A DNA stretch of 64,000 bases from Vicinamibacterales bacterium (GTDB lineage Bacteria; Acidobacteriota; Vicinamibacteria; Vicinamibacterales; UBA8438): contig OZ241898.1 in the NCBI GenBank assembly GCA_965203525.1, positions 640,176 through 704,175 on the forward strand, written 5' to 3'. The number at the start of each line of letters is the position of its first letter. Within the stretch, counting starts at the first letter, position 1. The position numbers were made by a program, and so were the translations under genes. Under the pieces are notes generated by a model. The model was given only the letters and a program-made list of their open reading frames with translations, was not told the origin of the DNA and did no database searches. Below, piece by piece: positions 1-64,000 of the stretch.

Positions 1-427
1 GGCGCGCGTCCTCCCGCATCGGGATGGCGACGCCGTCCCCGTACACCGAGGAGCTCGAGGCATAGACGAACCGCTCGAGCGGACGGTCCAGGCACGCCTC
101 GAGCAGCACCTGCGTCGCCTCGACGTTGGAGGCGGTGTACAGGGCGAAGTCCGTTCCCCAACTGCTGCGCACCCCGGCCTGCGCCGCGAGGTGGAACACG
201 TGCGTCACGCCGTCGAGCAGCGCGGGCCACGGCGCGTCCTGGATGCGGGACTCGACGAACCGGAAGCGCGCCCGCGCGCGCGGCGACGACAGGTTGGCCT
301 CCTTCACCGCGCGCGGGTAGTAGTCGGTGAAGCAGTCGATGCCCACCACCTCGTGGCCCTGCTCGAGCAGCCGGTCGGACAGATGCGAGCCGACGAAGCC
401 GGCGGCGCCGGTGACCAGGGCCCTCAC
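1..427 (-). CDS. NAD-dependent epimerase/dehydratase (extended SDR). Only the N-terminal part is present; the gene continues past the window start.
   Basis: My own minus-strand translation from GTG at 425-427 gives VRALVTGAAGFVGSHLSDRLLEQGHEVVGIDCF...HLAAQAGVRSS...YASSSSVYGD. It has a TGxxGxxG Rossmann motif and the extended-SDR YASSSSVYG block. The start overlaps the thioesterase stop (GTGA). It is absent from the ORF track because it runs off the window. Confidence 0.8.
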   Translation of the reverse strand, partial: MRALVTGAAGFVGSHLSDRLLEQGHEVVGIDCFTDYYPRAVKEANLSSPRARARFRFVESRIQDAPWPALLDGVTHVFHLAAQAGVRSSWGTDFALYTASNVEATQVLLEACLDRPLERFVYASSSSVYGDGVAIPMREDAR

Positions 428-819
428 GTCAGCATCGCCTGCAGGTCGGGGGGAACCCGGCGCAGCCTGCCGGAAGGATCCGTGGCGGCATGGACGGTGT
501 GTCCGACCGCGAGCAGGATCCGGTCGGCGCGCCGTCGGACCTCGTACTCGAACGCCACCCGCGCGCGGGAGCGCATCGAGCCGCTGGCGACGACGTCGAG
601 GTCGTCGTCGTAGCGGGCCGGGGCGCGGTAGTTGCAGGACGCTTCCACCACGGGGAGCAGCACGCCGTTCGCCTCCAGATCCCGGTAGCGGCCCCCGAGC
701 GACCGCAACAACTCGCAACGCGCCACCTCGAACCAGACGAAGTAGTTGGCGTAGTAGGCCACTCCCATCCTGTCGGTTTCCGCGTAGCGCACACGAATCT
801 GACACGCGCTGGTCGGCAC
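424..819 (-). CDS. Acyl-CoA thioesterase, YbgC/4HBT hotdog family
   Basis: 131-aa ORF. The N-terminus IRVRYAETDRMGVAYYANYFVWFEVAR is typical of the 4HBT/YbgC family, including the catalytic Asp. Amino-acid composition is ordinary. Confidence 0.85.
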   Translation of the reverse strand: MPTSACQIRVRYAETDRMGVAYYANYFVWFEVARCELLRSLGGRYRDLEANGVLLPVVEASCNYRAPARYDDDLDVVASGSMRSRARVAFEYEVRRRADRILLAVGHTVHAATDPSGRLRRVPPDLQAMLT

Positions 820-825
820 GGCCTG

Positions 826-1533
826 CTATGCGTTCTGCGCCGCCGGCGCGCCCGCGGGCAGGCCCGCGAGGGCCCGGTCGCGGAGGTTCCGGGTGGCCGC
901 GGCCGGGTCCGCCGTCCCGAAGATGGCCGACGCGGCGACCAGGATCTCCGCGCCCGCGTCGACGACCCGCGCGGCGTTCGCCGGGCCGACGCCGCCGTCG
1001 ATCTCGACCGGCGCGCGGTTCCCGGCCCGATCGAGCAGGCCGCGAACCTCCCGGACCTTCGACACGCTGCCGGGAATGAACGGCTGGCCCGCGGCGCCGG
1101 GGTCGACGGACATCACGACGACGTAGTCGACCGCCCCGGCCACCGCCGCCAGGGCCCCGGCCGGGGTGCCGGGATTGATGGCGACGCCCGCCGCCGCCCC
1201 CAGCGCGCGGATGGTCGAGAGCGTGCGATGCAGGTGCGGCGAGGCCTCCAGATGCACGGAGACCATCGCGGCCCCGGCCGCGATGAACGCCTCCACGTGG
1301 CGTTCCGGCTCGACGACCATCAGATGCACGTCGAGCGGCGCGGCCGCCGTGCGCTCGAGCGCCTCGACGACCGGCAGGCCGACCGTGATGCGCGGGACGA
1401 ACCGCCCGTCCATGACGTCGACGTGCAGCAGGTCGGCGCCGCCGCGCTCGACGGCGCGCACGGCGGCGCCGAGCGAAGCGAAGTCGGCGGCGAGGATCGA
1501 GGGTGCGACACGGACGTTCGCACGGGCCGTCAA
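826..1533 (-). CDS. rpe: Ribulose-phosphate 3-epimerase
   Basis: The C-terminal 235 aa of the 374-aa ORF read APSILAADFASLG...LLHVDVMDGRFVP...MSVDPGAAGQPF. There is no ATG or GTG near the conserved start. TTG at 1531-1533 overlaps the upstream TGA (TTGA), which fits the coupling seen through the operon. The upstream part of the ORF is Arg-rich junk. Confidence 0.88.
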   Translation of the reverse strand: MTARANVRVAPSILAADFASLGAAVRAVERGGADLLHVDVMDGRFVPRITVGLPVVEALERTAAAPLDVHLMVVEPERHVEAFIAAGAAMVSVHLEASPHLHRTLSTIRALGAAAGVAINPGTPAGALAAVAGAVDYVVVMSVDPGAAGQPFIPGSVSKVREVRGLLDRAGNRAPVEIDGGVGPANAARVVDAGAEILVAASAIFGTADPAAATRNLRDRALAGLPAGAPAAQNA

Positions 1534-2252
1534 CGGCTCACCTCGAGCGAGATCGTGTCGCTCTGGGCAATCTGCAGGCCCGGTTCCGGGGCCTGCCGGA
1601 GCACGATGCCGGCCGCGACTCCCGGATACGGGTGATCGCCGACCACCGTCACCCGGAAGCCTCGCGCGCGCAGCACGTCGGCGGCTCCGTCGCCGGCGAC
1701 GCCGATGAGGTTGGGCATCACGTACGTCCGGCCGCGCTCTCCCCGGTTGACCAGCAGCGAGACCGCATCGCCGTTGCCGGCGGGAGGAGGATCCTGCGCC
1801 ACGACGGCGTCGGTCGGATACCGGTTGGAGCGGATCTCGGCGACGCTTTCCAGGAGGAAGACGTTGTCGCGCAGCCGCTGCCGCGCCCCCGCCTCCGATT
1901 CGCCGATGAGCGCCGGCACCTCGCCCCGGTTCGGGCCCGAGCTGAGCCACAGCTTGACGCTGCGCCGCCGCCGCGTCGTGACGCCGGGCCGCGGGTCCTG
2001 CTCGGCGACCAGCCCCGCATCGATCGCCGGGTGAATCCGGCGCAACGGCTCGATGCGCGTATGCAGTCCCGCCGCGGCGAGCATGCGGCCGGCTTCCCGC
2101 GGCGGCAGGCCCCGCAGATCCGGCGTCGGGACCGCGCGCGCCCGCAACGCGAGCTGCATGCCGGCGAAGGCGGAGAGCCCGAACGTTGCGCAGAGCGCGC
2201 CGGCGACGACGACGGACCTGATGGCCGCCGACAGTCGAGCACGGAGTCGCAT
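1530..2252 (-). CDS. Stand-alone PASTA-domain protein with an N-terminal membrane anchor
   Basis: ATG at 2250-2252. MRLRARLSAAIRSVVVAGALCATFGLSAFAG is a TM segment. It is followed by repeated PASTA-like modules (VPDLRGLPPREA..., VPALIGESEAGARQRL..., VMPNLIGVAGDGAADVLRARGFRV...). The rest of the 547-aa ORF is Arg/Gly junk. Confidence 0.75.
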   Translation of the reverse strand: MRLRARLSAAIRSVVVAGALCATFGLSAFAGMQLALRARAVPTPDLRGLPPREAGRMLAAAGLHTRIEPLRRIHPAIDAGLVAEQDPRPGVTTRRRRSVKLWLSSGPNRGEVPALIGESEAGARQRLRDNVFLLESVAEIRSNRYPTDAVVAQDPPPAGNGDAVSLLVNRGERGRTYVMPNLIGVAGDGAADVLRARGFRVTVVGDHPYPGVAAGIVLRQAPEPGLQIAQSDTISLEVSR

Positions 2253-2293
2253 CCGGCTTTCAGTGTAGAGGAGGTGCGGGCGGCCGAACAAGG

Positions 2294-3673
2294 TCAGCCG
2301 CGCCGGCGCGCGAGCACGGCGGCGAAGAACGCCTCGACGCCGTCGCGAAACGGCAGCGTGCGGAGGCAGCCGTCGCGGTCGAGCGGCGGCGCGCCGGCCG
2401 GCAAGGTGTCCGGGACGGCCGGCGTGAACCGGGGGTCGCCGGCCCGGAACCGCGCGACGACCTCCTCGTTCTCTTCCGGCTCGCTCGAGCAGGTGGCGTA
2501 GACGAGGCGGCCGCCCGGCCGCACGGCCTGCGCGGCGCGCCGCAGCATCCGGAGCTGCGTGGCCGCGAACGCCGCCGGATCCGCCGGGGAACGGCGCCAG
2601 CGCACGTCGGGGTCGCGGCGCAGGGCGCCGAGGCCCGAGCAGGGGGCGTCCACGAGCACGCGGTCGAAGACGGCGCCGAACGGAAGCGGCGCCGTGGCGT
2701 CGAGCCGCACGATCGCCGCGCGTGCCGGCCGCGCGCGCGCCAGCACGCCGGCCAGCAGCGCCACCCGCCGGGGCCGCAGATCGGAAGCGACCACGAAACC
2801 GCCGGGGCCGGCGTGCCCCGCCAGACCGACCGTCTTGCCGCCGGGCGCCGCGCACAGGTCGAGAACCCGGGCGCCCGGCGCCGGGCGGGCGAGCTCGACG
2901 ACGAGCTGCGACGCCTCCTCCTGCACCAGGAAGCGTCCCTCGGCGGCGGCCGGCGCGGACAGCGGGTCGCCGCGCGTCACCACCAGCCCGTGCGGGGCGA
3001 ACCGGGTGCGGGTGGTGCGCACGCCCTGCTCCGCCAGCGTGGCCTGCAGCTCCGCCACGCTGTTCCTGCCGGTGTTCGCGCGGAGCGTGACCGGCGCCGG
3101 GCGGTTGTCGAACCGCGCCCACGATGCGGCGGCTTGCAGGCCGTGCCGGTCGAGCCAGCGCCCGGCCAGCCACCTGGGGTGCGACAACGTGACGGCGAGG
3201 TAGTCGAGCGCGGCGCGGCGGTTCCGGCCGCGTCCCGCGTCGGCGGCGTCGGCTGCCGGCGGCGCCGCCGGCAGGGTGAACGGCCGCCGGCGATCCGCCA
3301 GGGTGCGCAGCACGGCGTTCACGAAGCCGGCCGCGCGCCCCGCGCCCGCTTCGCGCGCCAGCTCCACGGTGTCGGCGACCGCCGCGTGGGCGGGGACCCG
3401 GTCCAGGTGCAGCACCTGGTAGGCGGCGGCCCGCAACAGGTCGAGCGCGACGGGCGTGATGGCGGACGGGGGGCGCGCCGCGGCCTGCGCGAGGAGATGG
3501 TCGAGCGCGGCCCGCCGGCGCTGCACGCCGACGGCGATCTCGCCGGCGAGTGCGCGATCGCGCGGATCGGGCAGCCGCCGGCGCGCGCGCTCGAGCGCAG
3601 TCCCCAGATCGCTGCGCCCCGTGTGGACGGCGCGGAGCACGCGGTGCGCTGCCCGGCGGGCCGGCGCGGTCAC
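2294..3673 (-). CDS. rsmB: 16S rRNA (cytosine967-C5)-methyltransferase RsmB/Sun
   Basis: NusB-like N-terminal region followed by a SAM methyltransferase: LDLCAAPGGKT, VLVDAPCSGLGALRRDPD, LVYATCS. The GTG start at 3671-3673 overlaps the fmt stop (GTGA). Confidence 0.9.
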   Translation of the reverse strand: MTAPARRAAHRVLRAVHTGRSDLGTALERARRRLPDPRDRALAGEIAVGVQRRRAALDHLLAQAAARPPSAITPVALDLLRAAAYQVLHLDRVPAHAAVADTVELAREAGAGRAAGFVNAVLRTLADRRRPFTLPAAPPAADAADAGRGRNRRAALDYLAVTLSHPRWLAGRWLDRHGLQAAASWARFDNRPAPVTLRANTGRNSVAELQATLAEQGVRTTRTRFAPHGLVVTRGDPLSAPAAAEGRFLVQEEASQLVVELARPAPGARVLDLCAAPGGKTVGLAGHAGPGGFVVASDLRPRRVALLAGVLARARPARAAIVRLDATAPLPFGAVFDRVLVDAPCSGLGALRRDPDVRWRRSPADPAAFAATQLRMLRRAAQAVRPGGRLVYATCSSEPEENEEVVARFRAGDPRFTPAVPDTLPAGAPPLDRDGCLRTLPFRDGVEAFFAAVLARRRG

Positions 3674-4620
3674 CCGGAAACGGTGTCGAACCGGTCGCCC
3701 GGGGACCAGCGGTGGCCGGCGAGAAAGGCCCGCGCGGCGACCCGGCGCCGGCCCGCGGGCTGGAGCTCCAGGATCGCGACGACCCCGCCGTGTCCGGCGG
3801 CGGCCAGCAGGCGGTCCCCGGACGCTTCGAGGATGGTTCCCGGCGGGGGACCGTCCGGGCCGCTGGAGACCGCGACGGCGGTGCGGTGGATGACGTGCCG
3901 GACGCCCCCGAACACGGCGGAGGCGCGCGGCCACGGATGCAGTCCGCGCACCAGGTCGTGGATCGCCGGCGCCGGCGCCCGCCAGTCGATCGCGCCGTCC
4001 CCGCGCGACAGCCGCGGCGCGAACGTGGCCGCCGCGTGGTCCTGCTCGCGCTCGGCCGCCGTGCCGGCCGCGAGGGCGTCGATGACGTCCGGCAGCAGGT
4101 CCGCGCCCAGGCGCGCGAGGTCCGCCTCGACGACGTCGCTCGTCTCGTCGGGCGCGATGGGCCGCCTGCGCCGGGCGAACGTCGGGCCGGCGTCCATCTC
4201 GCGCACCAGGCGCATGATCGTGACCCCGGTCTCGCGCTCGCCGGCGACGACGGCCCGCTGCACCGGCGCGGCGCCGCGGTACTTCGGCAGCAGGGACGGA
4301 TGGACGTTGATGGTGCCGAGGCGCGGGGCGCCGAGCACCGCGTCGGGCAGCAGGCTGCCGTACGCGGCGACGATCGCCAGGTCCGGTTCGAGCGCGGACA
4401 GCGTCGCGAGGAAGGCGTCGTCCCGCGGATCCTCCGGCTGCAGGATCCGCACGCCCCGGGCCGCCGCGATCCGCTTGACGGGCGGTTCGGCGACGCGCCG
4501 CCCCCGCCCCCGCGGACGGTCCGGCCGCGTGACGACGGCGGCCACCCGGTGCGGCGAATCCAGCAGACGGGCCAGGGCCGGGACGGCGAAGTCCGGCGTG
4601 CCGTAGAAGACGACGTTCAC
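3670..4620 (-). CDS. fmt: Methionyl-tRNA formyltransferase
   Basis: VNVVFYGTPDFAVPAL...INVHPSLLPKYRGAAPVQRAV. The GTG start at 4618-4620 overlaps the def stop (GTGA). Confidence 0.93.
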   Translation of the reverse strand: MNVVFYGTPDFAVPALARLLDSPHRVAAVVTRPDRPRGRGRRVAEPPVKRIAAARGVRILQPEDPRDDAFLATLSALEPDLAIVAAYGSLLPDAVLGAPRLGTINVHPSLLPKYRGAAPVQRAVVAGERETGVTIMRLVREMDAGPTFARRRRPIAPDETSDVVEADLARLGADLLPDVIDALAAGTAAEREQDHAAATFAPRLSRGDGAIDWRAPAPAIHDLVRGLHPWPRASAVFGGVRHVIHRTAVAVSSGPDGPPPGTILEASGDRLLAAAGHGGVVAILELQPAGRRRVAARAFLAGHRWSPGDRFDTVSG

Positions 4621-5126
4621 CACTTGCCGGTGCGCCGCAGCTTGTTGATCCTGCGGAGCATCATCTCGCGCCGCACGCCGCGCAGCCGATCCAGGAACAG
4701 CGAGCCGTCCAGATGGTCCATCTCGTGTTCGAAGGCCCGCGCGAGGATCCCCGCCGCCTCGACGTCGCGCTCCGCGCCGTCCCGGCCGAGGCCGCGCACG
4801 ACGGCGCGGGACGGGCGCGGGACGGCGGCGTTGAAGCCGGGGACGCTCAGGCAGCCTTCGTCCTCCCGCTGCACGCCGCCCCGTTCGACGAACGCGGGGT
4901 TGATCATGACGACGAGCGCGCCGGTCTCGCGTCCCGACGACGGATCGGCGACGAAGATCCGCAGAGGCACGCCGACCTGCGGCGCCGCGAGGCCGACCCC
5001 CGACTCGGCGTACATCGTGTCGATCAGGTCGTCGATCAGGCTGTCGATCTCCGGGGTGAGCTCCTCCACATCGGCCGCCGGCCGGTGGAGCACGTCGTCG
5101 CCGTAGCGCAGGATCGGACGAATCAC
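4617..5126 (-). CDS. def: Peptide deformylase
   Basis: 169 aa with the three def motifs: GVGLAAPQVG, EGCLSVPG and HEMDHLDG. Confidence 0.95.
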   Translation of the reverse strand: MIRPILRYGDDVLHRPAADVEELTPEIDSLIDDLIDTMYAESGVGLAAPQVGVPLRIFVADPSSGRETGALVVMINPAFVERGGVQREDEGCLSVPGFNAAVPRPSRAVVRGLGRDGAERDVEAAGILARAFEHEMDHLDGSLFLDRLRGVRREMMLRRINKLRRTGKW

Positions 5127-5140
5127 GCGGGGCGATTGTA

Positions 5141-6247
5141 ATGCGGAAACTTCGATCCCGAGACGCCCGTCCGACGCCGATCCGCGGTGCCCGGCCGCAT
5201 CCGTCCGGGTCCGCGAGGATGGCGCGCGGTTTGCTTGTGACCGGCCGCATGGCGGCAGACAGAGGCTGGGGAGACTTGCGGCGGACGGGTCCGGCGCCCA
5301 CCGGGGTCGCGCGGCTGATCGGCGACAGCGACGCGATGGCCGCGCTGCGGGAAGCGGTCACCCGGGCCGCCGCCGCGCCGTTCCCGGTGCTGATCGAGGG
5401 GGAGAGCGGCACCGGCAAGGAGCTCGTGGCCCGGGCGCTGCACGAGGAGGGGCCGCGGCGCGACGAGACGTTCTCCGCCGTCAACTGCGCGACGTTCAGC
5501 GACGACCTCATCGAGACGGAGCTGTTCGGCCACGCGAGAGGCGCGTTCACCGGCGCCGTGCAGTCCCGCCGCGGGCTGCTGGAAGCCTCTTCCGGGGGCA
5601 CCGTGTTTCTGGACGAGGTCGGAGAGCTGTCGCCGCGCGCGCAGGCCAAGCTGCTCCGCGCCCTCCAGGACGGCGAGATCCGCAAGGTCGGCGAGAACGT
5701 CACCCGCCGCCTCGACCTGCGGGTGGTGGCGGCCACCAACCGGACGCTGGCGGGAGAAGCGGCCCACGGCCGTTTCCGGCGCGACCTGCTGTACCGCCTC
5801 GACGTGGTGCATCTCCAGGTGCCGCCGCTGCGGGACCGGGGCGGCGACGTCGCGAAGCTGGCCGTCCACTACTGGGACCGCACCCTGCGGCAGACGCGCG
5901 GCCGGGCGCGGCTCGCGCGGGAGACGATGACCGCGCTCGCCGCGCACGCGTGGCCCGGCAACGTCCGGGAGCTGCAGAACGTGCTGGCTGCCCTCACCGT
6001 CGCCGCGCCGCCGCACGGCGAGGTCGGACCGCACCTGCTGCCGGCCGCGATCCGCCGCGCCGCCGAGCAACCGCGTCCGACGCTGGCCGAGGCCCGCCGC
6101 GCCTTCGACCGGGCGTTCGTGCAGGATGCGCTGGCCCGCGCCGGGGGGCGGCGCAGTCCGGCGGCGCGCGAACTCGGCCTGTCCCGCCAGGGGCTCGCGA
6201 AGATCGTCGCGCGGCTCGGGCTCCCGGCGCGGCCGGCGCACCGGTAG
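5141..6247 (+). CDS. Sigma-54-dependent transcriptional activator with an AAA+ domain and a C-terminal Fis-type HTH, and no receiver or sensor domain
   Basis: Walker A GESGTGKE, ETELFGHARGAFTGA (GAFTGA loop), Walker B VFLDEVGEL, WPGNVRELQN, and C-terminal ARELGLSRQGLAKIV. The start is uncertain: 5141 leaves only 14 nt to the divergent def start, and in-frame ATGs at 5219 and 5249 are alternatives. Confidence 0.85.
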   Translation: MRKLRSRDARPTPIRGARPHPSGSARMARGLLVTGRMAADRGWGDLRRTGPAPTGVARLIGDSDAMAALREAVTRAAAAPFPVLIEGESGTGKELVARALHEEGPRRDETFSAVNCATFSDDLIETELFGHARGAFTGAVQSRRGLLEASSGGTVFLDEVGELSPRAQAKLLRALQDGEIRKVGENVTRRLDLRVVAATNRTLAGEAAHGRFRRDLLYRLDVVHLQVPPLRDRGGDVAKLAVHYWDRTLRQTRGRARLARETMTALAAHAWPGNVRELQNVLAALTVAAPPHGEVGPHLLPAAIRRAAEQPRPTLAEARRAFDRAFVQDALARAGGRRSPAARELGLSRQGLAKIVARLGLPARPAHR

Positions 6248-6448
6248 GGGGCTCCACGTCGCCGGCCGCCGGCCGCCGGCCGGCCGCGCAAGCCGCCTCG
6301 CAGACGTCGTCACAAGGGGGTGCGGTCGTGCTCGTGACGGCGTGATACAGTGCAGCGGTCGCGCCGCCCGCGGGTGGCGCCCGGAGCCGGCGTCCGGCGC
6401 AGCCCGGCCTGACCGGGGGTGTCGGCGCGGCAGAGCCGGCCGCGTCGG

Positions 6449-7948
6449 ATGGTCTTCAGCTCGCACGTCTTCCTCTTCTGCTTCCTGCCCGCCACGCTGA
6501 TCGTCTATTACGCGCTGCCGCGCCGCGCGCGGCACGCGGCGCTCGCCCTGTTCAGCTATCTGTTCTACGGCTGGGCGAATCCGCTCTTCGTCGTGCTGCT
6601 CTTCACGTCCACCGCGGTCGATTACTTCTGCGGTCTGGCTCTCGCCGGGAGCGGGCCGATCTGGCTCGCGCGGGCGACCGGACGGCGCAAGGCCGCGGCC
6701 CGCTGGGCGCGCCCGATCGGCTTGGTGGACCCGCGCAACCCGGCCGGCGCGCGCCGGCGGCGTTTCGCCGTCGCCCTGTCGCTGACGACCAACCTGGCGC
6801 TGCTGGGATTCTTCAAGTACTTCAACTTCGGCGTCGACACGGTCAACGGCGTCGCCGCCTGGCTCGGCGTGCCGTGGCTGCATCTCGACGCGGCGTTGCG
6901 GGTGACGCTGCCGCTCGGCATCAGCTTCTACACCTTCCAGTCGATGAGCTACACGATCGACGTCTCGCGCGGCCACGCGGCCGCGTTGCGCGGTTTCGTC
7001 GACTTCGCATGCTACGTGTCGATGTTCCCCCAGCTCGTCGCCGGGCCGATCATCCGTTTCGCCGAAGTCGCCGAACAGCTCGCGTTCCGAACCCACACCG
7101 TCACGAAGTGCGCGCGGGGCGTCGCCTTCGTCAGCCTCGGCCTCGCCAAGAAGGTGCTTCTCGCCAACCCCTGCGGCAGGATCGCCGACCTCGCGTTCGA
7201 CGCCGGGTCGATCGGAACCTTCGACGCCTGGTTCGGCGCCGCGGCGTACGCGTTCCAGATCTACTTCGATTTCAGCGGGTACTCCGACATGGCCATCGGG
7301 CTGGGACTGATGCTCGGCTTCGTGTTCCCGAAGAACTTCGACTCGCCGTACCGGGCGCAGTCGATCACCGACTTCTGGCGCCGCTGGCACATCTCGCTGT
7401 CGTCGTGGCTGCGGGACTACCTGTACGTCCCGCTGGGGGGCAGCCGGGCGGGAACCGCCCGGACGTACGCGAACCTGGCGCTGGTGATGCTCCTGGGCGG
7501 TCTGTGGCACGGAAGCTCCTGGACCTTCGTCGTCTGGGGAGGCCTGCACGGGCTCCTGCTGGCGGTCGAACGGTCTTGCGGCGGAGCGGGTCCGTACCGC
7601 TTGCTGCCTGCTCCGTGCAGAACGGCCCTCACCTTCTGCTTGGTGCTCGTCAGTTGGGTCTTCTTCCGCGCCGCGGACCTGGCGGCGGCGGCCGGGTACC
7701 TGCGGAGCATGTTCGGCCTCGAGCCGCACACCGACACGGCGCGCCTGCTCGGACAGGTCCTGTACGAGCCGTACTCGCTGACGAGCTTCGGTTGCGCCGC
7801 CGTCGTCACCTGGGCGGCGCCGCAGACCTGGGACTGGACGCGCCGCCTCACCGCGGCGAAGGCGGTCCTCGTCGCGATCCTGCTGGTGGTCGCCTGCGCC
7901 GTCCTCTCCACCCAGGCGTACAATCCCTTCATCTACTTCATCTTCTGA
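6449..7948 (+). CDS. MBOAT-family membrane O-acyltransferase (AlgI/DltB-like)
   Basis: MVFSSHVFLFCFLPATL... is polytopic. It has SFYTFQSMSYTIDV, FWRRWHISLSSWLRDYLY and the conserved His in LGGLWHGSSW. The ATG at 6449 is chosen over the ORF-track start at 6419. Confidence 0.9.
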   Translation: MVFSSHVFLFCFLPATLIVYYALPRRARHAALALFSYLFYGWANPLFVVLLFTSTAVDYFCGLALAGSGPIWLARATGRRKAAARWARPIGLVDPRNPAGARRRRFAVALSLTTNLALLGFFKYFNFGVDTVNGVAAWLGVPWLHLDAALRVTLPLGISFYTFQSMSYTIDVSRGHAAALRGFVDFACYVSMFPQLVAGPIIRFAEVAEQLAFRTHTVTKCARGVAFVSLGLAKKVLLANPCGRIADLAFDAGSIGTFDAWFGAAAYAFQIYFDFSGYSDMAIGLGLMLGFVFPKNFDSPYRAQSITDFWRRWHISLSSWLRDYLYVPLGGSRAGTARTYANLALVMLLGGLWHGSSWTFVVWGGLHGLLLAVERSCGGAGPYRLLPAPCRTALTFCLVLVSWVFFRAADLAAAAGYLRSMFGLEPHTDTARLLGQVLYEPYSLTSFGCAAVVTWAAPQTWDWTRRLTAAKAVLVAILLVVACAVLSTQAYNPFIYFIF

Positions 7949-7957
7949 ATCCGGGCG

Positions 7958-9820
7958 ATGTCCATCCCGTCCAGTTCCGGCCCGCCCCGGCTGCCCCGCC
8001 CGGAGCGCGTCCGGATCGCGCAGGCGAGGGAAGAGGCAGGCGAGACCGCGGTCGCGCCGCCGGTGGCGCGCCTGCTCGTCGCGGTGTTCCTGCTGGTGAT
8101 ATCGGCGCCGCCGGTCGCCCAGTCGATCCTGAATCCGGGCTTCTTCCGCGACGTGGGTACGGGATCGGCCGCGGCGGGCACGGCGCCGGCGCCCGACTCC
8201 CTCGTCGCCCGGGTGCGGGCCGCCAACCGCGGCCTGGCGGCCCGCGCCCGCGGCATCGAGGATCGACTGGCCGACGACTCCGTGCTCGGCCGCCGGGTGC
8301 GCCCGGTCGTGCAGGGCGCGCTGACCGGCTGGCTCGGGGCCGGCACGGCGCAGGTCGAGGTGGGCGTCGACGGATGGTTGTTCTACCGTCCGGACATCGA
8401 TCACGTCACCGGACCGGGCTTCCTGTCCGCGGGTGCGCTTGCGCGCCGCGCGGCCGAGGGCGACACGCTCGCGGCGGCCCGGCAGCCGGATCCGCGGCCC
8501 GCCCTCGTGGAGCTGCACGAGCGACTCGAGCGGCGCGGCATCCGCCTGATCGTCGTGCCGACGCCGGTCAAGCCCTCCGCGGACCCGCGGCGGGTCGGCG
8601 CCGCCGGTTTCGAATCGGAGCCGGTCATGAACCGCTCCTACCGCCGGTACGTCCGGGAAATCGAGAGGGCCGGCGTCACGGTGTTCGACGTCAGCCGGAC
8701 GCTGTCGGCGCTGCGCCGCGAAGGAGCCGGGCCGCTCTACCTGGCGACGGACACGCACTGGCGTCCCGAGACCATGCGGCGGGTGGCGTCCGATCTGGCC
8801 GCCTTCATCGAGCGCGCGGCGGCGCTTTCCGCGCCCGCCGGCGGATACCGCGCGCGCCGCGTCGAGGTGACCGGCCGGGGCGATACGGCGCGGCTGCTGG
8901 GGCTGGACCCCCGGCGGTCCCGCTATCGTTCGGAGACCGTCAGCGTCACCCGCATCGAGACGCCGGAGGGGGAGGCATGGGCCCCGGAGCGCTCCGCGGA
9001 GGTCCTCCTTCTGGGCGACAGCTTCACCAACGTCTATTCCCTGGCGTCGCTCGGCTGGGGGGCGTCGGCGGGGTTCGCGGAACAGCTCGGCTTCGCGCTC
9101 GGCCGGCCGGTGGACCGCATCAGCCAGAACGACGGCGGCGCCTTCGTCCCTCGTCGTCTTCTGGCGCTGGAGGTTGCGCGCGACGCCCGGCGTCTGGCCG
9201 CCACGCGCGTGGTGGCGTACCAGTTCGCCGCGCGCGAGCTTTCCCAGGGCGACTGGCGGCCGATCGCGCCGGGGATGGAAGCCGAGGCGCGGGAGGGCAG
9301 CGCCGCGTTCCGGGCGCCCGGCATCGATGCGGCTGCCGGTCGGTCAGCCAGCCCCAGCGTTCGACCAGGCGGCGATGCGTTCCGGGCGCCCGGCGTCGAT
9401 GCGGCGGACGGTTCCGCGGATCGCGCGGCGCCGACGCCCGGCGGCGATGCGTTCTGGGCGCCCGGCATCGATTCGACCGCCGTCGTGGAAGCGACGGTGG
9501 CGGCGGCGGGCCCGATCCCCAGACCGGGATCGGTGCCCTATCGCGATCACGTCGTCGCGCTCCACCTCACGGAAATCGACGTGCTGGCCGGACCGGCCGC
9601 CGGCGCGGTTCCGGGAGCGGTCGTCTACGTGCGCAGCATGATCGACAACGAGCTGACCGTGGCGGCCGGCTACCGGGCAGGCGACCGGGTGCGTCTCGCC
9701 CTGGAGTCGTGGGCCGGCGTGGCGCGGGAACTCGACGGCATCAGCCGCGGCGAGCTGGACGATCCGGGTCTGCTGCGGGCCGTGCCGTGGTGGGGGACTC
9801 CGGCCGGTTCGCAGCCGTAG
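7958..9820 (+). CDS. AlgJ/AlgX-like SGNH-type O-acetyltransferase accessory protein with a long repeat-bearing C-terminal extension
   Basis: N-terminal TM segment (LLVAVFLLVISAPPVA). The LATDTHWRPETM (DTHW) motif typical of AlgJ follows. The gene starts 10 nt after the MBOAT gene. Its C-terminal third contains three 24-aa repeats (GDAFRAPGIDAA...). Confidence 0.75.
   Translation: MSIPSSSGPPRLPRPERVRIAQAREEAGETAVAPPVARLLVAVFLLVISAPPVAQSILNPGFFRDVGTGSAAAGTAPAPDSLVARVRAANRGLAARARGIEDRLADDSVLGRRVRPVVQGALTGWLGAGTAQVEVGVDGWLFYRPDIDHVTGPGFLSAGALARRAAEGDTLAAARQPDPRPALVELHERLERRGIRLIVVPTPVKPSADPRRVGAAGFESEPVMNRSYRRYVREIERAGVTVFDVSRTLSALRREGAGPLYLATDTHWRPETMRRVASDLAAFIERAAALSAPAGGYRARRVEVTGRGDTARLLGLDPRRSRYRSETVSVTRIETPEGEAWAPERSAEVLLLGDSFTNVYSLASLGWGASAGFAEQLGFALGRPVDRISQNDGGAFVPRRLLALEVARDARRLAATRVVAYQFAARELSQGDWRPIAPGMEAEAREGSAAFRAPGIDAAAGRSASPSVRPGGDAFRAPGVDAADGSADRAAPTPGGDAFWAPGIDSTAVVEATVAAAGPIPRPGSVPYRDHVVALHLTEIDVLAGPAAGAVPGAVVYVRSMIDNELTVAAGYRAGDRVRLALESWAGVARELDGISRGELDDPGLLRAVPWWGTPAGSQP
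9305..9520 (+). repeat. In-frame tandem repeat, 3 x 72 bp (24 aa), inside the AlgJ-like gene
   Basis: gcgttc[cy]gggcgcccggc[ag]tcgat starts at 9305, 9377 and 9449, so the period is exactly 72. The protein reads (G)DAF[RW]APG[IV]D three times. Confidence 0.85.
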
Positions 9821-9907
9821 CAGCCGGTCGCGCCCTCCATCGCCTCGACGGCCACGGCGGCACGTTGCCGACTCCGGCCGGTTCGCGGCCGTAGCAGCCG
9901 GTCGCGC
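9796..9907 (+). repeat. 38-bp direct repeat with period 74. Copy 1 contains the AlgJ-like stop codon.
   Basis: gactccggccggttcgc[ag]gccgtagcagccggtcgcgc occurs at 9796-9833 and 9870-9907, with 1 mismatch. The 36-bp spacers are unrelated. Confidence 0.9.
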
Positions 9908-10036
9908 GACCGGCCGGGGAATCGGGGCCGGGACGAGACCGTGGCGGGGGGCGTCGGCGGCTTGCAGCCGGGGCCGTCCGCGCAGTCGGCCGGGGAACCG
10001 GGCGCAGGAGGCACCCGGCGGCGTCCCCCCCGGCGG

Positions 10037-10834
10037 TCATTCGGGGCGCTCGCCCCGTCTGTCGCGGAGGACCCGCGCGGGAACCCCGGCCGCGACGGCG
10101 AACGGCGGGATTTCGTCGCGCACGACGGCGCCGGCCCCGACGATCGCGTCCCGTCCGACGGTCACCCCGTCGGCGACGACCACGTGCGCGCCGAGCCAGA
10201 CGTTGTCGTCGACCTCGATCCCGCGGGCGATCCGCTCCTGGTAGAGCACCGGCGCGTCGGTCCGGTCGTACGCATGATCTCCGCCGACCAGATAGGTGTA
10301 CGCGGCCACCAGCGTGTGCTTTCCGAGCCGGACGCGGCTGCCGGAGAAGATCTCGCAGTGGAAGCCGATGTTGGCGTGGTCGTCGACCACGATGTCCCCG
10401 TTCTTGCAGCTCAGGATCGTACCGCGGCCGATGAAGACGCCGCTGCCGATGTCGATGCCCCGGTTCCCGTCGCCCTTGGCGTCGAGACAGCAGGCGTCGT
10501 CGATCACGACGTCGTCGCCGATACGGATCTTGTGGGGATGCCGGAGCACCACGTTGGCCCCGAACGTGACGTTGCGGCCGGTGCGGCCGAGCAGCCGCGG
10601 ATAGAGCTTCGACCGCAGCCAGAAACCGAGCGCGCCGGGCAGGGCGCTGCACAGGGTCACGACGAGCTCGTACCGGATCAGCGCCCGCAGCCCGGGCCGG
10701 CCGACCACGAGCTGCGCATAGCGCGCGGCCCTGGACCGGCCGGGGGCGAACAGCTCCTCCTGGATGACCGTGATCCTGCGTCGATCGTGCGAGGCGCCGC
10801 CGGGCGCGTCCGGCGGCGGCGTCGAAGCGGACAA
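10037..10834 (-). CDS. Hexapeptide-repeat (left-handed beta-helix) acyltransferase
   Basis: Repeated [LIV]G-x4 hexapeptides (IRIGDDVVIDDACCLD, IDIGSGVFIGRGTILS, VVDDHANIGFHCEIFS, VDDNVWLGAHVVVADGVTVGRDAIVGAGAVV). The TTG start at 10832-10834 follows AGGAGGAG. An alternative ATG at 10978 would add a low-complexity N-terminus. Confidence 0.8.
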   Translation of the reverse strand: MSASTPPPDAPGGASHDRRRITVIQEELFAPGRSRAARYAQLVVGRPGLRALIRYELVVTLCSALPGALGFWLRSKLYPRLLGRTGRNVTFGANVVLRHPHKIRIGDDVVIDDACCLDAKGDGNRGIDIGSGVFIGRGTILSCKNGDIVVDDHANIGFHCEIFSGSRVRLGKHTLVAAYTYLVGGDHAYDRTDAPVLYQERIARGIEVDDNVWLGAHVVVADGVTVGRDAIVGAGAVVRDEIPPFAVAAGVPARVLRDRRGERPE

Positions 10835-11141
10835 GGAGCTCCTCCTGCGTCCCGGCGGCGCGCCCGTACCGCCGCCCGGGTCGGTTCGTGCCCGGCGCCC
10901 CCTCCCGCCGCGAGTGCGGGACGATCCGGGCGCCGGGCGGGCGCGGAATCCGAACCTGACGGCTGAACCGTAGCACATGCGCCGGGCGCTCGTTCCGGCG
11001 TGGGGTATGATTCGGCGGCAAAACGTAGCCGCTTCCGTGCGGCGTCGGGACGCTCCGTCCGAGTCCCGGCCGCCGCGCGCACTTGCGGGTGAGTTCCCCG
11101 CGGCGTTCCACGCCGCCGCCGTGTCGGATACTGGAGGCTCC

Positions 11142-11981
11142 TTGCGAACGAAGTCCGGATTCGGGTTCCCGCCGGTGGCGGGATCATCGTCGATTCTCGT
11201 CGCGCTGATGCTCCTCGGCGGTCCCGCGGAAGCGCAGACCGCCGGGGAGAGGCAGGCGTCGGCGCGTTCCGGATCGAGGCTGATGCGGATCGGGTACCTC
11301 AACCTCAACGCGATGTATCCGAGCCGGGAGCATGCGGTGAGCCAGAGCCGGTCGATGGCGCTGTACGACGAAACGGCCGACTTCGACGTCCGCCACGCCG
11401 TATCGCGCCGCGTGCCGCTGGATGCCTCCGTGGGGTTCCGCGTGTGGAGCAACCTGTCCGTCGGCGTCGGCGCCACGTACCTCCGCACCAGGCACGGCGT
11501 CGACGTGACGGGGACCGTTCCGCATCCGCTCTTCTACGATCGCCCGCGGGACGTGCGGCAGCAACCGAGCGGATTCCGGCGCACCGAGATCGCCGCCCAT
11601 CTGCAGGCCGGCTGGACGATCCCCCTGGCCGGTCGTCTCGACCTCGCGTTGTCGGCCGGGCCGTCGCTCCTGCTCGTGAAGCACGACAGCGTGTCCGCGA
11701 TCGCCGTACGGGAAGTCGGAGCCCCCTACGACCAGGCGCGGACCGAGGTCACGCGCGCCGCCGTGCGGGAGCGCGTGCCCGGCGCCAACGTCGGAGTCGA
11801 TCTGACGTATCACTTCATCGCCCGCCGGAATCCCGGAACGGTGTTCTGGACCGCCGGCATCGGGATCTTCGCGCGGTGGACCACGGGAACGGCGACGCTG
11901 CCCGAACCGGCGTTCGACCCCGATCAGACCATCGAGGCCGGCGGCCTGCAAGCCGGCGCCGGGTTGCGCTTCCGGTTCTGA
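11142..11981 (+). CDS. Putative outer-membrane beta-barrel protein
   Basis: TTG at 11142 follows GGAGG. Signal peptide SSSILVALMLLGGPAEAQ, alternating beta-strand pattern, and a C-terminal GLRFRF (aromatic terminal residue typical of OMPs). No family recognised. Confidence 0.6.
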   Translation: MRTKSGFGFPPVAGSSSILVALMLLGGPAEAQTAGERQASARSGSRLMRIGYLNLNAMYPSREHAVSQSRSMALYDETADFDVRHAVSRRVPLDASVGFRVWSNLSVGVGATYLRTRHGVDVTGTVPHPLFYDRPRDVRQQPSGFRRTEIAAHLQAGWTIPLAGRLDLALSAGPSLLLVKHDSVSAIAVREVGAPYDQARTEVTRAAVRERVPGANVGVDLTYHFIARRNPGTVFWTAGIGIFARWTTGTATLPEPAFDPDQTIEAGGLQAGAGLRFRF

Positions 11982-12100
11982 GCACGGCAGGGAGGGCCGA
12001 GCGAAGAGACGTGCGCTGACCCCGGTCGCCCCATGGTCTGCCAGAGCACGCTCGGACCCCGGCTCGCCCGCAATCGCCGTCCGTCCGGCGCCGGACCGGG

Positions 12101-12553
12101 ATGATGCGGGCGGTCGTGCAGCGGGTCCGGCGCGCCTCGGTGACCGTCGACGACCAGGTCGTCGGCGCCATCGGTTCCGGTCTGCTGGTGCTGCTCGGCG
12201 TCGGCCGCGACGACGCGGAGGGCGACGCCGCGTACGTCGCCGGCAAGATCCACGGTCTCCGCCTGTTCGCGGACGCGGAAGGCAGGATGAACCGCTCGGT
12301 GGCCGAGGTGGGCGGCGCGGTGCTCGTGGTCTCGCAGTTCACCCTGTTCGGCGACTGCCGGCGCGGCCGGCGGCCGTCCTACGGCGCGGCGGCGCCCCCC
12401 GACCGCGCCCGGGCGCTGTACGAAGCGCTGGTGGCGAGGCTGCGGTCGGCCGGCCTGCCGGTGCGGACCGGCGAGTTCCAGGCCATGATGGACGTCGAGC
12501 TGGTCAACGACGGTCCGGTCACCGTGCTCCTCGACAGCGGACGCGCCTTCTGA
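12101..12553 (+). CDS. dtd: D-aminoacyl-tRNA deacylase
   Basis: 150 aa: MRAVVQRV...[11 protein letters not shown]...GRRPSY...[10 protein letters not shown]. This is the canonical Dtd sequence. Confidence 0.95.
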
Positions 12554-12614
12554 GCGAACGTGTTCGCCGCCGGGTTCCCCCGGGGGCGGCGGGCCGGGAG
12601 GCTAGAATCACCGG

Positions 12615-13469
12615 ATGCGTCTCACACCGACGACCCGGGCGGGCGTGGTGCTCGCCCTTCTCATCTGGCCGGCCTCCCTCGCCGCCCAGCAACGTCCGCT
12701 GGTGACCGAAGATCCGGAGTCCGTCGGCAGCGGCCTCGTGCTGCTGGAAGCGGGGTTCGACTACCAGCGCGATCAGCATTTTCCGGTGTCGGGCCTGACC
12801 GGCCACCTCCGCAGCCTGCCTCGGTTCGGCGTCAGCATCGGCGTGAGCTCGATCGCCGAGGTGCAGATCGACAACGTGTCCTACGACACCCTGCGCATCA
12901 CGGGCAGAAGGACCGCGCCGCTGTCCGGGCTTCTGCGCGTCAGCGGCGACGACACGTCGAGCTGGTCCGACACGGTGATCGGCGCCAAGACGCGCCTGGT
13001 GTCCGAAGGCGGAGTCCGTCCCGGCGTCGCGCTCCGGTTCGCCACCAAGCTGCCCAACGCGGGCAACGAGGAGGGCATCGGGCTCGACACGATGGACTTC
13101 TACAACTCGCTGCTGATCGGCAAGACGGTCCGGTCGCTGCGCGTGGTGGGGAACGTCGGATTCGGGATTCTGAGCGATCCCACCCGCGGGGACCGCCAGA
13201 ACGACGTGCTGACCTACGGGCTCTCGTTCGCCCGTGCGTTCGCGGAAGGCGCGGAGATCGTCGGCGAGGTGAACGGCCGCACCAACACGCGGCGCGGGAC
13301 GGCTCCCCCGGGGACCGACGATTCCTCCTACGCCCGTTTCGGCGCCCGCTTCACGCGGGGGCTGGTCAGACTGGACGCCGCCCTCGTGGCCGGCTTCGGC
13401 CCCCACGACGCCGGGTTCGGCGTGACGACCGGGCTGACCTGGGTCTTCCGCGCACTGGATCTGCCGTGA
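12615..13469 (+). CDS. Putative outer-membrane beta-barrel transporter (MetA-pathway/phenol-degradation-like family, tentative)
   Basis: Signal peptide VVLALLIWPASLAAQQ followed by amphipathic strands. The family assignment is from memory only. Confidence 0.55.
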   Translation: MRLTPTTRAGVVLALLIWPASLAAQQRPLVTEDPESVGSGLVLLEAGFDYQRDQHFPVSGLTGHLRSLPRFGVSIGVSSIAEVQIDNVSYDTLRITGRRTAPLSGLLRVSGDDTSSWSDTVIGAKTRLVSEGGVRPGVALRFATKLPNAGNEEGIGLDTMDFYNSLLIGKTVRSLRVVGNVGFGILSDPTRGDRQNDVLTYGLSFARAFAEGAEIVGEVNGRTNTRRGTAPPGTDDSSYARFGARFTRGLVRLDAALVAGFGPHDAGFGVTTGLTWVFRALDLP

Positions 13470-14305
13470 ACGGGCGGCCGCGCGGCGCGCCGGTCGAATT
13501 CGTCAAGGCGCACGCCTACGGCAACGACTTCCTGTTCGCCGGGCAGGAAGAGGTGGGCGGAGCGCCGCCCGCCGACCTGGCGCGGGCCATCTGCCGGCGC
13601 CGGCACGGGGTCGGGGCGGACGGCCTGATCGTCTACCGGCGCACCCCGGCCGGCGCGGCGATGCGGCTCTTCAACGCCGACGGCAGCGCCGCCGAGGTGT
13701 CCGGCAACGGAGTGCGCTGTCTGGGGGCGCTGCTGGTCGAGACCGCTTCCGGGCAAACTCCGCGCGCCGCCGTCCGCCCCCTCGAGATCGAGACGGCGGG
13801 CGGCCTGAAGACCCTGACGCTGCGGGACGCCGAGCCCCCGCGCTACACCTTCCGGGCCGGCATGGGGCGGCCACTGGGGTTGCGCGAGGAAGAGCTGGAC
13901 GCCGGCGGAGAGCGGCTGCGGATCGTCGTGCTGTCCGTCGGCAACCCGCAGTGCGTCGTCCTGTCGCCGTCCGTGGACGAAGCGGAGCGGCGGTTCCGGC
14001 GTTTCGGACGGCTTCTGGCGACGCACCGGCGGTTTCCGGAGGGGACCAACGTGGAGTTCGCGGCCGTCGAGCGCCCGGACCGGATTCGGATCCTGATCTG
14101 GGAGCGGGGCGTCGGGCCGACCCCCGCCTCGGGCACGGGGGCGTGCGCAGCCGCGGTCGCGGCCGCCCGCTACGGCGGGGCGGCGCGCAGCGCGGAGGTG
14201 GTGTCGCCGGGCGGCGCGCAGCACGTCGACTGGACGGACGATCAGATCCAGCTCACCGGCTGGGCCGAGATCGTCGCGCGGGGACGCTGGGTCCCGCCGC
14301 CGTAG
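13466..14305 (+). CDS. dapF: Diaminopimelate epimerase
   Basis: The GTG at 13466 overlaps the upstream stop (GTGA). FVKAHAYGNDFLF, both catalytic Cys motifs (SGNGVRC and SGTGACA), and VEFAAV. Confidence 0.92.
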   Translation: MNGRPRGAPVEFVKAHAYGNDFLFAGQEEVGGAPPADLARAICRRRHGVGADGLIVYRRTPAGAAMRLFNADGSAAEVSGNGVRCLGALLVETASGQTPRAAVRPLEIETAGGLKTLTLRDAEPPRYTFRAGMGRPLGLREEELDAGGERLRIVVLSVGNPQCVVLSPSVDEAERRFRRFGRLLATHRRFPEGTNVEFAAVERPDRIRILIWERGVGPTPASGTGACAAAVAAARYGGAARSAEVVSPGGAQHVDWTDDQIQLTGWAEIVARGRWVPPP

Positions 14306-14340
14306 TCCCGGCCGGGGAGGTCTCAAGCGGGGCGGGGAGG

Positions 14341-14455
14341 CGCTCCGGGCGGCGGGCGCGCCGGGGCGGCGGCGGCCTGGCGCTGCAACGCCATGCCCGT
14401 TTCGTGCAGGTCGGGGCGCTCCGGGCGGCGGACGGGCCGGGGCGGCGGCGGCCTG
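14341..14455 (+). repeat. 39-bp direct repeat with period 76, in the dapF-radC intergenic region
   Basis: cgctccgggcggcgg[ga]cg[cg]gccggggcggcggcggcctg occurs at 14341-14379 and 14417-14455. Confidence 0.85.
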
Positions 14456-14502
14456 TAGTACGATGAAGCGAATGCGGCACGCGGATTGTATGTGCTTGCC
14501 GC

Positions 14503-15174
14503 GTGAGCGTAAGACACTTGGCCTTGCACGATCGGCCGCGCGAGAAGCTGCGGCGTCTGGGCCCCGCGGGGCTCGGTGACAACGAGTTGCTCGCGGCGGT
14601 GCTCGGTCACGGGTCGCAGAACGAGAGCGCGCTCGACATCGCGAACCGGGTGCTGTTTCACGCGGGGGGAGTACACGGGTTGACGCGCGCCCTCGAAGGG
14701 CAGTTGCAGGGGGTCGCCGGCGTCGGACCCGCGATGTCCGCGCGGATCATGGCGGCCATCGAGCTGGGGCGCCGCACCCTCGCGTTGCCCGACGAGCGGA
14801 CCCGGCTGGGCGGGCCGCGCGACATGGCGCGCTACCTGCTGCCGCGGTACGGCGCGCGGTCGGTAGAGCAGTTCGGGGTGGTGCAGCTCGACGCGCGGCA
14901 CCGCGTGCTGCTCACGGCGCTGCTGTCGGTCGGCACGCTGGACGAGACGCTGGCGCATCCGCGGGAGGTCTTCCGGATGGCGCCGGCGGGCGGCGCGGCG
15001 GCGATCGTCGTGTTCCACAACCATCCGTCGGGAGATCCGACGCCGAGCGAGGACGACGTGGCCCTGACGGCGCGCCTGGTGGAGGCCGGGGCCATCATGG
15101 GCATCGACGTGCTGGACCACATGGTGCTGGCGGATGCCTGCTACTACAGTTTCAAGGAGCACGGCCGCCTGTAG
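14503..15174 (+). CDS. radC: RadC-family JAMM/MPN protein
   Basis: RPREKL...LGDNELLAVLLG-like N-terminus and the FHNHPSGDPTPSEDD JAMM motif. Confidence 0.9.
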   Translation: MSVRHLALHDRPREKLRRLGPAGLGDNELLAAVLGHGSQNESALDIANRVLFHAGGVHGLTRALEGQLQGVAGVGPAMSARIMAAIELGRRTLALPDERTRLGGPRDMARYLLPRYGARSVEQFGVVQLDARHRVLLTALLSVGTLDETLAHPREVFRMAPAGGAAAIVVFHNHPSGDPTPSEDDVALTARLVEAGAIMGIDVLDHMVLADACYYSFKEHGRL

Positions 15175-15239
15175 CCGGCCGGCGGCGGCGGCCGGCGCCG
15201 GCCGGTGATCGCGGAGAGAAACCGGCGGCGCGTGGCGCG

Positions 15240-16754
15240 ATGTCCCGAATCCTGTACTTCGACTGCTTCTCGGGGGCGTCCGGCGACATGATCGCCGGCG
15301 CGCTGCTCGACGCCGGCGTGCCGTTCGACGTGCTGGCGCGGGCCGTGGACTCGCTCGGTCTCGACGGCGTCGCCGTCGGCAGCGAACGCGTCGACCGGAG
15401 CGGTCTCGGGGCGGTCAAGTTCCGCGTGACGGTCGACGGGGAAGCGGCCGACGCCCCGGCGGCGTCCGGCCGCCATGCGCAGGAGCACGGCCACCCGCAC
15501 GGCGGCGGCGCCAACCACGCGCACGGCGCCGACGGCCACCACCACGCGCACGGCGACGACCACTCGCACGGTGACGGCCCCGGCCCCGACCACTCGCACG
15601 GCCCCGACCACTCGCACGGCCCCGGCCCCGACCACTCGCACGGCGACGGCCCCCCCGGCCACCCGCACGGCGACGGCGCCGACCACGCCCACGGTGACGG
15701 CCACGACCACGCGCACGGCCCCGGCCATTCACACGGCCACGACGACGGCCACTCGCACCGCCACGGCGGGAGCCGCCACCATCACCGCGGCCTGACCGAG
15801 ATCAACGAGATCGTCGGCCGGTCGTCGCTGTCGCCGGCCGGCAGGGCGCGCGCGGCGCGGCTGTTCCGCCGTCTCGCCGAGGTGGAGGCGGGCATCCACC
15901 AGGTGCCGGTCGAGACGGTGCGCCTGCACGAGGTGGGCGCGGTCGACTCCATCGTGGACGTGGTGGCGGCGGTCTGCGCCCTGGAATGGCTGGCGCCCGA
16001 CCGGGTGGTCGCCTCGCCCCTCAACGTCGGTTCGGGAACCGTCCGGTGCGAGCACGGCGAGCTGCCGGTGCCGGCGCCGGCGACCGCCGAACTGCTGCTG
16101 GGAGTTCCGGTGTACGCCGCGGGACCGCCGGCGGAACTGGTCACGCCCACCGGCGCGCTCCTCGTGACGGAGTACGCCGGCGCCTACGGTCCGGCGCCGC
16201 CGATGCGGGTCGAACGCATCGGCTACGGCGCCGGCGGTCGGAATCCGGCGGGGCGTCCCAACGTGTTGCGCGCGCTGCTGGGAGAAAGCCTCGAGACCGG
16301 CGCGTTCGAGCGCGTCGTCGTCCTCGAATGCCAGATCGACGACATGAACCCGCAGCTCTACGGAGCGCTGATGGAGCGGCTGGCCGCCGCCGGGGCGCTC
16401 GACGTCTTCTACGCGCCGATCCAGATGAAGAAGAACCGGCCCGGCACGCTGGTGACGGTGGTTGCGCCGCCCGGACGCCGCGAGGCGCTGTCCGACGTCC
16501 TGTTCCGCGAGTCGACCACCATCGGCCTGCGGGTCACCGAGACCGAGCGCGAGCGGCTCGACCGGGAGGAGATCGCCGTCGAGACCCCGCTCGGCGCCGT
16601 CCGCTTCAAGGTGGCGCGCCGCGGCGGCGCGCTGCGCAACGCGGCCCCCGAGTTCGAGGACTGCGCGCGGCTGGCGGCGGAACGAAGGCTGTCGATAAAG
16701 GACGTGCAGGCCATCGCCGTCAAGGCGTGGCTCGACCGGAACGCGGCCCCCTGA
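15240..16754 (+). CDS. larC: Nickel-pincer cofactor biosynthesis protein LarC (DUF111) with a long His-rich insert
   Basis: MSRILYFDCFSGASGDM N-terminus and a roughly 110-aa HGHxHG/DHSHG region. The conserved C-terminal half reads VLECQIDDMNPQ...KKNRPG. Confidence 0.88.
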   Translation: MSRILYFDCFSGASGDMIAGALLDAGVPFDVLARAVDSLGLDGVAVGSERVDRSGLGAVKFRVTVDGEAADAPAASGRHAQEHGHPHGGGANHAHGADGHHHAHGDDHSHGDGPGPDHSHGPDHSHGPGPDHSHGDGPPGHPHGDGADHAHGDGHDHAHGPGHSHGHDDGHSHRHGGSRHHHRGLTEINEIVGRSSLSPAGRARAARLFRRLAEVEAGIHQVPVETVRLHEVGAVDSIVDVVAAVCALEWLAPDRVVASPLNVGSGTVRCEHGELPVPAPATAELLLGVPVYAAGPPAELVTPTGALLVTEYAGAYGPAPPMRVERIGYGAGGRNPAGRPNVLRALLGESLETGAFERVVVLECQIDDMNPQLYGALMERLAAAGALDVFYAPIQMKKNRPGTLVTVVAPPGRREALSDVLFRESTTIGLRVTETERERLDREEIAVETPLGAVRFKVARRGGALRNAAPEFEDCARLAAERRLSIKDVQAIAVKAWLDRNAAP

Positions 16755-16758
16755 CCCG

Positions 16759-18798
16759 ATGTCCAGGTTCTATCTCACCACGGCGATCGACTACGTCAAC
16801 AGCCGGCCCCATCTGGGGACCGCCTACGAGAAGATCGCCGCCGACGTCATCGCGCGGTACAAGCGGCTGCGCGGCGTCGAGACCCGCTTCCTGATGGGCA
16901 ACGACGAGCACTCGCAGAACGTCTTCCAGCGGGCGCGCGAGCTCGGGGTTCCGCCGCTCGCCTTCTGCGACGAGATGGAGGAGGCGTTCCGCGGCGTGTG
17001 GGCGCGGCTCGACGTCTCGTTCGACGACTTCATCCGGACGACGGAAGCGCGCCACCGGACCGGCGTGACCGCCCTGGCTGAGCGCATGGCCGCCGCCGGC
17101 GACGTCTACGACGGCTGGTACGAGGGGTGGTACTGCGTTTCGTGCGAGGCGTTCAAGCCGGAGAAGGACCTCGACGGCGGCAACTGTCCGGTGCACGGCA
17201 GGCCGCCGCAGTGGATCAAGGAGAAGAACCACTTCTTCCGGTTGTCGAAGTACCGGCGGCGGCTGCTCGACCACTACGAGGCCCATCCCGAGTTCCTGCA
17301 GCCGGAGATCCGCCGCAACGAGATGCTCAGGCTGCTCGAAGCGGGGCTCGAAGACATCTCGATGAGCCGGACCGGCCAGGCGTGGGGCATACCGGTTCCA
17401 TGGGATCCCGACAGCGTGATCTACGTCTGGGTCGACGCGCTCATCAACTACGTTTCGGGGGTCGGGTACGGCGCCGACGAGGCGCTGTTCGAGACCTGGT
17501 GGCCGGCCGACCTGCATGTCGTCGGGAAGGACATCACGCGCTTCCACTGCGTCTGCTGGCCCGCGATGCTGATGAGCGCCGGCTTGCCGCTGCCGCGCCA
17601 GGTCTTCGGCCACGGCTGGGTGCACTGGCAGGGCCGGAAGATGAGCAAGTCGCTCGGGACGGTGGTCGATCCGCTGGAGGCGGCGGAGCGCCTGGGACCG
17701 GATCCGTTGCGGCTGTACCTCGCCAAGGAGATCGCGTTCGGACAGGACGGCGACTTCACCTGGGACCGGTTCGAGGAGCGCTACAACGTCGATCTGGCGA
17801 ACAACTTCGGCAACCTCGTCTCGCGTCTCGCGTCGATGGCCCACCGCTACCGCCGGGGCCGGCTGGTGGCGCCGCCGAGCGCGCCCGGCCCGCTGGCCGC
17901 GGCGGCCAGCGGGGCGGTGGCGGCCTACCGCGAGTCGATGGACGCCCTGGCGCTCCACGGCGGCGTGGCGGCGGCCTTTCAACTCGTCGACGCCGCCAAC
18001 GAGTACATCGCGGCCGTCGAGCCGTGGGCGACGGCGCGGGATCCGGCGCGCGCGGCCGAGCTCGACCGGCAGCTCTTCGACGTGAGCGAGGCGGTGCGGC
18101 TGGCCGCGCTGCTGCTCACGCCGGTGATGCCGCGCTCGTGCCGGGAGGTGCTGGCGCGCGTCGGGGGCGGGGCGCCGGATCCGAACCTCGACCGCGACGC
18201 GGTCTGGACGACGCCGCCGGGCGCCGAGCGGCGGATCGCCAGGGGCGGCCCGCTCTGGCCGCGCCTGGACGCCGAACGGGGCGGCGCCGGGGCCGCTACC
18301 GGCGGCGCCCGAAGGAAGGAGCAGCGGACGATGAACGACAGGGAACAGCGGGACGGGGCCGGTACGGCGCCGGCGGCCGCCTCCGGCTCCGCCGCGGCCG
18401 CCGGGTCCGCTCCGGCCGCCACCGGCGCGGGCGCGGAGACGGCCGCCCCCGCGCCTCCCGGGACGCCGCGGATTTCGATAGAGGAGTTCGCGAAGGTCGA
18501 GCTCCGGGTCGGGCGCGTCGTGACCGCCGAGGCGGTGCGGAAGTCGAAGAAGCTGGTGCGCCTGGAGATCGACGACGGCGGCGGCGTGCGGCAGGTCGTC
18601 GCCGGGCTCGCCAGGGCCTACGAACCGGAGACGCTCGCGGGCCGGCACGTCGTCTTCGTGGCGAACCTGCAGCCGGCGAAGCTGATGGGCATCGAGTCGA
18701 ACGGCATGGTCCTCGCGGCCCTCGCCGCGGACGGCCAGCCGGTGCTGCTGACCCCGGACGATCCGCAACGGGCCCCGGCGGGATCGGCTGTTCGATGA
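16759..18798 (+). CDS. metG: Methionine--tRNA ligase with a C-terminal tRNA-binding (Trbp111/EMAP-like) domain
   Basis: TTAIDYVNSRPHLGTAYE (HIGH-type), the Zn knuckle CVSCEAF...CPVHG, GRKMSKSLG (KMSKS), and C-terminal ISIEEFAKVELRVGRVV. Confidence 0.95.
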   Translation: MSRFYLTTAIDYVNSRPHLGTAYEKIAADVIARYKRLRGVETRFLMGNDEHSQNVFQRARELGVPPLAFCDEMEEAFRGVWARLDVSFDDFIRTTEARHRTGVTALAERMAAAGDVYDGWYEGWYCVSCEAFKPEKDLDGGNCPVHGRPPQWIKEKNHFFRLSKYRRRLLDHYEAHPEFLQPEIRRNEMLRLLEAGLEDISMSRTGQAWGIPVPWDPDSVIYVWVDALINYVSGVGYGADEALFETWWPADLHVVGKDITRFHCVCWPAMLMSAGLPLPRQVFGHGWVHWQGRKMSKSLGTVVDPLEAAERLGPDPLRLYLAKEIAFGQDGDFTWDRFEERYNVDLANNFGNLVSRLASMAHRYRRGRLVAPPSAPGPLAAAASGAVAAYRESMDALALHGGVAAAFQLVDAANEYIAAVEPWATARDPARAAELDRQLFDVSEAVRLAALLLTPVMPRSCREVLARVGGGAPDPNLDRDAVWTTPPGAERRIARGGPLWPRLDAERGGAGAATGGARRKEQRTMNDREQRDGAGTAPAAASGSAAAAGSAPAATGAGAETAAPAPPGTPRISIEEFAKVELRVGRVVTAEAVRKSKKLVRLEIDDGGGVRQVVAGLARAYEPETLAGRHVVFVANLQPAKLMGIESNGMVLAALAADGQPVLLTPDDPQRAPAGSAVR

Positions 18799-18850
18799 GC
18801 GGTTCGCGCGCCGGGCGCCTGTCCGGTAGCCCGCGGGGGCGGCCGTCCCG

Positions 18851-19650
18851 ATGATCGATTCGCACTGCCATCTGGCCGACGAGCAGTTCGCCGCCGATCT
18901 CGGCGCGGTGGTGGCGCGAGCCCGCGAGGCCGGGGTCGAGGGCGCGCTCTGCATCCTCGACGCGTTGCACGACGGCGAGGCGGGCCGCGCCGATCGCGTG
19001 GCCGAGGCGTGGCCGGACGTTGCCTTCGCGGTCGGCGTCCATCCGCACCAAGCCGGCGCCGTCGGTGACGCGGCCGGCGGGCTCGACGGCGTCGCGCCGC
19101 TCGTGCGCCGGGCGGTCGCCGCGCGGGCCGGCGCCTGCGCGATCGGCGAGATCGGACTCGACTACCACTACGACTTCGCGCCGCGCGGCACGCAGATCGA
19201 GGTCTTCCGCCGCCAGATCGCCCTGGCCCGCGCGCTGGGCCGGCCGGTCGTGATCCACACCCGCGAGGCGGACGACGACACCGTCGACGCCTTGCGCGCC
19301 GAGGGGGGCGGCGACGCGGCCGGGGTGTTCCACTGCTTCGCAGGCGACGCCGCGTTCGCCCGCCGCGCCCTGGATCTGGGTTTCCACGTGTCGTTCTCCG
19401 GCATCGTCACCTTCCGCAACGCGGCGGCGGTGCGCGAGGCGGCCGCGCTCGTCCCCGCGGACCGGCTGCTCGCGGAGACGGACGCGCCGTATCTGTCGCC
19501 CGTGCCGTACCGCGGCCGGCGCAACGAGCCGGCCCGCGTGGCGCAGGTGATCGACACCTCGCCGAGGTCCGCGGCGCGAGCCGCGAGGAGATCGTCGAGA
19601 CGACCCGGCGCTCGTACCGGCGGCTGTTCGCGGGTCGCTCGACGGGGTGA
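18851..19650 (+). pseudogene. tatD: TatD-family metal-dependent hydrolase with an apparent single-base deletion near 19559 (true pseudogene or homopolymer sequencing error)
   Basis: IDSHCHL, GEIGLDYHYD, VIHTREA, FHCF and ETDAPYL are all in frame up to ...ARVAQVIDT. The track ORF then runs on as Arg-rich junk to 19795. The next frame reads AEVRGASREEIVETTRRSYRRLFAGRSTG-stop (TGA at 19648-19650), a typical TatD C-terminus. Confidence 0.8.
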
Positions 19651-19734
19651 GCGCGGTTCGGCGCCGGACGTCGTCGAGTCGCTCCGGCGCTCCGCCCCCG
19701 GCTGTTTCCGCGGGTCGCTCGACCGGGTGAGCGC
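19622..19734 (+). repeat. Approximately 34-bp direct repeat with period about 78. Copy 1 carries the natural tatD stop.
   Basis: ggctgtt(t)c(c)gcgggtcgctcgac[gc]gggtgagcgc occurs at 19622-19654 and 19700-19734. Confidence 0.8.
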
Positions 19735-19830
19735 CGTCCCCGTCGTTGCCTCCGGCCCTGTTCCGGCCGTGTCCACCGGTGCGTGCCCGCGTTGACGCAT
19801 GCCGCGCAGGTGTGGTCTGATTCTCGTCGC

Positions 19831-20892
19831 GTGAGTCCTGCTGTCAATTCGTCGGCGCCGCCGGATCTCGCCCGCATCTTCGAGCCGATCCGGGCCGATC
19901 TCGACGCCGTCGAGCACGCCTGCGCCACCTGCGTTCGATCCCATGCGGCGGCCGACGTTCCGGGGACGGCGCCCCGCGCCGAGCACGTCGTCGACAAGGT
20001 GATCCCCCGGATGGCGCGCTACATCCAGGCGAGCGGCGGCAAGCGGGTCCGGCCGGCGCTGCTGCTGATGGCGGCGCGCCTCGCCGGCTACACCGGCGAG
20101 CGGGCCATCCTCTACGCGGCGGCGGTGGAGTTCATCCACACCGCGACGCTCGTCCACGACGACATCATCGACGAATCCGACCTCCGCCGCGGCCGGCTCG
20201 CCGCGCGCTCCCGGTGGGGCAACGACAAGACCGTCCTGCTGGGCGACTACCTCTACATCAGCTCGATGAAGATGGCGCTCACCTTCGACGACGCGATCCC
20301 GGTGGTGCGGCTGCTGTGCGACGTGACCCGCCGGATGATCGAAGGGGAGCTGTACCAGTTGACGAAGGCGGGGGACGTCGACGTCGCGGAGGACGAGTAC
20401 TTCGAGATCATCCGGCGCAAGACCGCGTATCTGTTCGGCGGCGCGGCCGAGATCGGCGCCATGCTCGGCGCGCTGGACGGCGAGCGGCGCGCCGCGCTCC
20501 GCGAGTACGGGTTCAACCTCGGCATGGCGTTCCAGCTCGTCGACGACCTGCTCGACTTCACCGCCGACCAGGAGGCGCTCGGCAAGCCGGTGGGGCAGGA
20601 TCTGCGCGAAGGAAAGGTCACGCTGGCCGCGATCCGCCTGCTCGACCGGGAGGGCGCGGACGGTCGCGCGCGCGAGATCGTCCGCGCCGCGGTGGAGTCC
20701 GGCGGCATCGGCCTGCGCGACTGGCGCGAGCTGGGCATCCTGTTGCGCGAGCATCGCGCGACGGACTACGCCTATGACAAGGCCGTCGAGCACGCGGCGG
20801 CGGCCCGCGGCCGTCTCACCGCGTTTCCACCTTCCGCCGAGCGCGATGCGCTGCTCGCCCTGCCGGATTACGTGCTGGCCCGCGATCGCTGA
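19831..20892 (+). CDS. Polyprenyl diphosphate synthase (IspB/heptaprenyl-octaprenyl type)
   Basis: GGKRVRPALLL, first Asp-rich motif LVHDDIIDESDLRRG, second motif FQLVDDLLDF, and GKPVGQDLREGK. GTG at 19831 is chosen as the start; the ORF track starts at 19783. Confidence 0.88.
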   Translation: MSPAVNSSAPPDLARIFEPIRADLDAVEHACATCVRSHAAADVPGTAPRAEHVVDKVIPRMARYIQASGGKRVRPALLLMAARLAGYTGERAILYAAAVEFIHTATLVHDDIIDESDLRRGRLAARSRWGNDKTVLLGDYLYISSMKMALTFDDAIPVVRLLCDVTRRMIEGELYQLTKAGDVDVAEDEYFEIIRRKTAYLFGGAAEIGAMLGALDGERRAALREYGFNLGMAFQLVDDLLDFTADQEALGKPVGQDLREGKVTLAAIRLLDREGADGRAREIVRAAVESGGIGLRDWRELGILLREHRATDYAYDKAVEHAAAARGRLTAFPPSAERDALLALPDYVLARDR

Positions 20893-20933
20893 CGAGCGCG
20901 ATGCGCCGCCGGAGTGCGTGCCGGCCCGCGCTC

Positions 20934-23137
<2,204 letters not shown>

Positions 23138-23220
23138 CGGCGTTTCGGCGCGCGCTGGCGGCGAGGTCGCGCCGGGAAGAAACTGGCCGCGGGATCTTCA
23201 ACCCACGCGGGGTGCGCGGA

Positions 23221-24573
23221 TCAGCCCGTCCAGCGCAGCCGGACCACATCTTCGCGCAGGTGCCGTCGGCTGGCCGTCGCGATCCGCGTCCTGAACAAGT
23301 CGATGGCCGTCAGTTCGTAGCCAAGGGACCGGGCCAGATCGCCCAGGATCCGCCCGGTCCGGATCATGACCCGCAGGTACGACGCCTGGTCTCCGACGAC
23401 GTACGCAAGTCTCGCGCCGGGCCGCAGTCTGCTCCGGAGGCCGGCCAGATGGCGCACCATGCCGCCGAAGTACAGTTTCGTGACTCGCGCGTACTGGCGT
23501 TCGAAACCCGACGTCCTGCCCTGTTCGATCCGACGCTTTTCGATGAGGCGCGCGATGCGCTGAATGCCCTCGTGTTCGGCGACCAGGGCGTCGTCGGCGT
23601 CCGTCTTGTACACGCCTCGCGTATTGGATCGGACGAGTTCCTGTTTCAGGCCTCGCAGCTCCCGCTTGTCCCGGACGAAGCCGAGCAGCACGCTTTCGAG
23701 CCGCGTCGTCCGCGTGTAGTCCTTTTCGTTGGGATACGGCGGGGAGGTAATGACCGCGTCGATGGACGACGGCTCCAGGATCTCCTCCAACCTGCGCGCG
23801 TCGGCAAGGTGGACGGCGGCTTCGGTCCCGGCCTGTTTCCGCAGATTCGCGAGGTCGTTGCCCATCGTTCTGACGCGGTTCAACCACGGGCCGACGACCG
23901 GCGCGTCTTCCCGAATTCGCCCGACACCGACCTCCGGGCCGAAATGCAGGTTGCCGATTCCTGAAACCAGCGCCGCGGCGAGCGCGAGTCGCTCGTGAGC
24001 GTACACCGTGTCGTCGCGGTGCCGCTCCAGGGCGTCGAGCAGGAGCAGCGTCTTGTGGAGCGGCAGCGGGCTGATCGAGTTCTTCAGCAGAAGGCTCAAA
24101 CGGTCGGGTGGCAACGTCCGCAACTCCGCGGTTGGAGACTCGTCCGCCTGGAACAGAGGCGCCGGTCCGCGGTCGCCGAGTCCCTGATCCTGGAGCCGAT
24201 CGAGCGCGAGGCCGGCGATCCGCCTGGCGTGGGAAACAAGCGCGTCGGAATCGACGTTCCAGTTCAGCTTGGTGCGGCTCGCGAAGCCGGCCACCGGATT
24301 GCGCTCGATTCCGACGCTCGGAATGCCGAGCTTCTTGCACTCGACCAGCGTCGTTCCCGTACCGCAGAACGGATCCAGCACCCTCTGCGTCGAATCGACG
24401 CGGAACTCTTCGAGGTAGTCGCGCACCAGATGCGACGGGAATGACAGAACGAAGCGGTACCAGTCGTGAACGGCCCGATCTTCGGGCCTGAGCCGGTTCC
24501 GTTCCGGAGTGCTTCCGGCGCCGGCCGTCGTATTGCCCTGGATGAATTCCAGGTACTTGCGCTGCGCTTCCAT
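23221..24573 (-). CDS. Site-specific DNA methyltransferase (N6-adenine or N4-cytosine), alpha-type motif order, with no adjacent endonuclease
   Basis: 450 aa. Motif I VLDPFCGTGTTLVE lies near aa 66. Motif IV AVITSPPYPNEKDY lies near aa 262, with about 190 aa between them. The region is lower in GC (about 62% on a sampled line). Confidence 0.85.
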   Translation of the reverse strand: MEAQRKYLEFIQGNTTAGAGSTPERNRLRPEDRAVHDWYRFVLSFPSHLVRDYLEEFRVDSTQRVLDPFCGTGTTLVECKKLGIPSVGIERNPVAGFASRTKLNWNVDSDALVSHARRIAGLALDRLQDQGLGDRGPAPLFQADESPTAELRTLPPDRLSLLLKNSISPLPLHKTLLLLDALERHRDDTVYAHERLALAAALVSGIGNLHFGPEVGVGRIREDAPVVGPWLNRVRTMGNDLANLRKQAGTEAAVHLADARRLEEILEPSSIDAVITSPPYPNEKDYTRTTRLESVLLGFVRDKRELRGLKQELVRSNTRGVYKTDADDALVAEHEGIQRIARLIEKRRIEQGRTSGFERQYARVTKLYFGGMVRHLAGLRSRLRPGARLAYVVGDQASYLRVMIRTGRILGDLARSLGYELTAIDLFRTRIATASRRHLREDVVRLRWTG

Positions 24574-24674
24574 GACTCGATCAGGACGACCGAATCAGTT
24601 TGGCATGCCCGAGGTGCAGTCAGAGGTCGGCATGGTCATACCGGCTGCCGGTCCTGCGCGCAGCCAGTTCTGCG

Positions 24675-24789
24675 CAGACGCATCGTCATGACAGCAACCG
24701 CAGGACTCCGACGGGCAGATCCGCACCGGCGGCCGCGTGCTGTGACGACGCATCGTCATGACAGCCAGCCGCAGGCCCCCGACGGCCAG
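24675..24789 (+). repeat. Approximately 44-bp direct repeat with period 70, upstream of the orphan methyltransferase. Each copy contains the palindrome GTCATGAC.
   Basis: gacgcatcgtcatgacagc occurs at 24677-24695 and 24747-24765. Similarity extends through ...ccgcagg.c.ccgacgg.cag. The palindromes are at 24685-24692 and 24755-24762. Confidence 0.85.
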
Positions 24790-24955
24790 CGCCCCGATGA
24801 CCAGCGCGGTCCCGACCACCCATTTTGATGAGCCGGGTTTCCATGCGGGCTTCCTGCGCGACCTCGACCACCGCGACCGCGATCTTCTCGCTGGCGCCGG
24901 CCGCCGTCAACGCCTTCGCCGCCGCGTGGGTTTCGAACGGCACGATCGGCAGCAT
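24686..24955 (-). CDS. Small hypothetical protein with a DUF1640-like N-terminus, possibly frameshifted
   Basis: From ATG at 24955: MLPIVPFETHAAAKALTAAGASEKIAVAVVEVAQEA resembles DUF1640 N-termini (from memory). After RLIK at an AAAA run near 24826, the adjacent frame encodes a TM helix (WVVGTALVIGALAVGGL), while the current frame is junk. Weak call. Confidence 0.3.
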   Translation of the reverse strand: MLPIVPFETHAAAKALTAAGASEKIAVAVVEVAQEARMETRLIKMGGRDRAGHRGAGRRGPAAGCHDDASSQHAAAGADLPVGVLRLLS

Positions 24956-25107
24956 ATCATGCGGGCGAGAGACGTCGAGATCGCCTGCGCGGGCCGATCG
25001 GGGGTTGTCCGGCCCGCCGTCAGGCGGCACAATAGCGCCAGCGGGTCCGTGCTGCGGAAGCGTGGACGCAACGGACGCCGTCCAGGCGGACGCAGGGGGA
25101 GGGCGAC

Positions 25108-27304
25108 ATGACCACGACGCGGCGCACGATCGGCGGGTACGCGGCGGCGGCGCTCCTGGCGGCGGGTCTCGCGGCGTCCGGTCTGCCCGCGGCGGCTCGG
25201 GGCGACGACCTCAGCGGCGTCGTGACCAGCGCGGCCGGTCCCGAGGCCGGGGTCTGGGTCGTCGCCGAGACGCAGGACTTCGACACCGGCTTCCGGAAGA
25301 TCGTCGTGACCGACGGCGACGGCCGGTTCCTGGTGCCGGACCTTCCGGATGCGTCCTACGAGGTGTGGGTGCGCGGCTACGGCCTGGCCGACTCGGAGAA
25401 GACCCCCGCCCGGCCCGGCGACGATCTCGCCCTGACCGCCACGGCGGCCGCTTCGCCGCACGAGGCGGCGCAGATCTATCCGGCCAACTACTGGTACTCG
25501 CTGCTCGAGGTGCCGCCGGCCGGCGACTTTCCGGGCACCGGGCCGCGCGGCAACGGCATTGGCGTCGCCATGCGGACCCAGGCCGACTGGGTCGACCGGC
25601 TGAAGGACGGCTGCCAGCTCTGCCACCAGCTCGGGAACAAGGCGACGCGCGAGATGCCGATGCTCGACCTCGACGACTTCGACTCGTCCGTCGACGCCTG
25701 GGAGTACCGCATCCGGGCCGGCGGGGCGGGCCCGGCGATGGCGGCCGAGATCAACCGGATGGGCCGGCCGCGGGCGCTCCGGTTGTACGCGGACTGGAGC
25801 GACCGGATCGCCGCCGGCGAGCTGCCGCCGGTTCCGCCGCGCCCGCGGGGGCGGGAGCGCGGCCTCGTCCTCAGCATGTGGAAGTGGGGTCATCCGCGCG
25901 GCATGGTCCACGACGAGATCGCCACCGACAAGCGCAACCCGACGCGCAACGCGAACGGACCGATCTACGGCGTCGGCGGCGCGGGGCTGGTGATCACCGA
26001 TCCGCGCACCCACCGGTCGGTCCGCATGGACCTGCCGACCCGCGTCGAGCGGCCGCGGCGCAGCGACTCCTACCAGGGCTCGTCGACGGCGATCCCGTCC
26101 CTACTACTGGGGCGACGAGCCGGTCGGCATTCAGAGCCGGAGCGCCCACAACCCGATGCTGGACGAGAAGGGCCGCCTCTGGATCACGCAGGCGGTCCGG
26201 CCGAACGACGTGCCCGCCTGGTGTCTGGATGGGTCGGATCACCCGTCCGCGCGCTACTACCCGATCCGGCACCGCGCCGAGTCGCGGCAGTTGTCGTACT
26301 ACGACCCGGAAACCGGCGGGTTCGAGCTGATCGACACCTGCTACTTCACCCACCACCTGCAGTTCGCCGACGACGAGGACGACACGCTCTGGCTGAGCGG
26401 TTCGACCGAGGCGATCGGGTGGCTGAACACCCGGCTGTACGACGAGACCGGCGACGAGCGGGCGGCGCAGGGCTGGTGCCCGACCGTCATCGACACCAAC
26501 GGCGACGGGCGCATCACGAAGCCGTGGAACGAGCCGGACTGGAACGGGGAGGTCGAGATCGACCCGGCGCGGGACACGCGGATCGGGAGCCTGGACAAGT
26601 TCAAGCGCGCCTACGGCGTGATTCCGCACCCGGACGGATCGGTCTGGATCACGCGGCGCTTCGACGTGCCGGGCCGGCTGATCCGGCTCGACCCTGGCGA
26701 CAATCCGCCCGAGACCTGCATCTCGGAGGTCTACGAGCCGCCCTACGATCCGGACGGCGACCCGCACGCGTGGGGCTTCGGTCCGCGGGGCATCGACGTC
26801 GACCGCAACGGGCTGATCTGGACGGCGCTCGGGGGCAGCGGGCACCTGGCCAGCTTCGACCGCGGCAAGTGCGCGGTGCGGAACGGGCCGGCCGCCACCG
26901 GCCAGCACTGCCGCGAGGGATGGACGCTGTATCCGACCCCCGGCCCGAAGCTGAAGGGGGTCGAGGGCTCGGCGAACGCCGACTACCACTACTACAACTG
27001 GGTCGACCAGTTCGACACGCTGGGCCTCGGCCCGAACGTGCCGATCGCCACCGGCACGACGTCGGACGCGCTGCTCGCGCTCGATCCGGAGAGCGGCGAA
27101 TGGGTGGTCCTGCGCGTGCCGTATCCGCTCGGCTTCTACAGCCGGGGCCTCGACGGCCGCATCGACGATCCGGACGCCGGGTGGAAGGGGCGCGGCGTCT
27201 GGTCGAGCTTCAACACCGGGTCGCCGTTCCACCTCGAAGGAGGCAAGGGGGCGACGAGCGAGATCGTCCGGTTCCAGTTGCGGCCGCATCCGCTGGCGAA
27301 CTGA
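25108..27304 (+). pseudogene. Secreted CarboxypepD_reg-like / CxxCH / beta-propeller (Vgb-like) protein interrupted by a +1 frameshift near 26098-26101 (or a sequencing error)
   Basis: Frame 1 (25108 onward) has a signal peptide, GVVTSAAGPEAGVWVV...DGDGRFLVPDLPDASYEVWV and CQLCH. It turns into Arg-rich junk after ...STAIPS. Frame 2 reads PYYWGDEPVGIQSRSAHNPMLDEKGRLWITQ... cleanly to the stop at 27304. The junction is at the run TCCC. The span of 2197 nt is 3n+1. Confidence 0.72.
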
Positions 27305-27330
27305 ACGAGGCGGCACGGAGGACGACGCGC

Positions 27331-28845
27331 ATGACGGAGCGAAGACGCCGGGGGGTGACGATGCGATCCGCGGGATGCGTGTGCGGGCTGGTCCTGGCGC
27401 TGTCTGCCGGCAGCCCGCCGGCCGCCGCGAACGACGGTTCCCTGGTCGAGGCGGCCAGGGTGCGCGACGCCGAGGCGGTCGACGCGCTGCTGGAAGCGTC
27501 CGCCGACGTGAACGCGGCCGCCCCCGACGGGGCGACGGCGCTGCACTGGGCGGCGTACCACGATGCGCTGCCGCTGGCCGGGCGGCTGCTCGCCGCCGGG
27601 GCGGACGTCGACGCCGCCAACGACTACGGGGTGACGCCGCTGTCGCTCGCCTGCGACAACGGGTCCGCGGCGCTGGTGGCGCGGTTGCTGGAGGCCGGGG
27701 CCGACCCGGACGCCGCCCGCTCAACGGGGGAGACGCCGCTGATGACGTGCGCGCGGACCGGCAGCGTCGCGGCGGTGCGCGCGCTGCTCGCCGCCGGCGC
27801 GAACCCGTCCGCCGCCGAGGCGTGGCAGGGGCAGACGGCGCTGATGTGGGCGGCGGCCGAGGGGCACGCGCCGATCGCGCGGGCGCTCGTCGAGAGCGGC
27901 GCCGACGTCCGCGCCCGCACCGCGGGCGGATTCACGGCGCTGCTGATCGCGGCGCGCGAGGACGAGCCGGAGCTGGTCCGCCTGCTGCTCGAGGCGGGCG
28001 CCGACGTGAACGCCGCGGCGCCGGACGGCGCCACCCCGCTGCTTGTCGCCACGGTCCGCGGACACACCCGGCTGGCGGTGTTCCTGCTGGCGCAGGGCGC
28101 CGACCCGAACGCCGGCGAGGCCGGCTACACGCCGCTGCACTGGGCGGCCGGCTCGTGGCATACCGAGCTGACCGGCAGCCTGCGGGGCATCGAAACGACG
28201 CGCGACGAGGAATGGCGCGCGCTCAACGGGCTGCCGGACGGCAAGCTGGCGCTGGTCGAGGCGCTGCTCGCGCACGGCGCCGACCCCGACGCGCGGCTCG
28301 CCGAGAATCCGCCGCAGTTCGGCTTCGCGAGTCTTCGTTTTCGGGTGAGCCTGATCGGCGCGACGCCGTTCCTGCTGGCCGCCATGGACGCCGACGTCGA
28401 GGTGCTGGAAGCCCTCGCCGCGGCCGGCGCCGACACCCGGCTGGCGACCGACGAGGGCACCACGCCGCTGATGGTGGCGTCCGGCCTGGGGCGCGTGCCG
28501 GCCGAGACGCGGGTGACCGAGGCGGAGACGCTCGACGCGATGCGGTTCATCCTGGATCTGGGCGCCGAGGTCGACGCCGTCAACGCCGCCGGCCGGTCGG
28601 CGCTGCACGGGGCGGCGCACGTCCGCTCGGACGCGGCGGTACAGCTTCTCGTCGACCACGGCGCGGCGGTGCGCGTCGCCGATCAGCGCGGCATCACGCC
28701 GTTGATGATCGCGGAAGGGGGCGGGCACATCCTGCTGCCGGGGCTCGGGGGCGGGAGCACCGCCGAACTGCTGCGGGCGCTCGGCGCCGCCGAGACGACG
28801 CCGTCGAGCTTCATCGACGCTTTCAACCAGGGGCCGATCCGCTGA
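27331..28845 (+). CDS. Secreted ankyrin-repeat protein
   Basis: Signal peptide CVCGLVLALSAGSPPAAA, then about 10 ANK repeats (GATALHWAAYHD..AGRLLAAGADVDAAN, GVTPLSLACDNG...). An alternative start lies at 27361. It occupies the same frame as the read-through 1245-aa track ORF. Confidence 0.85.
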   Translation: MTERRRRGVTMRSAGCVCGLVLALSAGSPPAAANDGSLVEAARVRDAEAVDALLEASADVNAAAPDGATALHWAAYHDALPLAGRLLAAGADVDAANDYGVTPLSLACDNGSAALVARLLEAGADPDAARSTGETPLMTCARTGSVAAVRALLAAGANPSAAEAWQGQTALMWAAAEGHAPIARALVESGADVRARTAGGFTALLIAAREDEPELVRLLLEAGADVNAAAPDGATPLLVATVRGHTRLAVFLLAQGADPNAGEAGYTPLHWAAGSWHTELTGSLRGIETTRDEEWRALNGLPDGKLALVEALLAHGADPDARLAENPPQFGFASLRFRVSLIGATPFLLAAMDADVEVLEALAAAGADTRLATDEGTTPLMVASGLGRVPAETRVTEAETLDAMRFILDLGAEVDAVNAAGRSALHGAAHVRSDAAVQLLVDHGAAVRVADQRGITPLMIAEGGGHILLPGLGGGSTAELLRALGAAETTPSSFIDAFNQGPIR

Positions 28846-28922
28846 CGATCCGCACGGATCCGGCGGCGGCAGGGATTGCGGGGCGCCGCCGGTGGACGGC
28901 GCGACCACGCCGGGGGGCGACG

Positions 28923-31316
28923 ATGACGAGCCGTGTGAGGCGGACCGGGCCGGCGGCGGTGTTCGGGGCGGGGCTTGCGTTTGCCTTGTGCGCTACGGCG
29001 GCGCAGGCGTCCGGTGCGCCGCCGGCGGCGCCCGGCGTCTCGACGTGGCGGGCGGTGTTGGACCGCTACTGCGTCACCTGCCACAACGAGCGTCTGCTGA
29101 CGGGGAACCTCGCCCTCGACGGTGTCGACGTCGAGCGCGTCGGCGCGGACGCGGAGGTGTGGGAGAAGGTCCTCCGGAAGCTGCGCACGCAGGCGATGCC
29201 GCCGCCGCGCCGGCCGCGGCCGGACGCGGAGACCTACGGCGCGTTCGCGGCGTGGCTGGAGACGGCCCTCGACCGGGCCGCGGCGGACGATCCGAATCCC
29301 GGGCGGCCGGCCATCCACCGTCTCAACCGGCTGGAGTACGCCAACGCCGTCCGCGATCTGCTCCACCTGGAGATCGACGGCCGGGCGCTGCTGCCGGCCG
29401 ACGATCTGGCCTACGGCTTCGACAACAACGCCGACGTCCTGACCGTGGCGCCGGGGCTGCTGGAGCGCTACATGTCGGCGGCGCGCCGGATCAGCCGGCT
29501 GGCGGTGGGCGACCCGGCCATCGAGGCCGACGCGGTGCGCTACCCGCTGTCCTCGCTGCTGGCGCAGGACGACCGCATGAGCGAGGACCTGCCGTTCGGC
29601 TCGCGCGGCGGGGCCGCGGTCCGGCACCATTTCCCGCTCGACGGCGAATACCTCGTCCGCATCGGGCTGCAGGGCAACCGGCGGGAGCCGCAGGAGATCG
29701 ACGTCCGCGTCGACGGGGTGCGCCGCGCGCTGCTGCGGGTCGGCCACTGGCCGGAGGGCGCGGACCCCGGCGTAGCGCCGCAACCCGGCGAGTTGTTGCG
29801 GGTCCGCTTGCCGGTCCGCGCCGGCACCCGCGTGGTGAGCGTGTCGTTCACGAAGCGGACGGCGGTGACCGAGGGGCTGGCCCCGCGCCGCCTGCCGCTC
29901 TGGACCTTCTCCACCGGGCGCGGCTTCGTGCGGCGGATGGCGCTCGAAAGCGTGGAGATCGAGGGCCCCTTCAGTCCCGACACGCTCGGCCGCGGGCCCG
30001 ATGGCGAAGGGGAGGCGGCCAGCCGGCGGCGCATCTTCGTCTGCCGTCCGGCGCTGCCGGCGGACGAGGAGCCGTGCGCCGACGAGATCCTCGGGACGCT
30101 GGCGCGGCGCGCGTTCCGCCGGCCGGTGACGGCGCCCGACCTGGAGGTGCTGCGCGGCTTCTACGCCGAGGGGCGCGGCGAAGGGGGCTTCGAGGCGGGC
30201 ATCCAGCGGGCGCTGGAGAGCATCCTGGTCGACCCGGAGTTCCTGTTCCGCATCGAACGCGATCCGCCCGGCGCCGCCCCGGCGGCCCCCTACCGCCTCA
30301 GCGGCGTCGAGCTGGCGTCGCGCCTGTCGTTCTTCCTCTGGAGCAGCATCCCCGACGACGAGCTCCTCGCCGCGGCGGAGGCCGGCCGGCTGAGCGACCC
30401 GGCGGCGCTGGAGCGGCAGGTGCGGCGGATGCTCGCCGACGAACGGGCGGGCGTGCTGGTGTCGAGCTTCGCCGCGCAGTGGCTGCACCTGCGCCGCATG
30501 CGCACGGTGACCCCCGACGTCAACGCCTTCCCCGGGTTCGACGAGAACCTGCGCGCGGCCCTGGTCCGCGAGACGGAGCTGTTCCTGGAAAGCCAGATCC
30601 GGGAGGACCGGAGCGTGGCCGGCCTGCTCGACGCGGACTACACGTTCGTCAACGAGCGGCTCGCCCGGCACTACGGGATCCCGAACGTCTACGGCTCCCG
30701 CTTCCGGCGCGTGGCCCTGCCCGGCGCGGAGCGCCGCGGCCTGCTCGGCCACGGCAGCATCCTGACCGTGACGTCGCTGGCTACCCGGACGTCGCCGGTG
30801 GTCCGCGGCAAGTGGGTGCTCGAGAACGTCCTCGGCACGCCGCCTCCGCCTCCGCCGCCCGACGTGCCGGACCTGCCGGAGCGGGCCGGCGGCGGGCCGG
30901 CGGCGTCGTTGCGCGCGCGGCTCGAAGCGCACCGCGCCAACCCGGTCTGCTCCAACTGCCACGCGCGCATGGACCCGCTCGGCTTCGCCCTCGAGAACTT
31001 CGACGCGGTCGGCAGGTGGCGCGACGCCGACGCGTCGGGCGCGCCGATCGACCCCTCCGGCGTGCTGCCCGACGGGACGGCGTTCGCGGGCTTCCCCGGC
31101 CTGCGGAACGTCCTGCTGGAGCGGCGCGCGGAGTTCGTCGCCACGGTGACGGAGAAGCTGCTGACCTACGCCCTCGGGCGCGGGTTGGCGCACTACGACC
31201 GGCCGGTCGTCCGCGCCGTCGTGCGCGGGGCGGCGGCGGACGACCACCGCTGGTCGTCGCTGATCCTCGGCGTCGTCCGGAGCCTTCCGTTTCAGATGAG
31301 GAGAGCGGAATCATGA
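28923..31316 (+). CDS. DUF1592/DUF1587/DUF1588/DUF1585-family protein with an N-terminal cytochrome-c-like CxxCH
   Basis: Signal peptide, RYCVTCHNERL, IHRLNRLEYANAVRDLL, FLWSSIPDDELL, FVNERLARHYGI and CSNCHARMDPLGFALENFD. These blocks are characteristic of the Planctomycete/Acidobacteria DUF1592 family. Confidence 0.85.
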   Translation: MTSRVRRTGPAAVFGAGLAFALCATAAQASGAPPAAPGVSTWRAVLDRYCVTCHNERLLTGNLALDGVDVERVGADAEVWEKVLRKLRTQAMPPPRRPRPDAETYGAFAAWLETALDRAAADDPNPGRPAIHRLNRLEYANAVRDLLHLEIDGRALLPADDLAYGFDNNADVLTVAPGLLERYMSAARRISRLAVGDPAIEADAVRYPLSSLLAQDDRMSEDLPFGSRGGAAVRHHFPLDGEYLVRIGLQGNRREPQEIDVRVDGVRRALLRVGHWPEGADPGVAPQPGELLRVRLPVRAGTRVVSVSFTKRTAVTEGLAPRRLPLWTFSTGRGFVRRMALESVEIEGPFSPDTLGRGPDGEGEAASRRRIFVCRPALPADEEPCADEILGTLARRAFRRPVTAPDLEVLRGFYAEGRGEGGFEAGIQRALESILVDPEFLFRIERDPPGAAPAAPYRLSGVELASRLSFFLWSSIPDDELLAAAEAGRLSDPAALERQVRRMLADERAGVLVSSFAAQWLHLRRMRTVTPDVNAFPGFDENLRAALVRETELFLESQIREDRSVAGLLDADYTFVNERLARHYGIPNVYGSRFRRVALPGAERRGLLGHGSILTVTSLATRTSPVVRGKWVLENVLGTPPPPPPPDVPDLPERAGGGPAASLRARLEAHRANPVCSNCHARMDPLGFALENFDAVGRWRDADASGAPIDPSGVLPDGTAFAGFPGLRNVLLERRAEFVATVTEKLLTYALGRGLAHYDRPVVRAVVRGAAADDHRWSSLILGVVRSLPFQMRRAES

Positions 31317-32671
31317 TCATCACGAAGAAGACGCTGCCCCGCCGCACCGTGCTGCGCGGACTGGGGACCGCGGTGGCGCTGCCGCTGCTCGACGGGATGG
31401 TGCCGGCGCTCACCGCGCTCGGCCGGACGGCGGCCCGGCCGAAGCCGCGCCTCGGGTTCGTCTACGTGCCGCACGGGGCCGTGATGCGGAACTGGACCCC
31501 GCCCACCGACGGCGCCGGCTTCGAGTTCACGCCGATCCTGAAACCGCTGGAGCCGTTCCGCGACCGCCTCGTCGTGCTGTCCGGCCTCGATCACGCCCCG
31601 GCGGCGCAGATGCCGGGGGATCCGGCGGGGGGCCACGGGCGGATCACCGGCGCGTTCCTGACCGGCGTGCACGCCAAGCCGACCGAGGGCGCCGACTTCG
31701 AGGCGGGCCGTTCGGTCGACCAGATCGCGGCGGCGCAGCTCGGCCGGCGGACGCAGCTCGCCTCGCTGGAGGTGGGCATCGGCCTGCCGGAGTTCGGCGG
31801 CGCCTGCGACGCCGGCTTCAGTTGCGCCTACGTCAGCACCCTCTCCTGGAGCACGCCGACCACCCCGCTGCCGATGGAGAGCAATCCGCGCGCGCTCTTC
31901 GAACGGCTGTTCGGCGACGGGACGAGCACCGACCCGGCGGCGCGGCGCGCGCGGCGGCGCAAGGACCGCAGCATCCTCGACGCGGTGACCCGCAAGGTGG
32001 CGCGCCTGCAGGAGGGGCTGGGGGCGGCGGACCGCGCCAAGCTGACCGACTACCTGGCCGCGGTGCGCGACGTCGAGCGCCGCATCCAGCGGGCGGAAGC
32101 GGAGGCGGACCGCGAGCTGCCGGTGGTGGAACGGCCGTCGGCGAGCATCCCGGCTTCGTTCGACGAGTACGTGAAGGTGATGTTCGACCTGCAGGTGCTC
32201 GCCTACCAGGCCGACCTGACCCGCGTCGTCACGTTCCTGATGACCCCGGAGCTGACCGCGCAGACCTACCCGCAGATCGGCGTGCCGGATCCGCACCACG
32301 CGCTCTCGCACCACGAGAACCGGCCGGAGAGCCTGGAGAAGCTGACCAAGGTGGGCGCCTACCACGCGTCGCTCTTCGCCGGGTACCTCGACCGGCTGCG
32401 GGCGACCCCCGATGGCGACGGCACCCTGCTGGACCAGGTGGCGATCCTGTACGGCAGCGGGATGAGCAACAGCAACCTGCACAACATCCAGAAGCTGCCG
32501 ATCCTGGTCGCCGGCGGCGCCGCGGGCCGGCTCCGGGGGAACCGCCACCTGCGGTACGCCGACGGTACGCCGCTGACCAACCTGTACCTGACGCTGCTCG
32601 GCATGGTGGACGTACCCGAGGAGCGCTTCGGCGACAGCACCGGGACGCTGCGGTACCTGACGGACGTGTGA
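31313..32671 (+). CDS. DUF1552 domain protein (Tat-signal, sulfatase/phosphatase-like fold family)
   Basis: The ATG at 31313 overlaps the upstream stop (ATGA). LPRRTVLRGLGTAVALPLL is a Tat-type signal. It is the canonical partner of DUF1592 proteins. Confidence 0.88.
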   Translation: MIITKKTLPRRTVLRGLGTAVALPLLDGMVPALTALGRTAARPKPRLGFVYVPHGAVMRNWTPPTDGAGFEFTPILKPLEPFRDRLVVLSGLDHAPAAQMPGDPAGGHGRITGAFLTGVHAKPTEGADFEAGRSVDQIAAAQLGRRTQLASLEVGIGLPEFGGACDAGFSCAYVSTLSWSTPTTPLPMESNPRALFERLFGDGTSTDPAARRARRRKDRSILDAVTRKVARLQEGLGAADRAKLTDYLAAVRDVERRIQRAEAEADRELPVVERPSASIPASFDEYVKVMFDLQVLAYQADLTRVVTFLMTPELTAQTYPQIGVPDPHHALSHHENRPESLEKLTKVGAYHASLFAGYLDRLRATPDGDGTLLDQVAILYGSGMSNSNLHNIQKLPILVAGGAAGRLRGNRHLRYADGTPLTNLYLTLLGMVDVPEERFGDSTGTLRYLTDV

Positions 32672-32706
32672 GCCGGACCGGGGGAGGTCGGAACCAGGGA
32701 GCGAAG

Positions 32707-34521
32707 ATGACTTCATGCAACGGTGTGCGTGCGCGGTTGTCGGCGGCGGCCGTGGCGTTGGCGGCGGTCGCGGCAGGCGTGGTCCCGACGGCCGCCGCGC
32801 AGGGGCGGACCACCCGGCAGGGCGAGCCGCCGAACGTCACGGCGGGCGGGACCGACTGGACGAGCCACAACCTCGACCTCGCCAACAGCCGCTACTCGGA
32901 GCTGGACGAGATACGCGTCGAGACGGTCGGACGACTGGCCGAGCGGTGGTCCTACCGGGTGGCGGCGGGGATCGACGTCAGCCAGGTGACGCCGCTGGTG
33001 GTCGACGGCGTGATGTACTTCCACGCCGGCGCCGCCGTGGTCGCCGTCAACGCGGTCACCGGCGAGGAGGTCTGGACCCTCGAGCTGGACGAGGCGCGCC
33101 GCAACCGCGTCCGCGGGCCGACCTGGGCGGAAGGGAAGATCTACTCCTACAACGGTCCGAACCTGGTCGCGGCCGACGCGAAGACCGGCGAGCTGGTCGC
33201 GTCGTACGGCGACGGCGGCGTCCTGCCGGTGGTCGGGCTGGCGCTGCAGGCCAAGTATCCCGACACCTATCCGCCGACCCTCGACCCGCACACCCTCGGC
33301 TACCGGATCACCGCCGCGCCGGCCTACCACGACGGCACGCTCTACGTCGGCGCCGCGCTCTCCGAAGGGCACATTCCGGGCGGTCTGGTGATCGCCACCG
33401 ACGCCGAAACCGGGGCCGTCGAGTGGGTGTTCAACACCATCCCGCAACGCCCGCGGGACGACGGCTGGGAGATCGCGCGCGACACGTGGGGCGACGGCCA
33501 GCGCGCCGGCGGCGGCGTCTGGACGCAGCCGGCCATCGACCTCGACCTCGGCCTGATCTACTTCAACACCGGCAACCCGTCGCCGGACTACGACGGATCG
33601 GCGCGGCCGGGGGCCAACCTGTTCACCAACGCCACCGTCGCCCTCGACCTGGAGACCGGCGCGCTGCGCTGGTACTACCAGGCGATCCACCACGACCTGT
33701 GGGACTGGGACCACGTCACCGGCCCGGTGCTCTTCGACGTCGCGGGCGCCGACGGCGAAACGATCCGGGGCGTCGGCGCGGCCGGCAAGAACTGCCTGCT
33801 CTACCTCTGGAACCGGGAGACCGGCGAGCCGATCAACCCGATGGTGGAGACGCCGGTGCCGACCGCGACCAACGTGCCGGGCGAGGTGGTCTATCCGACC
33901 CAGCCGATCCCCTACAACGCCCGCGGCGTGCCGATGACGCCGTTCTGCGCGACGTACGTGCACCTCGACGACCCGGAGCTGCAGGCGCGGAGCCGGCCGA
34001 TGTACACGCCGTACTCCGTCGAGGAGCACCTGATCGTCGCCCACGGCGGATCGAGCTTCGGCTCGCCCGCGTTCAGCCCGCGCACCGGGCTGCTCTACGT
34101 CACCGGCAAGAACGCCGCGGTCTCGATGATCGTCCGGCCGCTCGGCGACAGCCTGGAGCCGGGGCCGCACGGCGACGGCCACAGCGCCAACTTCGAGGAG
34201 CTGAGCCGCATCCCCGCCTACACGCCGACCACCACCCTGACCGCCTACGAGCCGGCCAGCGGGGAAGAGGCGTGGCAGCAGGTGTTCCCCGCGCTCGGTC
34301 CCATCGGCGCGAGCGGCAATCTGGCGACGGCGGGCGACCTCGTGTTCCAGGGCGCGGACGACGGCGCGTTCTACGCGTTCCACGCCGCGACCGGCGAGCG
34401 GCTGTTCCGCCACCAGGCGCCGCGCCCCATCCGGTCGAGCCCGATGACCTACCGGGTGAACGGCAGGCAGTACGTCACGGTGATCGCGACCGACACGATC
34501 CTGACCTTCGCGCTGCCGTAG
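32707..34521 (+). CDS. PQQ-dependent dehydrogenase (quinoprotein beta-propeller)
   Basis: Signal peptide, WTSHNLDLANSRYS, TPLVVDGVMYF, GGGVWTQPAIDLDLGLIYFNTGNPSPD, HHDLWDWD, and C-terminal SSPMTYRVNGRQYV. Confidence 0.88.
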   Translation: MTSCNGVRARLSAAAVALAAVAAGVVPTAAAQGRTTRQGEPPNVTAGGTDWTSHNLDLANSRYSELDEIRVETVGRLAERWSYRVAAGIDVSQVTPLVVDGVMYFHAGAAVVAVNAVTGEEVWTLELDEARRNRVRGPTWAEGKIYSYNGPNLVAADAKTGELVASYGDGGVLPVVGLALQAKYPDTYPPTLDPHTLGYRITAAPAYHDGTLYVGAALSEGHIPGGLVIATDAETGAVEWVFNTIPQRPRDDGWEIARDTWGDGQRAGGGVWTQPAIDLDLGLIYFNTGNPSPDYDGSARPGANLFTNATVALDLETGALRWYYQAIHHDLWDWDHVTGPVLFDVAGADGETIRGVGAAGKNCLLYLWNRETGEPINPMVETPVPTATNVPGEVVYPTQPIPYNARGVPMTPFCATYVHLDDPELQARSRPMYTPYSVEEHLIVAHGGSSFGSPAFSPRTGLLYVTGKNAAVSMIVRPLGDSLEPGPHGDGHSANFEELSRIPAYTPTTTLTAYEPASGEEAWQQVFPALGPIGASGNLATAGDLVFQGADDGAFYAFHAATGERLFRHQAPRPIRSSPMTYRVNGRQYVTVIATDTILTFALP

Positions 34522-34732
34522 GGGTCGGGACGGCGGCGTCCGGCGAGCGGCCGATACTCGTATACTGGAGAGCATGGACGGGCTGGGAGCACCAAGCTCG
34601 ACGCTCTTCCGAGCCGCTGTGCATGGCCCCACGCCGACGACCGGACGCGCCAGCGCACGCCGCGAGCTACGACCCGTTGCGCCGTCCGCCGGTCGCGGGT
34701 TGCCCCGGGGGCATCGATGAGGACATGAACGC

Positions 34733-35434
34733 ATGAAGGTCCTTCGGGTTCGTCATCACGACTCGGAGATCCACGTCAGCTTCAGGCTGAACCGGTTCAT
34801 CACCGACTGGCCGTCGGCGCAGTCGAGGTTCATCGGCGGCATCGCCGACGGGTTTCGTGGATGGGTCCCGATCGCCCCGCGGAACTTCAGCGTGACTCCG
34901 GCCTTTGCACTGGAAGACCTGCGGTGCAAGTGCCGGCTCTTCGGCGGCCAGTGCGAGATCGTTCTGGCGCCCGAGGTACTGCAGCTCGATTTCGAGAACG
35001 TGAAACGGGAAGCTCGGCCCGTCGTTCTGGAAACGGTTCGAAGAGCGTCGGAATGGCTGGCCGGCGCTCTGGGAGACCACGGCCGGGACCTGTTGTCGTT
35101 CTGGACGTTTGCGCACCTGGAGGCGTTGGAAGCGGACGCCGCGGATGCGTACCTCGGCCAGTTCATGCCGGCGGAAGCCGATGACTTGATGCGATCCGAA
35201 CCGGACGTGAAGTACCTGCCGTCCAGCCGCACCCTGTTGTCGAGAGAAGCGGAAGGGTGGTTGTTGGAGCGGGTGATCGAAAAATCGCTGTCGATCGACA
35301 ACGCCGTGTTCGTGGACACGCGGGTTCGCGTGCAGTCGCCAGATCCCGCGAGATTCGACGATCAGATGCGGCTGCTTGACCGCGTCGAGAAGCTGGCGGA
35401 TCGCGCGGTCGGACTCGATTGCGAGGAGGCGTGA
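34733..35434 (+). CDS. Hypothetical protein, first gene of the low-GC three-gene cassette
   Basis: 233-aa ORF with balanced composition in a locally low-GC region (55-62%). The antisense ORF is junk. Its stop lies 1 nt before the next start. No family recognised. Confidence 0.65.
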   Translation: MKVLRVRHHDSEIHVSFRLNRFITDWPSAQSRFIGGIADGFRGWVPIAPRNFSVTPAFALEDLRCKCRLFGGQCEIVLAPEVLQLDFENVKREARPVVLETVRRASEWLAGALGDHGRDLLSFWTFAHLEALEADAADAYLGQFMPAEADDLMRSEPDVKYLPSSRTLLSREAEGWLLERVIEKSLSIDNAVFVDTRVRVQSPDPARFDDQMRLLDRVEKLADRAVGLDCEEA

Positions 35435-35435
35435 A

Positions 35436-36146
35436 ATGACGTCAATCGGGAACATCTCCGCACGCGATTTCCAGAGTCGTCCGCGGATTTCGTCGGAAGA
35501 CGTTGCGCGGTTTCTGGCGGGTGGCGCCGCATACAAAACGCTGGGCGCCGAACCACGTATCCGGGCGCCCTGGAGCGATCCGAATGCGGAAATGGATCCG
35601 CTCGTCGTCCAGACACCGGCGCGGAGACTCTTGGGGGCATTCGGGAGGGCTACGAACGCGCCGTCTTCGGGTGGACCGAGCACGGACGATGCGTACCGGC
35701 AGTTCCACGTACCGGAGCCAGGCTGGCTCGCGGACGCCCTGGCGGCGCTGGCGGAGGTCGACGACGAAATCGCGGAGGAAGAACTTCCGCAAGTCAGCGA
35801 CGCCACGAAGGCGGAGGCGGAGAGAATCATCAGGGCTCTGGAGGGGCGCTCGCCGGCGCCGACCGTCTACCCTACGCAGGACGCCGAAATCGCCCTGCAT
35901 TTCAAGGCGCCCGGCCGGACGGGCACCGTCGTCATCCTGTTGAGCGACGGCGTGCGGGCGGACTGCCATGCGTACGTCGGTGGCACGAGCCGGCGCGCCC
36001 ACTATGACACTTCCTCGGACCTCCCTGATGCATTCGTCCTGGATCAACTGCGCCGCCTGACGCCGCCGAGCCGGGCCGCCGTTTCGATGCCGGACGCGAG
36101 CTTCTCCCTGTTCCGAACGATGTTCCTGCCGACGATCTGCCCTTGA
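35436..36146 (+). CDS. Hypothetical protein, second gene of the cassette
   Basis: ATG at 35436 is preceded by GAGGAGG (35423-35429) at 6-nt spacing. 236 aa: a probably disordered N-terminal half and a compact C-terminal alpha/beta-looking domain (AEAERIIRALEGRSPAPTVYPTQDAEIALHFKAPGRTGTVVILL). No family recognised. Confidence 0.65.
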   Translation: MTSIGNISARDFQSRPRISSEDVARFLAGGAAYKTLGAEPRIRAPWSDPNAEMDPLVVQTPARRLLGAFGRATNAPSSGGPSTDDAYRQFHVPEPGWLADALAALAEVDDEIAEEELPQVSDATKAEAERIIRALEGRSPAPTVYPTQDAEIALHFKAPGRTGTVVILLSDGVRADCHAYVGGTSRRAHYDTSSDLPDAFVLDQLRRLTPPSRAAVSMPDASFSLFRTMFLPTICP

Positions 36147-36150
36147 AGTC

Positions 36151-36606
36151 GTGAACACGAGGTCGAGATCGGTGCAGGCGCCACCGGCGGAGCTGGATAA
36201 GAACGAGGATCTGGGCCGATCCGTATTCTCGCGACGGAGGCGCGACCGTGCGCGCAAGGGCAACGTCGACTTGGACGTTTTTCTGGAACGCGAACAGGCC
36301 GAGTCGATCTCGGTCGACCGGATGGACCATGCGACAGTTGCTGAACTGGCCGAGTGGTCCCGCGAGCGGGGGCGCAGCCGTGAGCCTCCCCGGCAATTCC
36401 ACGGGTGGGCCGTCCTGAAGGTCCTGGACGCCGCGGCGAACGGGAGAGCCGTCAGAGCGACTCCGACGCCGCAGAACCGGTGTCACGCGGACATCTTTCT
36501 GAACGTCACCGGGGAGGAGAGAAGGCGCCGGCAGAGGGATCACGCCGCTGAACTGGCGGACAAGTCCCGGTGGGTGGAGGTTCCCGCAGGTTCGGACCCC
36601 GGATGA
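36151..36606 (+). CDS. Hypothetical basic protein, third gene of the cassette
   Basis: GTG lies 4 nt after the upstream stop. 151 aa with a basic N-terminus (SRRRRDRARK) and a conserved-looking FHGWAVLKVLDAAANGRAVRATPTPQNRCHADIFL block. No clear SD, so the start is uncertain. Confidence 0.5.
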   Translation: MNTRSRSVQAPPAELDKNEDLGRSVFSRRRRDRARKGNVDLDVFLEREQAESISVDRMDHATVAELAEWSRERGRSREPPRQFHGWAVLKVLDAAANGRAVRATPTPQNRCHADIFLNVTGEERRRRQRDHAAELADKSRWVEVPAGSDPG

Positions 36607-36629
36607 AGGACCGCCGGCCCGCGCCGCCG

Positions 36630-37307
36630 TCACGCCAGATGCCGCCGGTAGAAGGCGAGCATCCGCGTCCAGCACTCGGCGGCGTACCGCGCGTGGTACG
36701 TCTCCGCGCGGGTGTCGTTGAAGAAGGCGTGGTCGGCGCCGTCGAAGATGGTGATCTCGACCTCCTTGCCCGCGGCCTGCAGGTCGGCCTCCAGCCGGCG
36801 CGCCGCGTCCGGGGTGACGAAGGCGTCCTTCTCGGCGAAGAAGCCGAGCACCGGCGCCTGCAGGTTCGCGAGATCGGGGGTGACGGCGGGGTGGATGCCG
36901 TAGAAGTCGACGCACGCGCCGACCTTCGGGTTGGCGCAGGCGGCGAAGAGCGCAAGCTGGCCGCCCATGCAGAACCCGACGGCGCCGACCCGGTCGCCGG
37001 CGACCTCGCCGCAGGCCAACAAGTAATCGACGGCGCCCCGCAGGTCCCGTTCCGTCCGCCCGACGTCGAGCGCCATCATCAGCTTGCCGGCATCGTCGGG
37101 GCTCGCGGCGGTCTCGCCGTGGTACATGTCGGGCGCGAGGGCGGCGAAGCCTTCGCCCGCGAACCGGTCGGCGACGTCCTTGACGTGATCGACCAGCCCC
37201 CACCACTCCTGGATCACGATCACGCCCGGCCCCCTGCCGGAGGCCGGCGTCGCCAGGTAGCCGCGGGAGCTCCTGCCGTTGGTTGCGAACTCGACCATCC
37301 TGCCCAT
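36630..37307 (-). CDS. Dienelactone hydrolase family protein
   Basis: GVIVIQEWWGL, the nucleophile elbow VGFCMGG, and DHAFFND. ATG at 37307 is chosen over the track start at 37364. Confidence 0.9.
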   Translation of the reverse strand: MGRMVEFATNGRSSRGYLATPASGRGPGVIVIQEWWGLVDHVKDVADRFAGEGFAALAPDMYHGETAASPDDAGKLMMALDVGRTERDLRGAVDYLLACGEVAGDRVGAVGFCMGGQLALFAACANPKVGACVDFYGIHPAVTPDLANLQAPVLGFFAEKDAFVTPDAARRLEADLQAAGKEVEITIFDGADHAFFNDTRAETYHARYAAECWTRMLAFYRRHLA

Positions 37308-37323
37308 CGTTTCCCGTTCCTTT

Positions 37324-37510
37324 CGCGGGTCCGGCGCCGCCCGCGTCTCGGCTGCTTCACGCAAACGTCGTGAAACGGTGCGGCTCCTCTCGCGGAGCCG
37401 GCGCCGCCTGTTTCATGCGAACGTCGAGAACGGCGCGGGCCGCCGTTCCGCGCGGGTCCGGCGTCGCCGGCGCCGCCGGCTCACTCCGCGACGGCCGTCA
37501 CGGCGCGCGC
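37324..37510 (+). repeat. Three decayed tandem copies (periods about 56-69 bp) between the SGNH/LamG gene stop and the dienelactone hydrolase start
   Basis: cgcgg[ga][tg]ccggcg[ct]cgcc occurs at 37324, 37391 and 37450. The motifs ttcacgcaaacgtcgtgaaacggtgcgg, ttcatgcgaacgtcgagaacggcgcgg and tcactccgcgacggccgtcacggcgcgcg follow. On the minus strand the third copy is the real gene end (AVTAVAE-stop), and copy 2 keeps a stop at the equivalent position. Confidence 0.7.
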
Positions 37511-38920
37511 GTCCGCCTCGACGGTCGACAGGCTCTGGGCGCGGTTCTCGAACCCGCCGTCCGAGAGCGGCGCATAGAGCTCCAGGCTCGCCTGCAGCAG
37601 GGCCCCGCCGTGCAGCGCGCCCACTTCGTCGGCGTTCAGGCCGGCGCGGTGCACCATCCAGTCCCGGTAGTCGGCGGGGGCGGGGACCGCGGTCGACCAG
37701 TCGGGGCCGGGGCCGCCGAGCACGAAGCGGTCGGGCTGCAGCCGCTCGTCGACGGCGCCCACCAGACGGCCGTCGACGTGGAAGTGCGTCCGTCCCCGCG
37801 CCACGTAGTGGGTCAGCGTCACGTGATGCCACCGGCCGTCGGCGCTTGGCTGCGGCGACGTGACGGCGTTGCCGTTCGCGGAGGTGTAGACCCAGCGGCC
37901 GTTCCGAATGGAGATGGTGGCCTGGAAGCGGCGGCCGGTGGGGGTGAGCGTCAGCGTCTCGAAGTCGAGCTCGGCGCGGCGGAAGGGGACCGTCACCTGG
38001 CTCACCTCGTGCCCGACGGTCTGGCCGCCGACGGCGGCTATGGTGCCGTCGCCCTCCGCCCGCACCTGGAACGTCAGTCCGAACGAGCGCATCGTGTCGC
38101 CGACGCGCAGCGTCAGCGGCGCCCGCCCGCGTCCGCGCACCCGCGCGAAGCCGGGCGCGGCGGACCGCTCCGGAATCGGCTTGCCGGCTTCCAGCGCGTC
38201 GAAGAGGGTCGGCACGAAGGCGTGGAACATCTCGGTGTGGCCGGCCGCGTTGGGATGGATCGGCTCCGGGAAGAAGCCGCGCGCCCAGCGGCCGTAGCCG
38301 TCGTCGACGGCGCCGAGCAGGTTGACGCTCGGCACGTCCCAGGTGTTGACGAGGAGGTTGGTCGCCCGCGTGTGGGCGTACTCCGCCTCGGTGAAGTCTC
38401 CCCGCGTGTAGGTGAGCCCGACCACCGGCACGATGCCGTGCGCGCGCGCCCGCCGGATCAGCCGCTGCAGGCCGTCGGCGAACTGCCGCGCGACGGCGTC
38501 GGCCGCCTCGCGCGAGTCGGCGCAGCGGGGCGACGGCTGCCCGGGCGGGCAGCGCATGATGCCCTCGTTGCCGAGCGACAGCGCGATGACGACGTAGCCC
38601 GGATCGACCGGCGTCAGGTACCGCGTGCCGGGATCCGGATCGCCCTCCGGCGCGAAGCGCGGGGTGATGGTGACGGTGTTGTCGCCGCCCCGCGAAACGT
38701 TCAGCACCTCCCACCCGCGCGGCTCGAGCAGCGCGCGCAGGCGGCCGGTGTAGCCGCCGCGGTTCAGTTCGTCGCCGGTGCCGTTCGGGACCGACGAGCC
38801 CCAGAGCGCGATGCGGCGCGGGCGCCCGTTGTTTTCCGCGGACTGCGCGGCCGCGCTGCCGGCCGCGAGGAACAGGGCGATCAGCAGGGGCAGGGCGCGG
38901 CGAAGGTCGGTGAATCGCAT
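37481..38920 (-). CDS. Secreted SGNH/GDSL hydrolase fused to a LamG/concanavalin-like domain
   Basis: ATG at 38920 and signal peptide LPLLIALFLAAGSAAAQ. SGNH blocks are IALWGSSVPNG, SRGGDNT, LSLGNEG and IHPNAAGH. The C-terminal half (GRWHHVTLTH...HFHVDGRLVG) looks like LamG. Confidence 0.8.
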   Translation of the reverse strand: MRFTDLRRALPLLIALFLAAGSAAAQSAENNGRPRRIALWGSSVPNGTGDELNRGGYTGRLRALLEPRGWEVLNVSRGGDNTVTITPRFAPEGDPDPGTRYLTPVDPGYVVIALSLGNEGIMRCPPGQPSPRCADSREAADAVARQFADGLQRLIRRARAHGIVPVVGLTYTRGDFTEAEYAHTRATNLLVNTWDVPSVNLLGAVDDGYGRWARGFFPEPIHPNAAGHTEMFHAFVPTLFDALEAGKPIPERSAAPGFARVRGRGRAPLTLRVGDTMRSFGLTFQVRAEGDGTIAAVGGQTVGHEVSQVTVPFRRAELDFETLTLTPTGRRFQATISIRNGRWVYTSANGNAVTSPQPSADGRWHHVTLTHYVARGRTHFHVDGRLVGAVDERLQPDRFVLGGPGPDWSTAVPAPADYRDWMVHRAGLNADEVGALHGGALLQASLELYAPLSDGGFENRAQSLSTVEADARAVTAVAE

Positions 38921-39018
38921 GGCATGACCTCTCATCGACGATGATCCCGTCCCGGCGGGGTCCGTGACGGGACCCGGCACCGGCCGGCGCCGGGCAGAAT
39001 AGCACGTCGGGGCGCAAC

Positions 39019-39372
39019 GGTCCGGCGCGGCGGGCGCGGATGGATGCGCGTCGGACGAGCCCGGCACGGCCCCGACTGCCCGGGACGCGCCGCGCACTGC
39101 CGGGCGGCGCGATGAATGCGCGTCAGCGGGCCATGGCGTCGGTGACCACGCCGGCGGCGTCGACGAAACCGAGGCGCCCGGCGCCGACCTGCCGGGCGGC
39201 GCGATGGATGCGCGTGGCAGGGCGGGACCGCCATTGCCGATATCGGCGAACCGGCGCCGACCTGCCGGGCGTCGCGATGGATGCGCGTCAGCGGGCCATG
39301 GCGTCGGTGACCGCGCCGGCGGCGTCGACGAAACCGAGGCGCCCGGTGCCGACCTCCCCGAGCGAAGCGACG
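39019..39372 (+). repeat. Four-copy tandem array (periods 72, 92, 73) that duplicates the 3' end of the 39288-40082 gene
   Basis: atg[ga]atgcgcgt occurs at 39040, 39112, 39204 and 39277. The 66-nt block cagcgggccatggcgtcggtgacc.cgccggcggcgtcgacgaaaccgaggcgcccgg.gccgacc is present twice (from about 39124 and about 39289), and the second copy encodes the real C-terminus and stop. Confidence 0.85.
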
Positions 39373-40082
39373 AAGCTCCCCCGGCCGTCGAGGAAGATGA
39401 TGCTCGGAGCGCCGTCCTCCGCCACCCCGGCGACGAGGCGGGTGGCGGTCGCGTCGCCCAGGTTGAGCACCGTGGCGTTGCCCACCGCGGTCAGCACGGC
39501 CCGCCGGCGGCCGGCGGCCGAGAGCGCCAGTTGCGGCATGTCGTCGCTGCCGACGGCGAGCGCGGCGGCCTCCTGCCCCGCGCCGTCGGCGAGGGCCAGC
39601 CGGGGCAGTCCGTCGCCGGTCAGGTGCAGTTGCAGGCGCGCCCGCGCGCCGTCGCCGAAGGTGAGGATCGGCCGTCCCTGGACCGCGCCGAACAGGCCCT
39701 GCCCCTCGGCTTCCGGCCCGACGACGATCAGTGCGTCGTCGCCCCGGACCGTGGCGCGCAGCCGCGTCTCGCCGCCGGGGCCGTGGAGCTGGAGCAGCGG
39801 GGTCCCGTCCGGTTCCACCGCGAACGTGCTCCGCACCCGGCCCGCCTGGTCGTGGAGCGTGATCGACGCGAGTCCGCCCGGGTCGCTCCCGGCGAGCACG
39901 CCGCGCAGCCGCCCCGCGCCGTCGACCAGGTTCACCTGCGTCGCCGTGACCACGCCGGCCGTCCCCTGCGCCTGCGCCGCGCCGGCCATCGAGAGGTGCG
40001 TCGCCGCGCCGCCCGCGAACGACGCGGCCAGCAGCGCGCCGAGCGTCCAGAGGCGCTCGCGCGCCCGTTCCTGCTGCAACAT
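39288..40082 (-). CDS. Secreted repetitive hypothetical protein
   Basis: ATG at 40082 follows GGGGAG. Signal/TM segment LWTLGALLAASFAGGAA, then repeated L-x-L-x-D/G-x-G-x-x-R strand-like modules. Not Arg-rich. Its last roughly 25 codons are duplicated downstream (see the repeat at 39019-39372). Confidence 0.55.
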   Translation of the reverse strand: MLQQERARERLWTLGALLAASFAGGAATHLSMAGAAQAQGTAGVVTATQVNLVDGAGRLRGVLAGSDPGGLASITLHDQAGRVRSTFAVEPDGTPLLQLHGPGGETRLRATVRGDDALIVVGPEAEGQGLFGAVQGRPILTFGDGARARLQLHLTGDGLPRLALADGAGQEAAALAVGSDDMPQLALSAAGRRRAVLTAVGNATVLNLGDATATRLVAGVAEDGAPSIIFLDGRGSFVASLGEVGTGRLGFVDAAGAVTDAMAR

Positions 40083-40130
40083 GTCGTGCTCCCCTGTTCC
40101 GGTTTCTCCCGGTCGCCGCCGCCGCCGCTG

Positions 40131-40243
40131 CCGCACTCCGCCGGCCGCCGGCCGCGATGCGCAGATGCGCAACGTGACTTGCGGTACCGCGTCCTGCTCG
40201 ATCGCCTGCACCGCACTCCGCCGTCCGCGATGCGCAGATGCGC
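40131..40243 (+). repeat. Direct repeat with period about 80, between the divergent hypothetical and carboxylesterase genes
   Basis: ccgcactccgcc...cgcgatgcgcagatgcgc occurs at 40131-40170 and 40211-40243. Copy 2 lacks 7 nt. Confidence 0.8.
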
Positions 40244-40353
40244 GGGGGCGCCGCGCGGAGCGGTGCGATAGGATACGGGAAAGCGAACCCGTCGGGGACG
40301 CGGCGTGCGGCGCCGCGCGGCGGCGGGCCGTGGCAATTCAGCGGAGAAGACAG

Positions 40354-42024
40354 ATGACCAGGATCCGGAGCATTTCCATCGTTCGCGCCGCGGCGTGCGC
40401 GGCCGTCGTGCTGGTTCTCGCGGGGGGCGGGGCGGGTTCGGCCGCCGGCCAGACGGTCCTCGACCCCGATGCGCCGGTCCGGGTGACCGGCGGGGCGATC
40501 CGGGGCGCCGTCTCCGCGCTCGACGCCGGCGTCGTCGCGTTCAAGGGGATCCCGTACGCGGCGCCGCCGGCCGGCGAGCTGCGCTGGCGCCCGCCGCAAC
40601 CGGTCGTTGCCTGGGAAGGGGTGCGCGACGCCTCCGAGAGCGGCCCGATCTGCATCCAGAACGGGGGGCGGGACGTTCCCCAGGACGAAGACTGCCTGTT
40701 CCTGAACGTCTGGGCGCCGCGCGAGACGAGCGCGCCGCGGCCCGTCCTGTTCTGGATTCACGGCGGCGGCTATACCGGCGGCTCCGGCTCGACCGCCCTC
40801 TACGACGGCGCGCGGCTCGCCGCCGACGGGGCGGTGGTGGTCACCATCAACTACCGCCTGAACGTCTTCGGCTTCCTGGCGCACCCGGCGCTGTCCGCCG
40901 AGTCGCCGCACGGCGCGTCCGGGAACTACGGCCTGCTGGACATGGTGGCGGCGCTCGAATGGGTCCGCGACAACGTCGCCCGGTTCGGCGGCGATCCGGA
41001 TCGCGTGACGATCTTCGGCGAGTCGGCCGGCGGCGGCGCGGTCATGTCGGTCATGCTGATCCCGGCGGCCGAGGGGCTGTTCCACCGGGCCATCGCCCAG
41101 AGCAACTGGATCAACGGCTGGGACCGGCCGCTGGCCGCGCCGGCGCGCGGCTGGGAGGCGGCCGAGGCGCAGGGCCTGCGGGTGGCCGCGGCGCTCGGGA
41201 CCGCGGCCGACGCCCGGGATCCGCTGGCCGCGATGCGCGCGGCGAGCGCCGCCGACGTGCTCGCGGCGTCGAACGCCGACGCGGGCAGCCCGTTCCTGCG
41301 GACGGGGAACGTCTGGGCCCCCAACGTCGACGGTTGGGTCGTTCCGGACGACCCGCTGGCGATGTACCGCGCGGGCCGGCAGCACCGCGTGCCGCTCATC
41401 ACCGGGCTGAACGGCAACGAGGGCTCGCTGATGACCCGCGGCATGGACGTCGCCGACGCCGCGGCGTTCGAGGACCACGTCCGGTCGGTCTACCCGGCGC
41501 TGGCCGGCGAGATGCTCGCGCACTACGACGCGTCGTCGCCCGCCGCCGCAAAGGCCGCCATCGACAAGGTGATCCACGACCTGTACTTCGCCGGCCCGGT
41601 GCGCGCGCACGCCGAGTCGCAGGCGGCGGCCGGCGCGCCGACGTGGCTGTACCACTTCACCCACGTGCCGCCGACCCCCTGGGGCGCCGAGCTCGGCTCG
41701 CACCACGCGGCAGAGCTGGCCTACGTCTTCGGCACCCTGACGCGCCGCGAGGAGGGGGGCGAGCGCCCGCTCGGTCTCACCCCGGTCGGCGACTACACGG
41801 ACACCGACACGGCGCTCTCCGCGACGATGCGCGCCTACTGGGTGCAGTTCGCCGCCACCGGCGACCCGAACCGGGAGGGGCTGCCGGCGTGGCCCGCGTT
41901 CGATCCCGAGACCGACCGGCACCTGGAGCTGCGCTCGGCGATCGCCCCCGGCACGGCGGTCGACACCGCGGGCGCGGCGCTGTGGGAGGCGCTGGAGGCG
42001 AACCGCCGCGGCGGCGGGAACTGA
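40354..42024 (+). CDS. Carboxylesterase/lipase, type B family
   Basis: Signal peptide, FKGIPYAAPP, EDCLFLNVW, WIHGGGY, the catalytic IFGESAGG, and the GNEG block. It is the 3' part of a 994-aa track ORF. Confidence 0.92.
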   Translation: MTRIRSISIVRAAACAAVVLVLAGGGAGSAAGQTVLDPDAPVRVTGGAIRGAVSALDAGVVAFKGIPYAAPPAGELRWRPPQPVVAWEGVRDASESGPICIQNGGRDVPQDEDCLFLNVWAPRETSAPRPVLFWIHGGGYTGGSGSTALYDGARLAADGAVVVTINYRLNVFGFLAHPALSAESPHGASGNYGLLDMVAALEWVRDNVARFGGDPDRVTIFGESAGGGAVMSVMLIPAAEGLFHRAIAQSNWINGWDRPLAAPARGWEAAEAQGLRVAAALGTAADARDPLAAMRAASAADVLAASNADAGSPFLRTGNVWAPNVDGWVVPDDPLAMYRAGRQHRVPLITGLNGNEGSLMTRGMDVADAAAFEDHVRSVYPALAGEMLAHYDASSPAAAKAAIDKVIHDLYFAGPVRAHAESQAAAGAPTWLYHFTHVPPTPWGAELGSHHAAELAYVFGTLTRREEGGERPLGLTPVGDYTDTDTALSATMRAYWVQFAATGDPNREGLPAWPAFDPETDRHLELRSAIAPGTAVDTAGAALWEALEANRRGGGN

Positions 42025-42409
42025 ACCGAGCGCGGATCACGGAGAGAACCGGTCGCTTGCGCCGGCCCGCCGGCCGGTCGGCGGCGGCCGGGTGATGAAG
42101 TGATGAATTTGAATCTCCTCAAATGCGTGTGGGCAGGGGCGGCGCCAGTTGGATGCCTCCGCGGCACAGGAACAGCATCGAGATGAGCGCATCGGGGGAG
42201 TGGAGTTGCCCCGGTTTCGTGGACGCCTATAGAACGTGCTCGAAGACATGAATGGAAGAAGCGCCGGGGTGACCAGGCCCGGCGGTGCGCTTCGTCCGGT
42301 GCGCCCGCTACGAGGCTCACCGGTTCGCGGCGGCCTGCCACCCGGCTGCGCGGTGGAACCGTAAAATTTCGCAACCGGCGCGCGACGACGCCGGCGCGTT
42401 GCGGGGCGC

Positions 42410-42742
42410 TCAGCCGGCCGGCGGCGCGGCGGGCAGGATGGCCCGTTCGAGCGTGGCCAAGCGTTGCGTGACCTTTCCGAGCTCGATCTCGACGGCGCGC
42501 ACGCGGGCGTCAAGCTCGCGGATCTCGGCCCGGAGCTCGGTTCGGAGCTCGCTCATCTCGCGCCTAAGCTCGCTCATCTCGCGCCTAAGCTCCATCCGGT
42601 TGTTGTCCACGGCGACTTCCAGCCGCCCGATGCGAACGCCGAGCTCGTCCAGTCTGGCGTTGGTTGCGCCGTGCTGCGTCCAGAGCAACGCGGCGAGGGC
42701 GAGCAACGCGCCGATCAGCCATTGCGTGTTTCGATCCGGCAC
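42410..42742 (-). CDS. Small membrane-anchored coiled-coil protein
   Basis: GTG at 42742. TM segment WLIGALLALAALLW, then about 75 aa of heptad coiled coil containing an exact ELRREMS duplication. The upstream part of the 219-aa track ORF is Arg/Pro/Gly-rich and would abut the divergent methylase start. Confidence 0.5.
   Translation of the reverse strand: MPDRNTQWLIGALLALAALLWTQHGATNARLDELGVRIGRLEVAVDNNRMELRREMSELRREMSELRTELRAEIRELDARVRAVEIELGKVTQRLATLERAILPAAPPAG
42557..42603 (+). repeat. Exact 21-bp tandem duplication (one heptad, ELRREMS) inside the coiled-coil gene
   Basis: gctcgctcatctcgcgcctaa occurs at 42557-42577 and 42578-42598, followed by a partial third copy (gctcc). Confidence 0.9.
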
Positions 42743-43071
42743 CTTCGGTATCGTAGCGCATTCGGCGCCGGGGCGCCGCGCCGCCCCGCGAGCGTCGGCG
42801 CGCGTTGCGCGTCCATCACCTCGATGACGACGAAGCGGGTCTTGGCGCCGCGCCGCCCGCCCGTGTCGGCGCGCGCGGGGCGGCGGCTCGGAAGGTTGCC
42901 GTCGGCCGCCTGTTCGATGCGGCGGCTCGCCATCGTCGGCGAGTCCGCCGGCCGGCGGCTCGGAGGGGTCGCCGTCGGTCGCCTTGTTCGATGCCGCTAT
43001 CCTGGAACCGTCAGGCCCGTTGCCGTGCGCGAACGTGAGGAAGCGGTCGTTCAGCGGGCGGAGAGGCATCC

Positions 43072-46000
43072 GTGATTCCCCGGCACTGCAAGCGCCTCGC
43101 CGAGGTGGACTTCCCGATCGCGATCGTGTCGAAGCACGCGGCGCGCGAGAAGTCGATCCGCCACGGGCATCCGTCGACGCTGCACCTGTGGTGGGCGCGC
43201 CGGCCGCTGGCGTCGAGCCGGGCGGTGCTGCTGGCGCTGCTGCTGCCGGACCCGTGCGATCCGGCGTGCCCGCCGGCGTTCACGGCGCGGGCGCGCGAGA
43301 TCCTGACGCCGGTGCGGCAGCGGCCGAAGGACGCCGCCGAGCTGCGGAAGGCGCTGATCTGGTTCATCGGGACGTTCGCCGACTGGAACCTGGCGGCGGA
43401 TCCGACGTATCTGCGGGTGGCGCGCGAGCTGGTGCGGGCCGCGCACCCGGGGGAGGCGCCGCTGGTGGTCGATCCGTTCGCCGGCGGCGGGTCGATTCCG
43501 CTGGAGGCGTTGCGGGTGGGCTGCGAGGCGTTCGCGAGCGATCTGAACCCGGTGGCGTGCCTGATCCTGAAGGTGATGCTGGAAGAGATCCCGCGCCACG
43601 GGCCGGGGCTGGCGGAGGAGTTGCGGCGGGTCGGCGGCGAGGTCAAGGCGGCGGCCGAGAAGGAGCTGGCCGACCTCTATCCGCCGGACCCGGACGGGGC
43701 TACGCCGATCGCGTATCTGTGGGCGCGGACGGTGCGCTGCGAGGCGCCGAACTGCGGGGCGGAGATCCCGCTGCTGCGTTCGTTCTGGCTGTGCCGGAAG
43801 CCGAAGCGCCGGCGGGCGTTGCGGGCGGCGGTGGCGCGGCCGGCGGGAGAGCCGCCGCGCGTGGAGCTGGAAGTGTTCGAGCCGGCGTCCGAGCGGGACG
43901 TACGGGCGGGCACGGTGACGCGGGCGAAGGCGGCGTGCCCGTGCTGTCACGTGGTGCTGCCTCCGGAGCGGGTGCGGGCGCAGCTCGCCGCGCAGCGCGG
44001 CGGGGCGGACGCGGTGTTCGACGAGGCGGGCCGGCGCATCGGCGGCGCGCGGCTGACGGCGGTGGTGACGCTCCGGCCGGGGGAGACGGGCCGGCACTAC
44101 CGGCTGCCTACCGACGCGGACTACGCGGCGGTGCGCGCGGCGCAGGCGCGGCTGGCGGGGATTCTCGACGAGTGGGAGCGGGGCGGGAAACAGGGGCTGT
44201 GTCCGGTGCCGGACGAGCCGACACCCGCGGGCGGCGGGTCGGGCGCCGGTCGCGCGTTCAGCGTGCAGCGCTACGGGATGTTCCAGTGGAGCGATCTGTT
44301 CACGGCGCGGCAGAAGGTGGCGTTGGTGGATCTGCTCGCCGGAATCTACCGCGGAACGTCCGCGAGACAGGAGGCGACGTCGTCAATCTATCGGCAGGTT
44401 GGGCTTTCGCGTGCAACGCTACGGCATGTTCCGGTGGGGCGATCTGTTCACGGCGCGGCAGAAGGTGGCGTTGGTGGATCTGCTCGCCGGAATCTACCGC
44501 GGAACGTCCGCGAGGCAGGAGGCGACGTCGTCAATCTGAACCTCGCCTGCGCATTCAATCGCGTAGCCATGAGTGACATGTCCTGCACGCGATGGAACGC
44601 GGCAGCGGAGAAGATGCAGCACACTTTCGGGCGGCAAGCACTACCGATTGTTTGGGATTTCGCGGAAATCGTGGCAACAGCCGAAGCTCCTGGAAACTGG
44701 AAGAGTGGGTATTCCATCGTAAGTGAGGTCATTGACGCAGCCCGTAGCGTGCACACCGGGCAAGTTCAGCCGGCTGATGCGACGGAACATTCGCTTCCCG
44801 ATCAGGCCGCCGGCGTCTGGTTCACCGACCCGCCCTACTACGACGCGATTCCCTATTCGGACCTCTCCGACTTCTTCCTCGTCTGGCTCAAGCGCGCCCT
44901 GCCCGGCCACCCGCTGCTGCGCGATCCCTTCGACCCGGCCAATCCGCTGTCGCCCAAGACCCGCGAGGCGGTGCAGGACGAGACCAAGACCTGTAATGGG
45001 CGCGTCAAGGACCGCGCGTTCTTCGAGGACACGATGGGCCGCGCCTTCACCGAAGGCCGCCGCGTCCTGCACGAGGACGGCGTCGGTTCGGTCGTCTTCG
45101 CGCACAAGACCACCGAAGGCTGGGAAGCGCTGCTCGCCGGCATGATCCGTGGCGGCTGGACCATCACCGGCTCGTGGCCCATCGCCACCGAGATGGGCAC
45201 GCGCCTGCGCGCCCGCGATTCCGCCGCCCTCGCCACCAGCATCCACCTCGTCTGCCGCCCGCGCCCCGACGACGCCCCGGTCGGCGACTGGGCCGTCGTC
45301 CTGCGCGAGCTGCCCGAGCGCGTCGGCGAATGGATGGAGCGCCTGCAAGATGAGGGCGTCCGGGGCGCAGACCTCGTCTTCGCCTGCATCGGCCCGGCGC
45401 TGGAGATCTTCAGCCGCTACGCGCAGGTGGAGACCGCCGACGGGGGCGAGGTCGGCCTGCCGGCATACCTGGAGCGGGTCTGGGAAGTGGTCGGCCGCAC
45501 CGCGCTGGAGAACGTCCTCGGCGCGGCGGAAGCGCAGGCCCGCAACGGACTCGCCGGGGCGCTCGAAGAGGACGCGCGGCTGACCGCGCTCTTCCTCTGG
45601 ACGCTCCAGGCGACCGGCGCCGGCGCGGACGCGGGAGACGCCGGCGACGGCTCGACACCCGGCGACGACGACGGGGACGACGAGAGTCCGGCCGGCGGCA
45701 AGGCGCAGGGCTTCGCGCTGGTGTTCGACGTGGTGCGCCGCTTCGCGCAGCCGCTCGGCATCGACCTGCCGAAGTGGGAGAAGAAGCGCACCATCGAGAC
45801 GAAGAAGGGGGTGGTCCGTCTGCTGCCGGTGGCCGAGCGGGCGCGGCATCTCTTCGGCGCGCGCGGGGCGCAGGCCGTCGCGGCGCGGCTGGAACGGGAA
45901 GCGGCGGTCGGAACGGATCCGCTGCAGGGGTTGCTGTTCCCGGACCGGCAGGAAACCGCGGCGGCCGCCGCCCGGGAGCGGCGGCCGCGGTACGGCGACG

Positions 46001-46239
46001 GCGACGACCCGGCCGACGAACGTTCCCCGGCGCCCGGCGCCACGACCCTGGACCGGGTCCACACGGGGATGCTGTTCCAGGCCGGCGGGCAGACGAACGC
46101 GCTGCACGCGCTGCTGAAGGCGGAGCGGGAGCGCGGCCCCGACTTCCTGCGCCTGTCGAACGCGCTGTCGGCGCTCTACCCGCGCGGCAGCGAGGAGAAG
46201 CGCCTGCTCGACGCCATGCTGCTGGCCGCGCCGCGGTAG
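43072..46239 (+). CDS. DUF1156/COG1743 adenine-specific DNA methylase with a Zn ribbon, and an internal 148-bp duplication
   Basis: GTG at 43072 follows GGAGAGG. The N-terminus VDFPIAIVSKHAAREKSIRHGHPSTLHLWWARRPLASSRAV is the DUF1156 signature. Motif I is VVDPFAGGGSIPLEA. The Zn ribbon is CEAPNCGAEIP...CPCCHVV. Motif IV is VWFTDPPYYDAIPYSDLSDFF. Confidence 0.85.
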   Translation: MIPRHCKRLAEVDFPIAIVSKHAAREKSIRHGHPSTLHLWWARRPLASSRAVLLALLLPDPCDPACPPAFTARAREILTPVRQRPKDAAELRKALIWFIGTFADWNLAADPTYLRVARELVRAAHPGEAPLVVDPFAGGGSIPLEALRVGCEAFASDLNPVACLILKVMLEEIPRHGPGLAEELRRVGGEVKAAAEKELADLYPPDPDGATPIAYLWARTVRCEAPNCGAEIPLLRSFWLCRKPKRRRALRAAVARPAGEPPRVELEVFEPASERDVRAGTVTRAKAACPCCHVVLPPERVRAQLAAQRGGADAVFDEAGRRIGGARLTAVVTLRPGETGRHYRLPTDADYAAVRAAQARLAGILDEWERGGKQGLCPVPDEPTPAGGGSGAGRAFSVQRYGMFQWSDLFTARQKVALVDLLAGIYRGTSARQEATSSIYRQVGLSRATLRHVPVGRSVHGAAEGGVGGSARRNLPRNVREAGGDVVNLNLACAFNRVAMSDMSCTRWNAAAEKMQHTFGRQALPIVWDFAEIVATAEAPGNWKSGYSIVSEVIDAARSVHTGQVQPADATEHSLPDQAAGVWFTDPPYYDAIPYSDLSDFFLVWLKRALPGHPLLRDPFDPANPLSPKTREAVQDETKTCNGRVKDRAFFEDTMGRAFTEGRRVLHEDGVGSVVFAHKTTEGWEALLAGMIRGGWTITGSWPIATEMGTRLRARDSAALATSIHLVCRPRPDDAPVGDWAVVLRELPERVGEWMERLQDEGVRGADLVFACIGPALEIFSRYAQVETADGGEVGLPAYLERVWEVVGRTALENVLGAAEAQARNGLAGALEEDARLTALFLWTLQATGAGADAGDAGDGSTPGDDDGDDESPAGGKAQGFALVFDVVRRFAQPLGIDLPKWEKKRTIETKKGVVRLLPVAERARHLFGARGAQAVAARLEREAAVGTDPLQGLLFPDRQETAAAAARERRPRYGDGDDPADERSPAPGATTLDRVHTGMLFQAGGQTNALHALLKAERERGPDFLRLSNALSALYPRGSEEKRLLDAMLLAAPR
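44261..44537 (+). repeat. 129-bp near-identical direct repeat separated by 19 bp (period 148 = 3n+1) inside the DUF1156 methylase ORF
   Basis: Copy 1 is 44261-44389 and copy 2 is 44409-44537, with about 5 mismatches. The anchor gatctgttcacggcgcggcagaaggtgg lies at 44293 and 44441. Confidence 0.92.
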
Positions 46240-46548
46240 ATCGGGAAACCGACGTCACGATCCGGCTCGACGCGGCGCTCGAAGCAGGGTCAGATTCTTG
46301 CCGCTCTGGTCGGGCGGTAGCGTTCCCCGCCCGCGGATTTCCGGCGGATGCGGCGCGCCGGTGCCGTTGCCGGGCGTTCGGCGGCCTGCCGGCGCCGCTT
46401 GCCGGTTCGGGGTGCGTACCGTATCCTGAAAGCCGTTGCCTGTCGATCCCGCCGTCCATCGAAACCGCGGTCCTTGCTCCGTCATTCGCCCGGGCGTTCC
46501 GCCGGCGCCTGCCTGCGCCGCGGCGGGGCTCCGTGATCCGTTCCGCGC

Positions 46549-47568
46549 ATGGCCGCCGACAACGTGAAGCCGCGCGTCGTCTCCGGGATGCGTCCCACCG
46601 GGCGGTTGCACCTGGGGCATCTGGCCGGCGCCCTCGGCAAGTGGGCGGATCTGCAGGCCGACTACGACTGCATGTACTTCGTCGCCGACTGGCACGCGCT
46701 CACGAGCGAGTTCGCCGACACGTCGGAGCTGACCGGTTACGCGTACGACAACGTCGCCGACTGGATCGCGGCCGGCGTGGACCCGGAGCGCAGCACGTTG
46801 TTCGTGCAGTCGCTCGTGCCGGAGCACGCGGAGCTGTACCTGCTGCTGCAGATGGTGGTGCCGATTCCCTGGCTGGAGCGGGTGCCGACCTACAAGGAGC
46901 AGATCGACCAGTTGGCGGAGCGCGACCTGTCGTCGATCGGCTTCCTCGGCTATCCGCTGCTGCAGGGCGCCGACGTCATCATCTACGACGCGCGCTACGT
47001 CCCGGTGGGCGACGACCAGGTCCCGCACCTGGAGCTGGCGCGCGAGGTGGTGCGCCGGTTCCACCAGTTCTTCGGCCCGGTGTTCGTGGAGCCGCGGCCG
47101 CTGCTGACGCACTTCCCGCGCCTGCCGGGTATCGACAACCGCAAGATGTCGAAGAGTTACGCCAACACCATCGACATGGCGGACGACGCGCGCACCGTGC
47201 GCAGGAAGGTGATGCGGATGTTTACGGATCCGAAGCGCGTCCGCGCCGACGTCCCCGGCACGGTGGAGGGGAACCCGGTGTTCACCTACCACGACGCCTT
47301 CAATCCCGACACCGCGCAGGTGGACGACTTCAAGGCGCGCTACCGGGCGGGCAAGGTCGGCGACGTCGAGGTGAAGGCGGCGCTGGCCGACGCGATCAAC
47401 GCGCGTCTGGACCCGTTGCGGGAACGGCGCGCCGAGGTGCTGGCCCGTCCCGGCCGGATTCGCGAGATCCTGCGCGACGGTTCGGCCCGCGCCCGCGAAA
47501 CGGCGCGGGCCACGATGGAGCGCGTGCGCGAGGCGGTCGGCCTGACGTACGGCGCGGCGCGCGCGTGA
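46549..47568 (+). CDS. trpS: Tryptophan--tRNA ligase
   Basis: SGMRPTGRLHLGHLAG (HIGH-type) and RKMSKSY (KMSKS). 339 aa. Confidence 0.95.
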   Translation: MAADNVKPRVVSGMRPTGRLHLGHLAGALGKWADLQADYDCMYFVADWHALTSEFADTSELTGYAYDNVADWIAAGVDPERSTLFVQSLVPEHAELYLLLQMVVPIPWLERVPTYKEQIDQLAERDLSSIGFLGYPLLQGADVIIYDARYVPVGDDQVPHLELAREVVRRFHQFFGPVFVEPRPLLTHFPRLPGIDNRKMSKSYANTIDMADDARTVRRKVMRMFTDPKRVRADVPGTVEGNPVFTYHDAFNPDTAQVDDFKARYRAGKVGDVEVKAALADAINARLDPLRERRAEVLARPGRIREILRDGSARARETARATMERVREAVGLTYGAARA

Positions 47569-47586
47569 GGGACGGAGGTCACCGAC

Positions 47587-48468
47587 ATGGCGGAACGCGG
47601 CCCGGGCGTGACGGACGCGGCGGTCGCCGGCGCCGAGCCGGAGATTCCGCCCGGCTTCGAGTCGATCCTGCCGGACTACCCGGTCCGGCTCACCAACTTC
47701 GAGGGGCCGCTCGACCTCCTGATCCACCTCATCAAGAAGAACGAGGTCGACGTCTACGACATCCCGATCGTGCTGATCTCGCAGCAGTACCTGGAGTACC
47801 TGGATCTGATGCGGGAGATCGACCTCGACGTGGCCGGCGAGTTCCTAGTCATGGCGGCGACGCTGATCCACATCAAGTCGCGGATGCTCGTGCCGCGCGT
47901 GGAGGCCGGCGTCGAGTCCGGCGAGCCGGAGGAGGATCCCCGCGCAACGCTGGTGCGGCGCCTGCTCGAGCACCAGCGGTTCAAGGCGGCGGCGGAGATG
48001 CTGCACGAGTGCGAGACCGTGCGGAGCGCGCAGTGGACCCGCCCCGACGAGCGGGTGCGGGAAATTGCCGGGGCCCCGTTCGAGCGCGAACTCGAGGTGG
48101 ACCTCTTCAGCCTGCTCCAGGCGTTCCAGGCGGTCCTGGCCCGGGCCCGCGACCGGCGGCCGGACGTCCGCCTGCCGGCGGAGGTGGTGTCGATCGAGAC
48201 CCGCATGCGGGAGATGCTCGAGCGGCTGGCGGAAAGCGGGCCGTGCGGGTTCGACGAGCTGTTCGCCGGCGTATCGTCCCGCCAGGAGATCATCGTGACG
48301 TTTCTCGCCACGCTGGAGTTGATCCGGACGAAGTTGATTCGCGTGCTGCAGACCCGCGTCTGCGGGCCGATTCGGATCCATCTGAGCGAGCGCGCCGCGG
48401 CGGCGCCGGCCGCCGCGGCGGCCGGCGAAGCGAACCCGGGCGGTGACGGCGGGGAGGAGCCGGGGTGA
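47587..48468 (+). CDS. scpA: Segregation and condensation protein A
   Basis: VRLTNFEGPLDLLIHLIKKNEVDVYDIPIVLISQQYLEYL is the canonical ScpA sequence. Confidence 0.92.
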   Translation: MAERGPGVTDAAVAGAEPEIPPGFESILPDYPVRLTNFEGPLDLLIHLIKKNEVDVYDIPIVLISQQYLEYLDLMREIDLDVAGEFLVMAATLIHIKSRMLVPRVEAGVESGEPEEDPRATLVRRLLEHQRFKAAAEMLHECETVRSAQWTRPDERVREIAGAPFERELEVDLFSLLQAFQAVLARARDRRPDVRLPAEVVSIETRMREMLERLAESGPCGFDELFAGVSSRQEIIVTFLATLELIRTKLIRVLQTRVCGPIRIHLSERAAAAPAAAAAGEANPGGDGGEEPG

Positions 48469-49112
48469 TCGACGCGCCGGACGAACTGCAGGCGATCGTC
48501 GAGGCGTTGATCTTCGCCTCGCCGGAACCGCTGACGCTGAAGAGTCTGGCGAAGACGCTCGACGACGAGCCGCGCGAGCACGTCGAAGAGGCGCTCGCCG
48601 CGCTCCGCCGGGACTGGAGCGCCCGGCCCGGCGGCCTGCAACTGGTCGAAGTGGCGGGCGGGTACCAGATCGTGACCCGGCCGGAGCTGCACGACCGCGT
48701 CCGGCGCCTCTTCCACGAGCACTCCAGCCAGCGGCTCTCCGCGCAGGCGCTCGAGACGCTGGCCGTCATCGCCTACCGGCAGCCGGTGACCGGTCCGGAG
48801 ATCGCCGAGATCCGGGGCGTGAACACCTCCGGGGTGATCGGCACGCTGGTCGATCGGCGTCTGGTCAAGGTCGTCGGGCGGAAGGCGGTGGTCGGCCGGC
48901 CGTTCCTGTACGCCACCACCCGCGAGTTCCTCGACCGGTTCGGGTTGAAGGACCTGACGGACCTGCCGAAGGTGGAGGACATGGCCGAGGCGCTGGGGAT
49001 GGAGGCGCCGCCGGCCCTCGCTGCCGGGGATCCGCGGGACGCGGCGCTGCCCCTGGAGGCGCCCTCCGGGATCGCGCCCGCGCCGGCCGGCGGATCCGGG
49101 AAGGTCCACTGA
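48465..49112 (+). CDS. scpB: Segregation and condensation protein B
   Basis: The GTG at 48465 overlaps the scpA stop. IVEALIFASPEPLTL, ETLAVIAYRQPVTGPEIAEIRGV and GRPFLYATT. Confidence 0.92.
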   Translation: MIDAPDELQAIVEALIFASPEPLTLKSLAKTLDDEPREHVEEALAALRRDWSARPGGLQLVEVAGGYQIVTRPELHDRVRRLFHEHSSQRLSAQALETLAVIAYRQPVTGPEIAEIRGVNTSGVIGTLVDRRLVKVVGRKAVVGRPFLYATTREFLDRFGLKDLTDLPKVEDMAEALGMEAPPALAAGDPRDAALPLEAPSGIAPAPAGGSGKVH

Positions 49113-49126
49113 ATCCTGCCCTCCGT

Positions 49127-49939
49127 ATGCGCGGCGCCGAAGCGATGAACGAGGCGGTCCCGCTCCGGGAGCAGGCGCGGCTGCAGAAGGTGCTTGCGGC
49201 GGCCGGCGTGGCGTCCCGCCGGGCGGCGGAACGGCTCATCGCCGACGGCCGCGTGACCGTGAACGGGCGGACGGTGCGGGAGCCCGGCGGGCGCGCGGAC
49301 CCGGCGCGCGACGACGTCCGCGTGGACGGCCGCCGGATCGCGCGCGCGGTGCGGCGCCGGTACGTGGCGCTCCACAAGCCGCGCGGCTGCGTCACCACGC
49401 GCCGCGACCCGCACCGGCGGAGGACGGTCCTCGACCTGATTCCGGACGTGCGGGAGTACGTCTATCCGGTGGGACGGCTCGACTACGATTCCGAAGGGCT
49501 GCTGTTGCTGACCAACGACGGGGCGCTGGCCGCGGTCCTGACCCACCCGCGCCACGGCGTGGCGCGCGTCTACGAGGCGACGGTGCGCGGGGTGCCGAGC
49601 GCCGCGCGGCTGCGGCGTCTCGCGGCCGGCGTCGCGATCGACGGCCGCGAGACCGCGCCCGCCGAGGTGCGGATGCTGCGCGGCGGCGGGCCGGGGCGGG
49701 CCGACGAGGCGCGGGTGCGCATCGTGATCCGCGAGGGGCGCAACCGGCAGGTGCGGCGCATGTTCGACGCCATCGGCCATCCGGTGCGGCGGCTGCGCCG
49801 GACGCGGATCGGTCCCGTCAGCCTGCGCGGGCTGCGGCCGGGCGCCGCCCGCGAGCTGACCCCGGCGGAGGTGCGCGCGCTGCGGCGCGCGGCGCGGAAC
49901 GTCTCGCCGCCGTCTGCGCCGGCGCGGGGGCGCGGATGA
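49127..49939 (+). CDS. rluB: Pseudouridine synthase, RsuA/RluB family, with an S4 domain
   Basis: S4 domain RLQKVLAAAGVASRRAAERLIADGRVTVNG, catalytic VGRLDYDSEGLLLLTNDG, and GRNRQVRRMF. An alternative ATG lies at 49145. Confidence 0.88.
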   Translation: MRGAEAMNEAVPLREQARLQKVLAAAGVASRRAAERLIADGRVTVNGRTVREPGGRADPARDDVRVDGRRIARAVRRRYVALHKPRGCVTTRRDPHRRRTVLDLIPDVREYVYPVGRLDYDSEGLLLLTNDGALAAVLTHPRHGVARVYEATVRGVPSAARLRRLAAGVAIDGRETAPAEVRMLRGGGPGRADEARVRIVIREGRNRQVRRMFDAIGHPVRRLRRTRIGPVSLRGLRPGAARELTPAEVRALRRAARNVSPPSAPARGRG

Positions 49940-50616
49940 GCGTCGCGGACGTGATCGCCATCGACGGACCGTCCGGGGCCGGCAAGGGCACGGTGGCGCG
50001 CGCCGTGGCGCAGGCGCTCGACTGCCGCCACGTCGACACCGGGGCGATGTACCGCGCCGTCGCCTGGCGGGCCCTGCGGCAGGGCCGGGCGCTCGACGAC
50101 GAGGCGGCGGTGGCCGCGGTCGCCGCCGGCGCGGTCTTCACGCTCGACGGGGCGCGCATCGCGATAGACGGGGAGGACGTCAGCCGGGCCATCCGGACCC
50201 CCGAGATGGACGTCGCGGCGGCCGCCGTGGCCCGGCTGCCGCGGGTGCGGGCGGCGCTCGTCGCCCGCCAGCGCGACCTCGCCGGCGCCGGCGGCGTCGT
50301 GATGGAGGGGCGCGACATCGGGACCACGGTGTTTCCGGACGCGCCGGTGAAGATCTACCTCGACGCTTCTCCGGAGGAGCGGGCGGCCCGCCGCGCGCGG
50401 GACCCGGCGCACCGGCTGCCGCGGGGAGCGGGGCCGGGCGACGTGGCCCGCGCGCTCCACGCGCGCGACCGGCTCGACCGGACCCGGCGCGCCTCGCCGC
50501 TCGAGCAGGCGCCGGACGCCGTGCGGATCGACACGACGGGGTTGTCGATCGAGCGGGTGGTGCGGCAGGTGATGGCGGTCGTACGCGCCCGCCGGACGCC
50601 CGCCCGCCGGAGTTGA
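49936..50616 (+). CDS. cmk: Cytidylate kinase
   Basis: IAIDGPSGAGKGTVA P-loop, DTGAMYRAV and VMEGRDIGTTVFPDA. The start overlaps the upstream stop. Confidence 0.93.
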   Translation: MSVADVIAIDGPSGAGKGTVARAVAQALDCRHVDTGAMYRAVAWRALRQGRALDDEAAVAAVAAGAVFTLDGARIAIDGEDVSRAIRTPEMDVAAAAVARLPRVRAALVARQRDLAGAGGVVMEGRDIGTTVFPDAPVKIYLDASPEERAARRARDPAHRLPRGAGPGDVARALHARDRLDRTRRASPLEQAPDAVRIDTTGLSIERVVRQVMAVVRARRTPARRS

Positions 50617-50748
50617 CGCGTTTCGGTAACTGTCGTACAGTCCGGCGTTTACAGCGCATCAGGGGAACGATTTCGGGGCCGGTGGGCCGGCCGCCGCTCC
50701 CCCGGCTTCGCCAGTCGCAGAGCCGGACGGGAGGAAGGAAAGGTCAGG

Positions 50749-52533
50749 ATGACAGACGCACCAGACGACGCGGCGCGGCTGGCGGCCGCCGGCGCCGCGG
50801 AGGCTCTCCCGGCGGCGCCGAAACCTCCCGAGCCGGCGCGGTTCGCGGACCCGGACGAGGAGACGGTCGATCCGGAGGAGCACGCCCGCCTCGTCGCCCT
50901 GTACGAGGGCAGCCTGAAGAACATCGCCGAGGGGGAGGTCATCAAGGGCACCGTGCTCAAGGTGTCCGATTCCGCGGTGATCGTCGACGTCGGCTACAAG
51001 TCGGAGGGCCTGATCTCGCTGTCGGAGTTCTACGACGAGAACGGCGAGCCGATGGTGCAGCCGGGCGACACGGTCGACGTGCTGCTCGAGCGGACCGAGG
51101 ACCGCGACGGCCACATCGTGCTCTCGCGCGAGAAGGCCGAGAAGATGAAGATATGGGACGAGGTCGAGAAGGCCTACGCGGATCGCAAGGTCGTCATCGG
51201 GCGGGTGATCGAGCGCATCAAGGGCGGCCTCGCCGTCGACATCGGCGTGCGCGCGTTCCTGCCCGGCTCGCAGATCGACGTCCGTCCCGTGCGGAACCTC
51301 GATTCGCTGCGCGGCCAGGAGCTGCGCATGCGCGTCATCAAGGTGAACAAGAAGCGGGGCAACATCGTGTTGTCGCGCAAGGTCCTCGTCGAAGAGGAGA
51401 ACGCGGAAAAGAAGAAGGAGACGCTCGCGACCCTCGCCGAGGGCAAGGTCATGCAGGGGGTGGTGAAGAACATCACCGACTACGGCGCCTTCATCGACCT
51501 CGGCGGCATCGACGGGTTGCTGCACGTCACCGACATGTCGTGGGGCCGGGCGCAGCACCCCTCCGAGATCTTCAGCGTGAACGACGAGGTGGAGGTCATC
51601 GTCCTGAAGTTCGACCCCGCGACCGAGCGCGTCTCGCTCGGCTACAAGCAGCTCCACGCCGACCCGTGGACCTCGGTGGCGGAACGGTACCCGGTCGGGC
51701 AGCGCCTGCCGGGCAAGGTGGTCAGCCTGACCGACTACGGCGCCTTCGTCGAGCTCGAGCCCGGCGTCGAGGGGCTGATCCACGTCTCCGAGATGTCGTG
51801 GAGCAAGCGCGTGAAGCACCCGTCGAAGCTGCTCAACGTGGGCGACATGGTGGAGTCGATGATCCTCGGCGTCGATCCGCACGCGCGCCGCATCGCGCTC
51901 GGGTTGAAGCAGATCGAAAGCAACCCGTGGCAGCGGCTCGGCGAGAAGTACCCGGTCGGTTCGAAGATCACCGGCACCGTCCGCAACCTGACCGAGTTCG
52001 GCGCGTTCGTCGAGGTCGAGGAGGGCATCGACGGCCTGATCCACATCTCGGACATGTCCTGGAGCAAGCGGCTGAAGCACCCCTCCGACGTCATCCGGAA
52101 GGGCGAAGAGGTCGAGGCGATGGTGCTCAACATCGACCCCGAGAACCAGCGGCTCTCGCTCGGCCTGAAGCAGCTCGCGACCGACATCTGGGACGACTTC
52201 TTCGCCACGACCAAGGTCGGCGACGTCGTCGAGGGCAAGGTGGTGCGGATCACCAGCTTCGGTGCGTTCGTCGAGCTGGCCGAGGGGATCGAAGGGTTGA
52301 TCCACGTCTCCGAGTTCGAGGATCAGGGGCGGGGCGACAAGGCGGAGCTGACGGTCGACGAAACGATCCAGATGCGCGTCATCAAGCTGAGCCCGGCCGA
52401 GCGGAAGATCGGGCTCAGCGTGCGCGCGCTGAGCAGCGAGAACTTCGAGGTCGACTGGCGCAGCTACACCAGCGGCGAATCGCCCGAGGTGACGCTCGGG
52501 GACCACTTCAAGCAGCAGACGTCGTCGGACTAG
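50749..52533 (+). CDS. rpsA: 30S ribosomal protein S1
   Basis: 594 aa with six S1 repeats (GEVIKGTVLKV..., VIGRVIERIKGGLAVDIG, VMQGVVKNITDYGAFIDLGG...). A strong SD (GGGAGGAAGGAAAGG) lies upstream. Confidence 0.95.
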   Translation: MTDAPDDAARLAAAGAAEALPAAPKPPEPARFADPDEETVDPEEHARLVALYEGSLKNIAEGEVIKGTVLKVSDSAVIVDVGYKSEGLISLSEFYDENGEPMVQPGDTVDVLLERTEDRDGHIVLSREKAEKMKIWDEVEKAYADRKVVIGRVIERIKGGLAVDIGVRAFLPGSQIDVRPVRNLDSLRGQELRMRVIKVNKKRGNIVLSRKVLVEEENAEKKKETLATLAEGKVMQGVVKNITDYGAFIDLGGIDGLLHVTDMSWGRAQHPSEIFSVNDEVEVIVLKFDPATERVSLGYKQLHADPWTSVAERYPVGQRLPGKVVSLTDYGAFVELEPGVEGLIHVSEMSWSKRVKHPSKLLNVGDMVESMILGVDPHARRIALGLKQIESNPWQRLGEKYPVGSKITGTVRNLTEFGAFVEVEEGIDGLIHISDMSWSKRLKHPSDVIRKGEEVEAMVLNIDPENQRLSLGLKQLATDIWDDFFATTKVGDVVEGKVVRITSFGAFVELAEGIEGLIHVSEFEDQGRGDKAELTVDETIQMRVIKLSPAERKIGLSVRALSSENFEVDWRSYTSGESPEVTLGDHFKQQTSSD

Positions 52534-52542
52534 CCGCGCCGG

Positions 52543-52572
52543 GATTCCGCGGCGGCGGCGCGCCGCGGAATC
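52543..52572 (+). terminator. GC-rich hairpin (12-bp stem, 6-nt loop) just after rpsA. It may be a terminator or attenuator, but has no U tract.
   Basis: gattccgcggcg gcggcg cgccgcggaatc. Perfect pairing from 52543-52554 to 52561-52572, starting 10 nt after the rpsA stop. Confidence 0.4.
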
Positions 52573-52581
52573 GAGGAAGCC

Positions 52582-53121
52582 GTGGACCGGGACAGCATGA
52601 CCAAGGCGGTGCTGGTCGAGGAGGTGGCCCGGATCACCGACCTCACCAAGAAGGACGCCGAGGTCATCGTCGATACGGTGTTCCGCTGCATCGCCGACGC
52701 CCTGCGCCGCGGCGAGAAGGTGGAGTTGCGCGGCTTCGGCAGCTTCCGGCTGCGCCGGCGCGAGCCGCGCAAGGGACGCAATCCGAAGACCGGCGACCGG
52801 GTGGACGTGCCGCCCAAGCAGGTGCCCTACTTCAAGCCCGGCAAGGAGCTCAAGGAGCGGATCAACCGCTCCCCGGGCAGCCCCTCGCGGCGGCCGGCCG
52901 CCGCGGGGGCGAGCCGGGGCGCGGCGTCGGCCGGCCGGCCGCCGTCGGCGCCGGCCGCCGGCCCCGGGGCCGCCCGGGCGGCCCCGGGGCGCGTCGATCG
53001 CGAATCCGGGTCCGCGCGCCCGTTGCGCGGCGTGCGGCAGCCGCCCGGTGGCGAGGGGCGGGAATACGCTCGCAGAGTCGTCGAAGGACTTCCGGTCCGC
53101 CGGCAGGTCTCGCCGCGTTGA
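52582..53121 (+). CDS. HU/IHF-family DNA-binding protein with an approximately 85-aa Pro/Ala/Arg-rich C-terminal tail
   Basis: MTKAVLVEEVARITDLTKKDAEVIVDTVF...ELRGFGSF...RKGRNPKTGDRVDVP. The start is either GTG at 52582 or ATG at 52597. Confidence 0.85.
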   Translation: MDRDSMTKAVLVEEVARITDLTKKDAEVIVDTVFRCIADALRRGEKVELRGFGSFRLRRREPRKGRNPKTGDRVDVPPKQVPYFKPGKELKERINRSPGSPSRRPAAAGASRGAASAGRPPSAPAAGPGAARAAPGRVDRESGSARPLRGVRQPPGGEGREYARRVVEGLPVRRQVSPR

Positions 53122-53150
53122 TCCGCCGCCCGCCGTGAGGATACGTCCCG

Positions 53151-53678
53151 GTGCGACGCCTTTGGGCCCCGTGGAGACTGGAGTACGTGACCGGCGCGGC
53201 GGGTGGTGAGTCCGCCTCCTGCGTCTTCTGCGCGGCGCTCGCCCCGGCGGGCCCGTCGCCGCTGCTCGTCTTCCGCGGCGAGCGGGTCTTCGTCGTTCTC
53301 AACAAGTATCCCTACAACAACGGCCATCTGCTGGTCGTTCCGGTGCGGCACGTCGCGCGGCTGGGGGAGGCGACGGCGGCGGAGCTGGCCGAGCTGATCA
53401 CCCTCACGCAGGCCGCCGAGACCACGTTGACCGAGGCCTACGGCGCCCACGGCATCAACGTCGGCATGAACCTCGGCCGGCCGGCGGGGGCCGGCGTGGC
53501 CGGTCACCTGCACGTGCACGTCGTCCCGCGCTGGGACGGCGACACGAACTTCCTGACCGTCGTCGGCGACACGCGCGTCGTCCCCGAGGAGCCGGCCGCG
53601 AGCGTGGCCCGCCTGAAACCGGTCTTCGAGCGGCTCGCGACGGCGTCGCAGGCCGGCAGCGCATGCGGATCGAGCTGA
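53151..53678 (+). CDS. HIT-family nucleotide hydrolase/transferase
   Basis: CVFC, VVLNKYPYNNGHLLVVP, and the histidine triad GHLHVHVVPR. Confidence 0.88.
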   Translation: MRRLWAPWRLEYVTGAAGGESASCVFCAALAPAGPSPLLVFRGERVFVVLNKYPYNNGHLLVVPVRHVARLGEATAAELAELITLTQAAETTLTEAYGAHGINVGMNLGRPAGAGVAGHLHVHVVPRWDGDTNFLTVVGDTRVVPEEPAASVARLKPVFERLATASQAGSACGSS

Positions 53679-54811
53679 CGCCCGAGCAGATCCGGTTTCG
53701 TCAGGAGGTCCGGGACTTCGCCGCGGCCGCGGTCGCGCCGCGCGCCGCGGCGATCGACGCGTCCGACCGGTTTCCGGCCGACCTGGTGTCCCAGGCGGCG
53801 GCCCGGGGGCTGCTGGGGGTGACGGCGCCGGAAGATTGGGGCGGCGCCGGCCGCGACCACGTCAGCTACGCGCTGGCGGTCGAGGCGGTCGCCGCCGCCA
53901 GCGCCGCGCTGGGCGCCGTCCTGGTGGTCAGCAACTCCCTCGTGGTCGAGGTGGTACGCCGTTTCGGGACGGCGTCGCAGAAGGACGCGTGGCTCGCGCG
54001 TCTGGTGTCGGGACGGGCCCTCGGCGCGTTCGCCCTGTCGGAGGCGCAGGCGGGAACCGACGCGGCCCGGCAGGAGACGACCGCGACCGCGTCCGGTGGC
54101 GGGTACGTGCTGCGGGGCGAAAAGGTCTGGGTGGCCAACGGCGCCGCGGCCGAGGTCGCGCTGATCTTCGCGGCGACCGGGCCGGGCGCCGGCGGGCGCG
54201 GGGTGAGCGCGTTCCTCGTCCCGCTGGACCGGCCGGGACTCACGCGCGCGGCGACCCGCGACCCGCTCGGCATGCGGGGCCTCGGGTGCGTCGACCTGCG
54301 GCTCGACGACGTCGAGGTCGAGGAGAGCGCGCTGCTGGCCGGCGCCGGCCGGGGGTTCGACGTCGCGAAGTGGGCCCTGGACGGGGCGCGCGTCGCCATC
54401 GGCGCCGCGGCGCTCGGCGTGGGGCAGGCGGCGTTCGACGAGGCGCTGCGCCACGCCCGCACCCGGGAGGCCTTCGGCCGTCCCATCGGCCGGTACCAGG
54501 CGATCCAGTGGCAGATCGCCGACGTCGCGACCGAGCTGGACGCGGCGCGCATGCTGGTGCTGCGGGCGGCGGCGGCGAAGGACGTGCGCGAGCGGGTCAC
54601 GCTGGAGGCTTCGATGGCCAAGCTCGCCGCTTCGGAGGCGGCGCAACGCGCCGCGGATCGGGCGCTGCGGATCCTCGCCTCGGCCGGCTACCGGCGCGGC
54701 ACGACCGCCGAGCGGCTGGTCCGCGACGCGCGCGCGCTGGAGATCGTGGCCGGCACGTCCGAGGCCCAGCGGATGATCATCGCCGCGCAGGTGGCGGCCG
54801 GCGGCCGCTGA
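53663..54811 (+). CDS. Acyl-CoA dehydrogenase
   Basis: 382 aa: FALSEAQAGTDA, KVWVANG, RPIGRYQAIQWQIADV and EIVAGTSEAQR. Confidence 0.9.
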   Translation: MRIELTPEQIRFRQEVRDFAAAAVAPRAAAIDASDRFPADLVSQAAARGLLGVTAPEDWGGAGRDHVSYALAVEAVAAASAALGAVLVVSNSLVVEVVRRFGTASQKDAWLARLVSGRALGAFALSEAQAGTDAARQETTATASGGGYVLRGEKVWVANGAAAEVALIFAATGPGAGGRGVSAFLVPLDRPGLTRAATRDPLGMRGLGCVDLRLDDVEVEESALLAGAGRGFDVAKWALDGARVAIGAAALGVGQAAFDEALRHARTREAFGRPIGRYQAIQWQIADVATELDAARMLVLRAAAAKDVRERVTLEASMAKLAASEAAQRAADRALRILASAGYRRGTTAERLVRDARALEIVAGTSEAQRMIIAAQVAAGGR

Positions 54812-54828
54812 CGAGGCGGCGGGCGGCG

Positions 54829-55020
54829 GCGCAGGGGGCGGAACCCGCGGCGCGGCCCGCCTTCCAGGCGACGGCTTCCTCACCCATCCTGTCGCGCGCG
54901 GCGCAAGGGGGCGGAACCCGCGGCGCGGCCCGCCTTCCAGGCGACGGGCTTCCTCATCCATCCTGTCGCGCGCGGCGCAAGGGGGCGGAACTCGCGGCGT
55001 TGCCCGCCGGCGAGCGTTCA
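54829..55020 (+). repeat. 2.6 tandem copies (periods 72 and 74) between the two convergent acyl-CoA dehydrogenase genes. The last, partial copy runs into the stop of the minus-strand gene.
   Basis: gcgca(a)gggggcggaac[ct]cgcggcg... starts at 54829, 54901 and 54975. Copies 1 and 2 are nearly identical over about 70 nt. Confidence 0.9.
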
Positions 55021-56223
55021 CCGCCGCAGCAGCCGCTTCGCGATCGTCTGAAGCTGGAGGTTCGACGTCCCTTCGTAGATTTGCCCGATCTTCGCGTCGC
55101 GGTACAGCTTTTCCACGGGGTAGTCCTTCGTGTAGCCGACGCCGCCGAAGAGCTGCACGGCGAGGGAGGCGACCCGCTCGGCCACCTGCGAACCGAACAG
55201 CTTGGCCATGGCGCCCGCGGTCAGGAACGGCTCGCCGGCGTCGCGCAGCCGGGCCGCGTTGTACGTTTGCAGGCGCGCCGCCTCGAGTTCGGTCGCGGCC
55301 TGCGCGAGCTGGAACTGCACCGCCTGGAAGTCGGCGATCGGGCGGCCGAACTGCCGCCGCTCCCGCACGTAGGCCAGGGCGTGGTCGAGCGCGCCCTGCG
55401 CGAGGCCGACCATCTGCGCCGCGATGCCGATGCGTCCTTCGTTGAGCGTCTCGATCGCCACCTTGTAGCCGCGGCCGACCGCGCCGAGGACGTTGGCGGC
55501 GGGGACGCGGCACGCGTCGAGCAGCAGCTCGCAGGTGCTGCTGGCGCGGATGCCGAGCTTGTCCTCCTTCCTGCCGACGGCGAACCCCTCGCTGGCGCGC
55601 TCGACCAGGAACGCCGTGATGCCGCGGTGCCCCGCCGCCGGATCGACGGTGGCGAACACGATGAAGAAGTCGGCCTCGGCCGCGTTCGTGATCCAGAGCT
55701 TGCGGCCGGTCAGCACCCAGTCGTCCCCGTCCCGGACCGCGCGCGTCGCCAGGGAGAACGCGTCGCTGCCGGCGGCCGCTTCCGACAGCGCGTAGGCGCC
55801 CACCGCGCGGGCGGCCAGCGCGGGCAGCACCCGGCCCTGCTGTTCCTCCGAGCCCCAGCGCAGCAGCGCGTTGACGACCAGCGTGTTCTGCACGTCGCAG
55901 ACCACCGCGACGGCCGGGTCGACCCGTGCCAGCTCCTCCACCGCGAGGATCGACAGGAAGAAGTGTCCGCCGGCGCCGCCCCAGCGTTCCGGGATCTCGA
56001 TGCCCATGACCCCGAGATCGAAGAGCTGGTCGATGAGCGCGCGGGGCATGCGGGCCTCGGCGTCCATGCGGCGCGCCAGCGGCGCGATCTCCGCCTCGGC
56101 GAAGGCGCGGACGGCGGCCCGCAGCAGGCGTTCGTCCTCGGAGAGCCGGGTGAGCGGCGCGGCGGCGGCGGCCGTTGCGGGCGCGCGGGTCGCGGCGGGG
56201 CGCATGCGGCGCGATGGTATCAT
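55018..56223 (-). CDS. Acyl-CoA dehydrogenase (short/branched-chain type)
   Basis: C-terminal 400 aa of the 1131-aa track ORF: YALSEAAAGSDA, KLWITNA, RPIADFQAVQFQLAQ and QIYEGTSNLQ. ATG at 56223, with an alternative at 56205. Confidence 0.9.
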   Translation of the reverse strand: MIPSRRMRPAATRAPATAAAAAPLTRLSEDERLLRAAVRAFAEAEIAPLARRMDAEARMPRALIDQLFDLGVMGIEIPERWGGAGGHFFLSILAVEELARVDPAVAVVCDVQNTLVVNALLRWGSEEQQGRVLPALAARAVGAYALSEAAAGSDAFSLATRAVRDGDDWVLTGRKLWITNAAEADFFIVFATVDPAAGHRGITAFLVERASEGFAVGRKEDKLGIRASSTCELLLDACRVPAANVLGAVGRGYKVAIETLNEGRIGIAAQMVGLAQGALDHALAYVRERRQFGRPIADFQAVQFQLAQAATELEAARLQTYNAARLRDAGEPFLTAGAMAKLFGSQVAERVASLAVQLFGGVGYTKDYPVEKLYRDAKIGQIYEGTSNLQLQTIAKRLLRR

Positions 56224-56256
56224 TGAAGAAACGCGCCAGCCTGCGAGGCCATATCC

Positions 56257-58401
56257 ATGAAGACACGCCGGGTCGCCGCCTGCCTGTGCGTCGGGCTGCT
56301 GCTGATGGTGTCCGCGTACGCCGCGCAGCGCCAGCCCCCCGCCGAACCGCCGCCGCGGTCCGAGCCCGGCTCGCCGGGCGGGGCGGACGCGGCCGTCCCC
56401 GGAGAGGCCACGGACTCCCGGAGCGGGGTCTCCGTCTTCCGGAGCGGCATCAACTACGTCCGCGTCGACGCCTTCGTGACCGACGGGGACGGCAATCCCG
56501 TGTTCGACCTGACGCAGGACGACTTCGAGGTCTACGAGGACGGCGTCCCGCAGACGGTGGATTCGTTCCAGGTGATCCGGGTCGACCGGACGCCCGAGCT
56601 TTCCGGCGCGCCGCTGACCGGCGTCGGCGTCACGCGGTCGGACCAGGAGCTGGCCGCGTCGCGGCCCGACGTCCGGGTGTTCGTCATCTTTCTCGACGAC
56701 TACCACGTGCGGGAGGGCAACAGCGTCCGCGCCCGCCGCATGCTCGTCGACTTCCTGGAGAACGACCTGCTGCCGACCGATCTGGTCGGCGTGATGTACC
56801 CCCTGATGCCAGTGTCGGACGTGCGCCTGACCCGCGATCACCAGGCGGTGATCAACGCCGTCGGACGGTTCGATGGGGTGAAGTACGAGTACGAGGTGCG
56901 GAACCTCTACGAGGGCCGCTACAACTTCTATCCGACCGAGATCGTCGAGCGGATCCGGAACGAGGTGTCGCTGTCGGCCCTGCGCGGACTGATGACGATG
57001 CTGGGCGGGCTCCGCGAGGGGCGCAAGTCGGTGCTGCTGGTGAGCGAAGGCTACACGAACTACGTGCCGCCGCAGTTGCGGAGCCAGACCGCGGACCTGC
57101 GGGCCGACCCGCGCATCAACCCGACCGTTCTGGACCCGTTCGCGGGCGACAACCCCTACGAGGAGACCAGGTCGTTCTTCGACGGGAGCGCGATGCTGGC
57201 CGAACTGCGGCGCGTGATCGAGACCGCCAGCCGCTTCAACGCCTCGGTCTACGCCGTCGACCCGCGCGGTCTGGCCGCCTTCGAGTTCGATCTCGATCAG
57301 CCGCAGATCAGTTACCGCACCGATCAGCGCGCGTTGCGGTTCACCCAGGACACGCTGCGTGTCCTGGCCGAGGAGACCGGCGGCCGGGCGATCGTGAACC
57401 AGAACGATCTGCGCCCCGGCCTGCAGCAGATGCTGGACGATGCGAGCGGCTACTACCTGCTCGGGTACAACTCCAGCGCCGCGCCGACCGACGGGGAGTT
57501 CCACGCGATCGAGGTGCGCGTGAAACGGGAAGGGCTGCGGGTGCGCGCCCGCGAGGGGTACTGGGCGGTCACCGTGCGGGACGTCGAGCGGTCGCTCGTG
57601 ACCCGCGCCCACGAGCCGCCGAAGGCGGTGGACGCCGCGCTGGCCGCGCTGGCCGAGCCGCGCCGCGGCCGGCTCGTCCGCACCTGGGTCGGCACGTCGC
57701 GCGCGGAGAACGGCAGGACCCGGGTGACCTTCGCCTGGGAGCCGGCCGAGGCGCGGGGGCGGCGCGACACCGCGTCGCGCGTCCTCGTCACCGCCATGGG
57801 CGACACCGGCCGGGCCTACTTCCGGGGGCGCGTGCCGGAGCAGGTGCGTTCGGCGGGGCGCGGCACGACCCGCCGCCGGGGCCGGCGCGCGGCCGCCGCA
57901 CCCCCCCCGGCCACGCGCGTGGAGTTCGAGGCGGACCCCGGCAGCATGCGGATGAACCTGGCCATCGAGGGCGAGGCGGGCGAGGTGCTCGACCGCGACC
58001 GCGACGAGATCGTCGTTCCGGACTTCACCGGTCCCGACGTCGTCCTGAGCACGCCCTACTTCGTGCGCGCCCGCAACGCGCTGGAGTTCCGCACGCTCGT
58101 TTCCGACCGGGACGCGCCGCCCACCGTGTCGCGCGACTTCCGCCGCACCGACCGGTTGCTTCTGCGTTTCGACGTCTACGCGCCGGGCGACGCGGCGCCG
58201 GAGGTCGAGGCGAACCTCCTGAACCGCGGCGGCGACGCGATGTTCCCCCTCGACGTCCGGGCCGCCGAGGACGGCGGCGCGTTCCGGCAGGTGGAACTGG
58301 CCCCGTCGTTCCTGGCTCCCGGCGAGTACGTCATCGAGATCCGGGCGACGCTCGGGGACGGCGAGGCGAGCGGGATGGTCGCGTTCCGCCTCGGCGCGTG
58401 A
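56257..58401 (+). CDS. VWA-domain protein of the acidobacterial TIGR03436 type
   Basis: Signal peptide, [39 protein letters not shown], then a VWA-like [10 protein letters not shown]...VLLVSEGY...YAVDPRGL. Confidence 0.85.
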
Positions 58402-58411
58402 GCCTGTATAC

Positions 58412-60034
58412 ATGGCCGTGGCGAGCGAATCGACGCCGGCCGCGGCCGGCCCGTCCGCGGCGCCGGCCGGCGCGTCGCAGCAGCCCCGCCCGCTGTACGG
58501 CGCGGCGGACGTCGCGGACCTCGACTACGCCCGCGATCTGAACGACCCCGGGCGGTTTCCCTACACGCGCGGCATCCACGAGTCCGGCTACGGCGGCAAG
58601 CTCTGGACGATGCGGCAGTTCTCCGGCTTCGGCACGCCGGAGGAAACGAACCGGCGGTACCGGGAACTGCTGGCGGCCGGCGGCACGGGACTGAGCGTCG
58701 CCTTCGATCTGCCGACGCTCATGGGGCGCGACCCGGACGATCCGCTGTCGCAGGGCGAGGTGGGCAAGTGCGGCGTCAGCGTGGCGTCGCTGCCCGACAT
58801 GGAGCGGCTGTTCGACGGGATCGAGCTCGACCGCGTGACGACCTCCATGACGATCAACGCCCCGGCGGCGATGATCTTCGCCATGTACCTGGTGGTGGCG
58901 GAACGGCAGGGCGTCGGCTGGCCGCGGCTCTCGGGCACCCTCCAGAACGACATCCTGAAGGAGTACATCGCCCAGAAGGAGTACATCTATCCGCCCCGGC
59001 CGTCGATGCGGCTGGTGACCGACGTGTTCGCGTTCTGCGCCGATCGCGTCCCGCGCTGGAACACCATCTCGGTCAGCGGCTACCACATCCGGGAGGCGGG
59101 CGCGACGGCGCTGCAGGAGCTGGCGTTCACCCTCCGCGACGGCATCGAGTACGTCCAGCACGGCGTCGACGCCGGTCTCGACGTCGACCGCTTCGTCCCG
59201 CGGATCTCGTTCTTCTTCAACGCCCACAACCGGTTCTTCGAGGAGATCGCCAAGTACCGGGCCGCCCGGAAGCTGTGGGCGCACGTCATGCGCGAGCGCT
59301 TCGGCGCCGCGGACGAGCGTTCCTGCAAGCTGCGCTTCCACGCCCAGACCGCCGGCGTGTCGCTGACCGCGCAGCAGCCGCACAACAACGTCGTGCGGGT
59401 CGCCGTGCAGGCGCTGGCCGCGGTGCTCGGGGGGGCGAACTCCCTGCACACCAACGCGCTCGACGAAGCGCTGGGGCTGCCCACCCGCGAGGCGGCGCTG
59501 CTCGCGCTGCGCACGCAGCAGGTGATCGCGCACGAAAGCGGGGCGCCGGCCGCGGCGGATCCGTTCGGGGGCTCCTTCTTCGTCGAGTCGCTGACCCGCG
59601 AACTGGAGGCGGGCGCGCGCGAGCAGATCGACCGGATCGACGCGCTGGGCGGCATGGTGCCGGCCATCGAGGCGGGCTACCCGCAACGGGAGATCGCCGA
59701 CAGCGCGTACCGGACGCAACGGGCCGTCGAGACCGGCGGGCAGACGATCGTCGGGGTCAACCGCTACGTCGACGACGCGCCGCCCGCGATCGAGACCCTG
59801 CGCATCGACGAGAGCGCCGCGCGGCGGCAGGCGGAGCGGCTCGCCCGGATCCGGCGGACCCGCGACCGGGGCCGGGTCGACCGGGCGCTGGATGCGTTGC
59901 GGCGCACCGCGGCGGGCGCCGGCAACCTCATGCCGCCGCTGATCGAGGCGGTGCGGGCGCACGCGACGCTGGGCGAGATGTGCGCGGCGTTGCGCGACGT
60001 CTGGGGCGAATACGAGGAGGCGCCGGCGATCTGA
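58412..60034 (+). CDS. Methylmalonyl-CoA mutase family, catalytic (large) subunit
   Basis: [37 protein letters not shown] and FFFNAHN. Confidence 0.93.
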
Positions 60035-60453
60035 TGCGCAGGATCCGCGTCGTCATCGCCAAGCCGGGACTCGACGGCCACGACCGGGGCGCCAAGGTGA
60101 TCGCCCGCTCCCTGCGGGACGCGGGGATGGAGGTGGTCTATACCGGCCTGCGCCAGACCCCGGAGCAGATCGTGGAGGCCGCGCTGCAGGAGGACGCCGA
60201 CGTCGTCGGGGTGTCGATCCTCTCCGGCGCCCACAACCACGTCTGCCCGCGCCTGATGGCGCTGCTGGCCGAGAAGGGCGCCGAAGACGTGCTGGTGGTC
60301 GTCGGCGGCATCATTCCGGACGCCGACGTCCCGCGGCTGCGCGCGATCGGGATCGAAGGGATCTTCCAGCCGGGGACGCCGATGCAGGCCATCGTCGACT
60401 TCATCACGACGCACGCGCGGGACGGCGCGCGCCCGCCGGCGCACGATTCTTGA
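60034..60453 (+). CDS. Cobalamin (B12)-binding subunit of the acyl-CoA mutase
   Basis: The ATG overlaps the upstream TGA (ATGA-type). [18 protein letters not shown] contains the DxHxxG motif, followed by [10 protein letters not shown]. Confidence 0.92.
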
Positions 60454-60487
60454 CGGTCGCCGGTCCCGCCGGTAGGCTGCCCCCGAC

Positions 60488-62221
60488 ATGTCCCATACGC
60501 TGCTGCTGGCCGACGACAGCGCCACGATCCAGCGCGTGGTCGAGCTGGCGTTCGCGAACGAGGACATCGACGTCGTGACGGTCGGCGACGGCGCCCGCGC
60601 CATCGAAGCGATCGCGCGGGACGAGCCCGACATCGTGCTGGCCGACGTCAGCATGCCGGGCAAGGACGGCTACGAGGTCGCTTCGTTCGTGCGGAGCGAC
60701 CCGGCGCGCGCCCGGATCCCGGTCGTCCTGCTGACCGGGGCATTCGAGCCGCTCGACGAGGCGCGGTGCGGCGCGATCGGCCGCCACGAGGTGCTCGTCA
60801 AGCCGTTCGAGCCGCGCCAGATGATCGGCAGGGTGCGCGAGCTGCTGGATCTGCCGCCGGCAGGCGTGCCGGACGCCGTCGCGGCGGCGGAGGCGTTCGT
60901 GGCGGATCGCGCCGATGCACCTGCCGACATCGTCCCGGATCCGCCCCCGGCGGACGAAACCGGTGCGCCGGCGCCGGTCGTCGTTTCGGACGCGTCCGCG
61001 GCCCGCGCGGACGCCGCCGTCGTTTCGGATGCGCCCGCGGCAGCCGGGGGGGAGGCGGATGCGTCCGCGTCCCGCGCGGACGCCGTTGCTGCCGACATCG
61101 TCCCGGATCCGCCCCCGGCGGACGAAACCGGTGCGCCGGCCGTCGTTTCGGGTCGGTCCGCGGTCGTCGTTTCGGATGCGTCCGCGTCCCGCGACGCCGC
61201 CGCTGTCGTTTCGGATGCACCCGTGGCAGCCGCAGTAGATGCGTCCGCATCCCGCGCGGACGCCGCCGCCGTTTCGGATGCGCCCGCGGCAGCCGGGGGG
61301 GAGGCGGATGCGTCCGCGTCCCGCGCGGACGCCGTTGCTGCCAACGTCGTCCCGGATCCGCCCCCGGCGGACGAAACCGGTGCGCCGGCCGTCGTTTCGG
61401 GTCGGTCCGCGGTCGTCGTTTCGGATGCGTTCGCGTCCCGCGCCGCCGCCGCTGTCGTTTCGGATGCGCCCGCGGCAACCGCAGTGGAAGCGTCCGCATC
61501 CCGCGCGGACGCCGCCGTCGTTTCGGATGCGCCCGCGGCAGCCGGGGTGGATGCGCCCACATCCTGCGACGACGACGTTGCACCACCGGCCGACGTTCCG
61601 GCCTCTTCGGTGTCGTCCGCGGAGTTGGACCCGATGTCGTCCACGGAGTCGGACACCGGGTCGTCGTCCGCCGAGTCGGACACCAAGTCGTCCGCCGAGT
61701 CGGACACCAACGTGGCCGCGGGCTCTGACGCGGAGACCGCTTCCGACCCGTCCGGGCGCGTCGCCCCGTCCGCCGGGCCGGCGGTTCCCGGCGCGCCTGC
61801 GCATGCGCCGCCGGACGACCCGCCGCCGGCCCGTCCCGCCGGTCTGTCGGCGCCTGTCCCTCCTCCGGGCGGGCAAGGTGTCGACCGTGCAAGGGCCACG
61901 GGGCGTCGTGCCGGTCTGTCGGCGTCTGACCCTCCTCCGCCCGCTCCGCCGGCGAACCCCGGCGGAGCGGTGCTGGCGCAGGCCTTCGCGACGTTTCTGG
62001 CCGTCGAGCAGGGCGCCGCTCCGCCTGCGCCCCCCGCGGCGGACTCCGGCGCCGGGCCGCGGTTCGAGGTCACCGACGCGCTGCTGGACGAGCTGGCGGA
62101 GCGGGTCGCCGCGCGGCTGACCGATACGGTCCTGCGGGACACGGTCGCCGAGGTCGTCTCGCGCATCGCGGGGCGCCTCGTGCGCGAGGAAGGCGAGCCC
62201 GTCCCGCCCGCCGGCGAGTGA
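60488..62221 (+). CDS. Response regulator (CheY-like receiver) with a long tandem-repeat linker and a conserved helical C-terminus
   Basis: Receiver: LLLADDSATIQ, IVLADVSMPGKDGYEV, VLVKPF. This is followed by about 220 aa of VVSDAxAxRADAA-type repeats, a Ser/Asp-rich stretch and a Pro-rich stretch. The C-terminus reads FEVTDALLDELAERVAARLTDTVLRDTVAEVVSRIAGRLVREE. Confidence 0.85.
   Translation: MSHTLLLADDSATIQRVVELAFANEDIDVVTVGDGARAIEAIARDEPDIVLADVSMPGKDGYEVASFVRSDPARARIPVVLLTGAFEPLDEARCGAIGRHEVLVKPFEPRQMIGRVRELLDLPPAGVPDAVAAAEAFVADRADAPADIVPDPPPADETGAPAPVVVSDASAARADAAVVSDAPAAAGGEADASASRADAVAADIVPDPPPADETGAPAVVSGRSAVVVSDASASRDAAAVVSDAPVAAAVDASASRADAAAVSDAPAAAGGEADASASRADAVAANVVPDPPPADETGAPAVVSGRSAVVVSDAFASRAAAAVVSDAPAATAVEASASRADAAVVSDAPAAAGVDAPTSCDDDVAPPADVPASSVSSAELDPMSSTESDTGSSSAESDTKSSAESDTNVAAGSDAETASDPSGRVAPSAGPAVPGAPAHAPPDDPPPARPAGLSAPVPPPGGQGVDRARATGRRAGLSASDPPPPAPPANPGGAVLAQAFATFLAVEQGAAPPAPPAADSGAGPRFEVTDALLDELAERVAARLTDTVLRDTVAEVVSRIAGRLVREEGEPVPPAGE
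60905..61575 (+). repeat. Nested coding tandem repeats in the response-regulator linker (units of 168, 249 and about 235 bp built from sub-repeats of roughly 13 aa, about 36-40 nt)
   Basis: gcc[ga]ac[ag]tcgtcccggatccgcccccggcggacgaaaccggtgcgccggc occurs at 60923, 61091 and 61340. cgtttcgga[tc]gcg recurs about 9 times. The protein units are ADIVPDPPPADETGAPA...VVSDA.A.RADAA. Confidence 0.85.
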
Positions 62222-62300
62222 CGCGGTTCCGTTCCCCCGTCCGGTCCCGCACCTTCCGCACGCACTCTGGAACCGCCGCCGCTGATACGATCCCGGTCCG

Positions 62301-64000
<1,700 letters not shown>

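Follow-up and report, generated by a model that had tools for sequence, protein, structure and literature searches.

What is a compact cassette of three small genes, none of them assignable to a known family, doing between a PQQ dehydrogenase gene and a dienelactone hydrolase (DLH) gene of a Vicinamibacterales bacterium? The window analyzed here, a stretch of 64,000 nucleotides, carries such a cassette, which the initial annotation had picked out from the sequence as a translationally coupled, low-GC and possibly horizontally acquired module. The three same-strand open reading frames of 233, 236 and 151 amino acids, their 1-nt and 4-nt junctions and the GAGGAGG motif lie exactly where they had been placed, and Pfam confirmed the flanking genes as PQQ dehydrogenase (E 7e-100) and DLH (E 3e-56). 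The features that the following argument relies on are:

34716–36617, no strand: transferable segment, the DNA common to cassettes elsewhere (blastn of 33500–37500 against the fetched loci)
34719–34723, plus strand: Shine-Dalgarno-like GAGGA, 9 nt 5' of the ATG of gene A, read from the sequence and within the shared segment
34733–35434, plus strand: gene A, ORF of 233 amino acids, optional first gene of the module
35423–35429, plus strand: Shine-Dalgarno GAGGAGG for gene B, read from the sequence, inside the 3' end of A (translational coupling)
ATG 35436 to TGA 36144–36146, plus strand: gene B, ORF of 236 amino acids
35436–35693, plus strand: B residues 1–86, variable N-terminal extension, defined by alignment and dN
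35694–36065, plus strand: B residues 87–210, conserved acidic core with 35 invariant columns, putative neutralizing (antitoxin) domain
36066–36146, plus strand: B residues 211–236 and stop, C-terminal tail with Phe, found in the window-type clade only (alignments A3 and A7)
GTG 36151 to 36606, plus strand: gene C, ORF of 151 amino acids, putative enzymatic effector (toxin)

A, B, and C are real genes under purifying selection. Homologues number 110, 207, and 106, respectively (E up to 1e-150), dN/dS across the cassette genes is 0.29–0.56, and the ATG of B and the GTG of C match the N-termini of homologues. The stop codon of A (TGA, 35432–35434) is separated by 1 nt from the start of B, and B by 4 nt from C; elsewhere the junctions are similarly tight, with a 0-nt gap and a 4-nt overlap in locus L001 and overlaps of 1 nt and 4 nt in L021. 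An antisense ORF of 387 amino acids is present as well; its GC3 of 0.70 and its position across the conserved A/B junction show that it is no gene, in line with its earlier description as junk-like. Around the cassette we found no flanking repeat pair at its ends, no tRNA and no promoter-like site; terminator-like sequences came up twice on the minus strand, as often as chance predicts.

The composition of the cassette sets it apart from its surroundings. Its GC content is 65.2% overall (A 63.2%, B 66.5%, C 66.4%), the minimum among 622 sliding windows of 1874 nt with a mean of 73.1% (sd 2.5), and its GC3 of 78–80% is likewise clearly deviant from the 94–97% in the PQQ dehydrogenase, DLH and DUF1552 genes. 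The low GC noted earlier is thus genuine, although the range then given, 55–62%, overstated it by about 5 points. In 16 of 17 other host loci the cassette also has a lower GC than its flanks. When positions 33500–37500 were aligned using blastn with loci from Vicinamibacterales, Binatia, Gamma- and Alphaproteobacteria, the alignments (78–86% identity) began at 34715–34733 and ended at 36584–36617, i.e., DNA homology extends at most 18 nt ahead of A and 11 nt past the end of C, and the flanks are not shared. The same gene order recurs in Vicinamibacterales, Binatia, Alpha- and Gammaproteobacteria, and Bryobacterales: A, B, and C occur together in 14 of 14 loci of species-representative genomes, patchily distributed over five bacterial classes or phyla and with C degraded in one, and the order is also intact in L001, L020–L023 and L057–58. 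One Bryobacterales genome has two copies. Between the window copy and proteobacterial copies, dS is only 0.34–0.42, indicating a recent transfer. Taken together, the deviant GC and GC3, the low dS and the sharp homology boundaries bear out the suggestion of horizontal acquisition, and A-B-C moves between phyla as a unit of 1.9 kb. Phage, plasmid and viral-contig collections contain practically no members of the family, the one occurrence being on a single viral contig.

Beyond the close relatives, the conserved part of the cassette is the pair formed by the core of B and C. C has 106 close homologues and a wider family of about 825 clusters (50% identity, E<=1e-3), all of them stand-alone proteins of about 135–185 amino acids, typically ~140. 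C is directly preceded by a B-core gene in 25 of 26 distant loci (24 detected by HMM, one by eye); for example, the 137-amino-acid partner of a distant C relative aligned with the B alignment A3 in hhalign with a probability of 98.9 (E 1.7e-17), and in L025 a B-C pair sits within a cox operon with a 4-nt stop/start overlap. A common charge pattern accompanies this arrangement, with an acidic B core upstream and a neutral-to-basic C downstream. The first gene is more variable. It belongs to the A family in the window, in L036 (E 5e-61), in L034 (E 2e-12) and, via L034, in L049 (E 3e-32), while elsewhere it is a DUF3467 gene (L041, E 6e-9) or some other small ORF, or is missing; no homology to A was detected for the 239-amino-acid first gene of L027. 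B core plus C is therefore the ancestral, widespread unit, to which an optional and exchangeable first gene is added.

The presence of a first gene appears to go together with the N-terminal extension of B. In a comparison of about ten lineages, in several of which the B start is ambiguous, the extension is 51–138 amino acids long in loci with a coupled first gene of 100 amino acids or more, and 10–18 amino acids in three clear two-gene loci; the extension as seen in the window is missing from two-gene relatives. A can also be found with other partners. In L003-5, an A homologue is followed by an unrelated 249-amino-acid protein, with no detectable homology to B, and a HEPN-like ORF (best PDB match HEPN, E 0.02). 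Decay of the cassette affects C: in L006, C has twice been cut down to about 40 codons with B intact, and C is truncated in L045 and frameshifted in L051.

None of the three proteins matched Pfam, NCBIfam, or PHROGs profiles, PDB sequences, or any metabolic or structural family, which agrees with the earlier failure to recognize them, and none has a transmembrane segment (Kyte-Doolittle maximum over 19 residues <=1.0). The conservation patterns of B and C differ, C being enzyme-like and B having few invariant residues. C is basic (pI 9.95; family median 8.4) and has three invariant residues, R23 (codon 36217–36219), S54 (36310–36312) and H112 (36484–36486; alignments A1 and A5), in addition to the near-invariant Asp56, Arg57, Arg99 and Asn109 and an Asp or Glu at position 114. 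The FHGWAV...NRCHADIFL block, which had looked conserved by inspection, is indeed so, with G85, W86, A87, N109, H112, and D114 invariant in 27 relatives. By contrast, the proposed match of RRRRQRDH to an Rx4-6H pattern did not hold up: the Arg is not conserved (P0099 reads EDQDEQKGH), H131 is found in about 90% of sequences, and the model has an alpha/beta and not an all-alpha fold, so that we rejected a HEPN reading of C.

The AF2 model of C is confident (pLDDT 90.4, pTM 0.83) and predicts an alpha/beta protein with six strands, for which Foldseek returned nothing usable (best E 0.8 against PDB; best E 4e-3 with TM 0.40 against BFVD). Neither the close nor the wide C family yielded more than scattered, isolated hits when used as a profile against PDB, Pfam, PADLOC and PHROGs. 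In the model, R23, S54 and H112-x-D/E114 are placed on strands 1, 2 and 5, respectively. This placement recalls the R-S-E ADP-ribosyltransferases (ART), in whose split-sheet fold beta1 carries an Arg, beta2 a Ser and the beginning of beta5 the catalytic acid. However, no ART was among the Foldseek PDB matches of C or in the Pfam and PDB profile searches, and because the residue pattern fits but neither fold nor profile supports it, an ART activity is only our second guess for C.

The extension and the core of B are under very different constraint. Residues 1–86 are 44% Pro/Gly/Ser/Ala and poorly conserved (alignment A3), with a dN of 0.39–0.62 vs. 0.07–0.20 in the core. The core itself is acidic (pI 4.75; family median 4.9). 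Searches of Pfam and NCBIfam detected no DNA-binding domain in B or in eight diverse B homologues, and although the L042-type B seemed by eye to have an RHH-like N-terminus, searches of Pfam and PDB did not bear this out. B has a weak and partial link to a catalogued defence candidate: B cores match the PADLOC profile PDC-M32A with E values of 4e-6 to 3e-4 over its C-terminal ~110 positions, and the window B matches positions 262–345 of 375 with E 1e-4.

A (identity to its homologues at least 46%; dN/dS 0.31–0.45) had no match in Pfam, NCBIfam, or PDB sequences. Its AF2 model (pLDDT 91.7) is predicted to be a TBP-like pseudo-dimer: Foldseek matches of the model were TBP, AdoMetDC, and YwmB, with TBP at E 3e-5 and probability 1.0, at a TM of only about 0.3. 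SecB was absent from the top 50 matches, and no SecB-like profile was found for A either. Two further leads concerning A were dropped, namely a Zn or Cys site at C65/C67/C74, which is not conserved in the L036-type A, and a link to ADP-ribosylglycohydrolase through P0216, an apparent fusion with an A fragment that turned out to be a decayed cassette beside an unrelated gene.

It is conceivable that the TBP-like fold points to the effector side of the system, such that A and C together form the effector, A binding nucleic acid in trans and C (or the HEPN-like protein in L003-type loci) acting as the nuclease, with B as their inhibitor. RnlA is known to need its TBP1/TBP2 domains for RNA binding, and the linkage of an A homologue to a HEPN-like ORF in L003-5 is consistent with such a division of labor. 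However, A is strongly acidic (pI 5.15; family median 5.1 with a net charge of about −10), a poor fit to nucleic-acid binding, and for this reason a DNA-binding role by analogy with TBP is disfavoured as well. Moreover, most C relatives have no A-like gene, the unrelated DUF3467 can take the place of A, RnlA was absent from the top 50 fold matches of A, and A appears to track the B extension rather than any feature of C. We therefore consider this arrangement unlikely, and a role of A as the substrate-binding subunit of the toxin, comparable to RnlA TBP1/TBP2, is less likely than one exerted through B.

The neighborhoods of other copies provide hints of function. L001, L008, L022 and L023 carry the cassette inside a MADS-like operon and in the same direction as it, between the N6-methyltransferase gene and the p471, NERD-kinase and MAD7 genes (clade of 72–86% identity), and MADS-like remnants (s72, the first 122 amino acids of p471) accompany it in L009/L021, L020, L010 and L011. 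Other copies adjoin an AAA_15 plus DUF4435 pair (PARIS-like), MmeI and cas1/2/4, and still others adjoin PIN and Mrr, PemK and IS elements, or IS elements together with large helicases. The surroundings of the window copy and of L057/58 are ordinary metabolic genes and not a defence island.

One could argue from the nesting that A, B, and C are accessory parts (a regulator or backup) of MADS-like defence, and that the window copy is an orphaned fragment of it. The orientation of the cassette in the four nested loci and the operon pieces that travel with it would fit, and backup effectors embedded in defence systems are known, such as PrrC in EcoprrI (bioRxiv 10.1101/2024.01.29.577857). However, the described MADS is an operon of eight genes, of which MAD6-8 are mandatory, and nothing in it corresponds to A, B, or C. 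The window, unlike MADS, has neither MAD6-8 nor a methyltransferase beside the cassette, whose flanks are the PQQ dehydrogenase and DLH genes, and a tblastn search of the window with the MADS-like methyltransferase, p471, NERD-kinase and MAD7 of L001 gave no match, nor did the window copy match s72. Homology ends at the three genes, other copies lie in unrelated contexts, and B-C is also found alone, e.g., in the cox operon. An accessory role in MADS-like defence is therefore very unlikely in our view.

Alternatively, the cassette might be a selfish or neutral mobile module without toxicity, in which C is an enzyme and B its regulator or partner in, for example, stress response, nucleotide or cofactor modification, or anti-defence. 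Its proteins have no above-threshold homology to a known toxin, antitoxin, or defence protein, some copies lie amid metabolic genes, and a dN/dS of 0.3–0.5 denotes moderate constraint only. On the other hand, the architecture, the transfer across phyla, the multiple copies, the embedding in defence loci and the decay of C with B kept are typical of toxin-antitoxin (TA) and defence systems, and there is no conserved metabolic neighbor of the cassette. We consider a non-toxic module improbable for these reasons. The TA/defence reading draws circumstantial support from the B-C architecture, the MADS-like nesting, the restriction-modification, CRISPR, PARIS-like, PIN and PemK neighbors, and the weak link to PDC-M32.

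Taken together, we lean toward the hypothesis that the cassette is a horizontally mobile, autonomous module comprising a toxin (C), an antitoxin (B) and an accessory protein (A), by analogy with the toxin-antitoxin-chaperone (TAC) systems. In TAC, the antitoxin carries an extension recognized by the chaperone, for which phage proteins compete (bioRxiv 10.1101/2024.02.24.581848). Like HigBAC and CmdTAC, the cassette consists of three genes, with one protein added to a two-gene TA "warhead"; a poorly conserved antitoxin extension accompanies the added gene in TAC and apparently also in the cassette, partners are exchangeable in both, and there is a role (TAC) or a context (the cassette) of phage defence. 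Unlike TAC, the third protein of the cassette is TBP-like and not SecB-like, the extension is at the N-terminus of B rather than a C-terminal ChAD addiction element, the order is accessory-antitoxin-toxin, and C is neither HigB nor an identified ADP-ribosyltransferase.

The features of the B-C pair are also those of type II TA systems, i.e., two small co-directional genes that overlap or nearly overlap, an acidic upstream protein and a neutral-to-basic, enzyme-like downstream protein, and a patchy, horizontally transferred, multicopy distribution that includes sites in unrelated operons and defence islands. Most type II antitoxins have a DNA-binding domain; none was detected in B, and no known toxin fold was recognized in C. 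RnlAB/LsoAB (RNase LS) resembles the cassette in combining a TBP-like module with a toxin in a mobile TA/defence locus, and the A homologue beside a HEPN-like ORF in L003-5 echoes the TBP1-TBP2-HEPN architecture of RnlA. However, the TBP-like domains of RnlA are fused to the HEPN RNase and its toxin gene precedes that of the antitoxin, whereas A is a separate, acidic protein and C is alpha/beta without Rx4-6H; nor did the cassette proteins match RnlA or RnlB chains in PDB by sequence. A literature search on TBP-like proteins, antitoxins, and defence returned RnlA/HEPN papers only, with no description of the cassette.

The PDC systems came out of a "guilt by embedding" approach and stand as untested candidates (bioRxiv 10.1101/2024.01.29.577857). 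PDC-M32 shares with the cassette the match of B cores to its PDC-M32A profile and an embedding in methylation-based defence operons. However, the match covers less than a third of the 375 positions of PDC-M32A, the N-terminal part of this profile has no match in A, and PDC-M32B was matched by one of 54 C relatives (E 0.012) and not by the window C. Judged by the PADLOC models, the cassette is not PDC-M32. We found no functional data in the literature on PDC-M32 or on DUF3467.

How might such a module work? We propose that C would be a small basic alpha/beta enzyme acting as the toxic effector, whose substrate most likely would bear phosphate, with RNA as the first guess and NAD+, for ADP-ribosylation, as the second. 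B, translated immediately ahead of C on a shared mRNA, would neutralize C by direct binding through its acidic core of 115–125 amino acids. A would work through the N-terminal extension of B, perhaps stabilizing or monitoring it, and in this respect would resemble the TAC chaperone that holds the addiction element of the antitoxin. If B were lost, titrated, or degraded, C would be freed and the cell would arrest; possible triggers are infection by a phage, loss of the cassette, or a failing defence operon around it.

A bolder version of this hypothesis, which we offer tentatively and regard as doubtful at present, is that C represents a new toxin family of about 825 clusters with a new Arg/Ser/His/acid active site on a fold unrepresented in PDB, that A belongs to a new class of non-SecB, TBP-like sensors or chaperones of antitoxins that can be combined with different warheads, B-C in the window and a HEPN-like pair in L003-5, and that the three genes constitute an undescribed tripartite abortive-infection system that nests in MADS-like operons.

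If the toxin-antitoxin-accessory reading is correct, three unannotated families would join the repertoire of toxin-antitoxin and phage-defence systems, one of them an effector with a confident model yet no structural neighbor in PDB. The TBP-like accessory may then show that the "antitoxin plus guardian" logic of TAC re-evolved with a different fold. The nesting in MADS-like operons adds one more example of defence genes housed within defence systems. Members of the family occur chiefly in uncultured Acidobacteriota, Binatia and Proteobacteria, and because they are missed by the Pfam, NCBIfam, PHROGs and PADLOC profiles searched, these bacteria would carry conflict systems that current surveys leave uncounted.

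The cassette is flanked by a PQQ dehydrogenase gene (Pfam, E 7e-100) on one side and, on the other, by a gene for dienelactone hydrolase that is convergent with it (Pfam, E 3e-56), and comprises three genes, termed A, B and C:

34733-35434, + strand: gene A, ORF of 233 aa
35423-35429, + strand: GAGGAGG before the start of B, read from the sequence
35436-36146, + strand: gene B, ORF of 236 aa
36151-36606, + strand: gene C, ORF of 151 aa

These ORFs and their tight junctions agree with the initial annotation, with 1 nt between the TGA of A (35432-35434) and the ATG of B (35436), and 4 nt between the TGA of B (36144-36146) and the GTG of C (36151). Homologues share these start positions, and the GTG-AAC start of C is conserved across the entire window-type clade. 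An antisense ORF of 387 aa, previously judged to be junk-like, has the GC by codon position of non-coding DNA. As first noted, no TM segment was found in A, B or C, and none of the three belongs to a recognised family, with zero matches in Pfam, NCBIfam and PHROGs; profile searches against PDB sequences gave nothing significant.

Close homologues number about 100-200 per protein, nearly all of them metagenome-derived and unnamed. With each species represented by one genome, a scan identified 14 cassette loci in Vicinamibacterales, Binatia, Gamma- and Alphaproteobacteria, Bryobacterales and Marinacidobacterales, including two copies in a single Bryobacterales genome. The three genes co-occur, the A-B-C order being kept in all 14 loci (C is degraded in one). 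Compared pairwise, A, the B core and C have dN/dS values of 0.29-0.56. A, B and C are real, linked genes that lack annotation.

Across 622 sliding windows of 1874 nt, GC averages 73.1% (sd 2.5), and the cassette, at 65.2%, is the lowest of them, which upholds the low GC reported initially, although the value is above the 55-62% then given. GC3 is 78-80%, vs. 94-97% in the flanking genes, and of 17 other loci, 16 have a cassette GC below that of the flanking host DNA. DNA similarity to cassettes of other phyla is 78-86%, and the shared DNA starts at 34715-34733 and stops at 36584-36617, the flanks not being shared. Between the window copy and those of Gamma- or Alphaproteobacteria, dS is only 0.34-0.42, a value incompatible with vertical descent. 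The earlier reading as a horizontally acquired module is thereby supported. At the cassette, no insertion mark in the form of paired flanking repeats, a tRNA or an integrase signal was detected. Not every GC dip in the window marks acquired DNA, since that at 51-52.5 kb corresponds to an ORF of 594 aa (50749-52533, + strand) in which S1 motifs are repeated and which by eye is ribosomal protein S1. Another low-GC patch (65-67%) holds a 450-aa ORF (23221-24573, − strand) with DPFCGTGTT and SPPY motifs, which by eye resembles an N6/N4 DNA methyltransferase, and is possibly a further acquired restriction-modification or orphan methylase gene.

The AF2 model of C is confident (pLDDT 90.4, pTM 0.83), with elements in the order beta-alpha-beta-alpha-beta-beta-beta-alpha-beta. 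Foldseek against the PDB gave no neighbour (best E 0.8), and against BFVD only a weak match (E 4e-3, TM 0.40). A full HMM search recovered 825 clusters at 50% identity (494 at E<=1e-10), and all members found stand alone, with lengths of about 135-185 aa. Three residues, R23, S54 and H112, never vary in this wide family; G22, F44, D56, R57, G85, W86, R99, P105 and N109 are near-invariant, and position 114 is mostly Asp or Glu. Conservation and the predicted fold both contradict the loose Rx4-6H pattern suggested at first. C is basic (pI 9.95; family median 8.4). Its three invariant residues lie on strands 1, 2 and 5 in the model, as in R-S-E ADP-ribosyltransferases; membership of C among these enzymes has neither fold nor profile support.

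B consists of a variable, fast-evolving, Pro/Gly/Ser/Ala-rich region (residues 1-86, dN 0.39-0.62), a conserved acidic core (residues 87-210, pI 4.75) and a 26-residue tail restricted to the window-type clade. The model of A (pLDDT 91.7) is a duplicated beta-alpha-beta4-alpha unit, for which Foldseek matched TATA-box-binding proteins (TBP; E 3e-5, probability 1.0), AdoMetDC and YwmB. However, TM is only about 0.3, indicating a common topology rather than close kinship, and the acidity of A (pI 5.15) disfavours DNA binding.

P0099, a distant relative of C, is encoded within a cytochrome oxidase operon and is preceded, with a 4-nt overlap, by a 137-aa gene; hhalign identifies its product as a homologue of the B core (probability 98.9, E 1.7e-17). 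In 24 of 26 metagenome loci retrieved by a distant C profile, HMMs detected a B core as the gene immediately before C, and one more (L046) was recognised by eye; the remaining locus (L045) has just a truncated C. From these sequences, B-C is the ancestral pair and the first gene is optional, as seen in the following loci.

First gene upstream of B
L036: A family (E 5e-61)
L034: A family (E 2e-12)
L049: A family (via L034, E 3e-32)
L041, 4048-4356: DUF3467 protein (Pfam E 6e-9), before an N-terminally extended B
L027: unrelated 239-aa protein
L028, L039, L046: small ORF of 84-141 aa
L025, L026, L029: absent, two-gene loci

The N-terminal extension of B is 51-138 aa where a coupled first gene of >=100 aa is present, and 10-18 aa in three clear two-gene loci, in a small sample with some ambiguous starts. 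The DUF3467 protein in the position of A suggests an antitoxin-partner role. A 141-aa ORF (L028, 325-750), weakly similar to the DUF3467 protein, also occupies this position before an N-terminally extended B. Three further loci (L003-5) have an A homologue (51% identity) and, after it, a gene for an unrelated 249-aa protein and then an ORF that had not been called and contains an RNKADYH motif (L003 9390-9830; also L004, L005). In the PDB, this ORF matches the sequences of HEPN-domain proteins best (9xbd_A, E 0.02, weak). Therefore, the A family appears to combine with toxin-like genes of more than one kind.

In four loci from uncultured Gammaproteobacteria and other MAGs (L001 5290-16702; L008; L022; L023), the cassette lies in the same direction inside an operon similar to MADS, an 8-gene methylation-associated defence operon (bioRxiv 10.1101/2023.03.30.534895). 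Its order is N6-methyltransferase (HsdR_N/N6_Mtase), small ORFs, A-B-C, 471-aa protein, NERD-Ser/Thr kinase, MAD7 and ~2000-aa protein. MADS-like remnants, namely the s72 region and residues 1-122 of the 471-aa protein, are found with the cassette in L009/L021, L020, L010 and L011. The slot 3' of the methyltransferase also carries a PemK-type pair or its remnants, so that small modules seem to insert here preferentially. Neighbours of other copies are an AAA_15+DUF4435 pair, MmeI and cas1/2/4; PIN and Mrr; PemK and IS elements; MazE; HsdS; or large helicases and IS elements. Ordinary genes surround yet other copies, including that in the window. An orphan B-core gene without C (L020 1985-2497; 145-171 aa) adjoins a PemK pair and a UDG gene, in a locus that also has a complete cassette. 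B cores match the C-terminal third of PADLOC PDC-M32A (E 4e-6 to 3e-4). The family is almost missing from viral, phage and plasmid collections.

Some copies are decaying. In a Vicinamibacterales MAG (L006 10001-14008), a partial tandem duplication left two intact B genes, each followed by the last ~40 codons of C, and C is frameshifted in L051. In L054 (8001-8912) and in L055, A is reduced to its first ~56 codons, which run in frame into an ADP-ribosylglycohydrolase gene (P0216); since L057/58 have an intact cassette between these PSD/DUF1552/ankyrin neighbours, this fusion is a deletion scar.

Taken together, the analyses establish how the genes of the cassette are structured, conserved and linked, that the cassette is modular and transferred, and in which contexts it lies. 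The architecture of the B-C pair, the nesting of copies in or near defence loci and the weak PDC-M32 link give circumstantial support to the toxin/antitoxin- or defence-type function guessed initially. The reading with most support is that of a mobile toxin-antitoxin-type module, for which we infer that C would be an enzymatic toxin, B its cognate neutraliser, and A an accessory protein working via the B extension. The closest mechanistic analogue is the toxin-antitoxin-chaperone (TAC) design, in which a third protein holds the antitoxin extension and is also a phage sensor (bioRxiv 10.1101/2024.02.24.581848). However, the third protein of TAC systems is SecB-like whereas A is TBP-like, and their antitoxin extension is at the opposite end from that of B, so the cassette is not a member of the TAC family. 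RnlA, in which TBP-like domains serve an RNase toxin (PMC8266594, PMC3710099), is a second analogue, and by this precedent A might alternatively be a substrate-binding subunit of the effector. As a candidate system the cassette is genuine and undescribed, familiar in kind as a TA or defence module and new in its parts, namely three unannotated families, one of them without a fold neighbour in the PDB.

What the first reader, a model, noticed from the sequence alone, without database searches (positions are those of the whole stretch)
43072..46239. Solitary DUF1156/COG1743 Zn-ribbon DNA methylase whose frame is kept open by a 148-bp (3n+1) internal duplication
Seen in sequence: the 1055-aa ORF has the DUF1156 N-terminal signature, SAM motif I, a Cys4 ribbon and a DPPY motif IV.
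- Inside it, 129 bp (44261-44389) is repeated at 44409-44537 with about 5 mismatches and a 19-bp spacer. The period is 148.
- Copy 1 is read in the native frame (QRYGMFQWSDLFTARQKVALVDLLAGI...).
- Copy 2 is read one base out of frame (ATLRHVPVGRSVHGAAEGGVGGSARRNL...). It rejoins native-looking sequence only at its end (VVNLNLACAFNRVAMSDMSCTRWN...).
- Copy 2 read in the copy-1 frame ends in TGA at 44536-44538.
- Deleting one copy leaves 3020 nt, which is not a multiple of 3. A single-copy version of the present sequence would therefore be frameshifted.

Inference: the duplication either rescues a frameshifted allele, at the cost of a junk linker of about 49 aa, or it is a recombination scar. 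GC drops to about 53-63% for roughly 200 nt right after the duplication (44580-44800), which hints at a mosaic gene. As far as I recall, this methylase family is usually encoded beside DUF499 ATPase and helicase genes in defence islands. None is present here; the neighbours are a carboxylesterase, a small coiled-coil gene and trpS.
Basis: partly seen in the sequence, partly recalled or inferred. Interest (0 to 1): 0.65.

Follow-up and report, generated by a model that had tools for sequence, protein, structure and literature searches.

The report
Duplication-repaired orphan DNA methylase gene
A stand-alone copy of a phage-defence-type DNA methylase gene in a probable sponge-symbiont bacterium lost one base, and a real 148-base internal duplication puts its reading frame back together; a tidy example of gene repair, but not a new kind of system.

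Summary
ORF 43072-46239 encodes a 1055-aa DUF1156/HmaB-type N6-adenine methylase. It carries a 129-nt direct repeat (44261-44389 / 44409-44537, 5 mismatches, period 148).

The duplication is real. Independent short-read runs contain the junction exactly, and in one run the repeat core has twice the depth of the flanking unique sequence.

- Another metagenome carries the same cassette as a single copy with one extra A after position 44519, and it reads straight through.
- Both window copies lack that A, so a 1-nt deletion came first and the 3n+1 duplication compensates for it.
- Single-copy, still-frameshifted forms sit at the same locus (next to trpS) in other samples.

Copy 2 with its 19-nt "spacer" is the native sequence of a second allele type (LPP-IGxLGFRVQRYGM). 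The structure is therefore also an inter-allelic recombination product.

Across the family, a conserved backbone flanks a replaceable, lower-GC cassette. The repeat straddles the cassette's left boundary, in a length-tolerant linker that carries other tandem duplications in relatives.

The gene is an orphan: 78 of 83 relatives lie beside a DUF499 ATPase, and this one does not. Whether the repaired protein is active is unknown.

The parts
43072..46239 (+). Full-length ORF (1055 aa; GTG start, TAG stop): HmaB-type / Type-1 BREX-related DUF1156 N6-adenine DNA methyltransferase, here without partner genes
   Evidence: PADLOC HmaB, E 5e-113; homologues up to 84-85% identical overall and 93-97% in the flanks.
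43111..43257 (+). DUF1156 N-terminal helical domain (aa 14-62)
   Evidence: PF06634, 76 bits against a cut-off of 24.
43465..43509 (+). SAM-binding motif I (VVDPFAGGGSIPLEA, aa 132-146)
   Evidence: Invariant columns D134-G140.
43738..43947 (+). Cys4 zinc-ribbon insert (C223, C228 ... C289, C292)
   Evidence: All four cysteines are invariant in 54 homologues.
44261..44389 (+). Repeat copy 1, read in the native frame (..QRYGMFQWSDLFTARQKVALV | DLLAGIYRGTSARQEATSSI). The first ~68 nt are conserved backbone (type-1 flank) and the last ~61 nt are cassette linker. It carries the 1-nt deletion between 44371 and 44372.
44390..44408 (+). 19-nt 'spacer'. In its own frame it encodes IGRLGF, the native left flank of the second allele type. 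The novel joint lies at 44389|44390.
   Evidence: Reads join 44220 + CTGCCTCCA/CTGCCTCCG/TTACCGCCG + 44390 (that is, PDEP-LPP-IG..) in X3, X5, X6, X12 and X13; 90% match to L072.
44409..44537 (+). Repeat copy 2, translated one base out of its native frame (RATLRHVPVGRSVHGAAEGGVGGSARRNLPRNVREAGGDVV). It becomes native again only past the deletion site at 44519/44520.
44519..44520 (+). Site of the ancestral 1-nt deletion (GGAAGG -> GGAGG). The intact allele has an A between these two bases.
   Evidence: X13 shows 'put in behind 44519: A' at depth 34.4 of 34.4; the restored sequence reads through, and its 5 substitutions are all synonymous in that frame.
44537..44539 (+). TGA that would end a single-copy (frameshifted) allele
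44329..44541 (+). Linker of 71 codons between the FTARQKVALV helix and the LACAFNRV core. A single-copy version would be 65 nt (3n+2). The typical FTARQ-to-FGRQA distance is 54-59 aa, against 109 aa here.
44329..44796 (+). Replaceable lower-GC cassette (linker plus core), just upstream of motifs III/IV. It is the presumed specificity sub-module.
   Evidence: Alternative-cassette joints in reads lie at 44321-44334 or 44473-44477 on the left and 44792-44809 on the right.
44827..44838 (+). Catalytic motif IV (DPPY, aa 586-589)
   Evidence: Read directly from the sequence; D586, P587 and Y589 are invariant (P588 nearly so).
42410..42760 (-). Small TM/coiled-coil gene upstream. It is the only neighbour shared with a canonical Hma island.
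   Evidence: 42396-42800 is 86% identical to L001 2338-2747, a 116-aa gene next to the Snf2/NOV_C helicase there. No Pfam hit.

Best explanation
What it is. The ORF is an orphan copy of the methyltransferase of the Hma system, also called the Type-1 DUF499-centred BREX-related system. The host is a 73%-GC bacterium, probably a Vicinamibacterales-like member of sponge or marine communities.

Gene architecture in this family. A conserved backbone carries the DUF1156 domain, motif I, the Zn ribbon, motifs IV onward and the C-terminal domains. A cassette of about 100-150 aa lies between the FTARQK helix and motifs III/IV. It comes in discrete types and is exchanged by recombination. A short, sequence-free linker follows the left crossover point.

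What happened here.
1. Shown: the cassette in this lineage lost one A in the linker (GGAAGG -> GGAGG). That puts the N-terminal 40% and the C-terminal 60% of the gene in different frames and creates a stop at 44537.
2. Shown: a 148-nt (3n+1) segment is now present twice. The segment runs from just upstream of QRYGM to just past the deletion site.
3. Shown: the ribosome reads copy 1 in the N-terminal frame and crosses the novel joint at 44389|44390. It then reads copy 2 out of frame, as about 43 junk residues. Past the deletion site in copy 2 it is in the correct frame for the rest of the protein.
4. Result: a full-length 1055-aa ORF with a 71-residue linker where relatives have roughly 15-25 residues.

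Origin (inferred). Copy 2 begins with the flank of a different allele type. The duplication therefore arose by joining two alleles. The alternative is an in-situ duplication followed by replacement of the upstream backbone by homologous recombination.

Function (inferred, not shown). The repaired protein is probably foldable, because the linker tolerates insertions of 14-60 aa in relatives that sit in complete systems. Whether an orphan HmaB methylates DNA without its ATPase is unknown.
For: The duplication is real and present at two copies per genome.
- The junction contig 44337-44438 has 0 mismatches in X1 and X2.
- In X1 the repeat-core contig has depth 161.9, which equals junction 82.4 plus unique cassette 78.7.

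The deletion came first.
- The X13 single-copy allele has +A after 44519. Its five other differences are all synonymous in the restored frame.
- Both window copies read CAGGAGGC.

Frameshifted single-copy forms exist at the same locus.
- X3, X7 and most of X6 carry the cassette without the junction and without any indel relative to the window.
- X9 and X10 have a second 1-nt deletion at 44487.
- Contigs linking the gene's 3' end to the intergenic region and trpS have depths matching the cassette: X1 76.9, X2 43.3, X9 12.7.

Two-allele origin.
- Four of the five mismatches lie in the first 31 nt of the repeat, followed by 75 identical bases.
- The spacer encodes the type-2 flank.
- In X5 and X6, copy 1 carries a different linker variant from copy 2: 10 differences in 163 nt, while the downstream cassette is identical.

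Mosaic gene and tolerant linker.
- Mosaic structure.
- Linker length survey.
- Independent in-frame tandem duplications lie in the same linker in L002 (99 nt x2), P0014 (14 aa x2) and P0007 (AKI x2). L002 and P0014 sit in complete islands.

No visible decay.
- Changes unique to the window in the flanks are 37 synonymous and 12 non-synonymous, dN/dS about 0.12. That matches L002 (0.17) and L085 (0.16).
Against: - There is no functional evidence: no methylome and no RNA runs, and the structure model was unusable.
- The gene lacks the ATPase and helicase that accompany 78 and 72 of 83 relatives. In a related BREX-like system the methyltransferase needs its ATPase to act (MANTIS preprint).
- Every strain in which the cassette linker was read at this trpS-adjacent locus carries the 1-nt deletion. 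Several have not been repaired, and one has decayed further. The copy therefore seems dispensable.
- A random duplication here had roughly a 1-in-3 chance of the right phase and about a 45% chance of an open junk frame at this GC (my estimate). Chance repair is therefore not excluded.
- Haplotypes were inferred from short contigs and their depths, not from phased long reads.
- The low dN/dS may reflect recombination with functional alleles rather than selection on this copy.
Confidence: 0.72

Rival explanations
1. Neutral scar in a dying gene. The orphan copy was already a dispensable pseudogene after the 1-nt deletion. The duplication is one more random lesion that happens to have the right phase, and the long ORF has no function.
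For: - The gene is an orphan.
- The deletion is present in all trpS-locus strains in which the cassette linker was read, and unrepaired forms are common: X3, X7 and most of X6.
- X9 and X10 carry a second deletion.
- The chance of a fortuitous open frame is about 0.15 by my estimate.
- The intact +A allele was found only in a sample that lacks this locus context (X13).
Against: - The 3.1-kb ORF has no other lesion.
- Window-specific dN/dS is about 0.12, also in the part downstream of the frameshift (0.19).
- The duplicated allele accounts for essentially all copies in X1 and is present in at least 4 runs, with sequence divergence at the same junction. It has therefore persisted.
Confidence: 0.3
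2. Copy-number ON/OFF switch. The 129-nt direct repeats, which include a 75-nt identical run, recombine. Cells would then flip between two copies (frame open, ON) and one copy (stop at 44537, OFF), giving phase variation of an epigenetic methylase.
For: - Both states occur in the same samples with otherwise identical cassette sequence. In X2 the repeat core has depth 73.2, against junction 27.6 plus cassette 43.6. In X6 the junction has depth 4.8 against cassette 26.3.
- In X2 the locus flank looks like a single strain (depth 43.3, all differences fixed).
- The period 3n+1 toggles the frame.
- There is a precedent in pneumococcal cap3A duplications (PMC11163986).
Against: - In X1 the ratio is about 1.0, with no one-copy subpopulation.
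- Part of the X2 'single-copy' fraction belongs to a second allele that diverges after 44671 (depth 43.6 against 32.6).
- Regaining exactly this duplication after loss would be very rare, so the switch would be essentially one-way.
- No phased reads are available.
Confidence: 0.12
3. Simple in-situ tandem duplication followed by point mutation, with no second allele involved.
For: - Tandem duplications are common in this linker.
- A CAATC pentamer lies at both ends of the unit, in the type-2 context (sequence, reads).
Against: - The differences are not spread evenly. In the 19-nt spacer, 10 of 19 positions differ, then 4 of the next 31, then 1 of the remaining 98.
- The divergent edge encodes the other allele's flank at 6 of 7 residues (IGRLGFR against IGTLGFR).
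- The X5/X6 version has two different linker variants in its two copies.
Confidence: 0.15
4. Assembly artefact: two strain haplotypes concatenated, or a collapsed or expanded repeat.
For: The sample contains very many alleles that share the flanks. Flank depth is 30-80 times cassette depth, which is a setting prone to mis-assembly.
Against: - The exact junction sequence is present in independent runs from different studies.
- The depth arithmetic fits two copies.
- Only the assembled sequence as given yields an open frame.
Confidence: 0.02

Closest known systems
HmaB, the methyltransferase of the Hma system (Payne et al. 2021), also called the Type-1 DUF499-centred BREX-related system (PMC12839542). 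HmaA has been tested in Halomonas (PMC11232893).
   Same: - DUF1156 N-terminal domain, motif I, an insert after strand 2, DPPY and long C-terminal domains.
- Best PADLOC model is HmaB, E 5e-113.
- The closest relatives sit between a Snf2/NOV_C helicase and a DUF499 ATPase, often with other defence genes inserted between them, as described in PMC11232893.
   Different: - No helicase or ATPase anywhere in the 64 kb; the neighbours are housekeeping genes.
- The linker carries the frame-repairing duplication.
- The score against NCBIfam NF042963 is far below that model's cut-off.
Classical intragenic frameshift suppression: a -1 lesion compensated by a nearby +1 lesion, with a mistranslated stretch tolerated in between (textbook knowledge, rII-type logic)
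   Same: A 1-nt deletion is compensated by an insertion of 3n+1 nt. The mistranslated segment lies in a region where the sequence does not matter.
   Different: The +1 lesion is a 148-nt duplication that includes the deletion site itself. The repaired protein therefore contains one correctly read and one misread copy of the same DNA.
Tandem-duplication phase variation of the pneumococcal type 3 capsule gene cap3A (Waite et al. 2001, as summarised in PMC11163986)
   Same: A tandem duplication of tens to hundreds of bases inside an ORF sets the frame. Precise loss of one copy reverses the state.
   Different: The polarity is reversed: here the duplication means ON. The copies are 96% identical, not 100%. 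No switching rate is known, and regain is unlikely.
Exchange of specificity modules in restriction-modification and BREX methyltransferases (for example the PglX target-recognition region, PMC11341690; Type I HsdS domain shuffling, from general knowledge)
   Same: A conserved catalytic scaffold with a replaceable segment. The segment occurs in discrete types and is shared between distant backbones.
   Different: - It has not been shown that this cassette sets the methylation motif.
- No silent cassettes or invertase lie nearby.
- Exchange appears to occur between genomes rather than within one locus.

Membership tests
HmaB / Type-1 BREX-related DUF1156 methyltransferase | N-terminal DUF1156 helical domain | tested here: met
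   PF06634 at aa 14-62, E 2.5e-21, 76 bits against a cut-off of 24.
HmaB / Type-1 BREX-related DUF1156 methyltransferase | N6-adenine methyltransferase core with motif I (FxGxG) and motif IV (DPPY), and a large insert between them | tested here: met
   DPFAGGG at aa 134-140 and DPPY at aa 586-589, invariant or nearly invariant in 54 homologues. Zn-ribbon cysteines are invariant.
HmaB / Type-1 BREX-related DUF1156 methyltransferase | Full-length match to curated family models | tested here: inconclusive
   PADLOC HmaB E 5e-113 over aa 191-798. NCBIfam equivalog NF042963 scores 179 bits against a cut-off of 1000.
Hma / Type-1 BREX-related defence system (as a system) | Methyltransferase encoded with a DUF499 ATPase and a Snf2-family helicase-nuclease | tested here: not met
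   tblastn with both partner proteins finds nothing in the 64-kb window. 78 of 83 related loci have the ATPase and 72 of 83 the helicase.
Hma / Type-1 BREX-related defence system (as a system) | DNA methylation of a specific motif and protection from phage | not testable with these tools
   No methylome or phenotype data. No RNA runs hold the sequence.
Phase-variable gene switched by tandem duplication (cap3A type) | Duplication inside the ORF that changes the reading frame, with both states present in one population | tested here: inconclusive
   The frame effect is shown. One-copy and two-copy forms co-occur in X2 and X6, but strain phasing is not possible and X1 shows only two-copy.
Phase-variable gene switched by tandem duplication (cap3A type) | Reversible, high-frequency switching | not testable with these tools
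   Needs culture or phased long reads.
Diversity-generating retroelement (template and variable repeat pair) | Mismatches confined to adenines of one copy | tested here: not met
   The mismatches, copy 1 to copy 2, are G>A, G>C, A>G, A>G and A>G, so they are not adenine-specific. The variant states match ordinary allelic states of homologues (FQWS against FRWG).
Programmed ribosomal frameshift | Slippery site at the frame change, with the shift conserved in relatives | tested here: not met
   No X XXY YYZ heptamer lies around 44500-44540. The intact relative simply has one more base.

The most novel reading that the evidence does not exclude
The 148-nt repeat could act as a copy-number switch. 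Recombination between the two copies would turn the orphan methylase OFF (one copy, stop at 44537), and the two-copy state would be ON. Symbiont populations would then be mixed for an epigenetic mark, a phasevarion driven by a long tandem duplication rather than by a simple-sequence repeat. A related unexcluded reading is that the single-copy frameshifted form still works as a split two-polypeptide methylase. That would explain why both halves stay under purifying selection.
Probability: 0.12. Interest if true: 0.7.

Novelty: new variant of a known kind. Interest (0 to 1): 0.42.

Why it matters
- The case documents, in wild populations, the order lesion then repair. A one-base deletion in a defence-type methylase was compensated by a 3n+1 duplication that mistranslates one copy of itself. 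The intact, broken, further-decayed and repaired alleles can all still be found in public metagenomes.
- It also exposes something more general. In Hma / BREX-related methylases the segment just upstream of motif IV behaves as a swappable, lower-GC cassette, shared between backbones from many phyla. A length-tolerant linker sits at the crossover point.
- If that cassette sets the methylation motif, it gives a natural library for testing and re-engineering specificity in this little-studied family.
- The orphan copy raises the question of whether such a methylase can act without its ATPase.

Tried and rejected
- Structure prediction: an AlphaFold2 model of the whole protein from a 54-sequence alignment gave mean pLDDT 52.5 and pTM 0.34. 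It was too poor to use, so no fold search was run.
- Solved structures: a profile search found no relative even at E = 10.
- Protein database: a search with the junk linker found no other protein containing it. The window's exact protein is not on record.
- JGI metagenome contigs: exact-pattern scans for the junction and for the linker found nothing.
- Expression: no true RNA runs hold the cassette.
- Promoter and terminator scan: uninformative.
- Split or fragmentary homologues P0122, P0123 and P0127 first looked like recurrent frameshifts at this linker. They come from 3x-coverage long-read contigs, so they are more likely assembly errors and were discounted.
- A systematic assembly indel in both copies was rejected. 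Adding a base to either copy or to both copies closes the frame (reasoned from the frames).
- A diversity-generating retroelement, programmed frameshifting and silent cassettes in the window were rejected.
- The first depth-based estimate of 37% single-copy in X2 was softened. The cassette contig splits after 44671 into depths 43.6 and 32.6, which points to a second allele.


Full report
**1. Observation**

The ORF at 43072-46239 (+) is 1055 codons long and starts with GTG.
- It has the Pfam DUF1156 domain at aa 14-62.
- Motif I (DPFAGGG, aa 134-140), four invariant cysteines (223, 228, 289, 292) and DPPY (aa 586-589) are all present.

- It lies at 44261-44389 and 44409-44537: 129 nt, five mismatches, spacing 148.
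- With one gap the similarity extends to 145 nt.
- Copy 1 is in the native frame. Copy 2 is one base out of frame.
- Removing 148 nt leaves 3020 nt, which is 3n+2.
- GC falls to 0.57 over 44550-44774.

**2. The duplication is real**

Logan contigs from public short-read runs labelled sponge or marine metagenome hold this sequence.
- A 102-nt contig covers the end of copy 1, the spacer and the start of copy 2 (44337-44438). It is present without a mismatch in X1 (depth 82.4) and X2 (depth 27.6).
- In X1 the contig for the part that is identical in both copies (44448-44514) has depth 161.9. That equals the junction (82.4) plus the unique cassette (78.7), so there are two copies in essentially every genome.
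- A diverged version of the same junction, with 10 differences in 163 nt, is present in X5 and X6.

**3. What the gene is**

- The best PADLOC model is HmaB, E 5e-113.
- The literature places DUF1156 methylases in the Hma system, together with a Snf2 helicase-nuclease (HmaA) and a DUF499 ATPase (HmaC) (PMC11232893).
- That system was recently re-described as the Type-1 DUF499-centred BREX-related system. There the methylase is said to have a target-recognition insert after core strand 2 (PMC12839542).
- Of 83 related loci fetched, 78 have the ATPase and 72 the helicase within 10 kb. The 64-kb window has neither.
- The window's neighbours are a dienelactone hydrolase, a GDSL lipase, a carboxylesterase, trpS, scpA, scpB, cmk and rpsA.
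- The only link to a canonical island is the small coiled-coil gene at 42410-42760 (-). It is 86% identical to a gene beside the helicase in L001.
- Homology to the closest relatives stops within about 10 nt of the start and stop codons.

**4. The gene family is a mosaic**

- The closest backbones (P0004, L002, P0001-P0005) are 93-97% identical to the window protein in aa 1-418 and 580-1055. They are only 22-48% identical in the cassette core, aa 492-575.
- The closest cassettes (P0007, P0009, L001; 83-85%) sit on backbones that are 81-89% identical.
- At the DNA level, window versus L002 is 94.6% identical over 43061-44334 and 44788-46237, and unalignable in between.
- In the metagenomes the conserved flanks have 30-80 times the depth of this cassette. 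Many contigs leave the window sequence at 44321-44334 (or at the copy-2 equivalent, 44473-44477) and rejoin it at 44792-44809.
- Cassettes fall into discrete types that recur in different phyla.
- The cassette is lower in GC than the rest of the gene in 78 of 78 loci, by 10.8 points on average. The GC dip is therefore a family property.
- The repeat straddles the left boundary. Its first ~68 nt are backbone and its last ~61 nt are cassette linker.

**5. The linker tolerates length changes**

- The distance from FTARQ to FGRQA is 54-59 aa in 46 of 50 loci measured and 66 aa in two more. It is 109 aa in the window and 116 aa in L002.
- L002 has its own perfect in-frame tandem duplication of 99 nt in this linker.
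- P0014 has a 14-aa unit twice, and P0007 has AKI twice.
- L002 and P0014 lie in complete islands.
- Only the window duplicates part of the conserved flank as well.

**6. The frameshift came first**

- Run X13 carries the same cassette as a single copy (379-nt contig, depth 34.4). It has one extra A after 44519 and five substitutions.
- Read in the frame of the 5' flank, it gives ...FTARQKVALVDLLAGIYRGTSARQEGDVVNLNLACAFNRVAMSDMSCTRWN... without interruption. All five substitutions are synonymous in that reading.
- The window's two copies both read CAGGAGGC where this allele reads CAGGAAGGC. The lineage therefore lost one A before the segment was doubled.
- A single-copy window-type linker is 65 nt (3n+2). 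With the duplication it is 213 nt (71 codons).
- Adding a base to either or both copies of the assembled sequence closes the frame. A systematic sequencing indel is therefore not the explanation.

**7. State of the locus in other samples**

Contigs that link the 3' end of the gene to the intergenic region and trpS have depths matching the cassette in four runs.

| Run | Locus-linking contig depth | Cassette depth |
|---|---|---|
| X1 | 76.9 | 78.7 |
| X2 | 43.3 | 43.6 |
| X9 | 12.7 | 10.9 |
| X7 | 5.5 | 6.3 |

 In X3 the intergenic/trpS contig (depth 9.26, cassette 7) starts only at 46265, so the link to the gene's 3' end is less direct.

- The same orphan locus therefore exists in several strains, which differ by a few percent in the intergenic region.
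- All of them carry the 1-nt deletion.
- X1 is all two-copy. X2 is mostly two-copy. X5 is mostly two-copy, with a variant copy 1. X6 is mostly one-copy (junction 4.8 against cassette 26.3). X3 and X7 show no junction.
- X9 and X10 have a further 1-nt deletion at 44487 and remain broken.
- X13, which has the intact allele, lacks this locus context.
- Part of the X2 one-copy fraction may be a second allele that diverges after 44671.

**8. Origin of the duplication**

- Differences between the copies are concentrated at the 5' edge.
- In its own frame, the 19-nt spacer plus the start of copy 2 encodes IGRLGFRVQRYGMFRWGDLFT. This is the second common flank type, LPP-IG(T/R)LGFRVQRYGM. It is seen in homologues and, joined directly to PDEP at 44220, in reads from five runs.
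- Copy 1 has the other flank type (AGGGSGAGRAFSVQRYGMFQWS).
- In X5 and X6 the two copies also carry different linker variants. In the window they are identical for 75 nt, which suggests later homogenisation.
- The structure is therefore a join of two alleles that both carried the deletion. The alternative is an in-situ duplication in a type-2 allele followed by replacement of the upstream backbone. I cannot tell these two routes apart.
- The joint (…GTCAATCT|ATCGGCAGG…) has only a short ATC/CAATC similarity.

**9. Is the repaired gene functional?**

Points in favour:
- The ORF has no other lesion.
- Changes unique to the window in the flanks are 37 synonymous and 12 non-synonymous (dN/dS about 0.12). 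This is no higher than in relatives from complete islands.
- Pairwise dN/dS against L002 is 0.16-0.24.
- The linker accepts long insertions elsewhere.
- The repaired allele has persisted and diverged.

Points against:
- The copy is orphaned.
- Unrepaired and further-decayed forms are common at the same locus.
- A related BREX-like methylase needs its ATPase.
- Chance alone gives roughly 0.15 for an open repaired frame (my estimate, from a 1-in-3 phase and about 0.45 for 50 stop-free codons at this base composition).
- Recombination with functional alleles could keep dN/dS low.

No methylome, transcript or usable structural evidence could be obtained.

**10. Verdict**

An orphan HmaB-type methylase gene lost one base in a hypervariable linker at the edge of a swappable cassette. 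A real 148-nt inter-allelic duplication restores the frame, at the cost of about 50 extra residues.
- The gene belongs to a known family, and frame repair by a compensating insertion is a known principle.
- The unusual points are the form of the repair, its population record, and the cassette architecture of this family.
- Interest is moderate.

Noticed in passing
L002:11280-11477: The closest genome relative (a Vicinamibacterales MAG, in a complete Hma island) has its own perfect in-frame tandem duplication in the same linker: 99 nt x2, 98% identical. It gives 33 aa twice (NSNG(P/S)TESVSTGPPDSASGPAPHCDGRPTT(T/A)LT).
   Followed up: partly
L084 (P0014) and P0007, linker after FTARQK: Further small tandem duplications lie at the same place: SGDSRSVGSMPLNN twice in P0014 and AKI twice in P0007. 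The linker looks like a hot spot, or the only tolerated spot, for duplications.
   Followed up: partly
window 46248-46320: Some contigs go from 46320 back to 46248. This indicates a 73-nt tandem duplication just downstream of the methylase stop codon. It is present in part of the population (X1 depth 49, X5 12, X7 7, X9 4) and absent from the window.
   Followed up: no
window 42396-42800 (-): The small TM/coiled-coil gene upstream of the methylase is 86% identical in DNA to a 116-aa gene beside the Snf2/NOV_C helicase in L001. It may have travelled with the methylase from an Hma island. It has no Pfam family.
   Followed up: partly
window 44200-44900, in runs X1-X13: The conserved parts of the gene have 30-80 times the depth of this cassette in sponge metagenomes. 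Relatives at 62-69% protein identity occur in MAGs of at least ten phyla. This points to very many alleles per community and extensive horizontal transfer of this methylase.
   Followed up: partly
window 44487, in runs X9 and X10: A strain with the same orphan locus has a second 1-nt deletion in the linker, on top of the shared one. It is still out of frame, an example of continued decay.
   Followed up: partly
window 44671, in run X2: Part of the X2 population leaves the window sequence right after ..VWDFAEI. This suggests a second crossover point inside the cassette, at the conserved FGRQALPIVWDFAE motif.
   Followed up: no
L007:10001-13027 and L007:22945-23019: Another Vicinamibacterales MAG has a DUF1156 methylase with no helicase or ATPase within 10 kb. 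It also has a second methylase-like fragment about 10 kb downstream. Orphan copies may not be rare.
   Followed up: no
window 23221-24573 (-): A 450-aa ORF has a partial N6_N4_Mtase hit (E 4e-10) and a weak match to motif I of the DUF1156 protein. It may be a second DNA methylase in the window.
   Followed up: no
window 27375-34521: This stretch holds a DUF1592/DUF1588/DUF1585 protein, a DUF1552 protein and a PQQ dehydrogenase. The third-position GC signal here is weaker than in the rest of the window, and long ORFs overlap in several frames.
   Followed up: no
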